Shown here: piece after piece, positions 1-64,000 of the stretch
How the letters are laid out: each line of letters starts with the position of its first letter
How positions within the stretch are numbered: the first letter of the stretch is position 1
From: an uncultured Azospirillaceae bacterium
GTDB lineage: Bacteria > Pseudomonadota > Alphaproteobacteria > Rickettsiales > UBA3002
Length of the DNA stretch: 64,000 nucleotides
NCBI GenBank assembly: GCA_964564675.1
Contig: CAZMBI010000005.1
Location: forward strand, 126 to 64,125
Direction of reading: 5' to 3'
Translations under genes and position numbers: made by a program
The notes under the pieces: generated by a model
Databases searched by the model: none
Told to the model about the DNA's origin: nothing
What the model saw: the letters and a program-made list of their open reading frames with translations, nothing else

Positions 1-25
1 TAGGCACTGGCTGGTCAATTAAACG

Positions 26-102
26 TGGTCGGGGTGAGAGGATTCGAACCTCCGGCCTCTTCGTCCCGAACGAAGCGCGCTACCAGGCTGCGCTACACCC
101 CG
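26..102 (-). tRNA. tRNA-Pro (anticodon CGG), 3' CCA encoded
   Basis: The reverse complement folds as a 77-nt cloverleaf. Acceptor stem CGGGGTG/CACCCCG, D stem GCGC/GCGC, anticodon stem CTTCG/CGAAG with loop TTCGGGA (anticodon CGG), T arm GGAGG-TTCGAAT-CCTCT, then ACCA. Confidence 0.93.
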
Positions 103-173
103 ATTTTTCATCCGCCTGAAAATTGCTGGTTGTATAACGAATGTAGCCGCGCCGCGCAATAAAATAAAGGGGC

Positions 174-1577
174 TTAATAAATCGGCAACGCCGCGGCCGG
201 TGGCCCGAAAACCCGCTGCTGCAGATTGCCCGGCACGCTCACCGCCGATTGCGGCTGCCTCGGCCAGGCCGTCTGCTGCACCTGTTTTCCGCAGCCGGCC
301 CAGGGATTATCGCGCGCGCGGCCGACTTCTTCGCGCAATTGCGCGGTGATCTCGCTATCTTTCTCGCCCAGCACTTCCGGGCGGCCCAGAAATTGGGCCA
401 TCTGCGTAATCAACATCTCATGCATGGCAGGCTTTTCCTTGGCAATCAGTTCCGAGGCAATCGCAATCATACTGTGACGGACACTGCCGTCGGCTTCCAC
501 GCCCTCGCCATGCCCTTTCGATGAAATCGCAATCATGAATTCAGCTATCAGGTTGCTGGCAATAAACGCCGCCCGAAACGGAATGGAGGATAATTTCTGT
601 TTATTTCCAGATTTTCGGGCATCAGCATAATCGATCGAAGTGCTGTAGGCGTGAAACAACGTGCTCACCATCAGGCCGTAGCCGGTCACGCGCAGCGGTT
701 TCTCTTCTATCCAGCGCCAGGCCTGCTCCAACGTGTTGGCCGGCGGCGGTCCGTCCGGGTCGTGCTGTTTTTCTTTAATCAGTATGCCGCCGAAGGAAGC
801 AGCCGCAGTCAGACTGCCCAGCCCGACATCGGCCCAAGCACTGCTTTTGGCACGTACTGTCTGGGCAAACGGCACCTTATGCCGCAGGGCAGACGCCATA
901 ATCAACAACCCGGCAGTGCCGGTAAACGTGCCGAACAGTTCTGCTGGATAGCGACTGAGGTAATCTTCCAGTTTATCGAATGTACCCTGCTTATGCTGTT
1001 CGGCGATGTGGGTTAATGCGCAATCGGCGGGAATATCCTGTTGCTGCGCCTGCAAATGGGAGACCAGTCGCCGCGATAAATCGCGAACCTGCTTATCCGC
1101 ATTATCGTTTCGCCCGAATGCCAGCAATGCCCATGTCCCGGCCATATAAGCGAATCCGGCTGCCATATCCAGCTTATGCTGCTCTTTAACACCGTACATG
1201 ATGTAACTGATGTCGCCCGCGGCATACAGCAATCCGCTTAACTGAAGCGAGCGGGCCAGTATCTGGTCTTTTAAGGTGAGTTTATCTCCCGGTGAGGACA
1301 ACTCCTTGGGCTTACCCACCACCCAGTGACGCTGCTGCAACATGTCCAGCACGTCATCGGCCCGGGGAAACCCACGCACTTCCAGCGCTGGTTTTCCCAG
1401 ATAATAAGCGGGAATCGCCTGCCAGTGCTGCGCTTCAATCGCCTGGCGCACCTCGCTATATTGCTGCGGCGGCACCCCTTCCCGCAGCTTGATATAGGCC
1501 CGGTATCCGCCCTGTTCCGTGCGGATCATATGCACACGATCCACAAGCGACGGCGCTGGATATAGGTATGACGTCAC
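174..1577 (-). CDS. Hypothetical polytopic membrane protein (467 aa): N-terminal soluble ~90 aa, about 6 hydrophobic segments, soluble C-terminus
   Basis: Long ORF with coding-like composition and several 20-residue hydrophobic stretches (e.g. [56 protein letters not shown]). I recognise no family. Confidence 0.55.
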
Positions 1578-1811
1578 GTCGGCTCTGTTCTCCGGCTATT
1601 TTACTCCATCTTTCAGTGTAAGCGGTAATTATGGCAGTTTGATGTCGGTTTAGCTGAATTATTAGGCTTTTCCCGGGTTTTTTCAGTTTTAACGCCAATT
1701 TTACCCCGAAAACGGCCATATCCGGCTTATCATTCGTCCGTATGTGGCCTGGTTTAAGTTTCACTTGCCAAGCCGGGATACCACGACTAGCTTGCCATTC
1801 GTGACGGATGA

Positions 1812-2201
<390 letters not shown>

Positions 2202-2236
2202 TTTGTTAATTGTTTTACGAAGGAGTCAAGCAGCCA

Positions 2237-3643
2237 ATGAAAGCCAAAGATATCAGCAAAATGATCAAGGAAAACGACGTGCAGTTCGTGGATTTCCGAT
2301 TCACTGACCCGCGCGGGAAATGGCAACACACCGCTTATGTGGCGGATCAAGTGAGTGATGAAACGTTTGAAGACGGGATAATGTTCGACGGCTCCTCCAT
2401 CTCCGGCTGGAAAAGCATTAACGAATCGGACATGATCCTCAAACCCGATCCGGATACGGCGGCGATCGAACCGTTTACTGCGCAGCCTACCCTGATGGTA
2501 ACCTGCGATGTTATCGAGCCTTCCACCGGCCAGGCTTATAACCGCGATCCGCGTTCAACCGCGCGCCGCGCCGAGGCCTATCTCGCCTATACCGGCATTG
2601 GCGATACCGCCTATTTCGGGCCGGAGCTGGAATTTTTCGTATTTGACGATGTACGCTTTGATGTCGGCATGTTCTCCAGCTACTATCATCTGGAATCGGA
2701 AGAATCGCCCGAGAACAGCGGCAAACTCTATGAAATGGGCAATATGGGCCATCGCCCCGGCGTCAAGGGCGGCTATTTCCCGGTGCCGCCGGTGGATTCG
2801 CTAAGCGATTTGCGCTCTGAGTGTCTTACCACGCTGCGGCAGGTGGGTATTTCGCCGGTCCTGCATCACCACGAGGTCGCCCCGGCGCAAAACGAGCTGG
2901 GCATTCTGTTTTCCACCCTGCTTGGCACCGCCGACAATGTGCAGAAATATAAATATGTGGTGCAGATGGTCGCTCACTCCTACGGCAAAACGGCCACCTT
3001 CATGCCCAAGCCGGTCGCCGGTGATAACGGCTCCGGCATGCATGTGCACCAGTCGATCTGGAAAGGGGACAATCCGCTGTTTGCCGGCAACGGCTATGCC
3101 GACCTGTCAGAGACCTGTCTGTATTATATCGGCGGGGTCATAAAACACGCCCGCGCGATCAACGCCTTCACCAATGCCAGCACCAACAGCTATAAGCGTC
3201 TGGTCCCGGGCTTTGAGGCGCCGGTGCTGCTGGCGTATTCGTCGCGCAACCGTTCGGCTTCGGTGCGGATTCCACACGTGTCAAGCCCCAAGGCCAAGCG
3301 GATCGAAACCCGCTTTCCGGATTCCTCCGGCAATCCGTATTATGCCTTTGCCGCTTTGCTGATGGCGGGACTGGACGGGATCGAAAACAAGATTCATCCC
3401 GGTGATGCCATGGATAAAAACCTGTATGACCTGCCGCCTGAGGAATTGAGCAATGTGCCCCACGTATGCGGCTCACTGCGCGAGGCGCTGGTGGCGCTTG
3501 ATCAGGACCGTGGTTTCCTCAAAAAGGGCGACGTCTTTAATGATGACCTGATTGACGGATATATCGAGCTGAAGATGGAAGAGTGCCTCAAATGGGAAAC
3601 CACGCCTTCGCCCGTTGAATTCAAAATGTATTACAGCGTATAG
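2237..3643 (+). CDS. glnA: Glutamine synthetase type I
   Basis: Full-length GSI-like sequence ([27 protein letters not shown] adenylylation-loop region). AAGGAG lies 12 nt upstream of the ATG at 2237. Confidence 0.95.
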
Positions 3644-3664
3644 GCCGTGCCCCGCATGACACCT

Positions 3665-3692
3665 CCCTCCCCCCTTCTTAAGGGGGGGGGAG
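3665..3692 (+). terminator. C-run/G9 hairpin downstream of glnA (possible terminator, no U-tail)
   Basis: CCCTCCCCCC-ttcttaa-GGGGGGGGGAG forms a stem of about 9 bp starting 22 nt after the glnA stop. It contains a G9 homopolymer. Confidence 0.4.
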
Positions 3693-3818
3693 TCGCTAAA
3701 CCGGTCAGCACTGCTTTTGCTTGCTCGCGTTCATGCCGGCGCAAGCTGGAATCCTAAGAAATTAAGCGTCTTTTCTAATGACGTGATGCCCTCACCCCCG
3801 ATAGCTTTGCGCTTGCTT

Positions 3819-3850
3819 CCCTCTCCCACTGGGAGAGGGATAGGGTAAGG
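3819..3850. repeat. REP-like palindromic element (CCCTCTCCC-act-GGGAGAGGG followed by ATAGGGTAAGG)
   Basis: Perfect 9-bp stem with a 3-nt loop in the 345-bp glnA-mscS spacer. It resembles the GGGAGAGGG/TAGGGTGAGG type of intergenic palindromes common in Proteobacteria. Confidence 0.5.
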
Positions 3851-3988
3851 CTCCGCTTAAGATTTTATTACATCATCAAAAAAGACGAAACCGCCTAAAG
3901 ATTGTCGCTTTTTACCTGCGCGCGAGGCGGCTTCCATTGCCACTGAGTCAAAGTAAGGGCGGGCCTTCTCACACGGCTTATTATCACC

Positions 3989-5104
3989 CTACGCCGAAGC
4001 CTCAGCGATCTGCTCCTGTCCGCCGGCCATATGAATGGTGCGTGTGGGAAAGGCGATTTCGGCGCCGTATCCTTCGATAATGGCAGCCATTTTCAGCATG
4101 ACATCCTGCTTGACCTCATAAAACTCCGCCCATTTGGTCCGGCGCGTAAAGCAATAGATCATAAAATCACAGGACGAGCTGTTGAATTCATGGAAATTAA
4201 CGATGGTCGTCTGCTGCTCGTCGATTTCCGGATGATCAATCAGCATCTGTTTCACATCCCGCGTGATATCCGCCATGTGCGCCAGATCGTCATAACGGAT
4301 ACCGACATACATATTGAGCCGCCGGTAATACATGCGCGAGGGATTTTCCACCGCAATGGTGGTAAATACGGAATTAGGCACGTAAAGCGGGCGTTTATCA
4401 AACGTGCGGATGGTCACCAGGCGCCAGCCGATACGCTCCACATCCCCCTCAATCTCACGATCGGGCGAGCGTATCCAGTCACCCACCTTGAACGGTTTGT
4501 CAAAATAGATCATCGCCGCGCCGAAAAAATTGGCAAGTAGATCCTTAGCCGCAAAGCCCACGGCAATACCGCCCATCCCGCCAAAGGCCAGAAGTCCGCT
4601 AATACTCACGCCCAGGCTTTGCAGCACCATCAGCCCGGCGCCGACATTAATACTTATCTTAAGCAGTTTGCCGATGGCGTTTACGACAGTGATATCCACT
4701 TCCTGCGCCCGGCGTTGACGAGCAGAAATATAATTTTTTTCGCCGGCCGAGACAAAGCGGTTAGCTGACCAGGCTACCAGCAGAACCAGTACCACCTCCC
4801 GCAGGCCGACAATATCCTCCAGCAGCGTGAATTCCGTTTCCCGCGCGCTGATACGCAGCGCATAAAACAGGCCCATGAACCATACCGCGAGCTTGATGGG
4901 CTTGCGAGCCGTACCCAGCAGCACATCGTCCCACCAGACGTTGTTTCTTTTTAATCGGTTTTGGACGCGGTATAAAAAGGCATTCACCACCAAGCTGAAT
5001 ATCGCGGTGACCAATAGGACGATAAAAATCTCGATAACCCAGACATATTCTCCGTCATAGGCAATCAGCGCCTGCAGATATTGTAAAAACGCGTCTCTGT
5101 CCAT
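3989..5104 (-). CDS. Small-conductance mechanosensitive channel (MscS family)
   Basis: N-terminal TM helices, then the typical pore helix plus beta domain: GLLAFGGMGGIAVGFAAKDLLANFFGAAMIYFDKPFKVGDWI. Confidence 0.85.
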   Translation of the reverse strand: MDRDAFLQYLQALIAYDGEYVWVIEIFIVLLVTAIFSLVVNAFLYRVQNRLKRNNVWWDDVLLGTARKPIKLAVWFMGLFYALRISARETEFTLLEDIVGLREVVLVLLVAWSANRFVSAGEKNYISARQRRAQEVDITVVNAIGKLLKISINVGAGLMVLQSLGVSISGLLAFGGMGGIAVGFAAKDLLANFFGAAMIYFDKPFKVGDWIRSPDREIEGDVERIGWRLVTIRTFDKRPLYVPNSVFTTIAVENPSRMYYRRLNMYVGIRYDDLAHMADITRDVKQMLIDHPEIDEQQTTIVNFHEFNSSSCDFMIYCFTRRTKWAEFYEVKQDVMLKMAAIIEGYGAEIAFPTRTIHMAGGQEQIAEASA

Positions 5105-5245
5105 AGCCAGGACAGCTAGCCTATTTTTGCCTTCAACGCAACTGCTTGCAGCGAAGCACCGTTTCGTACAACCCTGCGGAATTTATTTGATTGTCCCCCG
5201 GATTCATTATAGGACGCATGTAAAAACATGTGAGGTGTAAGGATT

Positions 5246-6589
5246 ATGCTTCAGATATTTGCTGCTTCGCGTATCCTCCTAATAGGCATGACGCTGTGCT
5301 TGTTGACGGTCCCCGGCGTCGCACTGGCCGAAACCACCGTCTCCGGCGAGCTGCAATATATTCTCAACACCCTGCTGTTTTTAATCGGCGGCTTTCTTGT
5401 TATGTTCATGGCCGCCGGTTTTTGCATGCTGGAAGCAGGGATGGTACGCAGCACCAGCGTCAGTACCATATGCGTGAAAAACATCGCGTTGTATTCCATC
5501 GCCGGGCTGATGTATTACATGATCGGCTATAATTTAATGTATAGCGGGGTTGACGGCGGCTATTTCGGCGAATTCGCCGCATGGGCGATAGATGATTCCA
5601 CCAATGTCGATATCGAGGGCACGTTTATCGGCGAAGCCGGCGCCTATGCCGCCGGATCCGACTGGTTTTTCCAGATGGTATTTGTTGCCACCGCCGCATC
5701 CATCGTTTCAGGCACCATCGCCGAGCGGGCAAAGCTATGGTCATTTCTGCTGTTCGTCGCCATCCTCACCGGCGTGCTCTATCCGATTTCCGGCTCGTGG
5801 CTGTGGGGTGGTGGCTGGCTGGCCAGCATCGGCTTTGCGGATTTTGCCGGTTCCACCATCGTCCATTCGGTCGGCGGCTGGGCAGCACTGGTCGGCGTAT
5901 TGCTGATCGGCGCGCGGGCCGGCCGTTTCGATAAAAGTGGCAAATCGCACCCGATGCCCGGCTCCTCCATCCCGCTGGCCACCCTTGGCACCTTCGTACT
6001 CTGGCTGGGATGGTTCGGGTTTAACGGCGCGTCTCAGCTGGCCTTGGGTACGGCCGCCGATGCTTCGGCGGTTGCCACCATATTCGTTAACACCAATATC
6101 GCCGCATGTGCCGGGCTAGTGGTTGCCATGGTGTTTACCCAGTTAACTTTCAAAAAAGTTGATCCCAGCATGACGCTTAACGGTGCGCTGGCCGGTCTGG
6201 TCAGCATTACGGCCGAGCCGCTTATGCCCAGCATGGGTGAAGCCGCGCTTATCGGCGGCATCGGCGGCCTGCTTATGGCGATGGCGGTACCCATGCTGGA
6301 CCGCCTGAAAATCGACGATGTCGTCGGCGCCATCCCCGTTCACCTGATTTGCGGTATCTGGGGCACATTGGCCGTCCCCTTCACCAACCCGGAGGCCAGT
6401 TTTGTCACGCAGATTATCGGGATTGTCAGTATCGGCGCCTTTACCACGCTGGCCAGCCTGTTGGTGTGGCTGCTGATTCAGGCGATTATGGGGCTACGCA
6501 TTACGGAGGAAATGGAAGAGATGGGAATCGATCAGGCCGAAGTCGGGCTCGATGCCTATCCCGAATTTATTCGCGCCAGCAAATACTAA
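5246..6589 (+). CDS. amtB: Ammonium transporter AmtB with signal peptide
   Basis: Amt family motifs (FMAAGFCMLEAGMVR, ADFAGSTIVHSVGGWAALVGVLLIGAR, DDVVGAIPVHLICGIWGTL). AAGGA RBS. Confidence 0.93.
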   Translation: MLQIFAASRILLIGMTLCLLTVPGVALAETTVSGELQYILNTLLFLIGGFLVMFMAAGFCMLEAGMVRSTSVSTICVKNIALYSIAGLMYYMIGYNLMYSGVDGGYFGEFAAWAIDDSTNVDIEGTFIGEAGAYAAGSDWFFQMVFVATAASIVSGTIAERAKLWSFLLFVAILTGVLYPISGSWLWGGGWLASIGFADFAGSTIVHSVGGWAALVGVLLIGARAGRFDKSGKSHPMPGSSIPLATLGTFVLWLGWFGFNGASQLALGTAADASAVATIFVNTNIAACAGLVVAMVFTQLTFKKVDPSMTLNGALAGLVSITAEPLMPSMGEAALIGGIGGLLMAMAVPMLDRLKIDDVVGAIPVHLICGIWGTLAVPFTNPEASFVTQIIGIVSIGAFTTLASLLVWLLIQAIMGLRITEEMEEMGIDQAEVGLDAYPEFIRASKY

Positions 6590-6716
6590 GCTACGTCCCT
6601 GCCGCCGGGACTAAAAAACCTTGCATTTCCAGCACATCTTGCTATTAATCAGCCACTTTTGTGTAAACCCTAACCCGCTCGCAGGTCGGTATCCTGCTGG
6701 ATAGCAAGGTATAATT

Positions 6717-8492
6717 ATGGCTTCTCAGGCGCTGGCAGAGGAATTTGAAGACGAATTCTCTACAGGCGAAAATTTCGCAGAATTATTCGAATCCACCTAC
6801 GCAAATGAAAATATTCAAGAAGGCTCGGTGGTTAAAGGCACCATCATCGGCATCGAAAAAGATCTGGCTTTGGTCGATGTTGGGCTGAAATCCGAGGGAC
6901 GCATCCCGCTTGAGGAATTTGCCCAAGCCGGTAAAATCCCGGAAATCGAAGTGGGTGACGAATTCGATATTTACGTTGAACGCTTTGAGGACCGCAACGG
7001 GGAAGTGGTATTAAGCCGCGAAAAGGCCCTGCGCGAAGAATCCTGGGCGCGCCTGGAAGACATCTGGAAAAAAGGTGAACGTGTTGAAGGCGTTATCTTT
7101 AACCGTGTAAAAGGTGGCTTTACGGTGGATATCAAAGGCGCGGTCGCCTTCCTTCCGGGTAGTCAGGTTGATGTCCGCCCGATAAAGGACGTCACGCCGT
7201 TGATGCATGTGCCGCAACCGTTCCAAATCTTGAAAATGGACCGCAAGCGCGGCAATATTGTGGTCTCACGCCGCGCTGTGCTGGAAGAATCTCGCGTGGA
7301 AGCCCGTAACGAGCTGCTTGATAATATCCGCGAAGGCCAGGTGCTTGATGGCGTGGTCAAAAATATCACCGACTACGGCGCCTTTATCGATATGGGTGGG
7401 GTCGACGGATTGCTGCACGTCACCGACATTTCCTGGAAGCGCATCAATCACCCCTCCGAAGTGTTTCAGGTGGGAGACAATATCAAAGTCGTGGTCACCA
7501 AATTCGACGAAAAGACAAAGCGCATCAGTCTGGGCATGAAGCAGATGGAAGACAACCCGTGGGAAGGGATTTCCGATGAATTCCAAAAGGGCACCCGCTT
7601 TACCGGTAAAATCACCAACATCACCGATTATGGCGCGTTCGTTGAGCTTAAAGACGGCATTGAGGGCCTTGTGCATGTCTCGGAAATGAGCTGGACCAAG
7701 AAAAACACCCACCCCAGTAAGATCGTGCAGGTGGGCGACGACATAGACGTGATGGTGCTTGATGTGGAGCCGGAAAAGCACCGGATCAGCCTGGGCATGA
7801 AGCAGTGCATGGATAATCCATGGGCATCTTTCGCTGCCAACAATCCGGTAGGTACCGAGATTGAGGGCAAAGTTCGCAACATCACTGATTTCGGCCTGTT
7901 TGTCGGATTAGATAACGATATTGACGGGCTGGTGCATCATTCCGATATCAGCTGGAGCGCGAACGGAGAAGAAGCTATCAAGCTGTATAAAAAAGGTGAT
8001 ACGGTCAAGGCTAAGGTGCTGGTGGTTGACCCCGAAAAAGAACGTATCAGCCTGGGTGTCAAACAACTGGAGGAAGCCCCCGCCAATGCCACGGGAGGCC
8101 TTGCTAAGGGCAGTGTCGTCACCTGTACCGTCTCGGCGGTGGAAAAAGAGGGCATTGAAGTCACGATCGGCGACAAGCAGATCACCGCTTTCATCAAGCG
8201 CGGCGATCTCTCGCGCGACCGGCAGGAGCAGCGTCCAGAGCGTTTTGCCGTGGGCGACCGGGTGGATGCCAAGATTACCTCGGTTGATAAGAAAACCGGC
8301 AAAATCAACGTCTCGATCAAAGCCTACGAAGCCGACGAGCACAAGCGTGCGATCGAGGAGTACGGCTCCAGTGACAGTGGCGCCAGCCTGGGCGCCATTC
8401 TGGGTGCGGCGCTGGAAGAAGCCGGTCAAAGCGGTGACGAGCCGGCAGAAAAGAAAAAAACATCATCTAAAAAATCAAAAAAAGATGAATAA
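6717..8492 (+). CDS. rpsA: 30S ribosomal protein S1
   Basis: Six repeated S1 domains (GxVxG.V..I.dyGAFv...dGLvH.S). Lys-rich C-terminal tail. Confidence 0.95.
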   Translation: MASQALAEEFEDEFSTGENFAELFESTYANENIQEGSVVKGTIIGIEKDLALVDVGLKSEGRIPLEEFAQAGKIPEIEVGDEFDIYVERFEDRNGEVVLSREKALREESWARLEDIWKKGERVEGVIFNRVKGGFTVDIKGAVAFLPGSQVDVRPIKDVTPLMHVPQPFQILKMDRKRGNIVVSRRAVLEESRVEARNELLDNIREGQVLDGVVKNITDYGAFIDMGGVDGLLHVTDISWKRINHPSEVFQVGDNIKVVVTKFDEKTKRISLGMKQMEDNPWEGISDEFQKGTRFTGKITNITDYGAFVELKDGIEGLVHVSEMSWTKKNTHPSKIVQVGDDIDVMVLDVEPEKHRISLGMKQCMDNPWASFAANNPVGTEIEGKVRNITDFGLFVGLDNDIDGLVHHSDISWSANGEEAIKLYKKGDTVKAKVLVVDPEKERISLGVKQLEEAPANATGGLAKGSVVTCTVSAVEKEGIEVTIGDKQITAFIKRGDLSRDRQEQRPERFAVGDRVDAKITSVDKKTGKINVSIKAYEADEHKRAIEEYGSSDSGASLGAILGAALEEAGQSGDEPAEKKKTSSKKSKKDE

Positions 8493-8578
8493 TAAATCGG
8501 TGGGCGGCCTGATGTAAACGGACCGCTTTTCCTCGTCTGTCGCTGCGGATATAGCCGGAAAAACACAGGGTAGCCCGA

Positions 8579-9505
8579 ATGCCATTAGACGCTGATACGC
8601 TATTAGACCGTGTGCAACTCAAACAGCAGGTCACGCGTTGGCGGACCCTCACCATTATCGTCATTTGCCTGGCCGTGATTGCCCTGATGGCACGGTTCGA
8701 ATCCATCTCACCGATGGCCTCTGACCATATTGCTCGCGTAACCATCGATGGCGTGATCAGCGATAACCCCAAGCGATACGATATGCTTGAGGAGCTGCGT
8801 AAAAATAAACATGTGAAAGCGGTGGTGGTGCGGCTGGATTCCCCCGGCGGCACCGCTGTGGGCGGAGAAGAACTATATTTACGGCTGCGCCGCCTGGCGG
8901 AAGTCAAGCCCGTTGTCATCCTCATGCGCACCCTATGTACTTCCGCCGGTTATATGGCGGCACTCGGCGGCGATTATATATTGGCGCGCGAGGGCACGAT
9001 CACCGGTTCAATCGGGGTCATTATGCAAACCGCGGAATTCACCGAGCTCGCCGAAAAATGGGGCGTCAACCCGATTACTGTGAAATCCGGCCCCAACAAA
9101 GCTGCGCCCAACCCGCTGGAAAAATTTCAGCCGTCGCAACGCGATATACTCGAAGGCGTGGTGGATGATTTTTATTTCTATTTTGTTAATCTTGTCGAAG
9201 AACGCCGCAACCTCTCCACCGACGAAGCAGCAGTAATTAAAGACGGCCGCATTTTTACCGGCACCCAGGCGCTTGAGGCAAAATTAATCGACGCCATCGG
9301 CGGTGAGCTTGAAGCCAGGGAATGGCTTGCCGAAGCGCACGACATCCCGCGCGAGCTTGATATTCGCGACGCCAAGCTCAAAAAAGACGTGGAAGGCCTC
9401 TTCGATCAACTCGCCCAATGGGTGGGGCAAGCGTTTTTTTCGATAAAAAACCTGCAGCTACCCCTTGACGGATTAGTGCTGATTTGGCAACCTGCAAACC
9501 ACTAA
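8579..9505 (+). CDS. sppA: Signal peptide peptidase SppA (36K type)
   Basis: One N-terminal TM segment plus an S49 peptidase core (VKAVVVRLDSPGGTAVGGEELY, CTSAGYMAALGGD, GSIGV). Confidence 0.85.
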   Translation: MPLDADTLLDRVQLKQQVTRWRTLTIIVICLAVIALMARFESISPMASDHIARVTIDGVISDNPKRYDMLEELRKNKHVKAVVVRLDSPGGTAVGGEELYLRLRRLAEVKPVVILMRTLCTSAGYMAALGGDYILAREGTITGSIGVIMQTAEFTELAEKWGVNPITVKSGPNKAAPNPLEKFQPSQRDILEGVVDDFYFYFVNLVEERRNLSTDEAAVIKDGRIFTGTQALEAKLIDAIGGELEAREWLAEAHDIPRELDIRDAKLKKDVEGLFDQLAQWVGQAFFSIKNLQLPLDGLVLIWQPANH

Positions 9506-9551
9506 CTTATTACACATCAATAATTTTTATAATAACGAACAAGGTAACCCA

Positions 9552-9884
9552 ATGACCAAATCAGAGCTGATTCAGCGTCTTTCCCAAAAATTCCCTCATC
9601 TTTATCAGCGTGACATTGAAATCATCGTTAATACAATCCTTAACGAGATTTCGGAAGCGCTGGCGAGCGGCAATCGCGTGGAGTTGCGAGGCTTTGGGGC
9701 ATTTTCCATACGAGAGCGCGAGCCGCGCACGGCCCGTAATCCGAAAAACGGCGAATTGGTCAGTATCGGCACCCGTCATGCCATTTATTTTCGCACTGGC
9801 AAAGAATTGCGTGAACGGATCAACAAAGAGAAGCAGCAAGGGGAAACGGGCTCACAAGCAACGTCTGCAACCTCCGCTGCCTGA
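9552..9884 (+). CDS. ihfB: Integration host factor beta subunit
   Basis: MTKSELIQRL...VELRGFGAFSIREREPRTARNPKNGE, HU/IHF fold. Conserved rpsA-ihfB-lapA-trpF synteny. Confidence 0.92.
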   Translation: MTKSELIQRLSQKFPHLYQRDIEIIVNTILNEISEALASGNRVELRGFGAFSIREREPRTARNPKNGELVSIGTRHAIYFRTGKELRERINKEKQQGETGSQATSATSAA

Positions 9885-9918
9885 TGTTCCTGCTTTCAAC
9901 GCGCCATGAGTGTGATTC

Positions 9919-10230
9919 ATGATAAGCCTGTTTAAATGGCTCTTTCTTTTGCTCCTAACCGCGTTGCTGGTATTGTTCGCGGTGGTCAATCGTCACGATA
10001 TGCTGATCAGCCTCTATCCCCTGCCTTACCAGCTGGAGTTACCGGTTTATTTATTTGTTGCGTTCTTTTTTTTCATCGGTTTTATCATTGCCTGGCTGTT
10101 AATAACCATCCGCCATACGGGGGATGCGCTGGCATTGCGCAAATCCCGCAAGCGCGTTGAGGCGCTGGAGAATGAGCTGCGCGGGCTGCGTATTGGGCGC
10201 ACCTCCTCTTCCACCAGCTTACAATCATAA
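9919..10230 (+). CDS. lapA: LapA/DUF1049 family inner-membrane protein
   Basis: Two TM helices followed by a coiled-coil segment (ALRKSRKRVEALENELRGLR). Typical position between ihfB and trpF. Confidence 0.7.
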   Translation: MISLFKWLFLLLLTALLVLFAVVNRHDMLISLYPLPYQLELPVYLFVAFFFFIGFIIAWLLITIRHTGDALALRKSRKRVEALENELRGLRIGRTSSSTSLQS

Positions 10231-10254
10231 CGGATAATGCACGTGGGCTGGCCG

Positions 10255-10887
10255 ATGCGCATTAAGAATTGCGGGATGAAAAGCATGGACGCGGTCGATG
10301 CCGCCATGCGCAGCGGCGCTGATTATCTGGGGTTTATTTTTTACCCGCCCTCGCCGCGCCATGTCAGCCTGGATGCCGCCGCCGGGCTCACCCGCTCCTT
10401 GCCCGCGCATATCAGCACGGTGGCGGTCCTGGTTAATCCCGACGATGCCGAACTTCAGCAGCTATTTTCCGTATGGCGGCCCGATATGCTACAGCTTCAT
10501 GGCGATGAGCCGCCGCGCCGAGTATCAGCCATCAAACGCACCTGGCAGGTGCCCACTATCAAAAGCCTGCCCATGGCGGCACGCGTAGATGCGGCGCAAA
10601 TCAATGATTACAGTGCCGTAGCCGATTATGTGTTGCTGGATACCAAAGATAACGGCCTGCGCGGCGGCACCGGCCGGCCGTTTGACTGGTCCCTGCTGCA
10701 GGAAGTCACGCTGCCGCTGCCGTGGTTTTTATCAGGCGGGCTGACCAGTGATAATGTCGAGGAAGGGCTGCGCATCACACGCGCACCCATGGTGGATGTA
10801 TCATCCGGCATCGAATCGGCGCGCGGCGTCAAAGACCCCGCCAAAATTGCAGCATTTAATGAGACGGTACGATCCATCAGCCTTTAG
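10255..10887 (+). CDS. trpF: Phosphoribosylanthranilate isomerase
   Basis: MRIKNCGM...GADYLGFIFYPPSPRHV...QLHGDE...LLDT...GGTG..FDW. I chose the start at 10255 so the N-terminus matches the family; an in-frame ATG at 10237 is also possible. Confidence 0.88.
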   Translation: MRIKNCGMKSMDAVDAAMRSGADYLGFIFYPPSPRHVSLDAAAGLTRSLPAHISTVAVLVNPDDAELQQLFSVWRPDMLQLHGDEPPRRVSAIKRTWQVPTIKSLPMAARVDAAQINDYSAVADYVLLDTKDNGLRGGTGRPFDWSLLQEVTLPLPWFLSGGLTSDNVEEGLRITRAPMVDVSSGIESARGVKDPAKIAAFNETVRSISL

Positions 10888-10985
10888 CCGCTGGCCTGCA
10901 GCAATTACTGCTGGCTTACCCATGCCGTAAACTGCTACATACAGATTGAGATGATAACTGCTAATGACTGACTGCTGATTATTGC

Positions 10986-12194
10986 ATGCCAACCACCAAC
11001 ACCTATTCCGGCCCTGACGAAAGCGGACATTTCGGCCTGTTCGGCGGACGCTATGTCGCTGAAACACTGATGCCGCTGATTCGCGAGGTTGAGCGTGAAT
11101 ACATCAAAGCCCGTGATGACGCCGCTTTCCAGGGCGAATTCAAGACATTCTGCGCGCACTTTATTGGCCGCCCCAGCCCATTATATTTCGCCGAGCGGCT
11201 GAGCGCGCACGCCGGAGGTGCACAGATTTACTTCAAGCGTGATGAGCTGAACCATACCGGCTCGCATAAGATTAATAACTGCATCGGCCAAATCCTACTG
11301 GCCAAACGCATGGGCAAGACGCGCATTATCGCCGAGACCGGCGCCGGTCAACACGGAGTGGCCACGGCCACGGTATGCGCGCGTTTCGGCCTGTCCTGCG
11401 TGATTTACATGGGCGCCAAGGATTGCGAGCGCCAGCAATCCAACCTGTTTCGCATGCGCCTGCTGGGCGCCGAAGTGGTGCCGGTCAGCGCCGGCGGGGC
11501 CACGCTGAAAGACGCCATGAACGAAGCCCTGCGCGACTGGGTGACACATGTCGATGATACCTATTACCTGATCGGCACCGCCGCCGGACCACACCCCTAC
11601 CCCATGATGGTGCGTGATTTTCAGTCGATCATTGGTCGCGAGCTGCACGAACAGACGCAGGCGCGCTTCGGCCGCCTGCCGGATACGCTGGTAGCGTGCC
11701 TGGGCGGCGGCTCCAACGCTATTGGTATGTTTCATCCCTTCCTGCATGATGAATCGGTCCGCTTAATCGCTGTGGAAGCCGCCGGCAAAGGGCTTGAAAC
11801 GGGAGAACACGCAGCCTCGCTTTCCGCCGGCCAGCCTGGTATTTTACACGGCGCACGGTCTTATCTGTTGCAAGACGCCGACGGGCAGGTTGAATCGACG
11901 CATTCCATTTCCGCCGGGCTCGATTATCCCGGCATCGGCCCGGAACATGCCTATCTTAAGGAATCGGGGCGGGTGCAATATGTCAGCGCCACCGATGCCG
12001 AAGCGCTAGCAGCATTTCAGGCCTGCGCCGCGCATGAGGGTATTTTACCAGCGCTGGAACCCTCGCACGCACTGGCGCATGTGTTGCAGATGGCGCCAAC
12101 GCTGGCGCAAGATCATATTCTGGTCATGAATCTCTGCGGCCGCGGTGATAAGGATATTGCATCCGTCGCAGAGGCATTGGAGGTAGAACTGTAA
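10986..12194 (+). CDS. trpB: Tryptophan synthase beta chain
   Basis: [28 protein letters not shown] (PLP lysine), GGGSNAIG. Confidence 0.96.
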
Positions 12195-12276
12195 ACCCAT
12201 CCATATCCCTTAAGGAGGAAGGGCGCACGCGCAGCGATCGGCCAAGCAGGCGCGCGGGGGCGCTAAACGAGAACAT

Positions 12277-13074
12277 ATGAAACGCCTGGAAACCACATGT
12301 CATCAGCTGAGCGCACAAGGCCGCGCCGGCTTTGTACCGTTCATCATGGGCGGAGATCCGGATGCTGCCACCTGCGCCGAGTTGTTGCGGCAACTGCCGG
12401 CGCATGGCGCGGATATCATCGAACTTGGTATGCCGTTTTCCGACCCAATGGCCGACGGCCCGGCCATTCAGGCCGCCGGGCTGCGCGCGCTGCAAAACGG
12501 CGTAACACTGCCAACAATCCTGCAACTCGTACGCGACTTCCGGCGCGATAATGACCATACCCCGATCATCCTGATGGGTTACGCCAACCCGATTTACCAT
12601 TATGGCAGCGAGCGATTCATGAAAGATGCCGGCAAAGCAGGGGTTGACGGGCTGATTATCGTCGATGCGCCGCTGGAGGAAATGGCGGAATTTGAACAGC
12701 CCGCCCGCGCCGCCGGACTAGATATGATTCGCCTGATCGCGCCCACCTCGCTTAATGCGCGGCTGGTGGATATTGCCCATGAGGCCAGCGGGTTTTTATA
12801 TTATATCTCGATGAAGGGCATCACCGGCTCACACGCCATCGATACCGCCACCTTACGCAACGCGATCGATACCATCCGCGAGCATTCGCGCCTGCCTATC
12901 GGCGTGGGCTTTGGTATCAGCACGGCGCAGGATGTGAAAGCGGTCGCCGGGATTGCCGATCTCGTGGTGGTCGGCTCGGCAATCGTGCGCGTGGTTGAGG
13001 CGAACCTGGATAAGCCGGATCTCAGCCAGCAGGTTTTGCAAGCTGTTGAAGACCTGGCACGCGCCGTTCGTTAA
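12277..13074 (+). CDS. trpA: Tryptophan synthase alpha chain
   Basis: FVPFIMGGDP, IELGMPFSDPMADGPAIQ, GFLYYISMKGITG, PIGVGFGIS. Confidence 0.95.
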   Translation: MKRLETTCHQLSAQGRAGFVPFIMGGDPDAATCAELLRQLPAHGADIIELGMPFSDPMADGPAIQAAGLRALQNGVTLPTILQLVRDFRRDNDHTPIILMGYANPIYHYGSERFMKDAGKAGVDGLIIVDAPLEEMAEFEQPARAAGLDMIRLIAPTSLNARLVDIAHEASGFLYYISMKGITGSHAIDTATLRNAIDTIREHSRLPIGVGFGISTAQDVKAVAGIADLVVVGSAIVRVVEANLDKPDLSQQVLQAVEDLARAVR

Positions 13075-13077
13075 CCT

Positions 13078-14253
13078 ATGACCTGTTCCATCTACATCAT
13101 CGCCGGCGAAGCCTCCGGTGATTTTATCGGCGGCGAGATCATGCGCGCGCTGCACGCCGAACAGCCGGCCACACGCTTTCATGGCATCGGCGGTGAACAG
13201 ATGCGTGCGGCTGGCCTTGCCTCTTTATTTCCCATCGAGGACATCGCGCTGATGGGATTTGCTGAAGTCGTGCCGCATATCCGGCGGCTCCGACGCCGTA
13301 TCCGCGAGACGGTGGCCGATATCCAGCGTATACGGCCCGATATCGTGCTGACCATCGACTCGCCGGGGTTTAATTTTCGCGTCGTGCAGTCGCTTAAACA
13401 CGCTGCCTTTAAAGCAGATACCCACCCAAAACTGATCCATGCCGTTGCACCGACCGTCTGGGCGTATAAGCCCGAACGCGCCCGAAAAACCGCCGACTTG
13501 TACGATCATTTACTGACCCTGTTACCGTTTGAACCGCCCTATTTCGAACGCGAAGGGCTTGCCACCACATATATCGGCCATGCCAAAGCCTGGGAGTGGC
13601 GCACCAAAGGAGATGCCGCCGCCTTTCGTGCACGCCGTGGGATAGACGAGACGGCGCTGACCATCGGCATGATGCCCGGCAGCCGGGACAATGAATTAAC
13701 GCGGCACCTGCCGGTATTTAAAGACGCACTCCGGCGGTTATATGCACACTATCCCCGGCTTGAGCTTATCGTCCCCATCCGCCCCGCCATGGAGTTCACC
13801 TTACGTGCGCAAACCGCTGACTGGCCGATGCCCATTCACCTCGTGGTGGGCGATGCGGAGAAAAAAAACGCCTTTGCCGCCTGCGAAGCGGCGCTGGCCA
13901 AATCAGGCACGATCAGCCTGGAGACGGTGCTCGCCGGGATTCCCACCATCACCGCCTATCGCGCGCATCCGTTGAGCGCCTGGCTTGTGCGGCGGATGAT
14001 TCGCATCCCCTATGCCAATCTGGTCAATATTATTGAGGGCCGCAAAGTGGTGCCCGAACTGCTCCAGGAACGCTGTACGCCGCAGGCCATCGCCGACAAT
14101 CTGCAGGCGCTCATCGAAAACGATACACTGCGTGCCGGGCAGTTAAGCGCTGGAATGGAGGTCGCTGCCAAACTGGGCGCGCACGAGGCGCTTTCCCCGG
14201 CGCAAAAGGCGGTCGAGATCATCATGCATTACTCTCCCGGAGGGGCAGCGTAA
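13078..14253 (+). CDS. lpxB: Lipid-A-disaccharide synthase
   Basis: IYIIAGEASGDFIGGEIMRAL...GIGG..M...G...LF...ALMGFAEV...IDSPGFNF, full-length LpxB-like. Starts 4 nt after trpA. Confidence 0.9.
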   Translation: MTCSIYIIAGEASGDFIGGEIMRALHAEQPATRFHGIGGEQMRAAGLASLFPIEDIALMGFAEVVPHIRRLRRRIRETVADIQRIRPDIVLTIDSPGFNFRVVQSLKHAAFKADTHPKLIHAVAPTVWAYKPERARKTADLYDHLLTLLPFEPPYFEREGLATTYIGHAKAWEWRTKGDAAAFRARRGIDETALTIGMMPGSRDNELTRHLPVFKDALRRLYAHYPRLELIVPIRPAMEFTLRAQTADWPMPIHLVVGDAEKKNAFAACEAALAKSGTISLETVLAGIPTITAYRAHPLSAWLVRRMIRIPYANLVNIIEGRKVVPELLQERCTPQAIADNLQALIENDTLRAGQLSAGMEVAAKLGAHEALSPAQKAVEIIMHYSPGGAA

Positions 14254-14260
14254 TAATGGA

Positions 14261-16399
14261 TTACCCTGCTCTCAGAAAGCGCAGGCTCGCATCATAATCA
14301 AACAGATACAGCAGGATACGCAGCGCCTGCCCGCGCGTACCGGCCAGCTCCGGGTCACGATGCATGAGTAGTTTCACATCATCGCGCGCTGCCAGCACTA
14401 AATCGCGGTGCAACGCCAGGTCAGCAAAGCAAAAGTCCGGCATACCACTTTGACGCGTGCCCAACGCATCCCCTGCCCCGCGTAGCCGCATATCCTCCTC
14501 GGCGATAGCAAAGCCGTCCTGAGAGTCACGGATGACCTTAAGCCGCTTTTTCGCGATGTCGCTGGCGTTTTCGGCATAAAGCAGCACACAGCTGGAGGGT
14601 TTGTCGCCGCGCCCTACCCGGCCGCGCAGTTGATGCAGCTGCGCCAGCCCAAAACGCTCGGCATGTTCGATCACCATGATAGTCGCCTCCGGCACATCGA
14701 CGCCGACTTCCACCACCGTGGTGGCTACCAAAATATCGTACGCATCGCCGGCAAAGCCTTGCATGGCCGCCTGACGTTCCGGTGCTTTTTGCTTACCGTG
14801 GGCAAGCGCGACGCGCTCACCGAATATCGCCTTAAACACTCGGTAGCGCTCTTCCGCCGCAGCGAGATCACCGGTTACCTGCTCCTTACCCTCCGTCTCT
14901 TCTACCAGCGGGCAAATCCAGTAAACCTTGGAGCCTTGCTCCAGCGCGCGACGCAACCCGTTGACCACTGCCTCCACGCGGGACAGCGGCACAACGCGCG
15001 TGTCAATCGGCTGGCGCATAGCCGGTTTTTCACGCAGGGCGGAGCTGTCCATATCGCCATAAGCGGTCAGCGCCAGACTGCGCGGGATGGGCGTAGCCGT
15101 CATCAGCAGCACATGCGGATGTTCGCCTTTGGCGGATAACGCCAACCGCTGGCCGACGCCGAAGCGGTGTTGTTCATCAATCACCACCATCCCCAGCCGG
15201 TCAAAGTGCACCGATTCCTGAAACAGGGCATGCGTACCGATAACGATATGCACCTCACCGGCTGCGATTGCCTCCAGCAATGCGCGCCGTTCGCCGCCTG
15301 ACAGCTTGCCGGTAAGCACCGCGATTTTGATTCCCAGCGCCGCCGTCAGGCGTGACAGGCTGTTGGCGTGCTGGCGGCCGAGAATTTCGGTAGGCACCAT
15401 CAGCGCCGCCTGATACCCGGCATCAATCACCGCAAGCATCGCCAGTAACGCAACCACGGTTTTACCGCTACCGACATCTCCCATCAGTAGGCGCAGCATA
15501 CGCTCACCCGAGGTCATATCGTGTATCATCTCGGCAAGCACCGCGTACTGCCCGTCGGTTAAAGCAAACGGCAACGCCTGCAACGCCTCCTCCTGCAGGC
15601 GAGATTCGGCTGATATGATGATACCGGATTGTTTATGATTACTGCGCCGGATCATGGTCAGTGCCAGTTGATTGGCGAGCAGCTCGTCATAGGCCAGCCG
15701 TTGAAAAGCCGGCCCATCGGCACCGATATCGGCCGGTGATTGCGGCTGATGCAGGCGTGTAAGCGCCATCACCCAGCCGGGCCAGTCTTGCTGGCGACGC
15801 ATCGTCTCATCCGTCCATTCCGGCAGTTCGGGTATCTGCGACAGCGCCTGCGCGATGAGGTGGCGCAGCGTTTTCATCCCCAGGCCATGGGTGAGCGGGT
15901 AGTTCGGCTCCAACCTGGCCACCTCTTGAAGTTTATCAAGCGGCGCAATCGCCTCGGGATGCACCATTTGTCGCATGCCGTCATACAGTTCGATCGTGCC
16001 GCTGATGACCCGTTTACCGCCCACCGGCAGCACCTGCTTGAGATAATCGGGTTTGGCGTTAAAAAAAACGAGCACCATGTCACCGGTTTCATCCGCACAG
16101 GTGATACGATAGGGCCCGCGGCGATGGCGCGGCGCAGCCTGATGCGCCTCTACCGTTACCGTTACTGTCACCGTCTGCTCAAGCGGCGCCGCCGCTAGTG
16201 TGGTGATATGGCGCCGATCGACCATACCGCTTGGCACATGAAACAACAGATCGCGGATGACGGGATTGGCGCGCGCACCGGATTCTTCCAGCACCGAATG
16301 ATAACCCAGCAGCCGCCGCAATGCCTCGCGCACGACCGGTCCCACCCCTTTCAAGGTGGCGACATCACGAAACAGCGGGTTGAGAATCGTCGGGCGCAT
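14261..16399 (-). CDS. recG: ATP-dependent DNA helicase RecG
   Basis: Wedge/OB domain plus SF2 helicase motifs (LMGDVGSGKT, VIDEQHRFGV, LLMTATPIPR, QLHQLRGRVGRG). Confidence 0.95.
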   Translation of the reverse strand: MRPTILNPLFRDVATLKGVGPVVREALRRLLGYHSVLEESGARANPVIRDLLFHVPSGMVDRRHITTLAAAPLEQTVTVTVTVEAHQAAPRHRRGPYRITCADETGDMVLVFFNAKPDYLKQVLPVGGKRVISGTIELYDGMRQMVHPEAIAPLDKLQEVARLEPNYPLTHGLGMKTLRHLIAQALSQIPELPEWTDETMRRQQDWPGWVMALTRLHQPQSPADIGADGPAFQRLAYDELLANQLALTMIRRSNHKQSGIIISAESRLQEEALQALPFALTDGQYAVLAEMIHDMTSGERMLRLLMGDVGSGKTVVALLAMLAVIDAGYQAALMVPTEILGRQHANSLSRLTAALGIKIAVLTGKLSGGERRALLEAIAAGEVHIVIGTHALFQESVHFDRLGMVVIDEQHRFGVGQRLALSAKGEHPHVLLMTATPIPRSLALTAYGDMDSSALREKPAMRQPIDTRVVPLSRVEAVVNGLRRALEQGSKVYWICPLVEETEGKEQVTGDLAAAEERYRVFKAIFGERVALAHGKQKAPERQAAMQGFAGDAYDILVATTVVEVGVDVPEATIMVIEHAERFGLAQLHQLRGRVGRGDKPSSCVLLYAENASDIAKKRLKVIRDSQDGFAIAEEDMRLRGAGDALGTRQSGMPDFCFADLALHRDLVLAARDDVKLLMHRDPELAGTRGQALRILLYLFDYDASLRFLRAG

Positions 16400-16411
16400 G
16401 GGCGGCGGGCA

Positions 16412-17338
16412 TCAGGGCACCTCCACGAGCACATTGCGTTCATCCCTCGCAATGGCGGCGGCTTCTTTTTCCACCAGCTGGATTAAATCAGCATTATCAA
16501 GATGTTCTTTAACGCTGGCAAAGGCCAGGCTGACCGTAACGGAAAAATCCGGTTTACCGCCGAAGGCTATGCGGTGCGAACTGATAAACCAGCGCAGGCG
16601 GTTTAACACCACCCGCACCGATTCAGGTTTAATATCCAGCAGGAAAAGCCCCAATGTCGAATCCGACAGGCGGCAGATAACATCTTCTTCACGAAATTTA
16701 CTGCGACAGCAGCGTACCACGTGCTGGATCAACTCCAGACAGGGCTCACGCCCGAAGCGATTCAGGCTTTTTTCATAACGATCAATCCGCAGCACGGCGA
16801 AGCACACATCCAGATCGTGGCTTTTCACATAGTTGCGAATCATTTCTAGATATTGCATGCAGGTATGCCGGTCGGGCAGCCCGGTTTCTTCATGCAGCGA
16901 GCGCACGCCGGCCAGATTGGAGTGAATAATCGTACGCAGCGAGCTTTCTTTGATCTGCCGGCGTTCATCCTTAAGTATGAGACGAAACCAGTGATGCTGG
17001 TCCTGCGCCGGACCGCGCACGAATTTGGCGGCCAGTCGCACCTCTTCGCCGCCGGCATGTTTTAAGCGAAAATCCTGCAGGCGTCCCAATATGTCATCAA
17101 GGTCTGAAGCGCCTTCTTCAAACTCCAGGTAATCCTCGATCGCCTCCACTCCCTTTTTGCCGAGAATGGTGAGGAAATCCACACCCTCAAGCTCGCGGGC
17201 GTCACGCCCCAGCAAATCTGCCGCCGCTGGGCTCACTTCGCGGATGGTTACCTTCCGTGCGCTGTTGTTCTGCGACAGGACGATATACGCAAGGGTATCT
17301 TCCCGGGCAGGGTTTAACTGGCTTGTCGCCTCGTTCAT
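16412..17338 (-). CDS. PAS-like sensor plus degenerate GGDEF domain protein (active site SDSTL, I-site RxxD retained)
   Basis: The C-terminal half aligns to GGDEF domains (EETGLPDRH..., FAVLRIDRYEKSLNRFG, FREEDVICRLSDSTLGLFLLD). REED lies exactly 5 residues upstream of the position where GG[DE]EF is replaced by SDSTL. The stop is 12 nt from the recG start. Confidence 0.7.
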   Translation of the reverse strand: MNEATSQLNPAREDTLAYIVLSQNNSARKVTIREVSPAAADLLGRDARELEGVDFLTILGKKGVEAIEDYLEFEEGASDLDDILGRLQDFRLKHAGGEEVRLAAKFVRGPAQDQHHWFRLILKDERRQIKESSLRTIIHSNLAGVRSLHEETGLPDRHTCMQYLEMIRNYVKSHDLDVCFAVLRIDRYEKSLNRFGREPCLELIQHVVRCCRSKFREEDVICRLSDSTLGLFLLDIKPESVRVVLNRLRWFISSHRIAFGGKPDFSVTVSLAFASVKEHLDNADLIQLVEKEAAAIARDERNVLVEVP

Positions 17339-17393
17339 GGCTTGATTCCTAAGGAAAGATCATTAAGTTGCTACTCTCGCAAGGAGAGCGAAA

Positions 17394-17687
17394 ATGTCAA
17401 TGAAAGAGTGCGCCGAAACGGCTCGCGCGCTGCGGATTAAGCGCCTACGTTACCAAAGCTGGCATCGCGGTTGCAAAGAAACCGATATGTTGCTGGGGCT
17501 GTATTGTGATCATTATTTACCGGGTCTGGGTGATGATGCGCTCGATCGTTATGAAGCTTTTTTAAATGAGTACGATGCCGATATCTGGGCCTGGGTGGCA
17601 TATAAAGAGCCCTGCCCCAAGCAGGAATATCAGCCACTTATTATCATATTACAATCGATTATACCGGATTCGCTCAAACCCGCATGA
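17394..17687 (+). CDS. sdhE: Succinate dehydrogenase flavinylation factor SdhE (DUF339/SDHAF2)
   Basis: RIKRLRYQSWHRGCKETDMLLG......FL...D.DIW.WV. ATGA overlap with mfd. Confidence 0.85.
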   Translation: MSMKECAETARALRIKRLRYQSWHRGCKETDMLLGLYCDHYLPGLGDDALDRYEAFLNEYDADIWAWVAYKEPCPKQEYQPLIIILQSIIPDSLKPA

Positions 17688-20600
17688 TGCCTGATATCTC
17701 CGCATTCGCTTCGCTTGAGCCAGCCGTCGAGGGGGCGGTCGACACGCTTGGCGGCATCCCGCTGAGCGCACAGGGTTATGTGCTGGCCGGTCTCGCCGAG
17801 AAAGACCGGCCCATTATCCATATCTGCCCGTCTGATCGCGACATGGAAACCACCGCCGCCGTCTGCCGGTTTTTTGCACCACAGCGGCCGGTTCTCACCT
17901 TTCCCGCCTGGGACTGTCTGCCCTATGACCGCGTGTCGCCCTCACATGCCATTGTCGCCCAGCGGATTAATACCCTGACGCAACTCGCCGCCGCCCACAC
18001 CCACGCACCGCGCACGTCATCCTTGGCAAATGAAGGAGGTGTGCCGCAACCGCCTCCCATCCTTATCACCACCATCGGCGCCGCCATACAGAAACTGCCG
18101 CCGCGCGAATGGCTCAGCGAAGTGAGCCTGGTCATCCGCACGGGCGAAACGCTTGATCGCGACCTGCTGGTGATGTTTTTAACCGGCAACGGTTATACCC
18201 GCGTCAGCAAAGTGATGGAGCCGGGAGAATTCGCCCTGCGCGGTGGGATTATCGACCTGTTTCCGCCGGGCCACGAGTATGCGGTGCGCATCGATTATTT
18301 CGGTGATGAGATCGAATCGCTCAAAACCTTCGATCCGCTCAGCCAGATTAGCAGCGGTACGCGTGACGAACTGACCCTGCAGCCCGTCGGCGAAGTTATG
18401 CTGCGTCAGGAGCATATCGAGCGCTTCCGCAGTGGCTATCGCGGGCGTTTTGGTGCAGTCACACAGGAAGATCCGTTATATGAATCGATTTCCGCCGGCC
18501 GCCGCTTTGCCGGAATGGAACACTGGCTACCGCTGTTTTATGAGCGGCTGGAAACGCTTTTTGATTATCTGCCGGAGGCGTTGATTACGATGGATGAACG
18601 CGCCCGGTCCACCCGCTATGACCGGCTGGAATTGCTGCAGGATTATTATCAGGCACGAGGCGCCGCGCGCCGTAAGAATGAACCGGCCTATCACCCCCTG
18701 CCGCCGGAAGAACTGTATTTGCTGGAAGATGCGTGGCAGCAACGGCTGGCGTCCCATTGCGTGCTGACATTTTCAGCGTTCCATCAGCAAACCACCGTGC
18801 ATGGAAATGGCGAGATAGGTATTAAACCTGCCCCTGATTTCTCCGCCATTCGCAAACAACCTGACGGCGATATATTTGCAGCCGTACATTCCGCCATTGC
18901 GGCACGTGACAAGCAGATCATGATCGCCTGCACCTCCCAGGGAAGCCTGGAACGTATTAAAAACATTCTGAAAGATCATCATATCCACGAAGACGCCGGT
19001 GCAGACCTCCCGCCACCTGCGGAACACAATCGGGAGCGCGTCTCATTCATTATTCTGCCCATCGAAAGCGGGTTTGAAACCGATCATTTATTCCTGCTGA
19101 CCGAACAGGATATTTTCGGTGAACGCATCATCCGCACGCAAAAACGCAAAAAACCCTCGGAAGCCTTCCTTGCCGAGGCCGCAGCCTTCAGCGAAGGGGA
19201 GCTGGTGGTTCATAAAGAGCACGGCATCGGCCGCTTTGACGGGCTGATCACCGTTGATGTGCATGGCGCACGGCATGATTGCCTGAAGCTGGTTTATGCC
19301 GGAGAAGATAAGCTCTTCCTGCCGGTGGAAAATATGGATGTGATCAGCCGCTTCGGCAGCGAATCCGAGGGCGTGCCGCTCGATAAGCTCGGTGGTGTCG
19401 CGTGGCAAAAGCGCAAGGCGGCGATGAAAAAGCGCCTCAAGCTTGCTGCCGAGCAATTGCTCAAAATCGCCGCCAAACGCGCCGAGCGGGAAGCGCCGAT
19501 ACTGGCGCCCAACCCGGGAGCTTACAGCGAGTTCTGTGCCCGCTTTCCCTATGTCGAAACCGATGATCAGCAATCTGCGATCGATGACGTACTCGCCGAT
19601 TTAGCGCAGCCCAAACCGATGGACCGGCTGATTTGCGGTGATGTCGGTTTCGGCAAAACCGAAGTCGCCCTGCGCGCGGCGTTCGCCGCGGTCAGTGCTG
19701 AGCAACCTGTGCAGGTAGTTGTGGTGGCGCCCACCACCCTGCTTGCCCGCCAACACGCCGAGAATTTCCGGGCGCGCTTTGAGGGGCTGCCCTACACCAT
19801 CCGCACGCTTTCGCGGCTGGTTTCCACCAAACAGGCCAACGACACCAGGCGCGAACTAGCCGAAGGCGGAGTGGATATCGTCGTCGGCACGCATGCCCTG
19901 CTTTCCAGGAAAATTGAATTCCACAATCTGGGCCTGGTGATCGTCGATGAAGAACAACATTTCGGCGTAGCGCAGAAAGAGCGGCTCAAACAGTTGCGCG
20001 CCAATGTCCACGTCCTGACTTTATCGGCCACTCCCATCCCGCGCACGTTGCAGCTTGCTTTATCCGGTGTGCGCGAACTCAGCCTGATCACCACGCCGCC
20101 GGTGGACCGGCTGGCGACTCGCAGTTTTGTCATGCCGTTTGACGGCATGGTCATCCGCGAGGCTATTCTGCGTGAGATGCATCGAGGCGGCAAAAGTTTT
20201 TATGTGACCCCGCGCATCAAACACATCAGCGAGCTGCGGCGCTCCCTGCAGGAGCTGGTGCCCGAGGTGAAGATTGCCGTCGCCCACGGGCAGATGGCGG
20301 CCAAAGAGCTCGATGACATTATGAACGCCTTTTATGACGGCCAGTATGACGTGCTGCTGTCCACCGCCATCATCGAATCCGGCCTCGATGTGCCAACCGC
20401 CAACACCATTATTGTCAATCATGCCGAAATGTTCGGCCTGGCACAGCTTTATCAGCTACGCGGGCGAGTCGGGCGCGGTAAAATCCGCGCTTATGCGTAT
20501 TTCACGCTACCCCACCGTAAAACGTTCACCGCGCAGGCTTATAAACGCCTCGAAGTGATGCAGACGCTCGATACGCTCGGCGCCGGGTTCACACTCGCCA

Positions 20601-21211
20601 GTCATGATATGGATATACGCGGTTTCGGCAATCTGTTGGGTGAGGAGCAATCCGGCCATGTACGGGAAGTGGGCGTGGAGCTGTATCAATCCATGCTGGA
20701 AGAGGCGATCACCACGTTACGCCGAGGCAAATCGCAGGATGAGGCCGCCGAAAGCGTGCATGACTGGAGCCCACAGATCAATCTTGGCCGCTCGGTGCTT
20801 ATTCCCGAATCCTATATCGAGGATCTGGATTTACGGCTAAGCCTCTATCGTCGGCTGGCCGCGCTTGAAACCCAGGAAGAAATCGAAAGCTTTGCCGCCG
20901 AGCTGATTGACCGCTTTGGCCCACTGCCAGCCGAAGTACGGCAGTTACTGGACGTGCTGCATATCAAACAATTGTGCAAGCAGGCGGGTGTCGAACGTAT
21001 TGATACCGGTCCCAAGGGTGCGGTCTTTACCTTTCGTGAGAATCGCTTCGCCAGGCCCGAAGCGCTGCTGCAATATATCGCCTCACACCCCAGGCACTTC
21101 AAGCTGCGCACTGACCACAAGCTGGTATATATGGATCGCTGGCAGTCCGAACAGGAGCGGTTTGATAAGATCAACCGCTCGGTGGAAGCCATCGCCCGGC
21201 TGGCGGCTTGA
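17684..21211 (+). CDS. mfd: Transcription-repair coupling factor
   Basis: 1175 aa with a UvrB-homology N-terminus, a CarD/RID domain (GELVVHKEHGIGRF), SF2 motifs (CGDVGFGKTEVA, VDEEQHFG, LSATPIPRT, QLRGRVGRG) and a TRG/D7 C-terminus. Confidence 0.96.
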   Translation: MMPDISAFASLEPAVEGAVDTLGGIPLSAQGYVLAGLAEKDRPIIHICPSDRDMETTAAVCRFFAPQRPVLTFPAWDCLPYDRVSPSHAIVAQRINTLTQLAAAHTHAPRTSSLANEGGVPQPPPILITTIGAAIQKLPPREWLSEVSLVIRTGETLDRDLLVMFLTGNGYTRVSKVMEPGEFALRGGIIDLFPPGHEYAVRIDYFGDEIESLKTFDPLSQISSGTRDELTLQPVGEVMLRQEHIERFRSGYRGRFGAVTQEDPLYESISAGRRFAGMEHWLPLFYERLETLFDYLPEALITMDERARSTRYDRLELLQDYYQARGAARRKNEPAYHPLPPEELYLLEDAWQQRLASHCVLTFSAFHQQTTVHGNGEIGIKPAPDFSAIRKQPDGDIFAAVHSAIAARDKQIMIACTSQGSLERIKNILKDHHIHEDAGADLPPPAEHNRERVSFIILPIESGFETDHLFLLTEQDIFGERIIRTQKRKKPSEAFLAEAAAFSEGELVVHKEHGIGRFDGLITVDVHGARHDCLKLVYAGEDKLFLPVENMDVISRFGSESEGVPLDKLGGVAWQKRKAAMKKRLKLAAEQLLKIAAKRAEREAPILAPNPGAYSEFCARFPYVETDDQQSAIDDVLADLAQPKPMDRLICGDVGFGKTEVALRAAFAAVSAEQPVQVVVVAPTTLLARQHAENFRARFEGLPYTIRTLSRLVSTKQANDTRRELAEGGVDIVVGTHALLSRKIEFHNLGLVIVDEEQHFGVAQKERLKQLRANVHVLTLSATPIPRTLQLALSGVRELSLITTPPVDRLATRSFVMPFDGMVIREAILREMHRGGKSFYVTPRIKHISELRRSLQELVPEVKIAVAHGQMAAKELDDIMNAFYDGQYDVLLSTAIIESGLDVPTANTIIVNHAEMFGLAQLYQLRGRVGRGKIRAYAYFTLPHRKTFTAQAYKRLEVMQTLDTLGAGFTLASHDMDIRGFGNLLGEEQSGHVREVGVELYQSMLEEAITTLRRGKSQDEAAESVHDWSPQINLGRSVLIPESYIEDLDLRLSLYRRLAALETQEEIESFAAELIDRFGPLPAEVRQLLDVLHIKQLCKQAGVERIDTGPKGAVFTFRENRFARPEALLQYIASHPRHFKLRTDHKLVYMDRWQSEQERFDKINRSVEAIARLAA

Positions 21212-21232
21212 GGCACGGCTGAGTGCCTACGC

Positions 21233-23995
21233 CTAATACAGCCCGCCCGTGCCTTGTGAGGCAGAAGTGTTGGGATTATAGCCGGGTTCGCTGCGCAGCG
21301 GCGGCCCCGGCTGATACTGCGAATTCGGCTGCTGCGCAATCGGCGTACGTGGCATCATCGGCATTTGCGTCGGATCAAATCCTGCCGGGTTGTTGCTTGG
21401 GCCTATCCGCGCTTCGGCCGGCCGCCCACTCGGTGCCCCTTGTCTTTCCTGCGCCTGTTGACGACGGCGATAATCCTGCCACTGCGCCTTTTGCGGCGAC
21501 ATGTAATAATCCGTGTCCTCCCAGCCGGCATAGGGATCAAAGCCTTCTTGCACCTTGTCATAATTTTCCATAATGGCCGCCTGCGAATCGGCCTCGCTAC
21601 CGGTTTTGGCCTCTGCCAGCGTAGAGGCCGGGCGATAAATCGGCCCGCCCACGGCAAAGGCTTCGGTAATCGTCTTACCGGCGCCGGGCATGCCCGGCTG
21701 CGGCGGCAGACCGGTCGCGCGGTCCACCTCTACCATCATAATGCCTGGTGGTGTGCGGAACGGGGTGGCCGGTTCATCGGCCAGAGCGCTTTGCATAAAG
21801 TCGATAAAGGCAGGCAGGGCGACGCGGCTGCCGGTTTGTTTACGCCCCAGCGTTTTCGGCTGGTCATAGCCGATATACACTCCGGCCACAAGGTCGGGAG
21901 AAAAGCCGATAAACCAGACATCGCGGCTGTCATTCGTGGTTCCGGTTTTGCCGGCCAACGGTTTGCCAATCTTACGCGCACGCACCGCTGTACCGCGCTT
22001 GACCACGCCTTCCAAAATCGAGGTCATCTGATAGGCCACGCGCGGATCAATCACTACATTCCGGTCATCTTCGATTATCGGCGGGTTATTAATCGCCACC
22101 GCCGAGCTGGGATTAACATCGCAGCCGATGCATTCGCGCGTATCGCGGCGGAAAACGATATTCCCCTCGCGATCGTCAATGCGTTCGATCAGCGACGCTT
22201 TCACCTCACGTCCGCCGTTGGCGATCATGGCATAGGCGGTGACCATATCCAGCAGAGTGGTTTCATACGCACCCAGCACCATCGAATAGTTACGCGGCAC
22301 GCCGCTGTCATAAATGCCCAGCCGTTGCGCCACATCCACCACGCGGTTAATCCCCAGAATTTTCGCCAGCCGTACGGTCATTGTGTTGCGCGATTTTTCC
22401 AGCCCCACCCGCAGCGTCGTCGGCCCCAGAAAATCACCACCGTAATTTTGCGGTTTCCATATGGGCAGCCCCGGCCCCTGCTCGATTTCAATTGGCTCGT
22501 CGAGAATGATCGTCGAGGGAGTAAAGCCGCTTTCAAGCGCCGTGAGATAGACAAACGGTTTAAACGCCGAACCCGGCTGGCGCCTGGCCTGCGTGGCGCG
22601 GTTGAACTCGCTGCCCTCATAGCTGTATCCGCCGGACATCGCCAGCACACGACCGGTATGCGGATCCATCACCACCAGCGCACCGTTGACTTCCGGCACC
22701 TGATGCAGGGCGTATTGCTTTGCCTCCCCGTCCAGCGGGGTGACGATAATGATATCGCCTGGGCTGAGCACGTCGCTTACCTTGTTGACCGGCTTGCCGC
22801 GGCGCTGACCTTTCAGATCCTCGCGCGCCCATTTCAGCTCCTTGAGCGCAATCGTGCCCTTGGCGCCGCTGGGCAGACCAATGGTGGCGTCCCGGGGGGT
22901 TGTTTCCAGCACGGCGGCAAATTGTTGTTTTCCATACAGCGGCACATCATCGATATCCGCCGCAGCATCCAGCAGGCGCTCTTCCCAGTTGTCGGCGGCC
23001 TCCAGCTGCATCAGCGGCCCACGATAACCATAGCGCCGGTCATAATCGATCAACGCCTGGCGCAGCGCCGCATCGGCCATTTGCTGTGCCGGCGGGTCAA
23101 CCGTGGTTTTCACCGTCAGCCCACCTTCATACAACACGCCCGAGCCATACATGTCGGCAAGCGTTCGCCGCGCTTCCTCGGCGAAAAAATCGGCGCGGGT
23201 GATTTCGTCGCTGGCCCGCTCTTCCAGCGCGATCGGCGCGGTGGATGCGCGCGAGGCTTCGAGTGCGTCGATATACCCGTCATCCAGCATGCGTCCGATC
23301 ACGTAATTGCGCCGCTTCTGCGCCGCCTCGTAATTGGTGAGCGGGTTATAGCGGCTGGGCGCTTTCGGCATCGCCGCCAGCAGGGCCGCCTCTTCGGTGG
23401 AAAGTTCATTCAGCGGTTTATTAAAATAGTTCAACGCCGCCGCCGCCACGCCATACGAACCATAGCCGAGATAAATTTCATTGAGATACAGTTCTAAAAT
23501 CTTTTCTTTGGTGTAAATATGGCTGATGCGGTACGCGAGGATGGCTTCCTTGATCTTACGTTCCAGCGTTTTTTCATTAGATAACAGGAAGTTCTTTACC
23601 ACTTGCTGGGTGATCGTTGAACCGCCTACCATTGAGCGCCCGCTGCCGTAATTGGTGATATTTTCAATCACCGCGCGCGCGATGCCGAAGATATCGATCC
23701 CCTGGTGCGAATAGAAGTTCTTGTCTTCCGCGGCGATGAACGCTTCCACCACGCGGCGCGGAATCGCTTTGTAGGGCACGAAGATACGCTTTTCCCTGGC
23801 ATATTCGGCCAACAGGCTACCGTCTCCGGCATAAAGCCGGGTGACCACCGGCGGCGAATATTCCGCCAGTTTCTCAAATGAGGGCAGATCTTTGCTGTAA
23901 TGGTGAAAGAGCAGGGCTACGGCAATAAAACCGAAGATGCCAGCCATCATTATCGAGGCGCCCGCCCAGGCCACAAATTTTCCGATGCGCTTCAT
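21233..23995 (-). CDS. mrcA: Penicillin-binding protein 1A (bifunctional glycosyltransferase/transpeptidase) with a Pro/Gln-rich C-terminal tail
   Basis: GT51 motifs (EDKNFYSHQGID, GGSTITQQ, RKIKE) and TPase motifs (SAFKP, SRN, KTGT). Roughly the last 100 aa are low complexity. Confidence 0.94.
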   Translation of the reverse strand: MKRIGKFVAWAGASIMMAGIFGFIAVALLFHHYSKDLPSFEKLAEYSPPVVTRLYAGDGSLLAEYAREKRIFVPYKAIPRRVVEAFIAAEDKNFYSHQGIDIFGIARAVIENITNYGSGRSMVGGSTITQQVVKNFLLSNEKTLERKIKEAILAYRISHIYTKEKILELYLNEIYLGYGSYGVAAAALNYFNKPLNELSTEEAALLAAMPKAPSRYNPLTNYEAAQKRRNYVIGRMLDDGYIDALEASRASTAPIALEERASDEITRADFFAEEARRTLADMYGSGVLYEGGLTVKTTVDPPAQQMADAALRQALIDYDRRYGYRGPLMQLEAADNWEERLLDAAADIDDVPLYGKQQFAAVLETTPRDATIGLPSGAKGTIALKELKWAREDLKGQRRGKPVNKVSDVLSPGDIIIVTPLDGEAKQYALHQVPEVNGALVVMDPHTGRVLAMSGGYSYEGSEFNRATQARRQPGSAFKPFVYLTALESGFTPSTIILDEPIEIEQGPGLPIWKPQNYGGDFLGPTTLRVGLEKSRNTMTVRLAKILGINRVVDVAQRLGIYDSGVPRNYSMVLGAYETTLLDMVTAYAMIANGGREVKASLIERIDDREGNIVFRRDTRECIGCDVNPSSAVAINNPPIIEDDRNVVIDPRVAYQMTSILEGVVKRGTAVRARKIGKPLAGKTGTTNDSRDVWFIGFSPDLVAGVYIGYDQPKTLGRKQTGSRVALPAFIDFMQSALADEPATPFRTPPGIMMVEVDRATGLPPQPGMPGAGKTITEAFAVGGPIYRPASTLAEAKTGSEADSQAAIMENYDKVQEGFDPYAGWEDTDYYMSPQKAQWQDYRRRQQAQERQGAPSGRPAEARIGPSNNPAGFDPTQMPMMPRTPIAQQPNSQYQPGPPLRSEPGYNPNTSASQGTGGLY

Positions 23996-24049
23996 GTGAA
24001 TTGCATACTAGCATGCTCCTGTCGCCCTGCGAAGGGGCGATCGTGCATT

Positions 24050-25975
24050 TTACCAACCTAAAATATCGAATAATTTTTCAAACACTGATCGGGTTTTCGC
24101 TTCAGCCTCATGAGGCGGCGCGGGCACGGTCTGATTAGGTTGCTCAGGCATTGCCTCGTTGTTTTCGGGCATTTCCTTTAGGTTAGTGACCAACGTATCG
24201 GGGTCGATCCCCTGCTCGCGCAGCTCGGCCCGTTTATTAATTTCCACCACGAATTTGGCCGGCGGCATGGTGTCGAACGCGAAGGGCCCTAAATCTTCAA
24301 ACTCCAGATTGGGGCCGCCGCGCAGCAGAAAATTATCCATATGCGCCCAGTTATATTCGTCGGCATGCACGTAGTCATGAAATTTTTCACCTAGGGTGCC
24401 GGGTTCCTCGTCCGGCCAGTCCTGATAGTAGGTATTGAACAGATCGTTCAGGTTGCGCCCCTTATAGAAAGATTTAAAGGCTTTCGTATGGTGCAACATG
24501 AATTCCTTAATGGTCGCATTCCATTCCTGATCGAGCGCGTCCTGCAACTGCGTTGTAAAGATGATATTAATCATGTAATTAATACCCTCCTGATCGATAC
24601 CGACCGGGCGCGTGGCCAGCGATACCACGGTCTCAGGCGGGATCTGGTAGCCTTCAACCTCCATCATCACATCCGAATAGCTCGCATAATGCCCGCTGGA
24701 CAGATAATGAATCAGATAAGGGTTAAGCTCGATTGCCCGCCCCTTTGCATCCACCCAGGTCCTATCCCAGATAACGGACTGATCATTAAGCAGGGTGATA
24801 CGATAGCCGGTTTGCCACGCGCCGACGCTGGTATTGGTGCGTTTACGCCCCCGCCAGTAGGCATCAATCGCATCGAGCAGGCTGCGCGTGACCTTATCCT
24901 GATATTCCCGGCTTTGCAGGCGGCGCTCATCATCGCGATTGGATAAAAACCCGACCTCCACCAGCACGGACGGAATATCCGGAGCTTTCAATACGCGAAA
25001 CCCGGCAAAGCGGTGCGTGTTGCTCAAAAGCGGGACTTTGGGGTCCATATTGGCGATGATTAATTCGGCAAACTCCGAACCTTTGTTGCGCGTTTCGCGC
25101 TGCGCCAGATCGAGCAGGATGGTAGCGACTTCCTTATCCTCCACCGCCAGATCGATGCCGCCGATCACATCCGCGCGGTTTTCCTGCGCCGCCAGTGCGG
25201 CGGTTTCGGCATCGGAGGCTTCTTCTGAAAGCGTATAGACGGAAAAACCGCGTGCCGTGCGGTTGGGGTTCGAATCCGCATGCAGCGAGATAAACATATC
25301 CGCATTATGTTTACGGGCTACATTAACCCGCTCTTGCAACAACAAATAGCGGTTATCGGTACGGGTGAGCTTGACGCGGTAACGCCCGCTGCTGCGCAGG
25401 GCATCGCGCAGCTTTTTGGCATAGCGCAGCGTGATATGCTTTTCCTTAATGCCCGATGCGCCAATCGCCCCGCTATCCTTGCCGCCATGGCCGGGATCGA
25501 TCACGATCAACGGCTTGAGCGCATGGCGGGCCTGCTGTTTGGGCTTGGCCGCCGGCACCGGCGTCGCTGCACCCACTTGAGAAGGCCCATCATAATCCAG
25601 CGTGATGCCAAGCCGTGGGGGGCTTTTCCCCACCGTAACCGTTGGTGGCGGCACCGATGCGTTCAAATCGAGCACGATGCGAGAGATACCGGGTTCCGGC
25701 TTGCCGTAGCGGATATCGCGCAGCAGCCTGCCGCTGTAATCCGGACTTAGCCCAACGCCCCTGCCGCTTTCAATGGCGTGCAGATCGACTACGAAACGTC
25801 GCGGCTTTTGCAAGGCGAACTGGTCGACGGGGGTAACCGGGCGATCAAAAAAGATCACGACCTGCTCACTGCCACTGCTGACTTCCACCTGTGTTTTCAG
25901 CGCATTGGCCGCCCAGACGCTGTTGGCGCCAAACCAGCACATCACACCGATTATTATCGCCAGCATTGTTCGCAT
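24050..25975 (-). CDS. amiC: N-acetylmuramoyl-L-alanine amidase (AMIN + Amidase_3, AmiC type) fused to a ~265-aa C-terminal domain of unknown function
   Basis: Signal peptide (MRTMLAIIIGVMCWFGANSVWA), an AMIN-like beta domain, and an Amidase_3 core (VIDPGHGGKDSGA...ISLHADS...VLVEVGFLSN). The ORF then continues without a stop for about 265 more residues that match no family I recognise. Start trimmed from 26023 to 25975. Confidence 0.85.
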   Translation of the reverse strand: MRTMLAIIIGVMCWFGANSVWAANALKTQVEVSSGSEQVVIFFDRPVTPVDQFALQKPRRFVVDLHAIESGRGVGLSPDYSGRLLRDIRYGKPEPGISRIVLDLNASVPPPTVTVGKSPPRLGITLDYDGPSQVGAATPVPAAKPKQQARHALKPLIVIDPGHGGKDSGAIGASGIKEKHITLRYAKKLRDALRSSGRYRVKLTRTDNRYLLLQERVNVARKHNADMFISLHADSNPNRTARGFSVYTLSEEASDAETAALAAQENRADVIGGIDLAVEDKEVATILLDLAQRETRNKGSEFAELIIANMDPKVPLLSNTHRFAGFRVLKAPDIPSVLVEVGFLSNRDDERRLQSREYQDKVTRSLLDAIDAYWRGRKRTNTSVGAWQTGYRITLLNDQSVIWDRTWVDAKGRAIELNPYLIHYLSSGHYASYSDVMMEVEGYQIPPETVVSLATRPVGIDQEGINYMINIIFTTQLQDALDQEWNATIKEFMLHHTKAFKSFYKGRNLNDLFNTYYQDWPDEEPGTLGEKFHDYVHADEYNWAHMDNFLLRGGPNLEFEDLGPFAFDTMPPAKFVVEINKRAELREQGIDPDTLVTNLKEMPENNEAMPEQPNQTVPAPPHEAEAKTRSVFEKLFDILGW

Positions 25976-26431
25976 GGGTTCCATTAAAAACGGGAACCAG
26001 CCTGAATTGCAACGGCCATCCACGACTTATGCCCGATGATTTTAATGATGGACATGGGCCGCAGGTCGGGTATAGTAAGTATGATGCCAAAAAAAAGCAT
26101 TGGCAGAGTGTTTTGAAAATATCGCCGGATGGCGCTAACAACCCGATTGAAACCCGTAGCCCGTCGGCCTGAATTGAGATTAACGAAACAACGGTAGCGC
26201 TTGTCGCACGCTCGATATATGAATATGAGAAATAGCACGACGATGATGCCAGCAGCACCTCTACCGCAATTCCAGCAATCCCCTGATTGTGCCGGCGTAT
26301 CGCCTGGCTGCGGAAAGGCTAGTGCATGGCTGTCATACCCTCCTTATCTGTCTATCCTCTCATGTCATACCCGATAACCGGGGCATAACTGAGCGTTCGC
26401 CAGGGCTACTTCAATAGAAGGAGCCACATTC

Positions 26432-28966
26432 ATGACAAAACGCATGTTGATCGACGCCCTGCACACGGGCGAAACCCGCATGGTCATTGCAGAAGATGAA
26501 TTCATCGAGGATTTTGACTTTGTTACCAGTTCCAAACAGCAGTTGAAGGGCAATATCTATCTTGCCAAAATCACCCGGGTTGAACCCTCTCTGCAGGCGG
26601 CATTCGTCGAATATGGAGGCAATAAGCAGGGGTTTTTACCCTTTTCGGAGATTCATCCGGACTATTACCAGATTCCGGTGGAGGACCGCAAAAAGCTGAT
26701 CGAGGAAGAAGCCGAGGAAACCGCGCGCGAGGAAGCCGCAGAGGAAGAGGCGATAGAACAGCGTGAGTCACGCAAGGGCCGCGATGAGCAAAAAGGTGGG
26801 CGCGGCCGCCGCGGGCGTTATGGCCGCCGCCGCCGCAGCCGTCGCGACGGGGAAAACCGTGACGAGGAAAGCTCGGCCGAGGCCACCGCCACGGCGGACG
26901 AAAATCCCGATAACCAGAACCCCTACACCGACGCGGATGACCCGAACAAAACCGAGTATCAGGCAACTGCGGCCGTCAGTCAGGAAACGCGATCGGAACC
27001 AATCGGCGAAGGCAACGAAACCGCCGGCATACAAGCCAGCAATGAGCCGGAAGAGGCCGCCGCCGAGGAGGAAGAGCGAATCGAGACCGTCAGCGACGAC
27101 GATATGGAAGAAACGCGTACGCGCCGCAAAGGCAAATCGTTTAAGCGCTATCGCATCCAGGAGGTCATCAAGCGCAATCAGGTGGTGCTTGTGCAGGTTA
27201 TCAAGGAGGAGCGCGGCAATAAAGGCGTATCGCTGACCACCTATATCTCGCTGGCCGGGCGCTACTGCGTGCTGATGCCGAATTCGCCGAAAGCCGGCGG
27301 CGTATCGCGCAAAATCGCCAACGGCGACCAGCGCCGCAAACTGAAGGACATGGTGGCCGAGCTGCGCAAAAAACGCGGTTTGAGCGCCATCATCCGCACG
27401 GCGGGCATTGACCGGACGCGCGCCGAGATCAAGCGCGACTATGAATATCTCGTCAAGCTCTGGCAGCAAATCCGTGAAGACACGCTGGCTTCCACCGCCC
27501 CCGCCCTGATTTATCAAGAAAGCGACATCATCAAACGCGCTATCCGCGACCTGTATACCAACGATATCGAACAGGTGCTGGTGCAGGGTGAGCAGGCATA
27601 TAAAGACGCCAAGGGCTTCATGAAGCTGATCATGCCGTCGCACGCGCCACGGGTAAAGCATTACAAAGACCAGCTGCCGATTTTTTCCACTTACGGCATC
27701 GAGGAACAGCTGGATAGTATGTATGAGGCCAGCGCGAAACTGTCTTCCGGCGGCTATATCGTCTTACACCCTACCGAGGCGCTGATTTCCATCGATGTCA
27801 ACTCGGGCCGCTCTACTACCGAGCGCAATGTGGAGGAAACAGCGATTAAAACCAATCTCGAGGCCGCTAAAGAGATTGCCCGTCAGTTGCGCCTGCGCGA
27901 TCTGGCAGGGCTGATCGTTATCGACTTTATCGATATGTATTACGGCCGCAATCGCCGCAGTCTGGAAAAGGCCATGCGCGAGGCGCTCAAGCATGACCGC
28001 GCCAAGATTCAGATGAGCCGCATCAGCGCCTTCGGCCTGATGGAACTGTCGCGCCAGCGCCTGCGTCCGTCGATTGCCGAATCCAGCAGCGTCATATGTC
28101 CGCACTGCGAGGGTACGGGCAGCGTGCGCTCAGTGGAGACTATGGCCATCCAGATCATTCGCCTGCTGGAACGCGAGGCCGTCGCCGGCGAATATAGTGA
28201 GTTAAAAGTCTTAACCAGTCCGGACGCGGTGCTGCACCTGTTCAACTATAAACGCGACATGATCCGTTCGATTGAGGAACAATATGAAATTCAGATCGTG
28301 CTGCAGATCGACCCGAGCCTGCTTGCCGGGCGCTTCCGCCTGGTAAAAATTACGCCCGATGGCAAGGAAATCGCCCATGAGGAAGAAAAAGACCGGGGCG
28401 GCAAGCGCAAAGGCCGTCGCGGCAAACGCGGCGGACGCAGCCGTCAAGAGGGTGGTGGCGAGCAAAAGGGAAAATCCGCCGACCAGACCGATCAGGAAAA
28501 CGAGGACGATGACAATCAGGCGGATGAGTTTACGCCGCGTGCCGGCAAGCGCCGTCGCAAAGTGGTGGATGACGCAGAAAGCGATGACGACACGGGTGAG
28601 GCCGGCGAGCAAAGCGATGATGACGCCTCACCCACCCCGCGCCGGCGGAGCAGCGGCAGTAAGAGTCGTGGCGGCCGCCAGCGCAGCAGCCGTAGCGGAC
28701 GCAAGTCAAAGGCCCAAAAAAGTGACGACGGCGAGGTGAAAACGCTGGATGGCGACGAGGTGGCCGCCACGGCCGATAACGATAACGAGCCCGAACCGGC
28801 AAACACACCAGCCACACCGGCTGTGGCCGTCAGCACCGCCAGTGATGAGCGTACGGCTAAGGAAGACGCAGTGCCTGAAGGCGTCATTATCGACAGCATG
28901 ACCAAGTCCGTGGTCGGAGAAGCGCCCGGCCGCCCCAAGCGCCGCGGCTGGTGGAACCGCAGTTAG
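26432..28966 (+). CDS. rne: Ribonuclease E
   Basis: MTKRMLIDA...S1 domain with an Arg-rich insertion, DNase I-like/Zn-link region (CPHCEGTG), and an Arg/Glu/Asp-rich disordered C-terminus. Preceded by an untranslated leader of about 400 nt (26024-26431). Confidence 0.95.
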   Translation: MTKRMLIDALHTGETRMVIAEDEFIEDFDFVTSSKQQLKGNIYLAKITRVEPSLQAAFVEYGGNKQGFLPFSEIHPDYYQIPVEDRKKLIEEEAEETAREEAAEEEAIEQRESRKGRDEQKGGRGRRGRYGRRRRSRRDGENRDEESSAEATATADENPDNQNPYTDADDPNKTEYQATAAVSQETRSEPIGEGNETAGIQASNEPEEAAAEEEERIETVSDDDMEETRTRRKGKSFKRYRIQEVIKRNQVVLVQVIKEERGNKGVSLTTYISLAGRYCVLMPNSPKAGGVSRKIANGDQRRKLKDMVAELRKKRGLSAIIRTAGIDRTRAEIKRDYEYLVKLWQQIREDTLASTAPALIYQESDIIKRAIRDLYTNDIEQVLVQGEQAYKDAKGFMKLIMPSHAPRVKHYKDQLPIFSTYGIEEQLDSMYEASAKLSSGGYIVLHPTEALISIDVNSGRSTTERNVEETAIKTNLEAAKEIARQLRLRDLAGLIVIDFIDMYYGRNRRSLEKAMREALKHDRAKIQMSRISAFGLMELSRQRLRPSIAESSSVICPHCEGTGSVRSVETMAIQIIRLLEREAVAGEYSELKVLTSPDAVLHLFNYKRDMIRSIEEQYEIQIVLQIDPSLLAGRFRLVKITPDGKEIAHEEEKDRGGKRKGRRGKRGGRSRQEGGGEQKGKSADQTDQENEDDDNQADEFTPRAGKRRRKVVDDAESDDDTGEAGEQSDDDASPTPRRRSSGSKSRGGRQRSSRSGRKSKAQKSDDGEVKTLDGDEVAATADNDNEPEPANTPATPAVAVSTASDERTAKEDAVPEGVIIDSMTKSVVGEAPGRPKRRGWWNRS

Positions 28967-28970
28967 TGCG

Positions 28971-29049
28971 GCGCGAACGCACGAAACGATAAGATGGCGA
29001 ACTGATGAAGACACGAAGGCCATTCATTCGTCATCTTGCGCGCGTTTTT
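28971..29049 (+). terminator. Compound hairpin plus T5 run downstream of rne (candidate terminator)
   Basis: Outer stem GCGCG (28971-75)/CGCGC (29039-43). Inner stem GATGA..CGAA (29004-17)/TTCG TCATC (29027-35). Followed by TTTTT (29045-49). Confidence 0.5.
28974..29017. repeat. Left arm: six 8-bp-phased [CT][GA]A[AG] (CGAA-type) units
   Basis: CGAA at 28974, 28982, 28998 and 29014. Degenerate TAAG at 28990 and TGAA at 29006. All six keep exact 8-bp spacing. Confidence 0.8.
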
Positions 29050-29111
29050 AGAAGCTTGTTGCGGGTAGCGATAGTGGGTTGAGTTCCCGTCAGTGTGGGC
29101 GAACATTCTGT

Positions 29112-29175
29112 TTCGTCAGTTCGTAACTTCGCAAATTCGTAGATTCGTACCTTCGTCAGTTCGTCTCTTCTTGCG
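29112..29175. repeat. Right arm: seven perfect plus one degenerate 8-bp-phased TTCG units
   Basis: TTCG at 29112, 29120, 29128, 29136, 29144, 29152 and 29160, and TTCT at 29168. The units are TTCGTCAG TTCGTAAC TTCGCAAA TTCGTAGA TTCGTACC TTCGTCAG TTCGTCTC TTCTTGCG. The last units overlap the stop and final codons of the minus-strand PstS-like gene. Confidence 0.85.
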
Positions 29176-30196
29176 CCATCGGCGTCAGCTTTGCTGCCAC
29201 GTCTTTAGTCGCCTGATGGCGTTTTTCTGGCAGGGGAATCAACCCCTTAAAGGTCAGGTACCCATCCTGGCCGATGGCAGCATCGCTGGTTAATTCTTTG
29301 GCGAAGGCTTTAAGGCCGGGAATCAACCCTTCATGCTGGTTTTTAACGTAGACATACATGCTGCGCGCAATACCGTACTGCCCATCGGCAATCGCCTCAA
29401 AGGTGGGCATCACCCCACCGACGGGGTTGGCTTTCACCAGCGAGGCGTTCTGGTCCAAAAAGCTAAAACCAAAAATCCCCAGCGCGTCGGCGTTACCGGT
29501 TAATTTCTGCACGATAAGGTTATCATTTTCCTTGGCTTCGATATATTTGCCATCCTCGCGCATCATCGTACATCGCCCCTTCAGGGCGTCTGAATCGCCA
29601 CTGCGCTCGCGCACGATATCAAACCCGTGGCACGCCTCTTCCATCACCATTTCCACGAACGCATCACGCGTGCCCGAGGTGGGCGGCGGGCCATAGACCG
29701 CAATTTCCAGATCAGGCAGCTGCGCATCGATCTGCTGCCAGTTGGTGTAGGGATTATCCACCCATTCACCGTCTTGGGGCACTTCACGCGCCAGCGCCAG
29801 AAACAGATGGGTTTTGCTCAACTGAAACTCGTGGCCTTCAATGGCATTGGCCAGCACGATACCGTCAAACCCGATGGGCAGTTCGCTGATGACATTGACG
29901 TCGTTTTGCTCACAGAGTGCTACTTCGCTGGCTTTAATCCGGCGCGAGGCGCTTGCCATATCGGGATAGCCTTCGCCCGCACCCTGGCAGAATTCCTTTA
30001 GCCCGCCGCCGGTGCCGGTGGCTTCCACGATCGGGGTGGCAAAGTCGGTTTTGCTGCCAAAGCGCTCGGCTACAGCCGCCACGAACGGAAAAACGGTGGA
30101 CGAACCGACCACTCGCAACTGATCGCGGGCGGCGGCGCTTTGAACTGTGAGCGCGCAACCAAGCGCGCAAGCGATTAACAGACGTAAAACAGACAT
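29156..30196 (-). CDS. PstS-family periplasmic phosphate-binding protein (stand-alone, no pstCAB nearby)
   Basis: Signal peptide MSVLRLLIACALGCALTVQSAAA, then LRVVGSSTVFPFVAAVAERF...ATGTGGGLKEFC, typical of the PBP-like_2/PstS family. GGAGG RBS upstream of the ATG at 30196. Confidence 0.75.
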   Translation of the reverse strand: MSVLRLLIACALGCALTVQSAAARDQLRVVGSSTVFPFVAAVAERFGSKTDFATPIVEATGTGGGLKEFCQGAGEGYPDMASASRRIKASEVALCEQNDVNVISELPIGFDGIVLANAIEGHEFQLSKTHLFLALAREVPQDGEWVDNPYTNWQQIDAQLPDLEIAVYGPPPTSGTRDAFVEMVMEEACHGFDIVRERSGDSDALKGRCTMMREDGKYIEAKENDNLIVQKLTGNADALGIFGFSFLDQNASLVKANPVGGVMPTFEAIADGQYGIARSMYVYVKNQHEGLIPGLKAFAKELTSDAAIGQDGYLTFKGLIPLPEKRHQATKDVAAKLTPMAQEETN

Positions 30197-30292
30197 AATT
30201 CCCTCCCAGCTGATTACAGCGTCAGAGTATGCACAAAGCAACAAATGTCAAGGTAATGTAGGATATGGCTGAATGATAAGCAAATGAGAGGG

Positions 30293-30865
30293 CTAGATGC
30301 TCAATGTATAGCCCAACGCTTCCTTTACTTGTAATTTTTGATTATTGGTCATATCTGCGAAAGGAACAGTAAATACATCATCGCTGATATTTTCAGGCGT
30401 TTCTTGAACATCTTTCAAAAGTGGCTCTCCGTCTATTTCAATTTTAGACAAAGCCTGCACCATCGCACTGTCGTCAATTGTCCGGTTTCCGCCTAACTTA
30501 ACCGTATCGAGCCGCGTCCCTTTCGTAATATTTTCGGGTGATATTTTCGGCGAATCATCAGAAACGATTATAGAGTCGAGGGAATCATTACCTCTTTTAC
30601 CGTTAAACATGCCTTTAATACCATCCCATTTGTGAAACGCAAAAATACCGCCGGCGATCGCCAGCAGCCCGAGCACAACCGGCACAAATCCTTTAATATC
30701 TTCCCATAAGGCTTCAAAAGTGGATTGCAGCAAATAGAAGAAGGCCACCACGGCGGCAATCCCGCCGCCAAGCATCCCCCAGCTTTTCATGTCAGCGTTT
30801 ATCAAACCTTCGCCAAGGCTTGAAAAAAAGTCACTCCATGAGCTATTTTCACCAGAATCTGACAT
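30293..30865 (-). CDS. Hypothetical two-TM membrane protein with an A+T-rich C-terminal soluble domain (orphan)
   Basis: 190-aa ORF with two clear TM helices (GMLGGGIAAVVAFFYLLQSTF, FVPVVLGLLAIAGGIFAF). I recognise no family. By hand count, 30301-30420 is 41/120 G+C. Confidence 0.5.
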   Translation of the reverse strand: MSDSGENSSWSDFFSSLGEGLINADMKSWGMLGGGIAAVVAFFYLLQSTFEALWEDIKGFVPVVLGLLAIAGGIFAFHKWDGIKGMFNGKRGNDSLDSIIVSDDSPKISPENITKGTRLDTVKLGGNRTIDDSAMVQALSKIEIDGEPLLKDVQETPENISDDVFTVPFADMTNNQKLQVKEALGYTLSI

Positions 30866-30963
30866 ATCCCGCTTTTTCCAACATCTTTTTGTTTCATTAT
30901 TTTACTCAAAATTTGCCAAACGGCGTGTGACAGTTTTGTGAAGATTGGTTATGTCTGAGCGTT

Positions 30964-31536
30964 ATGAACCCATCAAAACACACGCTACGCCAGGACATGC
31001 TGGCCAAACGCGAGGCGATTCCGGCCGCCACGCGGCTGGAAGCGGCGCAGGCCGTAGCCAACCATTTTGCCGACCACCCCTATTTGACCTATGCCGCCTC
31101 GTTCGCGGGCTATTATGCCATGCGCGGCGAGATGGATGTGTTGCCCGTGTTCAATCGGATGGCGCGTTTTCATAAACGCACCGCCCTGCCGGCCATTCAT
31201 GCACCCGAACAGCCGCTGATATTCCGCGAATGGCAGCCCGGCGTGCCGCTGGAAGCGGCCGCATTCGGCACCAAACAACCCCTTGCCGAACAGCCGGAAC
31301 TGGTGCCCGAAGTGGTGCTGGTGCCGCTGCTGGCGTTTGATACCGCCGGCCACCGCATCGGCTATGGCAGCGGCTATTATGACCGCACCATCCGGACGTT
31401 GCGCCAGACGCTGGAACGCCCGCCCTGGTTTATCGGTACTGCGTTCGCTATACAGGAAGTGCCACACATTCCAACAGACGAAAGCGACCAGCCGCTCGAC
31501 GGGATTTTAACGGAAGAGGGGGTGAGTGTATTTTAA
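30964..31536 (+). CDS. 5-formyltetrahydrofolate cyclo-ligase
   Basis: KHTLRQDMLAKR...VLVPLLAFDTAGHRIGYGSGYYDR...P.DE.D.PLDGILTE. Confidence 0.88.
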   Translation: MNPSKHTLRQDMLAKREAIPAATRLEAAQAVANHFADHPYLTYAASFAGYYAMRGEMDVLPVFNRMARFHKRTALPAIHAPEQPLIFREWQPGVPLEAAAFGTKQPLAEQPELVPEVVLVPLLAFDTAGHRIGYGSGYYDRTIRTLRQTLERPPWFIGTAFAIQEVPHIPTDESDQPLDGILTEEGVSVF

Positions 31537-31619
31537 CAGGCCAGACGCCCTGCGAACGGTGAACCGCTACGCAGGACCTGATGCCTATTACTCTGCTTAT
31601 AAATCAGAGAGTTAACGAG

Positions 31620-31829
31620 TTAGTCAAACTTGTCCGCTTGTTTACGGGCCAGCTTGCGCGCGCGGCGAACCGATTCTGCGGATTCGCGAACCCGGCGCTC
31701 CGATGGTTTTTCGTAATGCTTGCGCATCTTCATTTCCCGGAAGATGCCCTCACGTTGCATTTTCTTCTTCAGCGCACGCAGCGCCTGATCAACATTACCA
31801 TCACGAACTGATACTTCGACCAAACTCAT
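31620..31829 (-). CDS. rpsU: 30S ribosomal protein S21
   Basis: [43 protein letters not shown]. Confidence 0.93.
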
Positions 31830-32095
31830 TACCCCCTTTCAGGCTTTTTTAGGCTATTTATAATAGCATAATAAACGCGTGGTTGTAAGGGATAATTTGC
31901 CCACTGTCGAGGATTTTCTGGGGTATTAGGCTGCCGTCATGCGCTCTGTCAATACGGCCCCATCAATCAACGCCGCCTGCCCGCTTTACGGTGCACCGGC
32001 TGAGGAATCTGTTCATAATTTGCAGCCAGCGCTTGACGGGCGCGACGTGGGATGTTCGCTTCATCAGGTTAACACATAAAACAAGGAGCAGTATT

Positions 32096-32368
32096 ATGCC
32101 AACAGTTGGTGGCGTCGCCGGTGACCAGTTAAAAAGCTATATTGAGCGCATCGAGCAGCTGGAAGAGGAAAAAGCCAGCTTGGCCGTTGATATCAGGGAA
32201 GTGTTTGCGGAAGCGAAGGCAAACGGGTTTGACACCAAAACCATGCGCCAGTTGCTGAAATTGCGCAAAATGGACCATAATGAGCGGGATGAGCAGGAAC
32301 ATCTGCTCGATTTATATAAGCGCGCGCTGGGCATGGCGCCCGATCAGGACGAAGCCGAAGCGGCATAA
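32096..32368 (+). CDS. gapR: DUF2312/UPF0335 family protein (GapR-like nucleoid-associated protein)
   Basis: GDQLKSYIERIEQLEEEKASLAVDIREVFAEAKANGFDTKTMRQLLKLRKMD. AAGGAG RBS. The ORF-track start at 31991 was trimmed. Confidence 0.85.
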   Translation: MPTVGGVAGDQLKSYIERIEQLEEEKASLAVDIREVFAEAKANGFDTKTMRQLLKLRKMDHNERDEQEHLLDLYKRALGMAPDQDEAEAA

Positions 32369-32372
32369 GCCA

Positions 32373-32984
32373 ATGCCGTGCCTGACACTGGAATCCGCTC
32401 ATGACGGCCCGGTCTGCGGTATTGATGAGGCCGGCCGCGGCCCGTGGGCGGGCCCGGTGGTGGCCGCAGCGGTGATCTGGCCGGCATCCCTTGCCGTTCC
32501 CGAAGCGCTGGCCGACTCCAAAACCCTCTCCAAAGTCACCCGGCAGGATTTATATAACCGAATTTACGAACAGGCACACGTGGGGGTTGGGGTGGCCGAT
32601 GTCGACGAAATCGATGAGCTGAATATTCTGGAGGCCACTAAACGCGCCATGCAACGTGCCTATCAGGCGCTGGAGGTGGCCTGCACCGCCGCACTGATAG
32701 ACGGCAACCAGCCGCCGGTACTGGCCTGCCCGGCGCGCGCGGTCATCGGCGGCGACGGGACCAGCGCCTCGATTGCGGCGGCCTCGATTATCGCCAAGGT
32801 CACGCGGGATCGCATGATGGCAGACTATGCCGAAACTTATCCCGTCTATGGGTTTGAGCGCCACGCCGGTTACGGCACGCCGCAGCATCGCCGGGCACTG
32901 GCCGAAAACGGCGTCTGCCCCCTGCACCGCCGGTCCTACGCGCCCATTCGTCGCCTTCTGGAAAAGGCTGCAATCCCCGCCTGA
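32373..32984 (+). CDS. rnhB: Ribonuclease HII
   Basis: VCGIDEAGRGPWAGPVVAAAV...DSK.L....R......I........ASIIAKV.RD..M.....YP.YGF..H.GYGT..H. Confidence 0.93.
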   Translation: MPCLTLESAHDGPVCGIDEAGRGPWAGPVVAAAVIWPASLAVPEALADSKTLSKVTRQDLYNRIYEQAHVGVGVADVDEIDELNILEATKRAMQRAYQALEVACTAALIDGNQPPVLACPARAVIGGDGTSASIAAASIIAKVTRDRMMADYAETYPVYGFERHAGYGTPQHRRALAENGVCPLHRRSYAPIRRLLEKAAIPA

Positions 32985-33003
32985 TCATGTTAATATACCC
33001 GCC

Positions 33004-33510
33004 ATGGCGCACGTTATCTACAGCAAACATCTGCCAAAATCGCTTAATACCCTGACCGAACGCCTGCTGCGTCCGGCCGGACGCAGGCGCGGCTTTGCCG
33101 AAGGCCGCCTGCTGGCAGACTGGCCGTTGATTGTCGGCGAGGAACTGGCCTCTCACGCAATCCCGCAAAAAATCGCCCGCCGCGGCAATCATCCCGGCAG
33201 CTTGCATATTATCACTGAGCCGGCCTGGGCGCTGGAACTGCAATATATGGAACCGGTCATTTTAGAGCGTATCGCCACATTTTTCGGCTACCGCCTCATC
33301 GCCCGGCTGGTCATTCATCAGGCCCCCGTGCCGCAGCCGAAACCGCCGGCTCCGCTGGCGCCGTCGCCCGACCCCCTGCCCGACTCGCCACTGTTCACCT
33401 CTCACGAAGACGGCCCGCTCAAAGACACACTGCGCCGGCTGGGTGCCGCTATCCACAGCCGATCCGCCGCTTGCAATCCCGCGAAGGATACGCAATATGA
33501 GGACGTATAA
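33004..33510 (+). CDS. dciA: DUF721 protein (DciA-type replicative helicase loader candidate)
   Basis: LADWPLIVGEELASHAIPQKIA...GSLHIITEPAWALELQYMEPVILERI, followed by a Pro-rich tail. The position next to the dsbA-like gene is typical. Confidence 0.65.
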   Translation: MAHVIYSKHLPKSLNTLTERLLRPAGRRRGFAEGRLLADWPLIVGEELASHAIPQKIARRGNHPGSLHIITEPAWALELQYMEPVILERIATFFGYRLIARLVIHQAPVPQPKPPAPLAPSPDPLPDSPLFTSHEDGPLKDTLRRLGAAIHSRSAACNPAKDTQYEDV

Positions 33511-33535
33511 TCAAAAAAACGAAGATGAGGCTGAT

Positions 33536-34210
33536 ATGATGCGACTAAAACTGGCTGCGGGATTTTTTTCCGTTTTAAGCGTTTGTGCATTGGTAGCGTT
33601 CTTTTCGTTTTACCTGGGCACCGCGCATGTTGAAGACGCCGCTGCCAGCGAGTCCGCCTCACTGCACCGCATGCAGCCCGATGACGTGGTGATCGGCCAG
33701 CCGGACGCGGCGGTGACAATCATCGAATATTCGTCCATGTCGTGCCCGCATTGCGCCACATTTTACAACAATGTCTTTCCCCAATTGAAAGAGAAATATA
33801 TCGATACCGGCACCGTCAAATTCACTAACCGCCAACTGCCTCTCAACGAACCCGCGCTACGCGCCGGCATGCTTATTCATTGCGTGGGCGAAGAGCGTAA
33901 CCCCAAGTTCACCAAGGTGCTGTTTGAACTACAGGACAAATGGGCGTTTGAGCGGAATTTCCTAGAAAGTCTCAAAAAAATTGCCGCTGTTGGCGGGTTT
34001 TCCAACGAACAGTTCGATGCCTGCATGGCCAATAAAGAAGTGGAGGAAGCCGTTCTTGAATCGCGTCAGGAAGCGGTCAATCAGCTGAATGTAAACGCTA
34101 CACCCACCTTTTTCGTCAATGGCAAGGAACTCTCTGGCAACGTCAATTTAGCCGTATTCGATAGCGCCATCGAAGAAGCGCTGGCCAGGCAGGAAACCGC
34201 TGGCGAATAA
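33536..34210 (+). CDS. DsbA-family thiol:disulfide oxidoreductase (membrane-anchored/periplasmic)
   Basis: TM/signal anchor, CPHC active site (YSSMSCPHCATFY), and the thioredoxin-fold tail NATPTFFVNGKE. GAGG lies 5 nt upstream of the ATG at 33536. Confidence 0.85.
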   Translation: MMRLKLAAGFFSVLSVCALVAFFSFYLGTAHVEDAAASESASLHRMQPDDVVIGQPDAAVTIIEYSSMSCPHCATFYNNVFPQLKEKYIDTGTVKFTNRQLPLNEPALRAGMLIHCVGEERNPKFTKVLFELQDKWAFERNFLESLKKIAAVGGFSNEQFDACMANKEVEEAVLESRQEAVNQLNVNATPTFFVNGKELSGNVNLAVFDSAIEEALARQETAGE

Positions 34211-34296
34211 GCCGGTATTAAAATAACAGGTCACACGCTTCTTGCTTGCACTCCGCTGTCCATTTCAGTAATCTCGCGCGCAATCAAGGAGCGGCC

Positions 34297-34620
34297 ATGT
34301 CAGACGATGAGCTGCAGGCAAAGCTCGACGCACTGAAACAGCGTCTCGAATCGGCACGCAAACCAGCGTCACCAGCCGACAGCAGCCACCGGCCAATGTC
34401 CTATGGCATGCGTATCGGGGTGGATCTGGTCTCGGGCGTGTTGGTCGGCACCCTGGCCGGTTACGGCTTGGATTACTGGCTAAACACCATGCCCTGGTTT
34501 TTACTGCTCGGCATGGCGTTTGGCACCGCCGCCGGGGTCAGGTTAATGATGGAAACGGCGCGTAAGGCCGCTGCCGAATCCGAACGGGAAGCACACGAGG
34601 GGAACGGACATGGCCGGTAA
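34297..34620 (+). CDS. atpI: ATP synthase protein I (AtpI/AtpR-like)
   Basis: Small two-TM protein immediately upstream of and overlapping atpB. AAGGAG RBS. Confidence 0.7.
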   Translation: MSDDELQAKLDALKQRLESARKPASPADSSHRPMSYGMRIGVDLVSGVLVGTLAGYGLDYWLNTMPWFLLLGMAFGTAAGVRLMMETARKAAAESEREAHEGNGHGR

Positions 34621-35350
34621 TAATCACAGCCCGCTTGCGCAATTCGAAGTCAAATCGCTGGTGCGCATGCCGGAATTATTTGGCTTCAACATCGACTTTA
34701 CCAACGCTTCGTTATTCATGGTGCTGGCGGTTCTTGGCATCTGGGCGCTACTCACCCTGAGCATGCGCGGGCGGGCGCTGGTGCCCGGGCGCTGGCAGTC
34801 GATGGTGGAGTCTTTATACGGCTTTGTCGCCGGTACGGTACGCGATAACTGCGGTAAGGAAGGCAAGGCCTATTTTCCGTTTATTTTCACGCTGTTCATG
34901 TTCATCCTGTTTTGCAACCTGCTGGGCATGGTGCCCTATTCGTTCACGGTCACCAGCCACATTATCGTGACCTTCGCCCTCGCTATTTTTATCTTTTTGA
35001 GTGTGACGCTGATTGCCATAATCAAACACGGTCCGGTTCAGTTTCTGGGCTTTTTCCTGCCCGCCGGTACGCCGCTTTGGATGGCGCCGATGATGTATGT
35101 CATCGAGCTGTTTTCCTATCTGGCCCGCCCGGTCAGTCTGTCGGTGCGTCTAACCGCCAACATGATGGCCGGTCACACCATGCTTAAAGTGATTGCCGGG
35201 CTGGTGGTTTCCTTCGGGTTGATTGGCGCGGCCCCGTTTGCGCTGCTGATAGTCCTCACCGGATTTGAAATCTTTGTGGCTATTCTGCAGGCCTATATTT
35301 TCACCGTGCTGACGTGCGTTTACCTCAATGACGCACTGCATTTACACTAA
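34610..35350 (+). CDS. atpB: F0F1 ATP synthase subunit a
   Basis: SPLAQFEV..., LSVRLTANMMAGH (essential Arg), five TM helices. Confidence 0.95.
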   Translation: MAGNNHSPLAQFEVKSLVRMPELFGFNIDFTNASLFMVLAVLGIWALLTLSMRGRALVPGRWQSMVESLYGFVAGTVRDNCGKEGKAYFPFIFTLFMFILFCNLLGMVPYSFTVTSHIIVTFALAIFIFLSVTLIAIIKHGPVQFLGFFLPAGTPLWMAPMMYVIELFSYLARPVSLSVRLTANMMAGHTMLKVIAGLVVSFGLIGAAPFALLIVLTGFEIFVAILQAYIFTVLTCVYLNDALHLH

Positions 35351-35437
35351 CTGAGGGAAATCGCATGGTAGCGGTTGATTTTTGTGCGACGCCCGTTATG
35401 ACTACTGCCAATCAATAAATTTGAAAGGGGATTTACC

Positions 35438-35665
35438 ATGGAATATGAAGCGTTGAAATATATCGGTGTGGGCCTGATGGCATTTGGCATGCTGGGCGCC
35501 GCCATCGGAGTGGGCAACATCTTTGCCGCCATGCTCAATGGCCTGGCCCGCAACCCGGCGGCGGAAAGCAAGCTCGCCAAATATATTTATGTCGGCGCCG
35601 GTCTGGCGGAAGCAATGGGGCTGTTCGCTCTGGTCGTCGCATTCATGTTGATCTTTGCCGTTTAG
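35438..35665 (+). CDS. atpE: F0F1 ATP synthase subunit c
   Basis: 75-aa hairpin protein, ARNP loop, [10 protein letters not shown] (carboxylate Glu). Confidence 0.95.
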
Positions 35666-35668
35666 TGA

Positions 35669-36280
35669 GTGACGCCGCACCATATGGCCGATTCCTATAC
35701 AACCGACGTGAGTGATGAGCCGGCAGTTGCCGGAGGATTTCAGGAAGTGATTGCCATTGAAGAGCAACACGACAGTGCTGCCGGCGGCATGCCGCAGCTG
35801 AATCCGGACTCCTTCGCCTCGCAGCTGTTCTGGCTTATCATCACGTTTGGTGCGTTGTATCTGCTGATGAGCACGCATCTGATCCCGCGGATCAAACACG
35901 TGCTGGAAAAACGACAGAATCAGCTCACGCATGATCTGGACACGGCGGAAAGAGCCAAGGAAGAGGCCGGCAAAATTCAGGCGGCGTATGAAAAGGAAGT
36001 GGCCGCCGCCCGGCAAAAAGCCAACGACAAGATCAACCAGACCAGCGAAATGATTCGTGAGCAGGCCGCCAAGGCGCACGGCGAACTCGATGCCAAACTG
36101 GCCAGGGAAATGGCTGCCGCCGAACAGTCAATTGCTACCCAGTGCGAACAGGCGAAAGCAGACATGCAACCAGTGGTTACAGAACTATCCAGCCTGATTG
36201 TCGAGAAGATCAGCACCGTCAGACCGGATGACAGCGCGGTCAATCGGGCGGTCAGTAAACAGATGGAGGAGCGCTCATGA
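35669..36280 (+). CDS. atpF2: F0F1 ATP synthase subunit b' (start uncertain: GTG 35669, ATG 35684 or ATG 35789)
   Basis: GMPQLNPDSFASQLFWLIITFGALYLLM plus a long Ala/Lys/Glu helix. The b'/b pair is typical of Alphaproteobacteria. Confidence 0.88.
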   Translation: MTPHHMADSYTTDVSDEPAVAGGFQEVIAIEEQHDSAAGGMPQLNPDSFASQLFWLIITFGALYLLMSTHLIPRIKHVLEKRQNQLTHDLDTAERAKEEAGKIQAAYEKEVAAARQKANDKINQTSEMIREQAAKAHGELDAKLAREMAAAEQSIATQCEQAKADMQPVVTELSSLIVEKISTVRPDDSAVNRAVSKQMEERS

Positions 36281-36768
36281 TGGAGTTGTTTTACTCACCC
36301 AGCTTCTGGGTGGCCGCTTCCTTTGTCGTATTTATGTGGGGCTTTATCAAATATGCCATGCCGTTCATCGTGCGTGCGCTGGATAACCGCACCGCACGTA
36401 TTCGCGATGAGCTGGACGAAGCCATTCGCCTGCGCGAAGAAGCGCAGGCCATATTGACCGACTATCAGAAGCGCTATGAAAAAATGCAGTCGGAGGCGGA
36501 AGCCATCCGCTCCCATGCCGAGCAGGAAGCCGAAGCCATGCTGGCCGATGCCGAGCGTGAGCTGAAAGCCTCCATCGACCGCCGAGCCAGGCTTGCGCAT
36601 GAAAAAATCGCCCGCGCCGAATCGGAGGCCATTCAGCAGATTCAGGCCAATATGGTTGATGTGGCGGTCAGCGCCGCGCGTGTGGTACTGTCCGAACAGA
36701 TGAAGCAAGGCGACGGCGATGCGCTTATCGAATCCACACTTAAAGGGCTGGACCGCGTCGTTCATTAA
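36277..36768 (+). CDS. atpF: F0F1 ATP synthase subunit b
   Basis: N-terminal TM helix plus a long amphipathic helix. ATGA overlap with atpF2. Confidence 0.9.
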   Translation: MMELFYSPSFWVAASFVVFMWGFIKYAMPFIVRALDNRTARIRDELDEAIRLREEAQAILTDYQKRYEKMQSEAEAIRSHAEQEAEAMLADAERELKASIDRRARLAHEKIARAESEAIQQIQANMVDVAVSAARVVLSEQMKQGDGDALIESTLKGLDRVVH

Positions 36769-37582
36769 GGGGCTGGCTAGCTGTTTGCTCATGCCGCTGC
36801 CCGCTTTTGCCGGCGGCTGGACCCAGCCGGAAGGCAGCTGGTATCTCGCCCAGAAAGCCTTTTTTTATCATAACGACACGTTTTTCACCCCCGATGGCGA
36901 GCGTCAGTCGCAGCCGGATTTTACCAAATATGAACTGAATTATTACGCCGAGTACGGCCTGCGTGACGACCTCACGCTGGGCGCCAATCTGTTTGTCCAT
37001 CAGGTTGAGCAGGAAACCGTCCGCGAAGACGGACAAACCCGCTTGTCGCTGAGCAATACCGGGCTTGGCGATAACGAGCTGTTTGTCCGCTGGCGTGTAC
37101 ACGAAGGCGAACAATATGCCCTCTCCCTGCAGCCGCTCATCAAGCTCCCCGCCGTCTATACCGCCAACCGCCTGCCGCGCGGCGGGCGCGAAGACGCCGA
37201 CGCCGAACTGGCTGCTCAACTCGGCTATGCTTTCGATGCGTTCGGGCGTTCGCATTATGCCGATGCCCGTCTGGGCTACCGGCATCGCTTCGGCGAGAAT
37301 ATCAACGACCAATGGCGCGCCGAAGTGGTCTTTGGCCTTAATCTGAACGCACGCTGGCGTTTTCTGCCGGCGATATACACTATCTGGGCCAGTGAAATCC
37401 CGGCAGATACCGCCTTCACCCAGTCCGGCGATAATGATTTTGACCTGATCAAGCTGGAAGGCGCTTTTGAATATCAACTAAGCGAACGCCTCAGCCTGTT
37501 GTTCGGCGCGTTCTCACATGTTGATGGACGCAATAGCGGTGCTGGCTATGGATTATTCACCGGCACGGGGCTGCGCTTATGA
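36719..37582 (+). CDS. Putative outer-membrane beta-barrel protein (start uncertain)
   Basis: Signal-like N-terminus ending LLMPLPAFA|GGW. Aromatic-rich sequence with alternating hydrophobic pattern throughout (YELNYYAEYGL, LTLGANLFV, WRAEVVFGLNLNARWRFLPAIY, LEGAFEYQLSERLSLLFGAF). Overlaps atpF by 50 nt at the ATG at 36719, and overlaps the next gene by ATGA. Confidence 0.55.
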   Translation: MRLSNPHLKGWTASFIKGLASCLLMPLPAFAGGWTQPEGSWYLAQKAFFYHNDTFFTPDGERQSQPDFTKYELNYYAEYGLRDDLTLGANLFVHQVEQETVREDGQTRLSLSNTGLGDNELFVRWRVHEGEQYALSLQPLIKLPAVYTANRLPRGGREDADAELAAQLGYAFDAFGRSHYADARLGYRHRFGENINDQWRAEVVFGLNLNARWRFLPAIYTIWASEIPADTAFTQSGDNDFDLIKLEGAFEYQLSERLSLLFGAFSHVDGRNSGAGYGLFTGTGLRL

Positions 37583-39405
37583 GGCTCGGTGAACACCTGC
37601 TGGCTGACGGGCATATCACCGAGTCGGCCCTGCACCGCGCGCTCGACGAGCAACGCCGCAGCGGCGGTCGGCTCGGAGCCATTCTTGCCGCCTCGCATCG
37701 TCTGCACCCGCTGACGCTGCTTAAAACGCTGGGCCGCCAGTCACACACCGCCACCGTCGATCTGCAAGCCCAGCCGCCGGAAAGTACCGTATTACAGCTT
37801 GCGGATGTGCCGGATTATATCTTTCATCAGGCCATCCCCTATCGCCGTGACGGCCATCTGATCACCCTTGCCTGTGCCGAACGCTCACCGGCCCTGACAC
37901 GTTGGGCCACAGCGCGTTATGGCGAAAACGTGGCATATGTGCTCACCACACCGCGCGATATCCGTACGGCGCTGGCCGCCCGTTTCGGCGCAGCGCTGGA
38001 TGAGCAAAGCCGCACCCATTTGCTCACCCATCAGCCCGAATCCTCCGCCGCGCGCACGCTGTATCCAGGCCAGATGCGCTGGTTGGCGGCCTTGCTGCTG
38101 GTGGTGGCGGCGGCACTTGCCTGGCTGCCCTGGCTGGCGATTCCCATCGGCTTAACCCTGATAAACCTGTTTTACATCGGCACCATCGGCCTGAAATGCC
38201 TGCTTTATCTATATGCACCGGCAGCCCCCGCGCGCGCGCCGCAGGAAGCGATACCGGAGTCCTCACTGCCAGTTTACACCATCCTCATTCCGCTGTACCG
38301 GGAAGCCGCCTCCATCCCGCGGCTGCTGGCGGCCATGCGCGCGCTGGACTATCCCAAGACCAGGCTCGATATTAAACTGGTGGTGGAAGCCGATGACGAA
38401 CCTACCATAGCCGCCATCACAGCCGCCCGCCCCGAACCGTATTTCGACCTCATCCGCGTGCCCTATTCCATACCGCGCACCAAACCCAAGGCGTGCGATT
38501 ATGCGCTGCGCTTTGCCCGCGGTGAATATGTCACGATTTATGACGCCGAAGACCAACCCGAGCCGGATCAGCTGCGCAGCGCGGTGGCGATGTTTCGCCG
38601 TCTGCCCGAATCGGTGGTGTGCCTGCAGGCGCGGCTGAACTATTATAACTGGCCGGAGAATCTGCTCACCCGCTTGTTTGCCATTGAATACGCTTCGCTG
38701 TTTGACGTCATGCTGCCCGGCCTTGAGCGGCTGCGCCTGCCGATTCCTCTCGGCGGCACCAGCAATCATTTTGCACTCACCACGTTGCGCGCCCTCGGCG
38801 AGTGGGATCCGTATAACGTCACCGAAGATGCTGATTTAGGCATGCGCCTGGCGCGCGCCGGTTACGAAACGCGCATGCTGGACTCACTCACCCTTGAGGA
38901 GTCGCCGATTCACCTGCGCGCTTGGATGCATCAACGCGCGCGCTGGATTAAAGGCTATATGCAAACCTGGCTGGTCATGATGCGCCGCCCCGTACATTTT
39001 TATCGCCGGGCGGGCGCGGCCGCGTTTTGGAGTACGCAGTTCTTCATCGGCGGGCCGTGCGCGGTGTTTCTGCTCAGCCCGTTGCTGTGGGGCATTACCA
39101 TTGCCTGGCTCGGCGGATGGCTGCCCGCGGTGGCGCTGCCCGGCTGGCTGATCGCCTTGTGCCTGATCAATCTGATAGCAGGCATTCTGGTGCATCTGTG
39201 GATTGCGCGGGTGGCGGTTCGGCGCTGGCGCTGGCCCGGCATGGCGCTGGCCATGGCGCTGTATCCGTTTTACTGGCTGCTGCATTCGGCAGCCAGTTAC
39301 CGCGCCTTATGGCAACTTATCCGCCAGCCGCATCGCTGGGATAAAACCGTCCACGGGCTCACGCGGCTGGCAGGTATGACGCCAGCTCCTTCGCCGCATA
39401 GGTGA
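37579..39405 (+). CDS. Membrane-embedded processive family-2 glycosyltransferase with an N-terminal MshEN (T2SS-E N-terminal, c-di-GMP-binding) domain
   Basis: Tandem RLGxxLLxxGxIxxxxLxxxLxxQ motifs at residues 2-25 and 31-54 with a 5-residue spacer. GT2 signature set: YTILIPLY, EADD, DAED (38542-53), TED (38821-29) and QRARW (38932-46). About 2 TM helices lie before the catalytic core and about 4 after it. Confidence 0.8.
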   Translation: MRLGEHLLADGHITESALHRALDEQRRSGGRLGAILAASHRLHPLTLLKTLGRQSHTATVDLQAQPPESTVLQLADVPDYIFHQAIPYRRDGHLITLACAERSPALTRWATARYGENVAYVLTTPRDIRTALAARFGAALDEQSRTHLLTHQPESSAARTLYPGQMRWLAALLLVVAAALAWLPWLAIPIGLTLINLFYIGTIGLKCLLYLYAPAAPARAPQEAIPESSLPVYTILIPLYREAASIPRLLAAMRALDYPKTRLDIKLVVEADDEPTIAAITAARPEPYFDLIRVPYSIPRTKPKACDYALRFARGEYVTIYDAEDQPEPDQLRSAVAMFRRLPESVVCLQARLNYYNWPENLLTRLFAIEYASLFDVMLPGLERLRLPIPLGGTSNHFALTTLRALGEWDPYNVTEDADLGMRLARAGYETRMLDSLTLEESPIHLRAWMHQRARWIKGYMQTWLVMMRRPVHFYRRAGAAAFWSTQFFIGGPCAVFLLSPLLWGITIAWLGGWLPAVALPGWLIALCLINLIAGILVHLWIARVAVRRWRWPGMALAMALYPFYWLLHSAASYRALWQLIRQPHRWDKTVHGLTRLAGMTPAPSPHR

Positions 39406-40366
39406 ACACCGCCGCGGCCCCGGCCCGCTTAAAGGCGAGCAGGCTTTCCTGCATGGCGGGGATAAAGTCAAGTGCGCCGGCCTGCGCGGCATGGCGCAGC
39501 ATGGCATATTCGCCGCTGACCTGATAGGCGAGCACGGGCAGATCGTAACGTTGGGTCAATGTCTGCAGCACATCAAGATAGGGCATACCCGGCTTGACCA
39601 TCAGCATGTCCGCGCCTTCCCCAACGTCAAGCGCCGCCTCGCGCCGCGCCTCGCGCCCGTTCGCCGGGTCCATCTGATAGGTGCGCTTATCGGGGTTACC
39701 AAGCGCCGTAGCCGAGCCCACGGCATCACGGAACGGACCATAAAAGCATGACGCATATTTCACCGCATACGACAGCAGCAACACACCCTGAAACCCAGCG
39801 GCATCGAGGGCATCGCGAATGGCGCCGATACGCCCGTCCATCATATCAGATGGCGCGATCACGTCGCATCCGGCTTCAGCCTGCACCACGGCCTGTTTGC
39901 ATAGCAGCGCAACCGTTTCATCATTGATCACGCGCCCTTCTTCCAGCAGCCCGTCCTGGCCGTGCGTGGTATATGGATCAAGCGCCACATCACACATGAT
40001 ACCCAGTGTGGGCACGTCGCGTTTGATAGCGCGGACCGCCTTGCAGATCAGATTATGCGGGTTGAGCGCCTCATCGCCGCCGGGTGTTTTTTTCGTCGAC
40101 GCGGTACAGGGAAACAAGGCGATAGCCGGAATACCAAGTGCAGCCGCCGCGGCGGCTTCTTCCATCAGCTGGGTGATGGAATAACGCATGACACCGGGCA
40201 GGCTCGTAATCTCCGCCTGATCACCGTCTTCACAGACAAAACACGGCCAGATTAGATCGCTCGCCGTCAGGCGCGTTTCACCGGCCAGGCGGCGCGACCA
40301 CTCAGCCCCGCGCAGACGGCGCAGCCGTGTGCGTGGATAGGCTCCCGCTATGCGTGAGACATGCAT
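39359..40366 (-). CDS. hemB: Porphobilinogen synthase (delta-aminolevulinate dehydratase)
   Basis: RLRRLR...LIWPCFV..., DVALDPYTTHGQDG, ADMLMVKPGMPYLD (Schiff-base Lys), YQVSGEYAM. Start trimmed to the ATG at 40366. The 3' end overlaps the convergent GT gene by 47 nt. Confidence 0.93.
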   Translation of the reverse strand: MHVSRIAGAYPRTRLRRLRGAEWSRRLAGETRLTASDLIWPCFVCEDGDQAEITSLPGVMRYSITQLMEEAAAAAALGIPAIALFPCTASTKKTPGGDEALNPHNLICKAVRAIKRDVPTLGIMCDVALDPYTTHGQDGLLEEGRVINDETVALLCKQAVVQAEAGCDVIAPSDMMDGRIGAIRDALDAAGFQGVLLLSYAVKYASCFYGPFRDAVGSATALGNPDKRTYQMDPANGREARREAALDVGEGADMLMVKPGMPYLDVLQTLTQRYDLPVLAYQVSGEYAMLRHAAQAGALDFIPAMQESLLAFKRAGAAAVFTYAAKELASYLPAA

Positions 40367-40486
40367 AGCACTTAATATAGTGATCTTCGCGCATTTAGAA
40401 AGCGTGATCGGAATGCACCCGTATGATTTATTATGACATGCGATACGCGCGGACTGATGCATGGCATCAGCAACAAGAAACGCACT

Positions 40487-40519
40487 AAAAAAATCCCCGC
40501 ATCAAGCAGGGAGTTTTTT
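40487..40519 (-). terminator. Rho-independent terminator of the phasin gene (bidirectional architecture)
   Basis: A7-TCCCCGC-atcaa-GCAGGGA-gT6. On the minus strand this gives the hairpin followed by a U7 run, 36 nt after the phasin stop. Confidence 0.7.
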
Positions 40520-40554
40520 CACTAAAGGGATGGGAAAAGGAAAATGAGGCGCGG

Positions 40555-41298
40555 CTACGCAGCTTCGGAAAGCGTTTTGCTCAACCGGTTGGTAGTATCC
40601 GACACGCGCTCATTTAGCGGTTCGCTCACCTGGGTGGCGCATTGAAACATCAGTTCAGACAATTTCACCGATTCGCTGAACAAATTATCAAGATTGGTTT
40701 TCATTATCCGGCTTTGCAAATCGAACATGTCGTTCAACGTGCGGCAGGCCAGCAGTTCTTTGGAGATTTCCAGATTCTGCGAAAAGGATTTATTGGCAAA
40801 GTTAAAAATTTCCGCGCCCATGTTTTTCGAGGCGTTGACCGCGATATTGCTGCAATTAACGCAGGTCTCCACATTATCACGGCTGATATCCATCATCTCG
40901 CCCATCGAACGGGTGGCGGCATCGGCCGATTTGGAGAATTGCGCTGCACCTTCTTTGTTCATAAAGGACATCATTTTATCTTTCGAATCGAACGCGCCAT
41001 TTTTGAAAAATTCCTGAATGGCATCCGTACCCATTTGCAACACGGCATTAGCGGACGGATCCACCGGCCAGGCAGCCGCTGCATTTTGCGCCGCCGCTTT
41101 TGTGCCGGCGGACTGCCTGTTTGCCGCCTGCTTGCCGGCAGCCGATTGTGACTTAGACGTCGCCGTTTGCGAGGCGCGTTTAGCCGCGGTAGTATTATTG
41201 CCGGCCGTCGTGCGCTGGACTTTTTTTGCGGACGCATTCTTTGCCGATTTCGGTTTGCTCCGCGTCGATGTTTTCCTTACAACCTTGTCATTATCCAT
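40555..41298 (-). CDS. Phasin-family protein with an N-terminal Lys/Ala/Ser/Thr-rich basic extension
   Basis: The C-terminal ~150 aa are phasin_2-like helices (AQFSKSADAATRSMGEMMDISRDNVE...LNDMFDLQSRIMKTNLDNLFSE). The N-terminal ~90 aa are KTSTRSKPKSAKNASAKKVQ...AAKRASQTATSKSQSAAGKQAA. AAGGAG RBS upstream of the ATG at 41298. Confidence 0.75.
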   Translation of the reverse strand: MDNDKVVRKTSTRSKPKSAKNASAKKVQRTTAGNNTTAAKRASQTATSKSQSAAGKQAANRQSAGTKAAAQNAAAAWPVDPSANAVLQMGTDAIQEFFKNGAFDSKDKMMSFMNKEGAAQFSKSADAATRSMGEMMDISRDNVETCVNCSNIAVNASKNMGAEIFNFANKSFSQNLEISKELLACRTLNDMFDLQSRIMKTNLDNLFSESVKLSELMFQCATQVSEPLNERVSDTTNRLSKTLSEAA

Positions 41299-41328
41299 GA
41301 TGAAAAATCTCCTTTGATAAAAAATGTT

Positions 41329-41341
41329 TTTGCATTGCAGC
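41329..41341. promoter_or_regulatory. Operator candidate TTTGCA-T-TGCAGC upstream of the phasin gene (PhaR-type TGC/GCA motif)
   Basis: Lies 31-43 nt upstream of the phasin ATG. Shares the exact 12-mer TGCATTGCAGCG with the site at 46624-46635. Confidence 0.4.
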
Positions 41342-41434
41342 GAATATAGTTTTATCACATACAGCTGTCAAGCTTAGCTATATGATTTCATGTGATTTTT
41401 GTGCAACGCAATAACGTTAATTTAAGATTAAAAT

Positions 41435-41812
41435 ATGATACATGCATCGACCGCAAACACCTCCGCTGTTCACGATTATGAACTACACACGTTATATCTG
41501 ACAATGGGCTTTGATCCCGCATCACCGCCGCCGGATGCGGACATGATTCAGCGCATGCATGATATTTGCGCAGAGCGTGACCGATTAACGCATCACTGCG
41601 TTAGGCTGACGCGCGATAATAAACGACTGGCGTCGTATTTAGACCGATTACAATTCCAAATTCTGGCGATTGAATCCTCGCGTGCATGGAAAGTGGGTTA
41701 TGCCCTGATGCGTTCGGTACGCGCATTATTGAGCCGCCCCTCGGGCCATGCCGCCTTTGCCGAGATTCACCGTGTGTTCACCCTGTATCACCACTGGAAA
41801 AAAGCGCAATGA
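41435..41812 (+). CDS. Hypothetical coiled-coil protein (start uncertain), translationally coupled to the downstream glycosyltransferase
   Basis: 125-aa ORF ending in an ATGA overlap with the next gene. The segment RLASYLDRLQFQILAIESSRAWKVGYALMRSVRAL resembles the coiled-coil leaders seen on some O-antigen/rhamnan glycosyltransferases. There is no obvious RBS at 41435. Confidence 0.45.
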   Translation: MIHASTANTSAVHDYELHTLYLTMGFDPASPPPDADMIQRMHDICAERDRLTHHCVRLTRDNKRLASYLDRLQFQILAIESSRAWKVGYALMRSVRALLSRPSGHAAFAEIHRVFTLYHHWKKAQ

Positions 41813-43827
41813 CCATGCCCTCCTTATGTATCGTAATCTGCGTGCACAACGCCGCCGATTATGCCGAAATCTGCATCGATTCCGTGTTGCGCCACACAAG
41901 CGGCGCATATGAACTGATTTTAGTCAATGACGGCTCGCAAACCGAAGCCACACGCGTGGTACAGTATTTTGCACGGGAATATCCGCATGTGCGTATGATC
42001 CATCACTCGACAGCCCAGGGCTACACCAAGGCGGCCAATGCCGGACTGCGTGCATCGGCGGCGGATTATACAATCCTGCTCAACAGCGACACCATCGTCT
42101 CACCGCAATGGGCGGAACGCCTCATCGCCTGCGGTGAAAGCGACCCGCGCATCGGGATTATCGGTCCGCTTTCCAATGCCGCGACGTACCAATCCGTCCC
42201 GCGCGTGTTTGATGAACAGGGACAATGGCAACAAAACGTTCTGCCCGGTGATATCACGGTAACCCGATATGCCGAAGCCATCGCCGGTATCGCCGCGCGC
42301 AACTATCCGCGCCTGCCGGTGGCAAACGGATTTTGCTTTACCGTTAAACGCGCTGTGATCGACACCATCGGCTATCTGGATGAAGAGACCTTCCCGCAAG
42401 GTTACGGCGAGGAAAACGACTATTGCATCCGTGCCGCTGATGCCGGTTTTGAGATTGCCATCGCAGATGATGTGTATGTCTATCATGCGGTCTCGCAAAG
42501 TTTTGGCGAAAAGGCGCGCAAACAATTCACCCATGACGCGCACCATGCCATTCGCAGCAAATATTCCAAGCAACGGCTGGATGCGATTGACCAGGCCCTG
42601 CGCAGCGACCCGGTAATGGAGGCAATGCGTGATCGCATCATTCAGCTGATCGAACGCGCGCCGGGCTCTTCGGTTTACACACCGCAAACCCGGCATTTCC
42701 CCAAACCCAATCAGGATATGCATTGCCTGTTCCTGTTGCCGGATTGCACCGCCACGGCCGGGGGCACGCAGATGGTGGTGGAGCTGGCGCGCGGGCTGGC
42801 CGGGCTTGGCGTCGGCGTGCGGCTGGCGATCAAAGCCGCCATGCGCCAGGAGTTCGAGCAGTTCTTCCCGGCGGATTTTCATCTGATGGATTTTTACCAG
42901 CGCGACGAGGAGCTTTACGCCAGGGCGGCGCATTATAACGTCGTGGTGGCGACAATTTATCATTCGATGCGCCAGCTCAAGCAGATAACCACGCGCTATC
43001 CGCATGTGCTGCCGCTTTATTTTGTGCAGGATTATGAACCGCTGTTCCATGACGAGCACCCGCATCTGAAAGAACTGGCGCTTGAGAGCTACACCATGGT
43101 GCCGCATGCGCGGCTGGTTGCCATCAGCCCGTGGGTTCAGATGGTACTGTTCGAGCAGCACGGCCTGCAGGTGGAGTATTTCCGCGCCTGCCTGGATCAC
43201 AGCCTGTTTTTCCCGGACTATGGACGGTCGCTCGACGAGCCGCTGACGGTTACCGCCATGATCCGTCCGCATACGCAGTGGCGCGCGCCCGCCCGCACCA
43301 TGATGATTCTCAGGCAGCTCAAGGCCAAATTCGGTGATGCCGTCCACATCGCCATTTTCGGCTGTCGCGATGAGGATCTATTGCGCGACGAGCTCGATAG
43401 TGACGTGGAGATGACCAACTATGGCGTGCTTAACCGGCACGATGTGGCAGGCCTGTTGCGTATGAGCGATATTTTCCTCGATTTATCTGATTTTCAGGCA
43501 TTCGGCCGCACGGCGCTGGAAGCGTTGGCCTGCGGCTGCGCCGTGGTTGCTCCGCAAGCCGGCGGAGTCAGCGATTTCGGCCGGCACGCCGATAATCTGC
43601 TGCTGATAGATACCGCTAACGAGATGCAGTGTTTTGCCGCGGCTTCCGAATTGGTGGCAAACGCCAAATTGCGGCTGCATCTGCGTGAGCACGCCATCGC
43701 CTCGGCGCAGGATTATTCCATCCATCGCGGCGCGCTGAGTTTTTTACAACTGGTACACCGCCTCAGCGCCGCCGAGGAAGCACCGACCGAACATCAATAT
43801 CACCTTGCCTTGAAAAGCACCGGCTAA
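41809..43827 (+). CDS. Bifunctional glycosyltransferase (N-terminal GT2 domain + C-terminal GT4/group-1 domain)
   Basis: N-terminus: SLCIVICVHNAADYAEICIDSVLRHT...LVNDGS...NSDT...GFCF (GT2, rhamnosyl/galactosyl-transferase-like). C-terminus: FGRTALEALACGCAVVAP..GG..DF (GT4 EX7E region). Start trimmed to the ATG at 41809. Confidence 0.8.
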   Translation: MTMPSLCIVICVHNAADYAEICIDSVLRHTSGAYELILVNDGSQTEATRVVQYFAREYPHVRMIHHSTAQGYTKAANAGLRASAADYTILLNSDTIVSPQWAERLIACGESDPRIGIIGPLSNAATYQSVPRVFDEQGQWQQNVLPGDITVTRYAEAIAGIAARNYPRLPVANGFCFTVKRAVIDTIGYLDEETFPQGYGEENDYCIRAADAGFEIAIADDVYVYHAVSQSFGEKARKQFTHDAHHAIRSKYSKQRLDAIDQALRSDPVMEAMRDRIIQLIERAPGSSVYTPQTRHFPKPNQDMHCLFLLPDCTATAGGTQMVVELARGLAGLGVGVRLAIKAAMRQEFEQFFPADFHLMDFYQRDEELYARAAHYNVVVATIYHSMRQLKQITTRYPHVLPLYFVQDYEPLFHDEHPHLKELALESYTMVPHARLVAISPWVQMVLFEQHGLQVEYFRACLDHSLFFPDYGRSLDEPLTVTAMIRPHTQWRAPARTMMILRQLKAKFGDAVHIAIFGCRDEDLLRDELDSDVEMTNYGVLNRHDVAGLLRMSDIFLDLSDFQAFGRTALEALACGCAVVAPQAGGVSDFGRHADNLLLIDTANEMQCFAAASELVANAKLRLHLREHAIASAQDYSIHRGALSFLQLVHRLSAAEEAPTEHQYHLALKSTG

Positions 43828-43862
43828 CTCCGTTATGGCCAGGCGGGCCGCCGGCCAACGGG

Positions 43863-46523
43863 TTAGTCCAGCTCCTTCAGCTCATACAGCAACGCCAGCG
43901 CGTCGCGCGGGGTCAGATCATCGAGACTGACCGCCTGCAGACGCTCACGCAGCGCATCGGACGATGCCTCGGTGGGGGCATCCGCCTGTGCGAACAACGG
44001 CAACTCGGTTGTTAACTGATGCAGCGGCGCATTTGCTTCGCCGCTTTCCAGCTGCCGCAGAATCGCCCGCGCGCGTTGTAAAACCGGCGGCGGCAAACCG
44101 GCCAGCTGCGCCACATGAATCCCATACGAGCGATCCGCCGTACCGGCAATTACCTGATGCAAAAATTTCACCTCGCCCTGCCACTCCTTGACCTGCATGG
44201 TATGGCATGACAGGCCCGGCAACTGTTCGGCTAGCCGGGTGAGCTCGTGATAATGCGTCGCGAACAGGCCGCGGCACTGAATGGTATCATGCAGATATTC
44301 CACCACCGCCCAGGCGATCGACAGGCCATCATAGGTCGCCGTGCCACGGCCGATCTCATCCAGAATCACCAGCGAGTGCTCTCCGGCCTGCTGCACAATG
44401 GTGGCGGTTTCCACCATCTCAACCATAAAGGTGGACTGGCCGCGCGCCAGATCGTCAGCGGCGCCGACGCGGCTGAACAACCGGTCGATGACGCCGATAT
44501 GCGCCGCCTGCGCCGGCACATAAGCACCCATCTGCGCCAGAATGGCAATCAGCGCGTTCTGCCGTAAAAACGTGCTTTTCCCGGCCATGTTAGGCCCGGT
44601 CAGCAACCACAGGCGCTGGGCATGGCTTAAATCGCAGTCATTGGCGATAAACGGCTCGGCCTCGCGCTGGCGTGCCGCCTCCACCACCGGGTGCCGCCCA
44701 CCGCTCACCGCAAACGCTGTCGAGTCATCAATGTTCGGGCGGACATAGCGCTGGCAGCCGGCAAGCTCTGCCAGCGCGGCGAGCACATCCAGCTGCGCCA
44801 GCGCGCGGGCGGCGCGCATCAACTCGTCGGCGCCGGCGCTTACCTGTTCGACCAGCCCGCTGAAAATCTCCTGTTCCAGTTGCAAGGCCCGATCAGATGA
44901 CTCGGCGATGGCACGCGCCGTTTCGGCCAGCTCGGTGGTGGTATAGCGCAGATTGTTAGCCAGCGTCTGGCGGTGAATAAAGGTTTCAGGCACCTTCTTT
45001 TCATGCGTCTGCGTAATTTCGATGAAATAGCCCAACACGTTATTAAACTTGATTTTCAGGCTGGCAATACCGCTTTCCTCGGCATAACGCGCCTGCATCC
45101 GGGCGATCACCTGCTTGGACTGAGCGCGTAGACGGCGCAACTCGTCCAGATCAGCCTGATACCCTTCCTGAATAAATCCGCCGTCACGCGCCATCAGCGG
45201 CGGGGAATCCACCAGCGCCCGGGCCAGCCGGTCGCGCAGTTCGGTATGATCGCCCAGTCCGCGGCAGGCTTCGGCTATCAGCGCAGGTAAAGCCGCCGAT
45301 CGGCTGAGGGGGCATGGCGCCTGCTCTTGCATCTCAAGCATCTGGCGCGCGGTAAAGGCCACTGCCAGCCCGTCGCGCACAGCCAGCAGATCACGCGGGC
45401 CGCCGCGCCCCAAGCACAAGCGGGAAACCGCCCGCTGCATATCGGGCGCCGATTGCAGCGCCTCACGCAGCCGCTCGCCCAGACCGCTTTGCTGTTGAAA
45501 CCAGCCGATGGCTTCCTGACGCGCATGAATCGCCGGCAAATCGGTCAGCGGCGAGGTCAGCCAGCTGGCCAGCAGACGCCCGCCGGCCCCGGTAACGGTC
45601 ATATCAATGGTGCTCAGCAGGCTGCCCCTGCGGCTGCCGGAAAGCGTCTGGGTAAGCTCCAGATTACGCCGGGTGGCGCCATCGATCACCATGGCGGTGG
45701 CGGCCTGTTCTTTCTCCGGCGGATCAAGCCGCGGCAAAGACGCCACCTGCGTGAGGCGGATATATTCCAGCAGCGCGCCGCAGGCTGCGATATCAGCCTC
45801 GTTGAGCTCGCCGAAGGCCTCCAGCGCGGTCACCGCATAATGCAGCTGCAAGGCGCGCTCGGCCTTTTTAATGTCGAACTGGCTGGCCGGCTGCAGCGCC
45901 AGCGCCTGCTGCCAGGAAGCCAGCTCCCCTTTGAGTTGGGTATACAGCGCATCCGAAAGCAGCAGTTCCGCCGGGTTAATACGGGTCAGATCGGCCGACA
46001 GGCGGGCGCTGTGGGTTTCCATCAGCTGAAACTGACCGGTTGACAAATCCAGCCAGGCCAGCGCCCATTTGCCTTTCACCGTAGCCAGCGCCGCCAGATA
46101 GCGCGATTCGTTACTGGGCAACAGCGCGTCTTCGGTAATCGTGCCCGGGGTGACGATACGCACCACCTCGCGGCGGACCACCGCCTTATGCCCGCCACGC
46201 TTGCGGGCCTGTTCCGGTGTTTCCAGCTGTTCGCAGATCGCCACCTTGCGGCCCGAGGCGATGAGTTTTTGCAGATAGCTTTCATGGCTGTGCGCTGGCA
46301 CGCCACACATCGGGATATCCTCGCCCGCCTGTTTGCCGCGCCTGGTCAGCGCTATATCCAAAAGGGCGGCAGCGTCTTTGGCGTCATCGAAGAACAGTTC
46401 ATAAAAATCCCCCATTCGGTAAAACAGCAGGCAATCCAGATGCTCGGCCTTAATGTCGAGATATTGCTGCATCGCCGGAGTGGCAAGGTCGCTTTCGGTA
46501 GTGGTCTGTGCGCGTGCGGACAT
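43863..46523 (-). CDS. mutS: DNA mismatch repair protein MutS
   Basis: [11 protein letters not shown]...[17 protein letters not shown], Walker [29 protein letters not shown]. Confidence 0.96.
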
Positions 46524-46621
46524 AGGGCCATTACTGCCATAGTCAGCTAATTATGAAAGGATAATTTACACCGCATCTGGCTGGCAATCCAGCAGCAACC
46601 GCGCACTTAGCCTGCATTTTT

Positions 46622-46634
46622 GCTGCATTGCAGC
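46622..46634. promoter_or_regulatory. Perfect palindrome GCTGCA-T-TGCAGC in the mutS/maeB divergent region (operator candidate)
   Basis: 6-1-6 perfect inverted repeat containing CTGC-N3-GCAG, about 110 nt upstream of the maeB ATG. Same 12-mer as upstream of the phasin gene. Confidence 0.4.
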
Positions 46635-46742
46635 GTGGGTTTTCCCTTTTTTTTGCGTTTACAGCCGTTATGATACGATTTTTAAACAACTCGTCAGTCC
46701 TCCGTAATAGCGGAATGACGACTCACCATGACAGGATAGAAC

Positions 46743-49142
46743 ATGACAGGCGAACAGGCACGCATTACCGATGAAGAGGCGCTTCATTTTCATAAGAAAA
46801 TCCAGCCGGGCAAGCTGGCAATTACAGCCACCAAGCCGCTGATTACGCAGCGCGATTTGTCGCTGGGCTATTCACCCGGCGTAGCCGTTCCCTGTCAGGA
46901 AATCCATAAGGATCCAAACCTTGCCTATGAATACACTTCCAAGGGTAATTTTGTCGCCGTGATATCCAACGGCAGCGCCGTGCTCGGGCTGGGCAATCTG
47001 GGCGCGCTCGCCTCCAAACCGGTGATGGAGGGCAAAGCCATCCTGTTTAAGCGCTTTGCCGATATTGACGGCATCGACGTGGTCATCGACTCATCCGACC
47101 CTGATGAAATCATTAACGCCATTAAGCTGATCAGCCCGACCTATGGCGGCATCAATCTGGAAGACATCGCTGCGCCGGACTGCTTTATTATCGAGGAAAA
47201 GCTCAAAGAGTTGTGCGATATTCCGGTTTTTCACGATGACCAGCACGGCACGGCCATTATCGCCGCCGCCGGGCTGATCAATGCCGCGCATATTACGGGG
47301 CGCGATATCAAAAAGCTCAAAGTCGTGGTCAACGGGGCCGGCGCCGCCGGGATGTCATGTCTTGAGCTACTCAAATATATGGGCGTGCCGCACGCCAATC
47401 TCCTGCTGTGTGATCGTAAGGGTGTGGTCTATGAAGGCCGCACCGAACAGATGAATCAATGGAAATCGCGCCATGCAGTGAAAACCAAAAAGCGCACACT
47501 GACGGAAGCCATGAGCGGTGCCGACGTGTTTTTAGGTCTGTCAGTAGCCGGCGCGATCAGCCAGGATATGGTGAAGTCGATGGCCAAAAATCCCATCATT
47601 TTCGCCATGGCCAACCCGACCCCGGAAATCATGCCGGAAGAGATTATGGCGGTGCGCGATGACGCGATTATTGCAACCGGGCGTTCGGATTACCCCAACC
47701 AGGTTAATAATGTCATGGGCTTTCCGTATATTTTCCGTGGCGCGCTGGACGTGCGAGCGCGTGAAATTAACAACGAGATGAAAATCGCCGCCGCCGAGGC
47801 GCTGGCCAAACTGGCGCGCGAGGATGTCCCGGAGGAAGTCTCCGCCGCTTATTCGGGCCGCGAGATGAAATACGGGCCGGAATATATCATTCCTGCGCCG
47901 TTCGATCCGCGGCTGATTGCCACCATCCCGCCGGCGGTGGCGGACGCAGCCATGCAAACCGGCGTGGCACGTCAACCGATTACTGATTTTGAAGCCTATA
48001 AGCGGGAATTGTCCGCCCGGCTGGATCCCACCGTCAGTTCGCTCAGCCAGATATTCGATAAGGTGCGCGCCAATCCGCAGCGCATCATTTATGCCGAAGG
48101 CGAAGAAGAAAAAACCATCCGCGCCGCCATGCACTGGCGCGATAACGGCTACGGCCAGCCCATCCTGGTCGGCCGGGCCGAACGTATTCGTGATACGATG
48201 AATGAAATCGGCCTGAAAAACGCCGATGATATCGAAATTGTTAATGCCGCCGTCAGCCCGCACGTGCAGCAATATATCGACTATTTATACGCCAAGCTGC
48301 AGCGTAAGGGCTTTCTCTATCGCGATATTGTGCGTATGGTCAAAAATGACCGCAATATTTTCGCTTCCTGCATGCTTGCCTGCGGCCATGGCGACGCCAT
48401 GATCACCGGCCTCACCCGCGGCTATAACCGGGCGCTGGATAATATCTGCCGTGTGGTCGACACTAAAGACGGAGAAATCCCCTTTGCCATGTCAATGCTG
48501 GTGTTTAAGCAGCGTACAGTCTTTATCTCAGATGTCGCCGTGCAGGAACTGCCAAGCCCCTGGCAACTGGCCGATATTGCCGAGCACACCGCCAAGAAAG
48601 CCCGCCAGATGGGTCATGAGCCGCGTGTAGCCTTTTTATCCTATTCCAATTTCGGTAATCCGATGCGGGAGAAATCTGAACGCATCCGCCTGGCTATCCA
48701 GGAGATGGATAACCGTAACGTTGATTTTGAATATGACGGCGAAATGTCCGCCGATGTGGCGCTTAATCGCGAACTGCTCAAGCTCTATCCGTTCTGCCGT
48801 TTAAGCGAACCGGCCAATGTGCTCGTGATGCCGGCGCTGCATTCGGCGCATATCGCCTCCAACCTGCTTGAGGAACTGGGCGCCGGCACCAATGTCGGCC
48901 CCATCTTAAGCGGCATGGCCAAACCGGTGCAGATCGTGCCGATGGATGCTTCGGTGGCGGATATGATTAACCTGACCGCCATCGCCGCTATTGATGCCAT
49001 TGACAGCAATCCACACAGCGGAAGCCGCAAAACTAAGCGCGGCAATATCGGCAATAAGGGTAAAGCCACGCGCACCAAGCCCAAACCCGCCGGCAAATCA
49101 ACCGGCAAACCCACCGGCAGCAAAGCCAAGAAGGCCGCGTGA
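46743..49142 (+). CDS. maeB: NADP-dependent malic enzyme (malic + PTA-like domains) with a ~40-aa Lys-rich C-terminal tail
   Basis: [44 protein letters not shown], then a phosphate acetyltransferase-like C-terminal half. The tail is [41 protein letters not shown]. Confidence 0.92.
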
Positions 49143-49145
49143 GCG

Positions 49146-49829
49146 ATGCCGGCGACGGAATCTGCAGCCAAAAGCTATTTATTTGCTTACTGCGAGCGCG
49201 CGGGTGACCCCGGTTTCTGGGCGGAACCGCTCAATGCCGTCACCAATATCACCTTTTTAGTCTTTGCCTATTTAAGCTATCGCCTGCTGCGCGATGCGCC
49301 ATCGCGCAGGTTTAAAGCTATCGGCGATATCTGGGTACTGGTGGCGGCGATGTTCGGTATCGGCATCGGCAGCGGCCTGTGGCATACGCATGCGGCGGCC
49401 GGCTGGACGGTCATCGCCGACATCATACCGATTTATATTTTCATTAATCTGTATATTTTCAGCCTGTTTATGCGCCAGGGCGGCTTGCGTTTCTGGCAGG
49501 CCGGTGTGCTCTGGCTAGTCTTTCAGGCCGGCAGCGTGGTCATGGAAATGAACTTCTCGCGCGATACGCTCAACGGCTCCATTATGTATCTGCCCAGCTT
49601 TGTGATGCTGCTGCTCGGCACGGCATGGCTGGGCTGGCGCGCCAATGCACAATGGAAGGCGATGGCGCTGGTCACGGTTGCATTCACCATTTCGCTGGGC
49701 TTCCGCACCATCGATCTGATGGTATGTGATCAGTTCCCCTATGGCACCCATTTCCTGTGGCATATCTGTAATGCCTATGTCCTTTACCGCCTGGTGCTGA
49801 TCGTCACGCCCAAATGGGAACGGGCGTAG
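49146..49829 (+). CDS. Ceramidase-superfamily (alkaline ceramidase/YPC-like) polytopic membrane protein
   Basis: AEPLNAVTNITFLVFAY, GSGLWHTHA and HFLWHICNAYVLY resemble the conserved His/Asn motifs of the ceramidase family. About 7 TM helices. Starts 4 nt after maeB. Confidence 0.55.
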   Translation: MPATESAAKSYLFAYCERAGDPGFWAEPLNAVTNITFLVFAYLSYRLLRDAPSRRFKAIGDIWVLVAAMFGIGIGSGLWHTHAAAGWTVIADIIPIYIFINLYIFSLFMRQGGLRFWQAGVLWLVFQAGSVVMEMNFSRDTLNGSIMYLPSFVMLLLGTAWLGWRANAQWKAMALVTVAFTISLGFRTIDLMVCDQFPYGTHFLWHICNAYVLYRLVLIVTPKWERA

Positions 49830-49851
49830 GTTCTGCTAATGACATCGCCAC

Positions 49852-50505
49852 TTAATGCCCGGCGCCGGTATAAAAATACCAGCCAAGCCCGACGGTAAAC
49901 AGGAAACAGCCATAAATACCGTGCTCGATCCACACCAGCGGAAATGATCGGGTTTTGCTGTAAGTATGCGCAAATATGAGCCCGCCGATCATGCTCATCA
50001 CATAGGCCACCCAGTTATTAAAAATCAGATGCCCATGGCCGAAAGCCAGGCCGCTGGCGATCATCATTGTGCGTTCGCCGGGAAACAGCGCATCATAGCG
50101 ATCATAGAAAAAGAGTCGGTAAATCACCTCCTGCGGGAATACCGACAAAAGCGGGTAAAACACCATGATCAAGGCCCATAACACGGTGCGCTCCTGCGGC
50201 AATCCGAATAATCGGCTTGGCTCATACCATTGCAGAAACCCGACCATTAATGCCGCGCAAATGAGAAAGCGAACCAGCATCAGCTTGTTGAGGTGGCCAG
50301 GCATGTGGCGGAACGAACATACCGCTGCGCGCACCGTTTGGCCCGTGCGTTTTTTCCATATCCATAAACAGATGAAAGTGACAGCCCATAACAGGCCAAA
50401 TAAGGTGCGCGGCTCAAGCCATAGCCACATCACAACCGGCAGTATGACGAATAATAAAACAAATTCAGCAATCAGCCGCGGACGCGACGGATGGGACAAG
50501 CTCAC
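49852..50505 (-). CDS. CPBP-family intramembrane metalloprotease (CAAX protease-like)
   Basis: Multi-TM protein with FPQEVIYRLFF (EExxxR-like), ASGLAFGHGHL (FxxxH) and a downstream His-containing helix. Confidence 0.65.
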   Translation of the reverse strand: MSLSHPSRPRLIAEFVLLFVILPVVMWLWLEPRTLFGLLWAVTFICLWIWKKRTGQTVRAAVCSFRHMPGHLNKLMLVRFLICAALMVGFLQWYEPSRLFGLPQERTVLWALIMVFYPLLSVFPQEVIYRLFFYDRYDALFPGERTMMIASGLAFGHGHLIFNNWVAYVMSMIGGLIFAHTYSKTRSFPLVWIEHGIYGCFLFTVGLGWYFYTGAGH

Positions 50506-50623
50506 AGGTCACTCCATACTATATCGGTATTGAGCATAAAACGAACGGAAAGCGAAGGAAAGCGTTGTGTTCGGCTTGAAGCTGGAATGAATCTGGGGTA
50601 ATAACCTTGATGGCTTATAAACC

Positions 50624-51877
50624 ATGAGGAGAAAGATGGGAATGGAACCGCTGGCGAAAGTCGAAAAACCGGTTGATCAGGCACTGACTGCGCTGAAGCA
50701 GTTTTTCAAGATGGAATCATCCGGCGGTTTGGTTCTCATGGCGGCGGCAGTGATGGCGCTGATTATGGCCAATTCGGGATGGGCGCCGATCTATCATCAG
50801 TTTCTGGATACGAAACTCGCCATCACCATCGGTGAAAGTGGCCTCAACAAGCCCTTATGGCTATGGATTAATGACGGCCTGATGGCCATTTTCTTCTTTC
50901 TGGTTGGCATGGAAATCAAACGCGAAATTGTCGACGGTCAGCTTTCCTCGCGCGAGCAGGCCTCGCTTCCCTTCGTTGCCGCTGTGGGTGGCATGGCCGT
51001 ACCGGCATTGATTTACGTGTTTATCAATTCGGGCAATCCCGAAACCATAAGTGGCTGGGCCATTCCTGCGGCCACTGATATCGCCTTCGCCCTTGGCGTG
51101 CTGGCGCTGTTCGGCAAGCGCGTGCCGCTGGCGCTCAAAGTCTTTTTGATGGCGGTGGCGGTGATCGATGATCTGGGCGCGGTGCTTATCATCGCGCTGT
51201 TTTATACCGCGGAACTCTCCACCAAAGCCCTGCTTCTGGCGGCGCTCTGCCTGAGCGCGCTGATAGTGCTCAACCAGATGAAGTCCCCATATGTCTCGGC
51301 CTATGTCTTTATCGGCATCCTGATGTGGATTGCGGTGCTCAAATCCGGTGTGCACGCTACCATTGCCGGCGTACTGCTTGGCTTCGTGATACCGCACCGC
51401 TTAAAAAATCCCAGCGGCCATTCCATCCTGCAGGATCTGGAACATGGACTCCACCCCTGGGTCGCCTTCGGTGTGCTGCCTATTTTCGCCTTTGCCAATG
51501 CCGGTATCTCGTTTGAAGGCCTCACCTTTTCCCACATGCTCGATCCGCTGCCGCTGGGTATTGCGCTCGGGCTATTTTTCGGCAAGCAGATCGGGGTGTT
51601 CGGCTTCACCTATCTTGCCAGCTCCACCGGAATCATCAAACGCCCGACGGGTACGAACTGGATGCAGTTTTATGGCGTATCCATGCTATGCGGGATCGGC
51701 TTTACGATGAGTCTGTTTATCGGCAATCTGGCGTTTGACAGCACGCTGCTTGAAACTGAAACCCGGATCGGGGTTATGAGCGGCTCGCTTGCATCGGCGC
51801 TGGTTGGCTGTTTGATTCTGCACCTGTCGTTGCCGAAGAAGGCAAAAGCCGCCCAGCCTGCCGGCGCCACAACCTGA
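50624..51877 (+). CDS. nhaA: Na+/H+ antiporter NhaA (alternative start ATG 50642)
   Basis: FFKMESSGGLVLMAAAVMALIMANS, WINDGLMAIFFFLVGMEIKRE, AIPAATDIAFALGVLAL, VAVIDDLGAV. Confidence 0.93.
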   Translation: MRRKMGMEPLAKVEKPVDQALTALKQFFKMESSGGLVLMAAAVMALIMANSGWAPIYHQFLDTKLAITIGESGLNKPLWLWINDGLMAIFFFLVGMEIKREIVDGQLSSREQASLPFVAAVGGMAVPALIYVFINSGNPETISGWAIPAATDIAFALGVLALFGKRVPLALKVFLMAVAVIDDLGAVLIIALFYTAELSTKALLLAALCLSALIVLNQMKSPYVSAYVFIGILMWIAVLKSGVHATIAGVLLGFVIPHRLKNPSGHSILQDLEHGLHPWVAFGVLPIFAFANAGISFEGLTFSHMLDPLPLGIALGLFFGKQIGVFGFTYLASSTGIIKRPTGTNWMQFYGVSMLCGIGFTMSLFIGNLAFDSTLLETETRIGVMSGSLASALVGCLILHLSLPKKAKAAQPAGATT

Positions 51878-52844
51878 GCACTTTTTCATCGGCACGCGAT
51901 AACGGGAGTTGTTCCGCCTCGTCTGGCGTGAACCAGCCGCCGCGCCCCTCAGCCGGCGGAACGCTCGGTGCGCGCTCCGCGATAATTTCGGCTTCCAGCC
52001 GGAAATGGCTATAGGTCTGGCTGACCTCGCCGAGGCGCTCTAGCTTGCCGGCTGCCGGAGCATCTTGCGCGCACGCTTCCTCGACAAACCCATACAACCC
52101 GTTGAGAAACCGGCTTCGCCGCGGCGTGAGATACACCCTGCCCTGCGCGTCATACAGAATAATAATGCGCTTATGCCGCACGGGAACCCGTTTCGCCTGC
52201 TTCGGCGTAGGATAATCATGCGGTGCCCGCCTGCCCTGACAGATGGCATTAGCCGGACACACAGCGCAGGCCGGCATGGTGGGCGTACATACCATCGCCC
52301 CCAGATCCATCATCGCCTGATTGTAATGAAACGGTTGCCGGTCATCGACCAGCGACCGGGCATATTGCCATAACGCCGCCGGTTTCGCTTCACGAAGGCC
52401 GAAAATCCGATGCACCACGCGTTTGACATTGGCTTCCAGCACCGGCACCGGTTGGTGGTAGGCAAAAGCCAGAATCGCGTGCGCCGTGTTGCGGCCAATA
52501 CCCGGCAGCGCCATAAGCCCCTCATAATCCTCCGGCAGTCGCGGCGCCGTGCGTTTTGCCGCCCGGTGCAGGTTAAGCGCCCGGTTATAATAACCAAGCC
52601 CCTGCCAGGCCTTGAGCACGGCCTGCTCATCGGCGACCGCCAGCGCCTCAAGAGTCGGGAATTTCTTTAGAAACGGATAATAAAACCGCTCTAGCACGGT
52701 TTTCACCTGGGTTTGCTGGAGAAGGATTTCACTGACATAAATCGTATAAGGGTCATCGGTGTTACGCCACGGCAGGTCTTGCCGCCCGTGACGGCGATAC
52801 CACTGGTGCAGCCGGCGATGAAAATCAGCGAAATCGGCGGTCAT
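51774..52844 (-). CDS. mutY: A/G-specific adenine DNA glycosylase MutY
   Basis: LPWRNTDDPYTIYVSEILLQQTQV, GLGYYNRA, the Fe-S cluster cysteines CTPTMPACAVCPANAIC, and a NUDIX-like C-terminal domain. Start trimmed to the ATG at 52844. The last ~30 codons run antisense into nhaA. Confidence 0.92.
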   Translation of the reverse strand: MTADFADFHRRLHQWYRRHGRQDLPWRNTDDPYTIYVSEILLQQTQVKTVLERFYYPFLKKFPTLEALAVADEQAVLKAWQGLGYYNRALNLHRAAKRTAPRLPEDYEGLMALPGIGRNTAHAILAFAYHQPVPVLEANVKRVVHRIFGLREAKPAALWQYARSLVDDRQPFHYNQAMMDLGAMVCTPTMPACAVCPANAICQGRRAPHDYPTPKQAKRVPVRHKRIIILYDAQGRVYLTPRRSRFLNGLYGFVEEACAQDAPAAGKLERLGEVSQTYSHFRLEAEIIAERAPSVPPAEGRGGWFTPDEAEQLPLSRADEKVLRLWRRQAGRLLPSSATTGAESNSQPAPMQASRS

Positions 52845-52884
52845 GTATGGTAAAATACGGATAAATAAATTATATTCAAATCGT

Positions 52885-55628
<2,744 letters not shown>

Positions 55629-55691
55629 ATAAACGGGTTGAGACTATTGCATGAGGCCACTGCATGCGTTGGCCTGTGCCCAGTTCCGTCA

Positions 55692-55851
55692 TCCCCGTAA
55701 AAGCGGGGATCGCATCCAAGCTAACGTCTGACTTCGCCAGATACCTGCTTTCGCGGGGATCGAGAGCTAAAAGCCGATTGATGCTATCGTCTCGGGATAA
55801 TAACGCGACTTGCCATTCCCGGGCGTCCGCCACGGGCCGACCCGGAAATGA
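55692..55851. repeat. Cluster of REP-like hairpin elements downstream of thiC
   Basis: ATCCCCG-taaaag-CGGGGAT (55692-55711). A second copy of GCGGGGATCG at 55754-63. CATTCCCGGG...CCCGGAAATG (55815-24/55842-51, 9/10 paired). Confidence 0.55.
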
Positions 55852-55879
55852 CAGGCGGGTTTAAGCGCGCGGACGTGTG

Positions 55880-56161
55880 TTAAGATGCATGGCGGTCGCT
55901 CTGCCAGTTTTTTCGGTCCTGCTTTTGATAGTGATGATCCCGCTTGACCGAGCGGTTGGAAAAGCACAGATCTTTACCTGGATGTTTGGCGCGCCAGCGT
56001 TGCAGTGTGTCGTTATCCATCCAGCCCGGCTTGACGCAGGCATCCTGCATCTGCTGCGTGTGTCCCGAATGGCGTTCATAACCATACCCGCCGGCGCTGG
56101 CGCTCAGCGCCATCATGCATAGCGAGGAAAATGCGACAATACCAAATAGTAAACGATTCAT
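55880..56161 (-). CDS. Small secreted basic/His-rich hypothetical protein (93 aa)
   Basis: GGAGG RBS, signal peptide MNRLLFGIVAFSSLCMMALSASA, two Cys. No family recognised. Confidence 0.5.
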   Translation of the reverse strand: MNRLLFGIVAFSSLCMMALSASAGGYGYERHSGHTQQMQDACVKPGWMDNDTLQRWRAKHPGKDLCFSNRSVKRDHHYQKQDRKNWQSDRHAS

Positions 56162-56285
56162 GTCAGCCTCCTTTATTCGAGAGCAGGACATTACGGCAGG
56201 TGATGCAAAAAAACGCTAAGAAACGCCGGCAAAAAAATCAGCGCGCCATAAATAGCGTTGGCTTAAAAAAAGCATAGCCCGCCTT

Positions 56286-57560
56286 TCATTCGCGTGTTAT
56301 CGCGCTGACCATGCCCAGATCCAGCACGCCAGCCGGTTCTAGCGCACCGTGTTCACGCGGGTCTATAACCTTAAACTGCAGCGCATCAACAATACGATGC
56401 ACGAACACGTCGGCGTCCCCCTCGCGGCGGGTGGTGCCGCAATTGAGAAAATAATGCCCGGGTCGCAGCGGACAATCGAACGTAAAACATACCTGCGCCA
56501 CCTCCCCGGCGGCTACCGATTCACCGCGCTGGGCGAGCTCACGCGCCACCGCACCGCCCAGATCCACTCCGCGCTTGGTTTTCAGCATCATGCCATAGCA
56601 CGGCGCGGTGGCCGGCGCGTCATAACGCACATCATAATGCAGTTGATAGCGTCCGCCGGTATGTAATACATCAACCGGTTCGCCGCTTTTGTCCGTTAGC
56701 CGAATGGCACCGATACGCCCGCCGGCGGCGGCATATTCGATGCGGCTTTCGCTGACTGCTTCCTCATCTGCGTTCACACCCTGCTTGATATCGTTATGAA
56801 TGAAGGTGCGGCGCTCGGCCGGAGCGTAAACCAGTTTGTGATAATCCGCGATAACCTGTTTGGGTTCGCCATCGGCAATGATCTCGCCGCGATCCATCAG
56901 CAAGGCGCGATCACATAAATCGATGATGGCCTGCGGCGCGTGCGAAACCAGCAGCACGGTGCTCCCCCGCGCCTGCAACTCACGGATGCGGGCAAAACAT
57001 TTACGCTGAAAGCCTTCATCGCCAACGGCGAGCGCTTCATCCACCACCAGAATATCAGGCTCCACCGCCACCGCCACGGCAAATGCCAGGCGCACATACA
57101 TCCCGCTGGAATAGGTCTTCACCGGCTGCTGCACATGCATCGCATCCAGCCCGGAAAAAGCGACGATGTCGGCATAACGCGCTTCGGTTTCGGCTCTCGA
57201 CAGGCCGAGAATCGCGGCGTTGAGGAAAATATTCTCACGACCGGAGAATTCCGGGTTAAACCCTGCGCCCAGCTCCAGCAGGGCCGAAATCCGCCCGCTG
57301 ATGGCGCATTCGCCGCCGGAGGGCTGCAGCGTGCCGCAGACAATCTGCAACAGGGTGGATTTGCCCGAACCGTTACGGCCGATCAGCCCGATCGTCTGCC
57401 CAGGCGGTATACTCAGCGAAATATCGTGCAGGGCATGAAATTCGGAGAAATAAGTTTTCAGCCCACGCAGCAGCATTTGCTTGAGCCGGTCTTCAGGCCG
57501 CGCATAGATGCGGTAAATTTTACTGATCTGTGTCAGCGTGATGGCGGGATTATCATGCAT
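56286..57560 (-). CDS. Wzt/TagH-type polysaccharide-export ABC transporter ATP-binding protein with a C-terminal Wzt_C-like beta-sandwich domain; no cognate permease adjacent
   Basis: Walker A GRNGSGKST, signature YSSGMYVRLAFA, Walker B ILVVDEAL, H-loop VSHA. The C-terminal ~170 aa have a beta-rich pattern like O-antigen-terminus-binding domains. Confidence 0.85.
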   Translation of the reverse strand: MHDNPAITLTQISKIYRIYARPEDRLKQMLLRGLKTYFSEFHALHDISLSIPPGQTIGLIGRNGSGKSTLLQIVCGTLQPSGGECAISGRISALLELGAGFNPEFSGRENIFLNAAILGLSRAETEARYADIVAFSGLDAMHVQQPVKTYSSGMYVRLAFAVAVAVEPDILVVDEALAVGDEGFQRKCFARIRELQARGSTVLLVSHAPQAIIDLCDRALLMDRGEIIADGEPKQVIADYHKLVYAPAERRTFIHNDIKQGVNADEEAVSESRIEYAAAGGRIGAIRLTDKSGEPVDVLHTGGRYQLHYDVRYDAPATAPCYGMMLKTKRGVDLGGAVARELAQRGESVAAGEVAQVCFTFDCPLRPGHYFLNCGTTRREGDADVFVHRIVDALQFKVIDPREHGALEPAGVLDLGMVSAITRE

Positions 57561-57607
57561 ACGCCAGCATTATCGCAGGGACCGTGCCAAGACCAGTTAT
57601 AAATTGT

Positions 57608-58465
57608 CTATTGCACCATTTCGGCGGCATTGCGCGCGTTCTGATCGGCGCTGAGCGATTGCGGCAGGGCTTTCAGGCGGCGATATTCCGCCAGTTCAAT
57701 CGTCAGCTCGCGTGCGCGAACAGGCGCCATCTCGGCCAGAATGGGGGCCACCCGGCGGCTGGACATGCGATCCACCACAAGCAGCATGATCGGCATATCC
57801 AGTTCATTGAAAATCTTGGCGGCGTCTCTGGGTTTCATGGTCTCATAAATTTTGACCAGCCCGTCAACTTTTTTATCTTCAAGCTGTTTATGTTCTTTCA
57901 GCAGCGCATCAACCTGCTTTTTCAACCCCTTCATTTCGCTGAGCTTATCGTTCACCCGCAGTTCGGTGGCCTCCAGCAGTTTCTCTTTTAAATCCACTTC
58001 CCGCTTGCGTTCCTCTAGCTCCTTACGCCGTTCGGCCAGGCTTTGCAGAATATCGAGTTCAATCTGGGTAAATTCGCGTTTGACCTGTGGCTGACTTTCC
58101 TCCGGCTCAGGTTCAAGGCTCGCCAGTTCCACTTCATCCGGGCCGCCGGCTAATAGTGTTTGCCCGTTTTGTTCCAGCTCACCCTGGGCTGGCTGTGGCG
58201 TGGGCTCGGCTTGTTGCGGCTGCTGCTCTTCCTGCGCCAGCGCATCCTGATTAAGCACGCGCTTGAGCTCCTGACTGTGGGTATACAGCTCAGCGGATTT
58301 CACCGCCAGCAGCAGCACCGCCATCATCATCGTCAGCGGCAACAGGCGAAAGCGAGATACGGACACCTTGCCCGGCCTGTCAAAAACCGGTTCCGGCGGT
58401 TTGGGCGGATCGGGCATCGGGTCCGCCACCGATTGCGATAAAGCCGGTTGGTGGCGGCGGGTCAT
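57608..58465 (-). CDS. motE: MotE-family flagellar motility protein (membrane anchor + coiled coil + MgtE_N-like C-terminal domain)
   Basis: TM anchor LLPLTMMMAVLLLAV, a long coiled coil, and C-terminal VKIYETMKPRDAAKIFNELDMPIMLLVVDRMSSRRVAPILAEM. Lies in the fliLM operon. Confidence 0.6.
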   Translation of the reverse strand: MTRRHQPALSQSVADPMPDPPKPPEPVFDRPGKVSVSRFRLLPLTMMMAVLLLAVKSAELYTHSQELKRVLNQDALAQEEQQPQQAEPTPQPAQGELEQNGQTLLAGGPDEVELASLEPEPEESQPQVKREFTQIELDILQSLAERRKELEERKREVDLKEKLLEATELRVNDKLSEMKGLKKQVDALLKEHKQLEDKKVDGLVKIYETMKPRDAAKIFNELDMPIMLLVVDRMSSRRVAPILAEMAPVRARELTIELAEYRRLKALPQSLSADQNARNAAEMVQ

Positions 58466-59130
58466 GCCTTATTGCCTCCTGCTTTAAGGGCATCAAACAA
58501 TTCCTGCTCTGCCCGCGAGCGCAGGCGCGCAGTAGGAGCACGGCGACGGGGCGTTTCGGCCGCTGCGGCCTCTTCCGCCGGTTTTTCGGTTCGCCCGGAG
58601 ACCTTGCGCAACACGCCGTCCAGTCCCGACGCGCGGCTTTTTTCAGCGCCGCTTGCAGCCGCCCGCCGGGATTTGCTTGACGCCTCCGAACGGGGCGTCT
58701 TTTTTGCCTCCTGCTGACGCGGCATGGGCGATTCCGCCTGCGTTTCAGGAGCCTGGTTGCGCGCCGCCTGCTCCCGCGCCGGTGCCTGACGCGCCGCACG
58801 GGCCGGGGTGATATTGCCTTCCATCTTGTCCGCCAGTTTCGATCCCTTCTCGATCATGAACTGCAAATCATCGGCCAGATAGTTGGCCTTATCGATTTTA
58901 TGCTGAATATTCTCGGCTATCCGGCTGGTGGCGCCATGAATCTCGGCAATACTTTCCGTAGCCCGCTGGGTGGATTCATCAAACTGGCGGATGATCTGAG
59001 CCAGTTCGCTCTTCGAATCCTGCAATACCCGAATCCGTTTATTAAGGCGCCAGCAATACACCGTGGTGATAATCAACAAAAGGGCCATCAGGCCGTCAAG
59101 CATGATGGTCAGGATCAACTGTGCAGCCAT
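58462..59130 (-). CDS. DUF6468-like flagellar-cluster protein (N-terminal TM + coiled coil + disordered basic tail)
   Basis: MAAQLILTIMLDGLMALLLIITTVYCWRLNKRIRVLQDSKSEL... Overlaps the fliM stop by 16 nt and the motE-like start by 4 nt. Confidence 0.55.
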   Translation of the reverse strand: MAAQLILTIMLDGLMALLLIITTVYCWRLNKRIRVLQDSKSELAQIIRQFDESTQRATESIAEIHGATSRIAENIQHKIDKANYLADDLQFMIEKGSKLADKMEGNITPARAARQAPAREQAARNQAPETQAESPMPRQQEAKKTPRSEASSKSRRAAASGAEKSRASGLDGVLRKVSGRTEKPAEEAAAAETPRRRAPTARLRSRAEQELFDALKAGGNKA

Positions 59131-60182
59131 TCGGTTACCTCTTTAATGCGTTTGATGCCGTCAGTTAATGAGATCGCTATCTTGTCGCCGATCTTACCCA
59201 GCTTGGCGGTCGTCAGCGGCACGCCGCCAGATTTTACTTTCACCACATCATTGGGGGTGGCATTCAGCATGATGGTGCTGCCCACCTGTAAATCGATGAT
59301 TTCGCCAAGCGACATGCGCAGCTCATCCAGTACGGCATCGACTTCCACATAAGTTTGCTGGACTTCCTTACCCAGATGCCGCTCCCATATCGAGTCCTGG
59401 CCGAATTGATCGCCCATGAACATCTGCAGCAGCAAGTCGCGAATCGGCTCCAGCGTGGTATGCGGGAACATGATTTCCACCATACCGCCGCGCTCGTCCA
59501 TATCCACCCGCAGGCGCACCAGCAGCACGGCGCTGTTTGGCCGCGTGATACTGGCGAAGCGCGGGTTGTTTTCCAACCGGTCGAACTGGAATGTGACCGG
59601 GCTAACCGGATCGAACGCCGAGCTCATATCGTTGAGCACGATTTCCACCATTTTTTTGACGATATCCTGTTCAATGGTGGTGTAAGGCCGGCCTTCCACC
59701 CGTATCGGCCGGGTAGCACGGCGTCCCCCAAGCAGGATATCCACGGTCGAATAAATCTGCGAGCTGTCGACCGTTATCAGGCCGAAATTTTCCCACTCTA
59801 CAGCACGAAACACGGTCAACAATGCCGGTAGCGGCACCGAATTCAGATAATCTTCAAAGCGCATCGATGTCATCGAATCGATACTGACATCGACATTATC
59901 GGAGGTAAAATTCCGCAGCGAAGAGGACAGCATGCGCACCATGCGGTCGAACACGACCTCAAGCATCGGCAGGCGCTCATACGCCATCATCGACTTGTCG
60001 AGAATGGCGCGGATACCATTGGAGGCATCGCCGCCGCCCTCGGCATTATCAAAGCCCAGCAGTAGATCAATCTCGTCTTGATTCAAAACGCGCTGTTCGG
60101 CCTCGCCGCCGTCTTCACCGGCGAGCATCGCCTCCCACTCGGCACCTGGATCTTCTGCGCTGTCCTGATTTTCTTCTACCAT
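59115..60182 (-). CDS. fliM: Flagellar motor switch protein FliM
   Basis: N-terminal LNQDEIDLLLGF (CheY-P binding motif) plus the FliM middle and C-terminal SpoA-like domains. Confidence 0.93.
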   Translation of the reverse strand: MVEENQDSAEDPGAEWEAMLAGEDGGEAEQRVLNQDEIDLLLGFDNAEGGGDASNGIRAILDKSMMAYERLPMLEVVFDRMVRMLSSSLRNFTSDNVDVSIDSMTSMRFEDYLNSVPLPALLTVFRAVEWENFGLITVDSSQIYSTVDILLGGRRATRPIRVEGRPYTTIEQDIVKKMVEIVLNDMSSAFDPVSPVTFQFDRLENNPRFASITRPNSAVLLVRLRVDMDERGGMVEIMFPHTTLEPIRDLLLQMFMGDQFGQDSIWERHLGKEVQQTYVEVDAVLDELRMSLGEIIDLQVGSTIMLNATPNDVVKVKSGGVPLTTAKLGKIGDKIAISLTDGIKRIKEVTEWLHS

Positions 60183-60236
60183 CTGCCTGCCTCAGGGTTG
60201 TGATTTCCAGGTTTGTGTTAGGCGAACAATATGTCG

Positions 60237-60800
60237 CTATTGTACAATGATCTCGCTGAAAAGTATATCATTGACCTTGTGTGGCTGAATCGCCGTATTC
60301 AGGCGCATCAGCAACTCTTCGCGCAGCCGGTAAATACCGGCGGAGCCCGACAGATCGCTGGGCCGCAATTCGCGTAAATAAGTATTAAACACGTCCTCGA
60401 TGCGCGGCCGATTGGCATCAATCACCGGGATCACATCTGGCCCCGAAAGTTCCAGCGTCACTTTCATTTTCAAGAAGCTGGTCTTCTCGCCGGTTGTACT
60501 CAGGTTCACCAGAAATTCCGGCATTTCGTAATAGACCGGCCCGCCAATCAGGTTGCCTTCCTCATCATATTGCGGCGCGGCGTCCGCCTGCCTGCCCGTT
60601 TCGGACGCTTCACCCGGCTCGGGCTGCGTATCAGCCATCTCCTCGCCAGAGTCCGGCAGCCCCAGCAAACCGGAAAAATACACTCCGGCCCCGACACCCG
60701 CCAGCAGCAGCACCGCTAAAATGATAAGCAGCAGCGTTTTTTTGCCGCCAACGGATTTCGATTCCTCGTCCTGATTGTCTTCACTGATATCATCATCCAT
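60237..60800 (-). CDS. fliL: Flagellar basal body-associated protein FliL
   Basis: Single TM helix (LLLIILAVLLLAGVGAGVYF) plus the FliL domain (YYEMPEFLVNL......FLKMKVTLEL). Confidence 0.9.
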   Translation of the reverse strand: MDDDISEDNQDEESKSVGGKKTLLLIILAVLLLAGVGAGVYFSGLLGLPDSGEEMADTQPEPGEASETGRQADAAPQYDEEGNLIGGPVYYEMPEFLVNLSTTGEKTSFLKMKVTLELSGPDVIPVIDANRPRIEDVFNTYLRELRPSDLSGSAGIYRLREELLMRLNTAIQPHKVNDILFSEIIVQ

Positions 60801-61050
60801 AGCTCGGCCAGTGCTCCCTTAGATATTTTTCGTACGCGTCGTTTTGACACCCCTTCGCCATGGATGCCAGAAGAAAATGCAAGGTGCCGCTAAAGCGCAG
60901 TTAGTTACTCTTTTTGTTGTACTGAAAGCACAAAGCACGTGCAATAGGCAAATTATTCCCTTTCGATCATAGGGTGCTGGAAATGCTGTATTTTGATCAC
61001 GCACGCGGATCGCACCCCGCCATTCGGACGCGCTGAGTGCGCGACGCATC

Positions 61051-61067
61051 TGGCACGAATAGTGCAT
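61051..61067 (+). promoter_or_regulatory. Sigma-54 (-24/-12) promoter candidate for flgFGAH
   Basis: TGGCAC-gaata-GTGCAT. The GG and GC are separated by the canonical 10 nt. It lies 52 nt upstream of the flgF ATG. flgF-type rod operons are sigma-54 dependent in Caulobacter. Confidence 0.6.
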
Positions 61068-61118
61068 GACGTGTCGTATAATCAGACTAACGTGCAGTCA
61101 CATTGGAGCGGGTCACGC

Positions 61119-61859
61119 ATGGATAACAGTATTTACATATCATTATCACGCCAGCTGGCGTTATTCCGCGATATGACGGTGACGGCCAATAACATCGCCA
61201 ATGCCGACACGCCGGGATATAACGCCGAAAAAATGATGTTTACGGATTATCTGGTCGATGACGGCAATCGGCACAAGATGGCATTCGCTCAGGATATCGG
61301 TTCGTACCGGGATTTAAGCCAGGGCCCGATTGAGCATACCGGCAACCCGTTCGATCTGGCCGTCACCGGGCCCGGCTATTTCATTGTCGAAACCGCTTTG
61401 GGTGAACGCTACAGCAAGGCCGGCAATTTTACCCTGGGCGCGGACGGGATGTTGATGACCCCTACTGGCAACCCCGTACTCAGCCCCAACGGTGACCGTA
61501 TCTTTGTGCAAAACACTGATCGCAATATCACCATCGGTGAAACCGGCCAGATTTCAGTGCGCACGCCGGATGGTGCGCTGGAGCAGCGCGGCCAGATCGG
61601 TATGGTCGAGTTCGAAGACGAGCAGGCCATGGAGCGCCTGAACGGCCAGCTTTACAACACCGAACAGGAGCCGCTTGACGCAGTGAATTCGCGCATGCTG
61701 CAGGGGGTGATCGAATCCTCTAACGTGTCCCCGGTTCTTGAGTTGGTACGGACCACGGAGCTCTCACGCAGCACCGCCAGCACCGCCAAATTTATCGAAG
61801 TGATGTATGATCTTGAGCGTAAAACCTCGAACACATACACCAAGAGTCAACAAAACTAA
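61119..61859 (+). CDS. flgF: Flagellar basal-body rod protein FlgF
   Basis: MDNSIYISLSRQLALFRDMTVTANNIANADTPGY..., C-terminal rod-protein repeat. Start trimmed to the ATG at 61119. Confidence 0.9.
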   Translation: MDNSIYISLSRQLALFRDMTVTANNIANADTPGYNAEKMMFTDYLVDDGNRHKMAFAQDIGSYRDLSQGPIEHTGNPFDLAVTGPGYFIVETALGERYSKAGNFTLGADGMLMTPTGNPVLSPNGDRIFVQNTDRNITIGETGQISVRTPDGALEQRGQIGMVEFEDEQAMERLNGQLYNTEQEPLDAVNSRMLQGVIESSNVSPVLELVRTTELSRSTASTAKFIEVMYDLERKTSNTYTKSQQN

Positions 61860-61884
61860 AAACACGATAAAGGAGTTGTGACCC

Positions 61885-62670
61885 ATGCGTTCTTTACACA
61901 TTGCCGCCACCGGGATGCTGGCCCAGCAGACCAATGTGAACGTGATCTCTCAGAATCTCGCCAACCAGACGACAACAGGCTACAAGCTGCAACGCGCGGA
62001 ATTTCAGGATCTCATCTATCAGGACTTACGACGGATCGGCAGTAACTCCTCGGATGTGGGCACCATTGTCCCCACCGGAGTACAGCTCGGTTTAGGGGTC
62101 AAAACCGGGGCCATTTCGCGCAATACCGAGCAAGGCACCGTACAGCAGACGGAAAACCCGCTGGATCTGGCGATTCAGGGTGAAGGCTATTTTCAGATCG
62201 AGCTGCCCAATGGTGAGATTGCTTATACCCGTGACGGCGCGTTCAAGCTGTCGCCCGACGGGGAAATTGTCACGCTGGACGGTTACATCGTCGAGCCGGC
62301 CATTACCGTGCCCGAGGATGCGATTGATATTGCCATCAATGCCGCCGGCGAGGTGGAAGTCACACTTGAAGGCCAGGTGGAACCGGCTAATCTCGGTCAG
62401 CTTGAAGTCAGCACTTTTATCAACCCGGCCGGACTGGAGGCCATCGGCGATAACCTGTTTCTGGAAACCCCCGCCTCGGGTGACCCGATCGTTGGCATTG
62501 CCGGCGAGGAAGGAGTGGGCACGCTGTTGCAGGGCTATCTGGAAAACTCCAACGTGGATCCGGTGCGCGAAATCACCAACCTGATCGTTGCCCAGCGCGC
62601 TTACGAGATGAACTCGAAAGTCATCACCACATCCGATGAAATGCTGCAGGCATTGAACCAGTCAGCATAG
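61885..62670 (+). CDS. flgG: Flagellar basal-body rod protein FlgG
   Basis: MRSLHIAATGMLAQQTNVNVISQNLANQTTTGYK...LLQGYLENSNVDPVREITNLIVAQRAYEMNSKVI. Confidence 0.95.
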   Translation: MRSLHIAATGMLAQQTNVNVISQNLANQTTTGYKLQRAEFQDLIYQDLRRIGSNSSDVGTIVPTGVQLGLGVKTGAISRNTEQGTVQQTENPLDLAIQGEGYFQIELPNGEIAYTRDGAFKLSPDGEIVTLDGYIVEPAITVPEDAIDIAINAAGEVEVTLEGQVEPANLGQLEVSTFINPAGLEAIGDNLFLETPASGDPIVGIAGEEGVGTLLQGYLENSNVDPVREITNLIVAQRAYEMNSKVITTSDEMLQALNQSA

Positions 62671-62687
62671 AGATATGAGGAAACGAT

Positions 62688-63467
62688 ATGACCGCTAATA
62701 TGCAAGCCTCGCCACCCCGTCTATCACCTGGCGTTCGGTTGCTCGGCTTTGTCGCCGCCATGCTTATACTCGCCGGCATCGGCGCGATGGCGCATGCGGC
62801 CAACCAGCGCCATATGCTAACCGTATCCGAACTTGAATCGCGTCTGGCGGATGAGCTTGAAGCGCTGGGCGCCGGTGAATCAGTCAGCGTTAGCCTGATC
62901 GGGCGTTACAACGATGTGCTGCATGACAGTAAACGCCCCGTTCATTTGCAGTTCCAGTCGCTTGATTTTGATGCGCGCGACAATACCTGGCACGGTGAGA
63001 TCAAACTGTTCAACGGGGATACGCTGGCGCAAACGATGCCGCTTAAGGGGCGCTTTCAGCCCCTGGTAGCGGTGCCGGTGCTCAAACACCGCCTGCATCG
63101 CCGTGATGTCATCGAAGAGGTGGACATTACCTGGCAAGACGTGCCCGAGCATCGTCTGCGCAAGGATGTAATTTTAAGCAGCAGTGAGCTGGTCGGCATG
63201 TCGCCGCGGCGGGTGATTTCCGATGGCCGCGCCATTCGCGTGTCAGAAATCGAAAAGCCGATTGTCATGAGTCGCGGCGATATAGTACAAATTCGCTACA
63301 ATACGCCTAAAATTGAGATTCGTACTATCGGCGAAGCGATGGATGATGCCGCCACCGGCGACCGGATCCGTATTCGCAATTCGGAAAGCGACATCGTGGT
63401 TCAGGCCGAAGTGCTTGGGCCGGGAATGGCGCAAGTGAAGGATTTAATGCAAATATCACAGAATTGA
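62688..63467 (+). CDS. flgA: Flagellar basal body P-ring formation chaperone FlgA
   Basis: Signal peptide and a C-terminal SAF domain (ISDGRAIRVSEIEKPIVMSRGDIVQIRYN....I...G.A..D...GD.IRIRN..S). Confidence 0.85.
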   Translation: MTANMQASPPRLSPGVRLLGFVAAMLILAGIGAMAHAANQRHMLTVSELESRLADELEALGAGESVSVSLIGRYNDVLHDSKRPVHLQFQSLDFDARDNTWHGEIKLFNGDTLAQTMPLKGRFQPLVAVPVLKHRLHRRDVIEEVDITWQDVPEHRLRKDVILSSSELVGMSPRRVISDGRAIRVSEIEKPIVMSRGDIVQIRYNTPKIEIRTIGEAMDDAATGDRIRIRNSESDIVVQAEVLGPGMAQVKDLMQISQN

Positions 63468-63472
63468 CGCTT

Positions 63473-64000
63473 ATGAAACGCCCGCTTTACCTGCTTTTAT
63501 GTATTGCCCTTGCCGGTCTGAGCGCATGCGCCAGCACCATGGACAAGCTGGAACGCGTGGGTAAAGAACCGCCTATGAGCATAGTAGAAAATCCGCATGT
63601 GAAACCGGAATATAAGCCGCTCAGCTGGCCGATGCCCAAGCCCGAGCCGGAAACAACAAAATACGTCAATTCCCTGTGGCGGCCCGGTGCACGTTCGTTT
63701 TTCCGCGATCAGCGCGCCAGCCGCGTGGGTGACATTTTACGCGTACGCGTGGAAATCGATGACGAAGCCGAAATTGATAACGAAACGCTGCGCAACCGCG
63801 AAACCAACGAAGATGTGCAGGTGCCCAACCTGTTTGGCAGCCTGCGCGGCAAGGTGGTTCCCGGCAACCGACAAGACCCGCTGTTTGGCCTAAGCGCTGA
63901 GAACGAAAGTGATGGCAGGGGGGAAATCGAGCGTGAGGAACAAATCCGCACGCAGGTGGCAGCCCTTGTCACGCAGGTGCTGCCCAACGGCAATCTGGTG
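63473..64000 (+). CDS. flgH: Flagellar L-ring lipoprotein FlgH (partial, runs off the window end)
   Basis: My own translation; this ORF is not in the ORF track because it has no stop. MKRPLYLLLCIALAGLSAC (lipobox)...SLWRPGARSFFRDQRASRVGDILRVRVEIDD...TQVLPNGNLV. In frame to position 64000. Confidence 0.88.
   Translation, partial: MKRPLYLLLCIALAGLSACASTMDKLERVGKEPPMSIVENPHVKPEYKPLSWPMPKPEPETTKYVNSLWRPGARSFFRDQRASRVGDILRVRVEIDDEAEIDNETLRNRETNEDVQVPNLFGSLRGKVVPGNRQDPLFGLSAENESDGRGEIEREEQIRTQVAALVTQVLPNGNLV

Follow-up and report, generated by a model that had tools for sequence, protein, structure and literature searches.

Escherichia coli NfrB, a GT2-MshEN protein, acts with NfrA and YbcH and is the synthase that makes the N4 glycan receptor; in 2021 it was experimentally shown to be an exopolysaccharide (EPS) synthase that is activated by c-di-GMP. 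Wang et al. 2016 had already recorded the same N-terminal layout, 'MshEN - Glyco_trans_2_3', in their Supplementary Table 4. In Xanthomonas, deletion of xagA or xagB leads to less biofilm in the high-c-di-GMP rpfG mutant, the documented c-di-GMP control of xag is transcriptional, via Clp and RpfG, and the biofilm is dispersed through mannanase; KEGG names the xag genes 'glycosyltransferase XagB' and 'protein XagA'. The first-pass annotation of the locus studied here would, by its own account, be contradicted by close orthologues with a defined product and mechanism, and this applies by half: orthologues are indeed named and have a biofilm phenotype, but in the literature that we searched, the identity of the Xag polymer is not established, Xanthomonas included, and direct c-di-GMP binding data for XagB-type (N-terminal MshEN-GT2) proteins were not found.

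The window, that is, the whole 64-kb stretch of DNA that was analysed, contains an ATG-initiated open reading frame of 608 codons, the longest reading possible, whose features are collected in Table 1. The encoded protein aligns with Xanthomonas XagB from end to end at about 42 to 43% identity (43% across residues 3-596 against XagB of X. cucurbitae and Xanthomonas sp.; 42.4% over 602 aligned positions), and tblastn with Xanthomonas XagB on the window gave an E value of 1.7e-136. Its homologues are called 'glycosyltransferase XagB' in JGI naming, and the family, which at 50% identity falls into about 2,500 clusters from many phyla, is present in at least 597 species genomes. Judged from these sequence comparisons, the gene and its upstream neighbor are xagA-xagB, and they belong to the large and already named XagB family, which includes the Xanthomonas biofilm locus as well as genes that are candidates for stalk formation in iron oxidisers; Sfz2, from the stalk cluster of zetaproteobacteria, is a member too.

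Table 1. Features of the xagAB locus (positions in the 64-kb window).
Feature	Position	Strand	Basis
atpI-atpB-(atpE)-atpF'-atpF F0 operon, directly upstream	34246..36768	+	Pfam
xagA-like gene, secreted outer-membrane beta-barrel, 287 aa	36719..37582	+	BLASTP, AlphaFold
xagB-like gene, MshEN-TM2-GT2-TM synthase, 608 aa	37579..39405	+	profile searches, homology, AlphaFold
MshEN motif I, residues 2-25	37582..37653	+	NF053729 match; roles per Wang 2016
Spacer RRSGG, residues 26-30	37654..37668	+	5-residue length canonical per Wang 2016
MshEN motif II, residues 31-54	37669..37740	+	NF053729 match; roles per Wang 2016
MshEN_C (T2SSE_N1-like) alpha/beta subdomain, residues 59-139	37753..37995	+	Pfam, PDB profile matches, AlphaFold
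TM hairpin, residues 163-212, returning the chain to the cytoplasm	38065..38214	+	hydropathy peak 165-213; AlphaFold helices 163-182, 184-212
GT-A catalytic core, residues 233-440	38275..38898	+	Pfam GT2, alignments, Foldseek
EADD	38386..38397	+	inside GT-A core
DAED, residues 322-325	38542..38553	+	inside GT-A core
PLGGTSNH		+	inside GT-A core
TED, residues 415-417	38821..38829	+	inside GT-A core
QRARW (QxxRW), residues 452-456, interface helix	38932..38946	+	AlphaFold helix 446-467
C-terminal TM helices, residues 480-582, putative translocation channel	39016..39324	+	hydropathy, AlphaFold
W-D-K-T-x-H motif, residues 587-592, candidate gating loop	39337..39354	+	family alignments

The upstream gene starts 50 nt within atpF, and its stop codon shares an ATGA with the start codon of xagB, so that the two genes are translationally coupled. 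Only the ATG at 36719 yields a signal peptide (...PLPAFA/GGW). The product found no match in Pfam or NCBIfam; BLASTP aligned it with X. cucurbitae XagA (28% identity, 291 aa, E 6e-20), and a 41%-identical homologue is 'protein XagA' in JGI naming. Its AlphaFold model (pLDDT 91.5) is all-beta past the signal-peptide helix, with FapF (5O67) and the COG4313 channel 4RL8 as best folds (TM about 0.65), showing that XagA is a small outer-membrane beta-barrel. We know of no barrel as small as XagA that serves as an EPS pore. COG4313 channels are linked to the uptake of hydrophobic molecules.

The xagAB pair is attached to the F0 operon of the ATP synthase, and related alphaproteobacteria conserve the arrangement. 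A terminator scan found no terminator-like site between the atp genes and xagA. The atpB-atpF'-atpF-xagA-xagB order with a full-length xagA is kept at seven related loci (L001-L004 and L006-L008); at L012 atpF and xagB are separated by just a 57-aa XagA-like fragment, and at L015 atpF'-atpF precede xagB while neither atpB nor xagA was detected. The convergent hemB follows xagB. The first-pass annotation had proposed to follow the co-occurrence of the synthase with the barrel gene, and a XagA-like gene does adjoin XagB in 35/80 genomes. It had also noticed no BcsB-, PilZ- or Alg44-like partner nearby, which holds for the 64-kb window; the window likewise contains no diguanylate cyclase, phosphodiesterase, xagC or xagD gene, and tblastn for xagC and xagD (GH113) gave no match there. 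Both genes may be located in another part of the genome, and in the close relatives L001-L008, too, neither of them is found nearby. At other xag loci, XagC and BcsB-like proteins accompany XagB in most genomes, and GH113 is present in 20/80 genomes; a REC-GGDEF-like gene lies within the cluster in 12/80 genomes (receiver and GGDEF both matched, E <= 1e-30), and the receiver part alone was matched at seven further loci. Because xagC and BcsB-like genes are absent here though usual elsewhere, the two-gene set may be incomplete or may use unlinked genes.

A tandem MshEN motif had been proposed at the extreme N-terminus of XagB, and profile searches bear this out. NCBIfam NF053729 ('cyclic di-GMP-binding domain, MshE-related') matches residues 2-54 across its full length of 53 positions and scores 46.6 bits (E 2.2e-12), which is 8.6 bits more than its cut-off of 38; since this curated model passes its own threshold, the tandem motif is beyond chance. 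Our recount agrees with the earlier one: motif I (residues 2-25, RLGEHLLADGHITESALHRALDEQ) matches 10/11 fixed positions and motif II (residues 31-54, RLGAILAASHRLHPLTLLKTLGRQ) 8/11, the mismatches being H12 (I-11), A37 (II-7), H40 (II-10) and R41 (II-11). The six ligand-contact residues that Wang et al. 2016 described for each MshEN motif (R, L and G at 1-3; L17, L21 and Q24) are all found in motif I (R2, L3, G4, L18, L22 and Q25), which also keeps its turn Gly (G11, equivalent to G18 of MshE), and in motif II (R31, L32, G33, L47, L51 and Q54); all 12 c-di-GMP contacts of the MshE crystal structure are thus present. These positions are well conserved in 120 homologues (G I-3 and G II-3 in 117 each, Q I-24 in 112, L II-17 in 111) and are also kept in taxa as distant as Xanthomonas and Mariprofundus. 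The following residues, which had been read as the remainder of a T2SS-E N-terminal domain, are identified as MshEN_C. Pfam MshEN (PF05157) reaches 21.8 bits on residues 59-139, slightly below the gathering score of 23.1; the N-terminal 164 aa match the solved MshEN domains of PilF (3e-12), PilB (4e-7) and MshE (5HTL, 3e-4), with the PilB and PilF alignments extending to residues 131-134; and AlphaFold places strands at 85-91, 94-99 and 118-122 of an alpha/beta fold. With a family profile, these matches became much stronger (2e-35 for PilF and 2.8e-13 for MshE), and BcsA was matched too. The protein has no basic N-terminal patch of the MshE kind, because it begins one residue ahead of the motif.

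[quoted passage not shown] We consider this unlikely. It would fit the replacement of the motif II turn Gly (equivalent to MshE G47) by H40, as exchange of the MshE alpha3-alpha4 turn Gly for Leu or Ile markedly lowers binding (Wang 2016); it would also fit H12, which stands where a core hydrophobic residue is expected, A37 and R41 at helix-packing core positions (these three residues are small or not hydrophobic), the Pfam score under the gathering threshold and the lack of c-di-GMP enzyme genes in the window. The intact set of 12 contacts and the margin of the NF053729 score argue against it, and so does the AlphaFold model, in which helices 32-38 and 44-55 (pLDDT about 97) complete a confident four-helix bundle despite H40. 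The turn position holds Gly in 98/120 homologues, and the closest relatives carry H, N, T or R there and keep their contact residues, which suggests at the sequence level that this position is permissive in the clade.

The remainder of XagB resembles known processive synthases. Hydropathy and AlphaFold agree with the anatomy proposed at first pass, namely an N-terminal MshEN, a TM hairpin, a processive GT2 domain and a C-terminal TM bundle, and the DAED, TED and QRARW motifs were confirmed at the positions given then (Table 1). Pfam GT2 models match the GT-A core at 1e-17 to 8e-12. D273, D322, D325, E416, D417, Q452, R453, R455 and W456 are invariant in alignments of 25 and of 120 sequences, T415 is invariant in the former and nearly so in the latter, and the second catalytic motif, DAED, is of the DxxD/DxE type and not a strict DxD. 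The AlphaFold model of the whole protein (pLDDT 94.9, pTM 0.93) consists of the four-helix bundle, the alpha/beta subdomain, the TM hairpin, the GT-A core and a TM bundle, in which the membrane region 471-582 forms three long TM helices and short ones, as hydropathy also indicates. The C-terminal TM helices (residues 480-582) align with those of NfrB and with the BcsA and HAS folds. Foldseek returned BcsA 4P00 (E 2e-13, TMq 0.52) and the Cv and Xl HAS (E about 1e-12) as best matches, spanning 435-497 aligned columns, and in the model the GT-A domain is predicted to pack against the TM bundle to form a glycan channel. Taken together, these alignments and models place XagB, with its catalytic motifs intact, among the processive, inverting GT2 synthases of the inner membrane that form the BcsA/HAS/NfrB structural class. 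W587, K589, T590 and H592 do not vary in either family alignment; by analogy, the WDKTxH loop is a candidate gating loop, which we presume to act like the FxVTxK motif of BcsA and the WGT motif of HAS.

The same evidence weighs against a second alternative, in which XagB would produce no secreted polymer of high molecular weight but a membrane glycolipid, or oligosaccharides that are short or cyclic, in the manner of glucosyl-diacylglycerol synthases or NodC, and XagA would be an unrelated small-molecule channel. Homologues are automatically annotated as beta-monoglucosyldiacylglycerol synthase, Glyco_transf_21 gives a weak match, a COG4313 channel is among the closest folds of XagA, and the periplasmic BcsB-like or XagC partners and GH113 are missing at the locus. 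We nevertheless regard it as quite improbable, given the full D/DxD-like/TED/QxxRW set, a TM bundle that superposes on BcsA and HAS, homology reaching the EPS synthase NfrB, the loss of biofilm matrix from Xanthomonas xagA and xagB mutants, and the translational coupling of xagA with xagB. XagB clusters also commonly hold BcsB-like and glycoside hydrolase genes, as is typical of synthase-dependent EPS systems.

As the first-pass annotation proposed, the best-supported reading from sequence and models would be a c-di-GMP-gated EPS synthase that works with the upstream barrel, and we consider it probable that xagA-xagB as a whole is such a module, a gated synthase plus an outer-membrane exit pore. 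XagB would form a beta-linked glycan by polymerisation of an NDP-sugar and thread the chain through its own TM channel, while the cytoplasmic N-terminal MshEN would bind one c-di-GMP via its two 24-residue motifs. Binding would lift auto-inhibition, by analogy with NfrB and BcsA, the likely target being the C-terminal loop over the active site with its invariant WDKTxH, and XagA would serve as the exit pore. xagAB is apparently co-transcribed with the constitutive F0 operon, and the main control would therefore be post-translational c-di-GMP gating. The frequent GH113 partner and the mannanase dispersal weakly suggest, by analogy, a beta-mannan-like glycan. It is possible, if doubtful, that in this alphaproteobacterial clade the system has been pared to the XagB synthase and a FapF/COG4313-like XagA pore, hard-wired to the F0 operon and without a partner of the BcsB-like, XagC, TPR-porin or hydrolase kind. 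Should these two proteins suffice, no simpler synthase-dependent EPS secretion system would be known from a diderm, and XagA would represent a new outer-membrane glycan pore class; if true, the minimal xagAB pair would be an unusually tractable model of how MshEN gates a synthase and a handy system to settle c-di-GMP binding and the identity of the Xag polymer.

The locus was initially called a candidate new type of c-di-GMP-gated synthase, with no characterised polysaccharide synthase gated in this way. The second statement is contradicted by NfrB, a c-di-GMP-activated fusion of GT2 and MshEN, and novelty as a class fails because the domain layout was catalogued before, the family has a name, xagA and xagB have been tied by genetics to a Xanthomonas biofilm polysaccharide, and NfrB is a characterised relative with permuted domains. 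A categorically new class unrelated to described systems is hence very improbable: the N-terminal sensor does differ from the C-terminal PilZ of BcsA, Alg44, PgaCD and the C-terminal MshEN of NfrB, and a direct biochemical study of the N-terminal MshEN-GT2 layout was not found in the searched literature, but the architecture had been listed in 2016 (Wang et al.), the huge family already bears the XagB name, and homology to NfrB spans both modules.

[quoted passage not shown] Xanthomonas XagB, which reaches 45 bits with Pfam MshEN, shares the MshEN-TM2-GT2-TM architecture and the tandem motif, but the Xanthomonas operon is xagABC(D), whereas xagC and xagD (GH113) are missing at our locus, as are the BcsB-like and REC-GGDEF genes of other proteobacterial xag clusters. 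BcsA and HAS have the same catalytic motifs as XagB, and c-di-GMP-gated synthase-translocase logic is common to BcsA only; unlike BcsA, XagB has fewer TM helices, no PilZ domain (a PilZ signature was sought in the protein and the window and none was found) and no BcsB at the locus, and membership in the BcsA family was rejected for the lack of PilZ and BcsB and the scores of the CelA model TIGR03030 (55 bits versus a cut-off of 699) and of NF008558 (32 versus 992). NfrB is likewise a GT2 synthase fused to an MshEN sensor with a co-encoded outer-membrane barrel, and it aligns with XagB in the GT/TM core (23% identity, 435 positions, E 2e-10, WDKTxH included) and in MshEN (30% identity, E 3e-4). 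The NfrB equivalog NF008411, whose cut-off is 1170 bits, gives XagB 28 bits, with just the MshEN part matching; with this score and the reversed domain order, NfrB membership was rejected, and the two proteins are homologous only. In NfrB, the MshEN is C-terminal and comes right after WDKTTHD (469-475; PLGQILL follows at 489, so that the motif stands 13 residues ahead of the MshEN motif), whereas in XagB it is N-terminal and joined via an extra TM hairpin; and where NfrA has 990 aa with TPR and a 16-stranded barrel in the published models, XagA is a 287-aa barrel without TPR.

XagB belongs to a known and very large protein family, and its mechanism has a characterised precedent. A protein search with this MshEN-GT2 synthase returned about 8,000 relatives, and among the best 120 the alignment always spans 91% or more of the query (96% or more in 117); most of them have both MshEN and GT2 Pfam domains. 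Several relatives carry the JGI name "glycosyltransferase XagB", and the closest are MAGs labelled Rickettsiales or Alphaproteobacteria. By scanning species-representative genomes, we found at least 597 xagB-like loci, which occur in Xanthomonas, Mariprofundus, Nitrospirillum, Devosia, Paenibacillus and Mucilaginibacter as well as in Chloroflexi, Actinobacteria, cyanobacteria, Thermotogae and Aquificota, and an exhaustive HMMER search gave 2,546 clusters (50% identity) at E <= 1e-30. Many family members are about 1,220 to 1,335 aa long (P0191, P0203, P0208, P0221 and others in the HMMER set), with the XagB-like part in the C-terminal half, roughly residues 700 to 1310; this layout would imply fusion to a large N-terminal partner, possibly a BcsB-like protein. 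Supplementary Table 4 of Wang et al. (2016) gives the domain order as "MshEN - Glyco_trans_2_3", with Rhodobacter sphaeroides Rsph17029_0522 as the entry and a distribution over Actinobacteria, Firmicutes and Proteobacteria. The first-pass annotation had proposed a c-di-GMP-gated synthase of a new type; its anatomy holds and its functional reading is reasonable, but the novelty falls away, because the architecture was published in 2016 and the family is very large. The functional reading is in fact better grounded than before, because of the orthology to XagAB and the homology to NfrB.

XagB shares 43% identity with the Xanthomonas protein over residues 3 to 596. In Xanthomonas cucurbitae, the genes are ordered xagA-xagB-xagC-xagD, Pfam MshEN scores 45 bits on XagB, and XagD is a GH113 glycoside hydrolase; the GH113 gene was noted in L009 (9130-10098) and L036 (11236-12282). 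GH113 is a family of beta-mannanases. Taken with the ManA-mediated dispersal of Xanthomonas biofilm, the GH113 XagD hints at a beta-mannan-like Xag polymer. According to a 2019 review, the nature of the polymer "remains to be established". In X. oryzae pv. oryzicola, the mutant of rpfG, encoding a c-di-GMP phosphodiesterase, shows increased xag transcription, and its extra biofilm is abolished by deletion of xagA or xagB. Roelofs et al. (2015) predicted that xagABC encodes an unidentified c-di-GMP receptor, for which the XagB MshEN domain is the obvious candidate. XagB-like genes of iron oxidisers have been considered candidate stalk-synthesis genes, with the N-terminal domain read there as "EpsE-like T2SS".

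The first-pass annotation had recognised a tandem MshEN motif at residues 2-25 (motif I) and 31-54 (motif II), separated by RRSGG and matching 10 of 11 and 8 of 11 fixed positions. Our recount gave the same figures, and NCBIfam NF053729 ([quoted passage not shown]; curated cut-off, 38 bits) scores 46.6 bits (E 2.2e-12) on residues 2-54, with its full length of 53 positions aligned. The following ~100 residues, taken for the rest of a T2SS-E N-terminal domain, are indeed the MshEN_C subdomain by Pfam and PDB-domain matches: PF05157 reaches 21.8 bits on residues 59-139, slightly below its gathering score of 23.1, while the N-terminal 164 aa match the solved N-domains of PilF, PilB and MshE at E 3e-12 to 3e-4, and a 25-sequence XagB family profile matches them at E 2e-35 to 2.8e-13. 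The ligand is contacted by six residues per motif, namely R, L and G at positions 1 to 3, L17, L21 and Q24, while the turn glycines and the hydrophobic core make no contact (Wang et al., 2016). Compared with that scheme, XagB keeps 12 of 12 contact residues, and its four mismatches (H12, A37, H40 and R41) all fall at core or turn positions. Our main reservation is H40, which stands at the position of the MshE turn glycine G47, where Gly-to-Leu/Ile substitutions weaken c-di-GMP binding (Wang et al., 2016). Three points argue against a loss of function: AlphaFold confidently predicts a four-helix bundle at the N-terminus (3-9, 15-28, 32-38 and 44-55); the closest relatives have H, N, T or R at the motif II turn and retain the contact residues; and the contact positions are strongly conserved among 120 homologues (G in 117 of 120 in both motifs, Q at I-24 in 112, L at II-17 in 111) and also in distant taxa. 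A direct binding test of XagB or any N-terminal MshEN-GT2 protein was not found in the openly readable literature, and GT2 fusions are absent among the proteins tested by ITC in Supplementary Table 6 of Wang et al. (2016).

In the AlphaFold model of XagB (pLDDT 94.9, pTM 0.93), the bundle is predicted to be followed by an alpha/beta subdomain, a long helix (125-151), a TM hairpin, the GT-A core, an interface helix bearing QRARW and three long TM helices. Both hydropathy and AlphaFold put the hairpin at 163-212 and further TM helices within 471-582, in line with the membrane topology proposed earlier, and the GT2 motifs DAED, TED and QRARW lie exactly where they had been placed. Their residues are invariant in the 25- and 120-homologue alignments, the only exception being T415, almost invariant among the 120; W587-D-K-T-V-H592, near the C-terminus, forms a further invariant motif, WDKTxH. 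The XagB tail within the hemB overlap (about residues 594-608) is non-conserved and modeled with low confidence (pLDDT 66).

The upstream ORF is homologous to XagA, so the window holds an xagA-xagB pair: its product is 28% identical to X. cucurbitae XagA over 291 aa (E 6e-20), and a relative at 41% identity bears the name "protein XagA". Pfam and NCBIfam matched no family on XagA, and PF13557 was found in remote homologues only. The AlphaFold model (pLDDT 91.5) predicts a signal peptide and then an all-beta barrel, whose nearest folds are the polypeptide (amyloid) transporter FapF and the COG4313 channel (TM ~0.65), both 12-stranded. Only the start at ATG 36719, which lies 50 nt within the 3' end of atpF (36719-36768), gives a signal peptide; the later starts TTG 36785 and ATG 36791 were ruled out because they lose it.

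Features of the xag region in the window
Feature	Position	Strand	Description
xagA	36719-37582	+	287 aa, XagA homologue; ATGA overlap with xagB
xagB	37579-39405	+	608 aa; start further upstream impossible
DAED	38542-53		GT2 motif
TED	38821-29		GT2 motif
QRARW	38932-46		GT2 motif
WDKTxH	39337-39354		near XagB C-terminus
xagB/hemB overlap	39359-39405		47 nt; convergent xagB (+) and hemB (-) overlap at their 3' ends
small ORF	41435-41812		accompanies GT fusion gene
GT2 + GT4/GT1-type fusion	41686-43827	+	713 aa; GT2 residues 48-160, GT4/GT1 residues 540-690

The barrel gene that had been pointed out upstream of xagB recurs beside it: in a tblastn census of neighbors across 80 genomes with XagB, an XagA-like gene adjoins XagB in 35, a BcsB-like gene in 25, an XagC-like gene in 25, a GH113 gene in 20 and a REC-GGDEF-like gene in 19 (12 reach E <= 1e-30, and the other 7, which are weaker, match the receiver part alone). 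The typical alphaproteobacterial cluster has, in this order, BcsB-like, XagB, XagC, REC-GGDEF, XagA and GH113 genes. In many of these clusters, the PleD-like REC-GGDEF gene sits between xagC and xagA, as in L036 (9427-10389); it was also seen in L011, L025, L028, L033, L034, L037, L044, L052-L054, L056, L058 and L071, with short matches in L011, L033 and L056 that may span the receiver domain only. Such a gene would give the synthase a local diguanylate cyclase of its own, and because it is embedded in the clusters, c-di-GMP control of the XagB family is supported.

In the window and its closest relatives, xagA-xagB stands alone, straight after atpB-atpF'-atpF, an odd link between an EPS module and the ATP synthase F0 operon. 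The order atpB-atpF'-atpF-xagA-xagB is complete in seven alphaproteobacterial loci (L001-L004 and L006-L008), where XagB is only 41 to 49% identical, and partial in L012 (a 57-aa XagA-like fragment only) and L015 (atpB and xagA undetected). A promoter and terminator scan, in which counts were no different from those in shuffles, gave no terminator-like site between atpF and xagA, and we infer that xagAB is co-transcribed with this housekeeping operon, so post-translational gating would be the main control. In the 64-kb window, tblastn found no xagC, xagD/GH113, BcsB-like or REC-GGDEF gene, a crude regex scan of six-frame ORFs found no GGDEF, EAL (DDFGTG), HD-GYP or PilZ signature, and an Rfam scan gave one tRNA only and no c-di-GMP riboswitch. 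A separate glycan-synthesis gene, the GT fusion, lies on the same strand 2.3 kb 3' of xagB, beyond hemB and a phasin gene. Which polymer is made, whether XagB-type proteins bind c-di-GMP directly, what the small XagA barrel does and whether two genes suffice are questions of the whole XagB family and not of this locus.

Known synthase-dependent EPS systems (cellulose, PNAG, alginate and Nfr) have TPR-linked pores of 16 to 18 strands; the modelled XagA barrel is much smaller, does not resemble them and has no TPR. The top PDB folds for the XagB model are BcsA (4P00; TMq 0.52, E 2e-13) and two hyaluronan synthases, from Chlorella virus and Xenopus, all of them channel-forming processive synthases. 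XagB is neither a BcsA, judged by a score below the family cut-off and the lack of a PilZ domain and, in the window, of a BcsB partner, nor an NfrB, judged by a score below that family's cut-off and the reversed domain order. The gating loops of BcsA and HAS carry the motifs FxVTxK and WGT, respectively. We infer that the WDKTxH loop of XagB is their counterpart, and the MshEN sensor would control it. NfrB, which Wang et al. (2016) list beside the XagB-type entry of their Supplementary Table 4 as "Glyco_trans_2_3 - MshEN", is a c-di-GMP-activated synthase. It cannot make the N4 glycan receptor unless the MshEN motif and the GT active site are both intact. By BLASTP against E. coli K-12 NfrB, XagB residues 235-606 align with NfrB 73-489 (E 2e-10) and residues 3-132 with NfrB 490-619 (E 3e-4), and W587-D-K-T-V-H592 matches NfrB WDKTTHD. 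In NfrB, this motif lies 13 residues ahead of the MshEN motif, whereas XagB has MshEN at the N-terminus and an extra TM hairpin. XagB therefore looks like a permuted NfrB, in which the sensor would have shifted from behind the WDKTxH loop to the N-terminus and been rejoined via the extra hairpin; the common WDKTxH motif points to a single design whose parts are permuted between XagB and NfrB.
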